A stretch of DNA of 12,380 nt from Chlamydiota bacterium (GTDB taxonomy: Bacteria; Chlamydiota; Chlamydiia; Chlamydiales; SM23-39), in NCBI GenBank assembly GCA_048498835.1, contig JBEHXF010000052.1, positions 1-12,380 on the forward strand, written 5' to 3'. Position 1 is the stretch's first letter. Every line of letters starts with the position of its first letter. Below, in pieces: positions 1 through 12,380 of this stretch. A program made the position numbers and the translations under genes. The notes under the pieces were generated by a model that was not told the DNA's origin, did not search any database, and worked only from the letters and a program-made list of their open reading frames with translations.

Positions 1-2
1 TA

Positions 3-170
3 GCGGAGGGATGCCCTCCGCACCACCCAGAGCCCCCTTGTTTTTGCAGCGCAAAAACCCACCACGACTCAAATTTTTTTATCTAAGCGATATCCGTTTA
101 CTAGAATCTTAGGTGGCGCTTGATTAAAAAATTTCCCTCGTGGATTGAGCTGACGCTCAACCGGGGGCTC
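3..170 (+). repeat. Structured palindromic element, copy A (terminal hairpin plus 4-way junction); possible MITE/REP-like element or ncRNA
   Basis: Hairpin GCGGAGGG(3-10)/CCCTCCGC(14-21). Closing stem GAGCCCCC(30-37)/GGGGGCTC(163-170). Inside it: GTTTTTGC(40-47)/GCAAAAAC(51-58), a long imperfect stem from 62-89 to 117-143, and TTGAGC(145-150)/GCTCAA(155-160). Strand is arbitrary, and the element may extend left of the window. Confidence 0.75.
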
Positions 171-186
171 CTGATTACACACTGCT

Positions 187-351
187 GCAGTTCCGACTTG
201 ACCGAAGGGCAAGGCGCAGGCGAAATTTGTTTCCTCAAGCCCTAGCGAGAATCTCGAATCCTTAGAATGGCTTGGAGGAAACTAATTTGGCCGAGAGCTT
301 TTTGCGCAGCAAAAGGGAACTGCTTCTCTTTGGGGTGCGGGGCTTCCCCGC
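187..351 (-). repeat. Structured palindromic element, copy B (inverted, diverged homolog of copy A)
   Basis: In + coordinates: closing stem GCAGTTCC(187-194)/GGAACTGC(316-323), small hairpin 197-213, long stem 219-241/269-292, TTTTGC-GCA-GCAAAA (300-314), and terminal hairpin GCGGGG-CTT-CCCCGC (337-351). Read on the - strand, the modules occur in the same order as in copy A. Confidence 0.75.
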
Positions 352-376
352 CTCTGTGGTTGTTTATCTCTGTGGT
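352..376. repeat. Direct repeat CTCTGTGGT x2 (period 16)
   Basis: CTCTGTGGT at 352-360 and at 368-376. Confidence 0.6.
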
Positions 377-390
377 GAATTTTTTCGAAT

Positions 391-426
391 CGGGCACGGG
401 CACGCACACGGGCGCGGGCACGGCCG
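391..426. repeat. Degenerate hexamer tandem repeat (CGGGCA)x6
   Basis: CGGGCA CGGGCA CGCACA CGGGCG CGGGCA CGGCCG. Confidence 0.85.
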
Positions 427-453
427 CTTCGCGTTCCCTCTATTACTCTTCTG

Positions 454-981
454 TTAGAAGGAGATGCCGTAGGAGAGGGAGGGGATGGGAATGAAGTGGG
501 TGTTGAGGTGAAGCCTGTGGCCATCGAGCCAGATGAGGGGGAAGCCGAGCTTGCCTTCGATGAAATGAAAATGGTTTCGGATACGAAATTGGTAGCCAGT
601 GACTGCTCCTAGAGAGAGGTTGCTGCTTTGGCCGACAGGGTATTTGCCAAAGGTATAGTGGAGGGCTGTGCTAAGACCGAGGTAACTTTCGCTGGAGAGG
701 TTGGGTTTAGGGTAGTAGAGATGAGTGTATTGAAGAGATTGGCTAAAGACATTTGGAGGAAGAGTTGCTTCAGTGAGGGAAGCGTCGCCACCCCAGCGCT
801 CTTTTTGGAAACGGAAGCCGATGGAGAGTTTGGGAATGATGGCAGCAAAGCCGCCAGAGATATACCAATAGCTCGTTTGATTAAAGAGGGGAATAGAGGG
901 ATCGAGATCGGAAAGAGAGGGGACGGTTTGAGCGATGAGATTGGAGGCAATGAGAAGGGAGGCAAGAAATCGAAATTTCAT
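454..981 (-). CDS. Hypothetical exported protein, probable small outer-membrane beta-barrel
   Basis: 175 aa. N-terminal signal-peptide-like MKFRFLASLLIASNLIA, alternating aromatic/Gly strands (LSIGFRF, VTGYQF), and C-terminal beta-signal-like LSYGISF. Starts 8 nt after the gatB stop. Confidence 0.65.
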   Translation of the reverse strand: MKFRFLASLLIASNLIAQTVPSLSDLDPSIPLFNQTSYWYISGGFAAIIPKLSIGFRFQKERWGGDASLTEATLPPNVFSQSLQYTHLYYPKPNLSSESYLGLSTALHYTFGKYPVGQSSNLSLGAVTGYQFRIRNHFHFIEGKLGFPLIWLDGHRLHLNTHFIPIPSLSYGISF

Positions 982-989
982 GCGTTCTT

Positions 990-2456
990 CTAGTTGCTGA
1001 GTTTTTTTCGAAGTAGGTCATTGACCATTTGAGGAGAAGCTTTACCGCGGGACAGTTTCATCGTTTGACCGACGAGGAAAGCAAAGGCTTTGTCACGTCC
1101 GGCTTTAAAGTCGGAAATCGATTGGGGATTTTCTGCGAGCACTTGATCGACGAGTCGCTCGATTTCAGCGAGATTGTCGACGGGCTGATAGTCAGGATTG
1201 CGTTTGACGATCGCTTCAGGATCTAACCCCGGAGAAGAGACCATGTCATCGGCTACAGCTTTTGCGATTTTCCCCGTGATGGCGTTAGAGTCGATGAGTT
1301 GTACGAGTTTGGCTACGTGTGAAGGGTGAATGCCGCTGGTGGTCAGTTTTTTGCCGCTCTCTTTATAACGACCGGCAAATTCGACGGTGATCCAGTTGCA
1401 GAGCGCACGTGGGTTGGTGCAATGCTGCAGGGCGAGCTCGAAATAATCGCAGAGCTGTTTATCGTTGATGAGGCTGTCTGCTGAATAAGGGGTGAGCGCA
1501 AGATCATTGAGGTAGCGCTTGTGCCTATCTTGCGGAAGTTCCGGCAGATGTGTAGCGAGCTCGTCAATGTATTCTTGGGTGAGAACGACCGGTGGGAGAT
1601 CTGGCTCTGGGAAATAGCGGTAGTCGTCGGCGCTCTCTTTGCGGCGCATCAGCACAGTTTCTTTTGTGTCTGGATCCCAGCGGTAAGTACCGGGAGGGAT
1701 GAGCTCTTCCGGAGTGCGATGAGGATGGTCGGTATAGAGAGCGATTTGACGACGCACTTCGGCTTCAATCGCCATTTCTAGGAAGGTAAAGGAATTCATG
1801 TTCTTGATTTCGATGCGGGGACGGAGGTTGGTATCTCCTTTTGGGCGCACAGAAATATTGACGTCGATGCGGAGGCTTCCCTCTTCCATGTTTCCGTCCG
1901 ATGCGTCGAGGTAAAGGACGATCGCCCGAATCGCTTGAGCATAGGCCGAAGCTTCTTTAGCCGAATGCATGCAAGGATCAGAGACGATTTCGATGAGGGG
2001 AGCGCCAGCTCGGTTGTAATCTACACCTGCGAAATTGGTGAAGTGTTTGAGCATCCCGGCATCGTCTTCAAGGTGCGCTCGGTTGATGGTGATGGTTTTC
2101 GGCTCTCCACCTACATCGACCGTAACTTGACCTTCACGGACGATCGGATGGTCGAATTGGGTGATCTGGAAATTGCGCGGACTATCGGGATAAAAGTACG
2201 ATTTTCGATCAAATCGTGAAATGGGAGTGATTTTTCCCTTCACGGCCAGACCGAATTGGACCGCTTTTTTTACTGCTTCTTTATTCAGAACGGGAAGGGC
2301 GCCAGGCTGACCTGTGCAGACGACGGAGATATTCGTGTTGGTTTCGTCGCCGAAGCGGTTTGGGGCTGAGCTAAAGAGTTTCGTCTTGGTATTGAGCTGA
2401 ACGTGAATTTCAAGTCCGATTACCGGTTCCCACATATCGTAGGGTAAATCTCTCAT
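990..2456 (-). CDS. gatB: Asp-tRNA(Asn)/Glu-tRNA(Gln) amidotransferase subunit B
   Basis: Motifs VIGLEIHVQL, FDRKSYFYPD, HLEDDAG, NRAGAPLIEIV, DYRYFPEPDLPP and a C-terminal YqeY-like tail. ATGA overlap with gatA. Confidence 0.99.
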   Translation of the reverse strand: MRDLPYDMWEPVIGLEIHVQLNTKTKLFSSAPNRFGDETNTNISVVCTGQPGALPVLNKEAVKKAVQFGLAVKGKITPISRFDRKSYFYPDSPRNFQITQFDHPIVREGQVTVDVGGEPKTITINRAHLEDDAGMLKHFTNFAGVDYNRAGAPLIEIVSDPCMHSAKEASAYAQAIRAIVLYLDASDGNMEEGSLRIDVNISVRPKGDTNLRPRIEIKNMNSFTFLEMAIEAEVRRQIALYTDHPHRTPEELIPPGTYRWDPDTKETVLMRRKESADDYRYFPEPDLPPVVLTQEYIDELATHLPELPQDRHKRYLNDLALTPYSADSLINDKQLCDYFELALQHCTNPRALCNWITVEFAGRYKESGKKLTTSGIHPSHVAKLVQLIDSNAITGKIAKAVADDMVSSPGLDPEAIVKRNPDYQPVDNLAEIERLVDQVLAENPQSISDFKAGRDKAFAFLVGQTMKLSRGKASPQMVNDLLRKKLSN

Positions 2457-3919
2457 CTATGATCTCCCATATAGCGGTCGGGAATGCGAGCGTGCCGCGT
2501 TGCTTGCTCGAAAGCATAGGCGTATTGGAGGACGGGAACGTCATTCATCTGTGGGCCGAGAATTTGGATACCGAGTGGCATTCCGCGCGAATCGTAACCG
2601 GAGGGAACGCTAATGGCGGGAAGACCGGCCATATTGGCGGGGACCGTAAAGATATCTTGCAGATACATCTCTACAGGATCGTGGATCGAACCCGATTCAA
2701 AGGCGCCGCTTGGAGCGATGGGCATGACAACGGCGTCACATTCACTAAACGACTTTTCAAAGGCTTCGATAATTAGAGTGCGCACTTTTTGAGCTTTTTT
2801 GTAGAAGGCGTCTTGGAAACCGGCAGAGAGAACGTAGGTGCCGAGCATAATCCGTTTTTTTACTTCTCGGCCAAATCCTTGCTGACGAGATTGATCGTAG
2901 AGCTCTTCGAGCGTCTTTGCTTCTTTGGAACGGATTCCATAGCGGATTCCGTCAAAGCGGGCGAGGTTTGTCGAGGCTTCTGCGGTCGCTAGGATGTAGT
3001 AAATTGGAATCGAGTATTTCAAAATGTCGAGATCGATATCGACGGTTTTAGCTCCGAGATCTTTCATCACTTGGATCGCATCGTCGTAATTTTTTCGGAT
3101 CTCTGGTTTGAGATTAGCGATAAAGCTCTGAGGAATGCCAATCTTAATATCTTTGAGGTCTTGGCCTAGTTTGTAATTTTCAGCTGGGAAATCGAGGCTT
3201 GTTGCATCTTTTTCGCAAGGCCGTCCCATCACTTCCATTGCAAGAGCTGCATCTGCGACCGTACTAGTCATAGGACCGATTTGATCGAGGGAAGAGCCAT
3301 AAGCGACGAGGCCGAAGCGGGAGACGCGGCCATAGGTCGGTTTATAGCCTACAATACCGCAGAAACCTGCTGGTTGCCGAATCGATCCGCCTGTATCGGT
3401 GCCTGTTGCGATGAGGGAAAGGCGAGCAGCGATAGCTGCCGCAGAGCCTCCTGAAGAGCCTCCGGGAACACATTTTAAGTTCCAAGGGTTATGGGCAGGA
3501 AAGTAGGCCGAATTTTCGTTGCATGAACCCATGGCGAATTCATCGAGATTGGTTTTACCGATGAGAAGGGCATCTTCTTGTTCAAGGAGTTGAACGGCTG
3601 TCGCTTCAAAAGGAGCTCGGTAGTTGCGCAAGAATTTAGAGCCACAAGTCGTGATTTCCCCCTCGATGTGCATATTATCTTTGATCGCGATCGGGACTCC
3701 AGCAAGCTTGCCGAGCGGCTCGTTATGGGCCCGTTTCCGGTCGAGCTTTTCGGCTTTAAGGAGGGCTCGAGGACCCAGAACGCTGAGGAAAGCTCCTAGT
3801 TCTTGTCCATGGAGATCGATGCGGCTGAGGAAGTGTTGTACGATTTCAACAGCGGTTACTTCGCCTCGGATAAAGGAGTCTCGTAGTTCAATTGCGCTTA
3901 AGGTGTGCCAATGCTTCAT
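2453..3919 (-). CDS. gatA: Asp-tRNA(Asn)/Glu-tRNA(Gln) amidotransferase subunit A
   Basis: Amidase signature IAIKDN, GKTNLDEFAMG, PGGSSGGSAAA and DTGGSIRQPA, plus the GatA-specific NLARFDGIRYG and RIMLGTYVLS. Confidence 0.99.
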   Translation of the reverse strand: MKHWHTLSAIELRDSFIRGEVTAVEIVQHFLSRIDLHGQELGAFLSVLGPRALLKAEKLDRKRAHNEPLGKLAGVPIAIKDNMHIEGEITTCGSKFLRNYRAPFEATAVQLLEQEDALLIGKTNLDEFAMGSCNENSAYFPAHNPWNLKCVPGGSSGGSAAAIAARLSLIATGTDTGGSIRQPAGFCGIVGYKPTYGRVSRFGLVAYGSSLDQIGPMTSTVADAALAMEVMGRPCEKDATSLDFPAENYKLGQDLKDIKIGIPQSFIANLKPEIRKNYDDAIQVMKDLGAKTVDIDLDILKYSIPIYYILATAEASTNLARFDGIRYGIRSKEAKTLEELYDQSRQQGFGREVKKRIMLGTYVLSAGFQDAFYKKAQKVRTLIIEAFEKSFSECDAVVMPIAPSGAFESGSIHDPVEMYLQDIFTVPANMAGLPAISVPSGYDSRGMPLGIQILGPQMNDVPVLQYAYAFEQATRHARIPDRYMGDHR

Positions 3920-4215
3920 CCTTTCATGACGGGCGGAACACGCACCATCCCTCCAATTTGATCGGGGGCGTTATTGAGGAATTTATCTCGGGATAGCAAG
4001 TCTTTCTCTTCGTCTTCGCGGAGCTTCTTTTTAGCCATAGAGGGGATGACGTAGTTGCAGGAGCGGACTCCTTCCGTATTCACTTCGTCCAATTGGCCCA
4101 TGTACTCGAGAATTCTCTGCAGGGAATTGAGGATGTCTTGCTCTTCTTCAGGCGTGCAGTCGATTCTGCAGAGCTTTTTGAGATAGAGAAAGTCTTGGTG
4201 GTTAAATTTGCCCAT
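3916..4215 (-). CDS. gatC: Asp-tRNA(Asn)/Glu-tRNA(Gln) amidotransferase subunit C
   Basis: 99 aa from the ATG at 4215 (MGKFNHQD...), with L..L.RI, IL.Y...L.EV.TEGV, LRED and NAP...GG.VRVP.V. ATGA overlap with gatA. The ORF-track start at 4314 is probably too far upstream. Confidence 0.95.
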   Translation of the reverse strand: MGKFNHQDFLYLKKLCRIDCTPEEEQDILNSLQRILEYMGQLDEVNTEGVRSCNYVIPSMAKKKLREDEEKDLLSRDKFLNNAPDQIGGMVRVPPVMKG

Positions 4216-4291
4216 AAGTATGGTGTAGTTTACTCTAAATCGATGTAAAAGAGAAGAGGAAAGAATTCTAAATAAGGATGATAGGGGGTTT

Positions 4292-4336
4292 GAGTCAGAT
4301 GTCTGACTCGACAAAGATTAAAAAATCCTATAGGAT
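4292..4336 (+). promoter_or_regulatory. Sigma70/sigma66-type promoter of the DUF378 gene, overlapped by two palindromes
   Basis: -35 TCGACA (4308-4313), 17-nt spacer, -10 TAGGAT (4331-4336). Palindromes GAGTCAGA-TG-TCTGACTC (4292-4309) and ATCCTATAGGAT (4325-4336). Shine-Dalgarno (SD) AGGAGG at 4375-4380. Confidence 0.6.
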
Positions 4337-4386
4337 GAGTTTAAACAGGGAAAATAGACCCTGAAAATTTTTTTAGGAGGAATCCC

Positions 4387-4686
4387 ATGAGAGTACTTCG
4401 CTATATTGCGTTGATTTTGATCTTAATTGGAGCTTTAAATTGGGGCCTCGTAGGCTTTTTCCAATATGACCTCATTTCCAACATTTTTGGTGGCATGATG
4501 TCAACGGGAGCTCGCGTGGTTTACAGCTTAGTTGGAATCGCTGGCCTTTTCGGCATTGGCGCATTCCTAATGCATTGCTGTGGTTGTGGTTGCGCTTGCG
4601 GTTGCAACTGCGGTCCTAACTGCGGACCAAATTGCAACTGTGGCGGAAAATGCGGTGGAAACTGCAATTGCCGTCGACGCGACTAA
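4387..4686 (+). CDS. DUF378-family small membrane protein with Cys-rich (metallothionein-like) C-terminal tail
   Basis: DUF378 signature L.LIGALNWGLVGFF.YDL...IFG....AR.VY.LVGIAG. 13 Cys within 32 residues of the tail. Strong SD. Confidence 0.9.
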   Translation: MRVLRYIALILILIGALNWGLVGFFQYDLISNIFGGMMSTGARVVYSLVGIAGLFGIGAFLMHCCGCGCACGCNCGPNCGPNCNCGGKCGGNCNCRRRD

Positions 4687-4696
4687 CTATTTTCTT

Positions 4697-4727
4697 AAGA
4701 GGCGCAAAGTCTTGCGCCTCTTCTCTT
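4697..4727 (+). terminator. Probable intrinsic terminator after the DUF378 gene
   Basis: Perfect 11-bp stem AAGAGGCGCAA(4697-4707)/TTGCGCCTCTT(4712-4722) with loop AGTC, followed by a pyrimidine tract (weak U-run). Confidence 0.7.
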
Positions 4728-4738
4728 ATAGGTAATTC

Positions 4739-5632
4739 ATGCGCATCTTACTCTCAGGTTCCACGGGTTTTGTAGGCTCGGCGGTTTTGTCTTATCTTAG
4801 TCAGAAAGGTCATTCGGTCACTTGCCTAACGAGAGGAAAGGGGAGAGATGATTCCATTTCTTGGAATCCAGAAACGGGCGTTGTAGTCAAAGAGGATTTT
4901 GAGGGGTTCGATGCCGTCATCCATCTCGCTGGCGAATCGATTGCAAGTCGCTGGACAAAGGAGAGAAAAAGACGCATCCTCTCGAGCCGCATCGAAGGAA
5001 CGTCGCTACTCGCTAAAACCTTAGCGCAACTAGCTCGACCGCCTAAAGTCTTCTTGTCTGCATCCGCCATCGGTTTTTATGGAGATCGAGGAGAAGAGCG
5101 GTTGACAGAAGAAAGTAAACAGGGCCGGGGGTTTTTAGCCCAAGTATGCAAAGAATGGGAGAGGGCAAGTGAACCGGTTGAAGAGAGGGGAGTGAGGAGG
5201 ATTTTAACTCGTTTTGGGGTGGTCGTCGGCTCTGGCGGCGCAGTGGCTGCTATGATTCCGGCTTTCAAGCTCGGTCTTGGAGGGCTTTTGGGCTCTGGCG
5301 AGCAATGGATGAGCTGGATTGCGTTAGAGGATCTCGTTCGGGCGATTGATTTTTGTCTGGAAAATGAAGAAATGAGGGGGCCGGTCAATTTGGTTTCGCC
5401 AGAGCCGGTCCGGCAGAGGGAATTTGCGAGAAGCTTAGGCGGTCTAATCGGACGTCCTACCTGGTTTAATCAACCGAGTTGGCTGGTCCGGTTACTCTTT
5501 GGACAAATGGGAGAAGAGACACTTCTGAGTTCTGCATGGGTAGAGCCCACTAAACTGCTCGAGGCAGGATTTCAGTTTCAACGGCCATCTATCCAGGATG
5601 CTTTACAGAAAGCGTTAGAGGGTTTAAATTGA
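4739..5632 (+). CDS. TIGR01777-family NAD-dependent epimerase/oxidoreductase (YfcH-like, DUF1731)
   Basis: Rossmann motif GSTGFVG, then AVIHLAGE, RWT...K..I..SR, SASAIGFYG, FLAQVCKEWE, G.G.QWMSWI and GPVNLVSP. Confidence 0.95.
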   Translation: MRILLSGSTGFVGSAVLSYLSQKGHSVTCLTRGKGRDDSISWNPETGVVVKEDFEGFDAVIHLAGESIASRWTKERKRRILSSRIEGTSLLAKTLAQLARPPKVFLSASAIGFYGDRGEERLTEESKQGRGFLAQVCKEWERASEPVEERGVRRILTRFGVVVGSGGAVAAMIPAFKLGLGGLLGSGEQWMSWIALEDLVRAIDFCLENEEMRGPVNLVSPEPVRQREFARSLGGLIGRPTWFNQPSWLVRLLFGQMGEETLLSSAWVEPTKLLEAGFQFQRPSIQDALQKALEGLN

Positions 5633-5651
5633 TTGTTGATTGAGGTGTTCT

Positions 5652-5825
5652 ATGTTTCCTGTATTCGTTTCTAGCCTAATTGCCATTTCCCCCTTAACAG
5701 TTTCTGACGATATCGATGATCAAGTTGTTCTTTACGATGAAACGACCGTCCTGGAGACGCAAGAGATTATCTTTGAAGACGAACTGGAAGAAACGGCATT
5801 TTTCGATGATGAGGTAGAGGAGTAA
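5652..5825 (+). CDS. Small highly acidic hypothetical protein (57 aa)
   Basis: ATG at 5652 preceded by SD GAGGTG (5642-5647). Fills the gap between the epimerase and the first Yip1 gene. Hydrophobic N-terminus, then 18 D/E and no K/R. Confidence 0.65.
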   Translation: MFPVFVSSLIAISPLTVSDDIDDQVVLYDETTVLETQEIIFEDELEETAFFDDEVEE

Positions 5826-5828
5826 GCA

Positions 5829-6437
5829 ATGGACAAGAAAAACAATCCTTGGATTTCGATGTGGACAAGACCAAAGCCGACCATCCGGTCGATCGTGCAG
5901 GTCAATCCGAATCAAGGACTTTGGCTTCTTGCCAGTCTCTATGCATTAGTTTGCGGCTTCTTTACAGCTAATTTCTATTCTTGGGGACTTAATAACGCTT
6001 TTCTCCCTGTTTTTATCCCCCTGCTCATTCTTTCTCCTTTGTTAGGCTGGGCTTGGTTTTCGTTTGATGCCTGGATTATCCAACAGATTGGAGTCTGGCT
6101 TAAGGGTCGAGCTTCGTTTGTGGCTGTCCGAGCATCTGTCGCCTGGTCAAAGGTGCCCTACCTGCTCTCTTTGTTCATGTGGGCAGTCTTAATTCTGATG
6201 CAACCAGATACGGTTTTCATCCAATACGCATCGGGACCGGTCACCGTTTTTATTTCTCTGATCTCTTTGATCGTCAACATCTGGTCTTTGCTTCTTCTCA
6301 TTGAAGCAGTTCGTGAAGTTCAGTCTTTTTCGATTGGCCGGGCCGTTTGTAACATTTTCTTAAGCTTAATTGCGAATTGGATAATTGTTCTAATTCTAAT
6401 GTTTACAGCTCGTTACGTTTATCTTTTAACTTTTTAA
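5829..6437 (+). CDS. Yip1-family multi-pass membrane protein (paralog 1)
   Basis: NPW..MW.RP..TI..I motif, about 5 hydrophobic segments, G.W..G.ASF..VRA.VAWS..P, and EVQ.FSI.RA. SD GAGGAG at the end of the upstream ORF. Confidence 0.85.
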   Translation: MDKKNNPWISMWTRPKPTIRSIVQVNPNQGLWLLASLYALVCGFFTANFYSWGLNNAFLPVFIPLLILSPLLGWAWFSFDAWIIQQIGVWLKGRASFVAVRASVAWSKVPYLLSLFMWAVLILMQPDTVFIQYASGPVTVFISLISLIVNIWSLLLLIEAVREVQSFSIGRAVCNIFLSLIANWIIVLILMFTARYVYLLTF

Positions 6438-6448
6438 TTCCATTTAGT

Positions 6449-6477
6449 TTGATATTTTAAGTTTTAATTATTAAACT
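6449..6477 (+). promoter_or_regulatory. Sigma70/sigma66-type promoter
   Basis: TTGATA (6449-6454), 17-nt AT-rich spacer, TAAACT (6472-6477). Predicted transcription start at about 6484. Confidence 0.7.
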
Positions 6478-6483
6478 GAAGCC

Positions 6484-6590
6484 AGGGGCGAGTACTTAGA
6501 TGCCATCATCTACTCCGCTGAGCTACAGGTGACAAGGGACGACCCTCTCTTGAAACTAGGTGTAAATGATGGCATTTAAGGACTCGCCCA
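6484..6590 (+). ncRNA. Candidate rod-shaped structured RNA (sRNA or 5' leader), family not recognised
   Basis: 28-position duplex 6486-6513/6562-6589 with 2 mismatches and 1 G-U pair, plus an apical region containing the hairpin AGGG-ACGA-CCCT. The stem base coincides with the predicted transcription start. Confidence 0.7.
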
Positions 6591-6605
6591 GAGCTTGGGA
6601 GAGCT

Positions 6606-7277
6606 ATGACATTCAATCCTTGGAAAACAATTTGGACAGAGCCACGCGCAACGATTGCATCGATTGTTGCTGAAAATCCCAATCGGTCTCTGTGGTGTCT
6701 TGCAGCGATCTATGGTTTTTCGAGTCTGCTCAACACTTTCCAATCGATTATGCTGGGGATTAATCTTCGTCTGCCGGCTATTTTCCTTCTCGCTCTTGTG
6801 CTTGCGCCCTTTTGGGGCTATATCGCTTTTTCGATCTGGAGCTGGGTTGTCTGTTTCACAGGCAAATGGCTCAAAGGAACGGGGAGTTTTCAAGCTGTCC
6901 GAGCGGCTTATGCGTGGTCTTGTGCGCCGTTAATTGCAAACATTCCGCTCTGGTTTATTCTCGCTGCGATTTTTGGACAACAGCTCTTCACAAACTTTTC
7001 AGAAAACTATCTCCTCACTGACGGGCAAGTAACAGTTCTATTCGCCATTTTGATCATCCGGATCGCAGCAGCTATTTGGTCAATTGTGATCTACTTAAAC
7101 GCCCTGGCCCAAGTACAACAATTTTCGATTCTCCGTTCCATCGGCAACGTCCTCATCGCAGGTGCGATTGTTGGCGTTGCCGCCTATTTACTCTTAATCC
7201 TTTTCTTTGGCGCCATGGGCTCAACTGCTCCTGCCGCTCTGTTTTTTAACGAAGCATTTTTGGGAGCGCCTTTATGA
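6606..7277 (+). CDS. Yip1-family multi-pass membrane protein (paralog 2)
   Basis: NPWKTIWTEPRATIASI, GKWLKGTGSFQAVRAAYAWS and QVQQFSILRS are colinear with paralog 1. SD GGGAGAG at 6597-6603. Confidence 0.85.
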   Translation: MTFNPWKTIWTEPRATIASIVAENPNRSLWCLAAIYGFSSLLNTFQSIMLGINLRLPAIFLLALVLAPFWGYIAFSIWSWVVCFTGKWLKGTGSFQAVRAAYAWSCAPLIANIPLWFILAAIFGQQLFTNFSENYLLTDGQVTVLFAILIIRIAAAIWSIVIYLNALAQVQQFSILRSIGNVLIAGAIVGVAAYLLLILFFGAMGSTAPAALFFNEAFLGAPL

Positions 7278-7837
7278 TCAATAAAGACAAAGTAAAAAAA
7301 TGTGGAATTTGGCTTCTCGCGATCTTTCTCTTCGCTTCCCATATCTTCATTCGAACAGTCGCTCATGCCGATGAAGGCTCTGTTTGGAAACTGATGCAGT
7401 CACGCGCTGGCGATTGCCGAATCGCTTTTCCCGCAGCTCCTCAGGTGATGCAGCAAGCGGTAAAAGTCTCTGATGCGGGCCACATGCTCACCTATGACAT
7501 TTATCTCGCGCCGCTCAACGACCAAACGCTCTGCCTTCTCCTCGTCGCAACCTATCCGATGCCGATTGCAAAAGGACAAGAGCTCAATGGCCTCGAAGGT
7601 CTTCTCAATGGGATCGTCGGCCACAATCCTGACAATAAGCTCATTTTTGCGAAAGTGACAAGCTATCGCGATCACCCAGCTGTTGACTTTCTCGTTCAGT
7701 CTTCCAATTCTTACTTCCGCGGCCAGGCTTTAATGGTTGGCAACAAGCTCTATCTGATCGCTCTCGAAGGGCACCAATCGCCACTCGACGAGTCCTCTTT
7801 TAGCCGCTTCGTCAAATCGTTTTCTCTTCTTCCTTAA
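7274..7837 (+). CDS. Exported hypothetical protein, probable PsbP/Mog1-like fold
   Basis: Signal-peptide-like N-terminus ending VAHA-D, an I.FP..P motif, G..LY.I, and C-terminal F..F..SF.L, which is typical of PsbP-like proteins. ATGA overlap with Yip1 paralog 2. Confidence 0.7.
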   Translation: MINKDKVKKCGIWLLAIFLFASHIFIRTVAHADEGSVWKLMQSRAGDCRIAFPAAPQVMQQAVKVSDAGHMLTYDIYLAPLNDQTLCLLLVATYPMPIAKGQELNGLEGLLNGIVGHNPDNKLIFAKVTSYRDHPAVDFLVQSSNSYFRGQALMVGNKLYLIALEGHQSPLDESSFSRFVKSFSLLP

Positions 7838-8864
7838 GCTGTTTTTTTACCAAAGAAACAGTCGGGTGGTCTAGTGGACTATAGTCAACAAGTATCACCC
7901 GCAGTTCGCTCTTTATTTTTTTTTCGATCGCCGTCCGAAGAGCCCCAGATTTGTAAAGACCGCCACTGAGATGAAGAGGAAATGTTCGGTTAGGGGGCAG
8001 CTCTTTCAACATGCTCTGCACCAAGGCCCATTGAGCTTCACTCGCCCTATAAACAATATTTCGAACAAAAGGATCATCTTGGTCACTTGGTGACATGATT
8101 GCCAGGGGTAAAAATCGGTATGTCTTGAGATCGATCGTCTTCTTTTGCCATTGTTCAAAGACTTCTTGGACGCTATTTGTCTTGAATCGCCTTTTAATTT
8201 CATCGGTGAGATAGGTCTTTGCTCTTGTCCCTTGAATATCATCGGTGAGATAGGTATTTGGTCTTGTCCCTTGCTCTCCTTGTAGAGCAGCAATTAAAAT
8301 ACGACGGCAGATTTCATATCCATTTCCCTCTCCTATGTCGGCGCAGTAACTTCCCTTAAAAAAGCTTTTATCACCCATTTTTGCCTGGCAATAAGCGCGG
8401 GAACCAGCGTGAAGATGGATTTCATTTTGCCCGAGAAGGTCTAATTGGAGCTGTGGAGTCCACCGAAGATCGAGTTCTTTCGGCTTATATTTTCGAAACA
8501 TTTCGGTCACTTCTTTTTCTTTTCCCCTCAAATCCTGAATAGAAGCCACTACTTTACAGTAGGGGAGAAGCAAACTTATGGGAGTGTTAGGCCGATCTAG
8601 ATTAACCAGAAACAGGCTATCTAATGCCGCTGCAACTCCTTCCATGTCTCGACTGGATTGGTGAGCACCTTGTTCTGAATAAAAAGAATTAGTTCTGTCA
8701 TCTCGTAACGTCATCGCTTCAAAACCTCTATGATCGAGAACTTTGACCCGACTACACAATTCTCCTACCTCAACACATACTGTCCAGGTGCTATAGTCTG
8801 AAATATGATAGGCTTTTTCAAGATTAAGGGTGAAAAATGTAGGATTTGATAAAGAGGCGTTCAT
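7812..8864 (-). CDS. Divergent BadF/BadG/BcrA/BcrD (N-acetylglucosamine kinase-like, ASKHA) protein; possible pseudokinase
   Basis: Degenerate motifs: VEVGELCSRVKVLD..G (family DGGGTKT), LHAGSRAYC (IAGTGS), GEGNGYEI.R..L.AAL (GDEGSGY.IG..AL), and LHLSGGLY (L.GG). Confidence 0.65.
   Translation of the reverse strand: MNASLSNPTFFTLNLEKAYHISDYSTWTVCVEVGELCSRVKVLDHRGFEAMTLRDDRTNSFYSEQGAHQSSRDMEGVAAALDSLFLVNLDRPNTPISLLLPYCKVVASIQDLRGKEKEVTEMFRKYKPKELDLRWTPQLQLDLLGQNEIHLHAGSRAYCQAKMGDKSFFKGSYCADIGEGNGYEICRRILIAALQGEQGTRPNTYLTDDIQGTRAKTYLTDEIKRRFKTNSVQEVFEQWQKKTIDLKTYRFLPLAIMSPSDQDDPFVRNIVYRASEAQWALVQSMLKELPPNRTFPLHLSGGLYKSGALRTAIEKKIKSELRVILVDYSPLDHPTVSLVKKQLKEEEKTI
8196..8273. repeat. In-frame 39-bp tandem duplication
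   Basis: 8196-8234 versus 8235-8273, 3 mismatches. Encodes QGTRPNTYLTDDI / QGTRAKTYLTDEI. Confidence 0.9.
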
Positions 8865-9733
8865 CGATAGATCCTTTCTTGAAGTAAAATTTGTTTCTCT
8901 TGCGCAAACTCTCTTATTTTTTCAACTAGGTAGAGATTATGGATAGAAATTCTCCCAAATAAATAAAATTTTGGCGCTTTTAGAGTAGTTTTTTCTAACA
9001 TCGCAAGGATCAATGTTTGGCAAGTTTCGAGCACTTCGTCTACGATCTTTTTGGCGTCGGAGTCGGGTAGAGCTTGAATGACAATTTCTCCTACTTGAGT
9101 AAGATCGAGCGATCCGTTGACTAGTAGTTCCAGAACCTGGTTTAGCGTTTCGACTTGGAAATGTTGTTTGAGCAGGTCTAATAAGCGACTTGGCGTTTTG
9201 TTTTTTTCCCTTTCCAGAGCTTTTTGAAGGGCTTGCAGAGCCATTTTATACCCTCCTCCATCTCCCTGCTTTTTGCCGAAGCTAATTCCTCGTTTTACGA
9301 TTTGGCAATAGATGCTCATACCAACGTGCAGGGCGAGGCCTTCATCTTCGATACGAGCAACTTCTCTTTGCTGATTGGATAAGAGCTGTAGCTTTTTGAT
9401 TTGGAATCGATCAAAACATCTTTGAAGAACTTTTTTCTGTTGTCCGAAATCGGAAAAGGAGGCGACAACTTTAGCCCGCTTTGCGAGTAGAGAGAGTTGG
9501 ATCTTTTGATCGGCGAGTTGTATGTTTTCAAACAGAGGGTGTAAGACTGATGTAATGGCTTTGACAGCGGCTGGGTCGGTGCGACAGCCACGCGCGATGA
9601 ATTGCAAAGCTCTTTCATTTCCACTTAGCAAAGGAACTAAGACGCCATCTTTGTTCAGAACTTCCACTGTTGTTCTGCTGGGACCCGTCTCGATGTAAAT
9701 GGTGTACGGCTCGCGCGGCGTAACTGCAGCCAT
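8861..9733 (-). CDS. Divergent BadF/NagK-like ASKHA protein, paralog of the adjacent gene
   Basis: IYIETGPSRTTVEVLNKDG, KVVAS..D, LHVGMSIYCQ, GDGGGYKMALQAL..AL and FYLFG are colinear with the neighbouring ORF. SD AAGGAA 7 nt upstream. ATGA overlap with the neighbour. Confidence 0.65.
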   Translation of the reverse strand: MAAVTPREPYTIYIETGPSRTTVEVLNKDGVLVPLLSGNERALQFIARGCRTDPAAVKAITSVLHPLFENIQLADQKIQLSLLAKRAKVVASFSDFGQQKKVLQRCFDRFQIKKLQLLSNQQREVARIEDEGLALHVGMSIYCQIVKRGISFGKKQGDGGGYKMALQALQKALEREKNKTPSRLLDLLKQHFQVETLNQVLELLVNGSLDLTQVGEIVIQALPDSDAKKIVDEVLETCQTLILAMLEKTTLKAPKFYLFGRISIHNLYLVEKIREFAQEKQILLQERIYR

Positions 9734-9790
9734 TCCATGATTCCTTTTTTTGGCGAAGGAATGATTAAGAAAAAAATAAATTTTGGCAAC

Positions 9791-11371
9791 TTAAATGACG
9801 ACGTCGACGAGCTGGTGATTCGGATTTTGCCGAATGGCGTATTGCTTATCCCAAGTGCTCGGGAATAAGACCATGGGGCGGTTTTGTCGATCTTTCATCA
9901 AAATCGAATTGGTCGTTTTGGAAAATGTTTTGAGATCGCCGATGATCCATGCGCTGCAATCATAGGGAAGGCGAGTGAGGATAGTTTCGGCGTTATATTC
10001 ATCTTTTAGACGATATTGCATCACCTCAAATTGGAGCTGTCCCACTGCGGCGAAAATGACATCGTTCTCTTGTTCAATTCCCCGCAGCATTTGAATTGCA
10101 CCTTCGTCGATGAGCTGTAGGCAACCTTTGTCAAAAGATTTGCGTTTGCCTACATCTTTTGGATGGAGACGGGCGAAGATTTCAGGTTGAAATTGGGGGA
10201 GGGGTTTGAAGTTAAAGCCTCCTGTGACAGAGATGGTATCGCCGATGGCGAAGAGCGACGGGTTAATGACGCCGATCACATCACCCGCATAGCCCGTATC
10301 TAGAGTGGTTCGCTCTCCGGCCATCATGCTGTGAGGACGAGAGAGGCGAATTTCTTTGCCTAGGCGCTGGTGTTTGATCGTTTGGTCGCGCTCAAATTTG
10401 CCGGAGCAGATGCGAATAAAGGCCATGCTATCGCGATGGCGCCGGTCCATGTTCGCCTGCAGTTTGAAGACGTAGCCGCTAAAAGGGGTTTTGACGGGAT
10501 CGATGAGAATCTCAGTTCCATCGGTTTTGTCTGCAGGTCTTGCGTGGGGGCAGGGGGCCAGATCGATGAAGGAGTCAAACAGGGGCTCAATACCGAAGTT
10601 TGTGAGGGCGGAACCGAAAAAGACAGGGGTCACTTCGCCTTGTAGGAATTTTTCGCGAGAAAATGCGTTTCCGGCCAATTCAAGAAGCTCGAGTTCTTCG
10701 GTGAGCTGAGGATAGACCAGTTCGTGGATGAGCGATTTGGCTTCCGCAATGGGATGGCGATTCATCTCCGCTTTTTGAGAGCCACCGATAGAGGTTTTCG
10801 TGAAGAGGATTGCTTGATTGGTCTCTCGGTCGACCACACCCTGGAATTCTCGCCCCGAGCCGATGGGCCAGTTCATCGCGTAGGATTGGATGCCCAAGAC
10901 GTTTTCTACCTCAGTCATCAGCTCCAGGGGCTCGCGACCGGGCATATCCATCTTATTGATGAAGGTGAGGACTGGAATTTTACGTAAGCGGCACACTTCG
11001 AATAGTTTACGCGTTTGCTTTTCGACCCCTTTAGAGGCGTCGATCACCATGATCGCGCAATCGGCGGCTGTGAGGGTTCGGTAGGTATCTTCTGAGAAGT
11101 CTTCGTGACCTGGGGTGTCGAGGACGTTGATCACGGTGTCTTTATAGGTGAATTGCATTGCAGAGGAGGTGATCGAGATGCCCCGCTCTTGCTCCATGGC
11201 CATCCAATCCGATGCGGCGGCTTTTCGCCCCTTTCGCCCTTTCACCATACCCGCGGTTTGGAGCATCCCCGAATAGAGGAGTAGCTTCTCGGTAAGGGTC
11301 GTTTTACCGGCGTCGGGGTGGCTGATGATCGCAAAGGTGCGTCGTTTGGAAATGGCTTCTTCTAGGGACAT
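9791..11371 (-). CDS. prfC: Peptide chain release factor 3
   Basis: RRTFAIISHPDAGKTTLTEKLLL, SDWM.MEQERGISITS, DTPGHEDFSEDTYRTL, NKMD, PVFFGSA..NFG and VGQLQFEV. Confidence 0.99.
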   Translation of the reverse strand: MSLEEAISKRRTFAIISHPDAGKTTLTEKLLLYSGMLQTAGMVKGRKGRKAAASDWMAMEQERGISITSSAMQFTYKDTVINVLDTPGHEDFSEDTYRTLTAADCAIMVIDASKGVEKQTRKLFEVCRLRKIPVLTFINKMDMPGREPLELMTEVENVLGIQSYAMNWPIGSGREFQGVVDRETNQAILFTKTSIGGSQKAEMNRHPIAEAKSLIHELVYPQLTEELELLELAGNAFSREKFLQGEVTPVFFGSALTNFGIEPLFDSFIDLAPCPHARPADKTDGTEILIDPVKTPFSGYVFKLQANMDRRHRDSMAFIRICSGKFERDQTIKHQRLGKEIRLSRPHSMMAGERTTLDTGYAGDVIGVINPSLFAIGDTISVTGGFNFKPLPQFQPEIFARLHPKDVGKRKSFDKGCLQLIDEGAIQMLRGIEQENDVIFAAVGQLQFEVMQYRLKDEYNAETILTRLPYDCSAWIIGDLKTFSKTTNSILMKDRQNRPMVLFPSTWDKQYAIRQNPNHQLVDVVI

Positions 11372-11472
11372 AGGGCGCTATGATACAAAGTTTGAAAATC
11401 AGAGGGAAGCGAATTTTTCTTTCCTCTTTCCTGATGTTGCGATATTCTGGACTGAAAAAATTTGTGTTTTGC

Positions 11473-12252
11473 ATGACCCGTGATTTGATTGTTGTTGGAA
11501 ATTGGAAGATGTATAAGACGTCGCGAGAGGCGGCCGGCTACATCGAAGAATTGATTCCGCTGATTGAAGGATGCAAAGCAAAGATTTTGCTCGCTGTTCC
11601 GTTTACCTCTATTTCGTCTGCTGTAAAAGCGGCGAAAGGGAGCGGCATCTTAATCGGTGCACAGAATATGAATGATGCTCGCGATGGCGCGTTTACCGGT
11701 GAGATCGCCGCATTGATGTTGAAAGAAGCGGGCGCCGATTTTGTTCTTTTGGGCCACTCAGAGCGACGTCAAGTGTTTGGCGAATCGAATGATTACATTC
11801 GGCGCAAAGTTGTCCGCGCTCTACAAGACGATCTCTTGCCTATTCTCTGCGTTGGAGAAACCGCAATGCAGCGGGAAGCAAATGAGACAGAAGAAGTTTT
11901 GCGCAATCAATTAACTGCTTGCCTGGAAGGCATTCCAAAAGAGGAAGCGGAAAAAATTGTAGTCGCCTATGAACCGGTTTGGGCGATCGGCACAGGAAAG
12001 ACAGCCACGCCGAAGATCGCGCAAGAAGCGCATCATATTTGCCGCGAAGTACTGGGCGATCTGTTTGGGAAACGGAAAGCTGCAACGATGCCGATTCTCT
12101 ACGGCGGTTCGGTAAAACCCGACAATGCGCAGGAACTCGCTTCTCAAAAAGATATCGATGGCGTCCTTGTGGGCGGCGCTTCCTTAGATCCAAAGAGTTT
12201 AGCCCAGATCGCACTCCACTGCAAATCGAAAAAAGGAAAAGAAAAAGAATGA
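11473..12252 (+). CDS. tpiA: Triosephosphate isomerase
   Basis: GNWKM, GAQN, GAFTGE, LGHSERR, AYEPVWAIGTG, LYGGSV and LVGGASL. Start placed at ATG 11473 (MTRDLIVVGNWK), not 11380. Confidence 0.99.
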   Translation: MTRDLIVVGNWKMYKTSREAAGYIEELIPLIEGCKAKILLAVPFTSISSAVKAAKGSGILIGAQNMNDARDGAFTGEIAALMLKEAGADFVLLGHSERRQVFGESNDYIRRKVVRALQDDLLPILCVGETAMQREANETEEVLRNQLTACLEGIPKEEAEKIVVAYEPVWAIGTGKTATPKIAQEAHHICREVLGDLFGKRKAATMPILYGGSVKPDNAQELASQKDIDGVLVGGASLDPKSLAQIALHCKSKKGKEKE

Positions 12253-12380
12253 CCGCTTTATTTTATGTAACACTCTTCCTGTTTATTCTTATGAGCCTCG
12301 TCCTTTGCTTTGCCATCCTCATTCAGGAAGCAAAGAGCCTGGGCCTCGGCGCCTCTTTTGGTGGCGATTCCGGAGATTCG
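12249..12380 (+). CDS. secG: Preprotein translocase subunit SecG (5' part, truncated by the window end)
   Basis: ATG overlaps the tpiA stop (ATGA). Translates as MTALFYVTLFLFILMSLVLCFAILIQEAKSLGLGASFGGDSGDS, with the SecG motif ILIQ..K..GLG..FGG. tpiA-secG is a common gene order. Confidence 0.93.
   Translation, partial: MTALFYVTLFLFILMSLVLCFAILIQEAKSLGLGASFGGDSGDS

Follow-up and report, generated by a model that had tools for sequence, protein, structure and literature searches.

What is the pair of inverted, diverged multi-stem repeats that stands at one end of a Chlamydiota contig, and what could have spread it? The window analysed here (12,380 nt) is an entire contig, C52, of a 1.97-Mb, 88-contig genome that is 96.9% complete, and its position 1 is a contig end. 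An earlier note on this DNA had described two inverted copies of one architecture with substituted stems that still pair, and had proposed selection on a folded RNA or single-stranded DNA. All five features that it listed for the two copies were found in place. The parts of the locus are as follows.

1 to 29, plus strand: inner end of the left outer arm, with the final 2 nt of a GACAGGATA repeat, GC hairpin H1a (3-21) and an ACCAC linker.
30 to 170, minus strand (the better-folding strand): module A, a four-way junction of the left subtype; the genome has five full or near-full copies.
171 to 186, no strand assigned: spacer between A and B, 16 nt, variable.
187 to 323, plus strand (the better-folding strand): module B, a four-way junction of the right subtype; the genome has four full copies.
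324 to 380, minus strand: right outer arm, with GC hairpin H1b (337-351) and periodic CACCACAGAG repeats.
385 to 435, minus strand: adjoining module of another repeat type, with GTGCCCG heptads and a CGC-GAA-GCG hairpin, belonging to the mosaic cluster.

The unit reads arm, hairpin, A, spacer, B, hairpin, arm, and spans about 380-450 bp. Its left outer arm is incomplete in the window, where the contig start cuts it, and the same left-arm stretch is present in full at C58, C38 and C66. The window also holds a 175-aa ORF with a signal-peptide-like start and no NCBIfam match between gatB and the repeat (454-981, minus strand), a gene for a 99-aa membrane protein with a Cys/Gly/Asn-rich C-terminal tail (4387-4686, plus strand) and, after that gene, a bidirectional terminator-like hairpin (about 4697-4724).

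Modules A and B share a plan of a closing stem and three hairpins, namely a T-run GC hairpin, a long stem with a 27-nt loop and a small hairpin. In A, all pairs form in the closing stem (30-37/163-170, 8/8), the T-run hairpin (40-58, 8/8) and the small hairpin (145-160, 6/6), and the long stem (62-89/117-143) forms 23 of 24 pairs, with a bulge at 84 and a loop at 90-116. The closing stem of B (323-316/187-194, minus strand) is likewise complete (8/8), as is its T-run hairpin (6/6, with a GC-GCA-GC loop); the inner long stem forms 17 of 19 pairs around its 27-nt loop (242-268), and the small hairpin has a C-GAA-G loop. The GC hairpins beside the modules pair at 8 of 8 positions (H1a, 3-21) and 6 of 6 (351-337, minus strand). 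The earlier note had counted the first GC hairpin as part of the element. It is a separate module, because only 16 of its 41 genome copies precede A or B, the other 25 standing without either next to them.

A and B are homologous, since B copies score 41-63 bits against a covariance model built from four copies of A; the window's own B scored 52 bits (E 3e-10) against a model built from A copies alone. We also considered the 27-nt loop as a guide or captured target and rejected the idea. Neither the A loop nor the spacer has a second match in the genome, and matches to the B loop are limited there to other B copies and four single 12-mers. Measured between anchors, the loop varies from 29 to 32 nt, and one relative (G321) has a long-stem loop of only three bases.

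The earlier note's suggestion of a multi-copy non-autonomous element that keeps its fold despite rewritten stems was borne out by copies in the genome and by pairs in relatives. A refined covariance model gave 12 matches in the genome itself: five full or near-full A modules, four full B modules and three partial ones. Whole or partial, A and B stand tail to tail at C52, C40, C75, C36 (twice), C13 and C66. Pairs are commonly fused through internal deletions, and many copies are truncated or chimeric; the spacer is a related 16-mer at C13, is deleted at C40 and C75 and measures about 31-59 nt in relatives. A k-mer map of the genome contained 128 repeat clusters, many of them shuffled modules.

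The clusters are intergenic and lie close after stop codons. We examined 34 clusters, and in 24 of them an ORF could be called on each side. Of these ORF pairs 10 are convergent, 12 tandem and 2 divergent, an enrichment between convergent genes relative to gaps of at least 100 bp under simple ORF calling (10/24 vs 90/610, the remaining gaps being 323 tandem and 197 divergent; Fisher p = 0.002). The C53 cluster has no counterpart in G005 and G001, in which the two convergent genes beside it lie directly next to each other. This site is empty in two of five sister species, which are too diverged for a target duplication to be read, and the other three are not syntenic; the gatB and rpiA sites have no synteny with relatives. 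Two further kinds of repeat were seen in G000. A multi-hairpin family of about 250 bp, unrelated in sequence to A and B (C2:74098-74376, C55:11363-11805, C12:45235-45358), has GTGCCCG heptad arms next to its C2 and C55 copies. Palindromes that contain no gene and carry AACGATATAACGAT arms and CAGGAT arms (C21:9559-9917, C23:18044-18415, C29:1044-1547, C34:4358-4820, C8:21385-21655) resemble the arms around GxxExxY genes, which are discussed below, in relatives such as that of locus L037.

By blastn, module A gave a single 21-nt match across 60 relatives, and 5 same-genus genomes gave no blastn match. Structure-aware and pattern searches retrieved true homologues with rewritten stems and the same fold. 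These include six further pairs (G374 C54, G439 C158, G321 C16, C25 and C51, and G414 C30), and pairs occur in at least 4 of 102 family genomes besides the source genome. Such carrier counts are lower bounds, as about 50 of the matched places were inspected and about 20 candidates per genome scored, with known members missed; G128 was left out of model scoring. The pairs in relatives are always gene-less, and spacers over all pairs range from 16 to about 60 nt. The two subtypes, left and right, can be told apart in different genera, with G374 carrying two right-type modules, and in G321 the pair is nested in two different arm families. Separately, G374 and G348, from two genera, share a long-palindrome family of about 135 bp (AAGAATCGG...CCGATTCTT; L336, L340, L342-L345) within further inverted flanks.

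Single modules of the same architecture, at most candidate homologues of A and B, were found in other families, in G078 (at least nine copies), G059 and G335. The similar junctions of G078 sit in periodic arms. At two places in that genome (C1:348985-350268 and 663373-664440; L075, L077) we observed tandem junction cassettes with periods of 565 bp and 584 bp, in some of which the long-stem loop is inverted.

Wider collections added little. Plasmids gave no blastn match, and pattern scans of viral sequences returned 0 and 1 locus, the single match not being a member. A metagenome pattern scan over 26 of 64 parts, with at least 120 loci among the matches listed, returned noise except for one locus (L280) that is almost identical to the G439 pair. 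The genome-collection pattern scan gave 65 loci, of which 61 were scored with the model; beyond G078-type modules the matches were confined to hairpin repeats that are partial or analogous, the best of them at 43 bits. In the phylum scan, the sole model match among 30 loci checked was a plain long palindrome. No gene-bearing form of A/B appeared in the exact-pattern collection scans, among the matches listed. The earlier note had not recognised a known family, and this agrees with Rfam: its covariance models had no match in window 1-380 at E up to 5 and matched only tRNAs in 13 homologous loci. Nor did we find an account of the element or of GxxExxY arms in the open-access full-text literature, supplements aside.

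These surveys also brought up repeats of other kinds. A second hairpin-rich class adjoins tRNA-like genes and copies their 3' end (a GGATTC/GAATCC-type T-arm) around T-run GC hairpins, sometimes in tandem. We saw it in G004 (C22 and C46), G414 C28, G450 C58, G453 C49, G017 C39, G440 C32, G321 C2 and G438 C40, at loci L473, L499, L498, L501, L502, L470, L471, L469 and L465, and also at L146 and L150; it may be a tRNA-anchored mobile element. A Victivallaceae-labelled genome carries a multi-copy branched repeat that starts with module A's CCCCCTTGTTTTTGC-nnn-GCAAAAA motif (L113, L114, L127, L133, L145, L149, L153, L162, L165).

We then asked which strand, and which nucleic acid, the fold belongs to. 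Folding z-scores were -7.7 (A) and -3.2 (B) as RNA, and -7.2 (A) and -3.9 (B) for the cores as DNA. The helices are as the earlier note described them, but the better-folding strand is opposite to the one it used in 13 of 13 family modules tested, under RNA and DNA parameters alike; in the G059, G078 and G335 modules strand preference is inconsistent. On the earlier note's strand, eight modules (one per subtype) carry 16 A.C vs 4 G.T mismatches, the former being wobble pairs on the other strand; the p value of 0.006 overstates this bias, since the modules are related and the stem alignments rough, one of them being misaligned. Covariation counts from one alignment were set aside, the alignment being structure-fitted and of mixed families. 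When window 1-380 was folded whole, the plus strand formed two separate junctions and neither strand a full-length hairpin.

The loops bear on the same question. On the preferred strand, 11 of 16 short-hairpin loops follow a C and have G as their first and A as their last base (GCA, GAA, GTCA, GTTA, GATTA), and 0 of the 4 GNNA loops are GNRA. The loop in the window's copy A is GCT, not GNA, and in G078 and G335 the G..A loops are on the other strand. According to the accessible text of one source, GCGNAGC and GCGNNAGC hairpins have extraordinary stability as DNA, whereas their RNA versions are far less stable (PMC13037366). Strand preference and the G..A loop type together point to a single-stranded DNA state; the wobble (G.T) bias alone fits RNA as well as DNA.

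If selection instead acted on RNA, the modules would serve as structures in 3' UTRs or as a small ncRNA, stabilising or processing read-through transcripts, with one well-folded module per strand. The strand-specific tolerance of G.U pairs, the sites a few bases past stop codons, the enrichment between convergent genes and the strong RNA folding scores all agree with this. We nevertheless consider it distinctly unlikely in view of the triloops and non-GNRA tetraloops, the many truncated or chimeric copies, the lack of blastn matches in the five same-genus genomes and the lack of an Rfam match. Of the earlier note's folded RNA or single-stranded DNA, then, the single-stranded state is supported, and an ncRNA is less likely on loop chemistry and patchy distribution. 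A different possibility is that the modules are dead relics in which template switching and gene conversion within palindromes keep stems paired, with no selection on the fold. Internal deletions are indeed frequent, and the long stems of G078 are near-perfect with loops inverted between copies. Template switching would not, however, preserve four helices together with G..A loops and a mismatch bias tied to one strand in different genera, and we regard this reading as very unlikely.

The earlier note had named REP/REPIN or IS200/IS605-type elements with HUH enzymes as candidates. Searches of the 96.9%-complete source genome gave 0 matches for Y1 transposase (PF01797) and reverse transcriptase (PF00078), and none for TnpB (PF07282) or the four-helix-bundle family. 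A conserved GTAG 5' of the hairpins is absent, with CAGAG or GGATA/GGAT preceding most of them. The proposed HUH/RAYT or IS200/IS605 partner therefore found no support in its own genome. As far as the accessible text of two sources goes (PMC8266576, PMC3733652), the element is like REP/BIME/REPIN repeats with RAYT in several ways: both are intergenic, lineage-specific, multi-copy palindromic repeats in mosaic clusters, both form inverted heterodimers with a variable spacer and a strand-specific single-stranded fold, and both kinds of repeat also occur on either side of a small enzyme gene at another place in the genome, whereas A/B units are four-way junctions of about 140 nt and REP units hairpins of 20-50 nt.

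Unlike REP/RAYT, the A/B element lacks the GTAG tag and its genome a HUH gene, and unlike RAYT, the gene flanked by A/B arms encodes a PD-(D/E)XK protein and is present in several copies. A true REP/REPIN or IS200/IS605-type substrate of a HUH tyrosine transposase is accordingly extremely unlikely: the accessible text does describe REP/BIME as heterodimers in inverted orientation, set in intergenic mosaics and bearing a single-strand signature, as seen here (PMC8266576), but PF01797 and PF07282 are unmatched and no conserved GTAG precedes the hairpins. The element does form inverted, intergenic, multi-copy dimers with a variable spacer, as REPINs do. By analogy it may work like a BIME/REPIN, and it falls outside that class on the GTAG tag and the HUH enzyme.

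A candidate enzyme came from the outer arms. The genome has three PF13366 genes, two confirmed as TIGR04256 (GxxExxY), and all have inverted arms. The gene at C60 has the window's 324-380 arm on both sides, inverted, and is broken by TAG; a gene at G003 C34 is likewise stop-broken between copies of that arm. At G302 C116 the flanks are a CAGGAT arm and H1b, the left-arm type of the window. The window's arms are thus common to the inverted arms of GxxExxY genes at these three loci; matches to the 324-380 arm occur in 16 of 68 family genomes. Inverted arms were present at 67 of 90 orientable family GxxExxY loci, and the GC hairpin occurs at no fewer than 5 loci and a T-run GC hairpin at 7. Among plausible short ORFs of the source genome, only the two intact GxxExxY genes lie inside inverted repeats; a third hit sits within a repeat cluster. 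All 29 aligned GxxExxY proteins share D81, E91 and K93, which is consistent with a PD-(D/E)XK active site. A comparison with solved structures gave nothing significant, and the accessible text of one source lists the function of GxxExxY (TIGR04256; Pfam PDDEXK_3, PF13366) as Unknown (PMC3424549). As a separate observation, G046 has 67 PF13366 matches, mostly 3' fragments with identical scores, which looks like a burst of truncated GxxExxY cassettes.

The junctions themselves were a different matter. The junction model had 0 matches at 91 GxxExxY loci (90 from the family and one from a neighbouring family), none of which is enclosed by A/B modules, so that no full-length copy with junctions around a GxxExxY gene was seen; two matches in that run both came from an added gene-less region. 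At one locus only, G321 C47, an arm and a contig-truncated A-type module follow just after a GxxExxY stop codon, facing away from the gene. G078 has no PF13366 match despite its nine or more junctions, and G414 (88% complete) is outside the 42 of 103 genomes with a GxxExxY gene. The arms of the element match those of GxxExxY gene loci; the element at 1-380 carries no gene of its own, and no GxxExxY gene was found enclosed by the junction pair. Observation links the arms to the enzyme gene, and for the junction pair the link is limited to nesting. The larger palindromic cassette has A and B as its core, and its arms are those of GxxExxY genes.

We give somewhat better than even chances to the reading that window 1-380 is a gene-less, palindromic, BIME/REPIN-like non-autonomous DNA cassette spread in trans by GxxExxY. 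Every enzymatic step of the nuclease's role is something we infer. While the DNA is transiently single-stranded, the module in the 3' half of each strand would fold into a four-way junction with GNA/GNNA mini-hairpins as caps. The GxxExxY nuclease would then recognise the arms or the hairpins and make its nick at that place, after which a copy would be inserted by host repair just past a stop codon, often into an earlier arm. Insertion into existing arms is proposed to build up the mosaic clusters. The divergence of A from B would let the cassette fold as two junctions rather than one long hairpin, which may help it evade hairpin-cleaving enzymes; REP heterodimers have been proposed to evade SbcCD by folding as separate structures (accessible text of PMC3733652). 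A bolder version, which we consider doubtful, proposes a class of mobile DNA that has not been described before. Its ends would fold, on single-stranded DNA, like Holliday junctions with GNA caps, and it would be moved by a PD-(D/E)XK nuclease of about 130 aa in place of an HUH, DDE, serine or tyrosine enzyme, with A and B as the left and right cleavage substrates.

The missing enclosure invites another explanation, in which the A/B pair marks the ends of a different, unseen autonomous element whose gene-less form inserts into GxxExxY arms as a safe site or rides along as cargo. Left and right subtype identity kept across genera, the same pair in two arm families within G321, enclosure of 0 of 91 GxxExxY loci and the absence of the gene from G078 would all follow. 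We think it unlikely, as the source genome has no other short gene enclosed by inverted repeats, the modules seen stood inside or beside GxxExxY-type arms, and the exact-pattern collection scans gave no gene-bearing form among the matches listed.

Taken as a cassette spread in trans by GxxExxY, the element also invites comparison with other small repeats. MITEs of insertion sequences are gene-less, bounded by inverted repeats and a few hundred bases long, as is the A/B cassette; the cassette differs in that its ends are periodic 9-10-nt arrays with inserted hairpins and that no DDE transposase is linked to it. Neisseria dRS3 and Rickettsia RPE are modular palindromic intergenic mosaics for which we know of no identified transposase. 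The A/B element is likewise a modular palindromic mosaic, but its motifs differ (no CGTC tag was seen), and it has a branched four-helix core and a candidate enzyme. Neisseria dRS3 mosaic arrays and Rickettsia RPE repeats are named as repeats in the accessible text of PMC3733652, in which the spread of palindromic intergenic repeats without RAYT is an open question.

Covarying cloverleaf repeats of this kind can pass for ncRNAs, and caution is warranted in reading them. Were the link to the enzyme to fail, the element would be a lineage-specific mosaic repeat of modest interest. If instead a class of DNA moved by a PD-(D/E)XK nuclease were confirmed, it would give the GxxExxY family its first function; these proteins are widespread, with their function listed as unknown in the accessible text of PMC3424549. 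The element offers natural, covarying, strand-assigned substrates of about 140 nt together with intact candidate enzymes in one genome, and this makes both the function of GxxExxY and the spread of repeats without RAYT directly testable.
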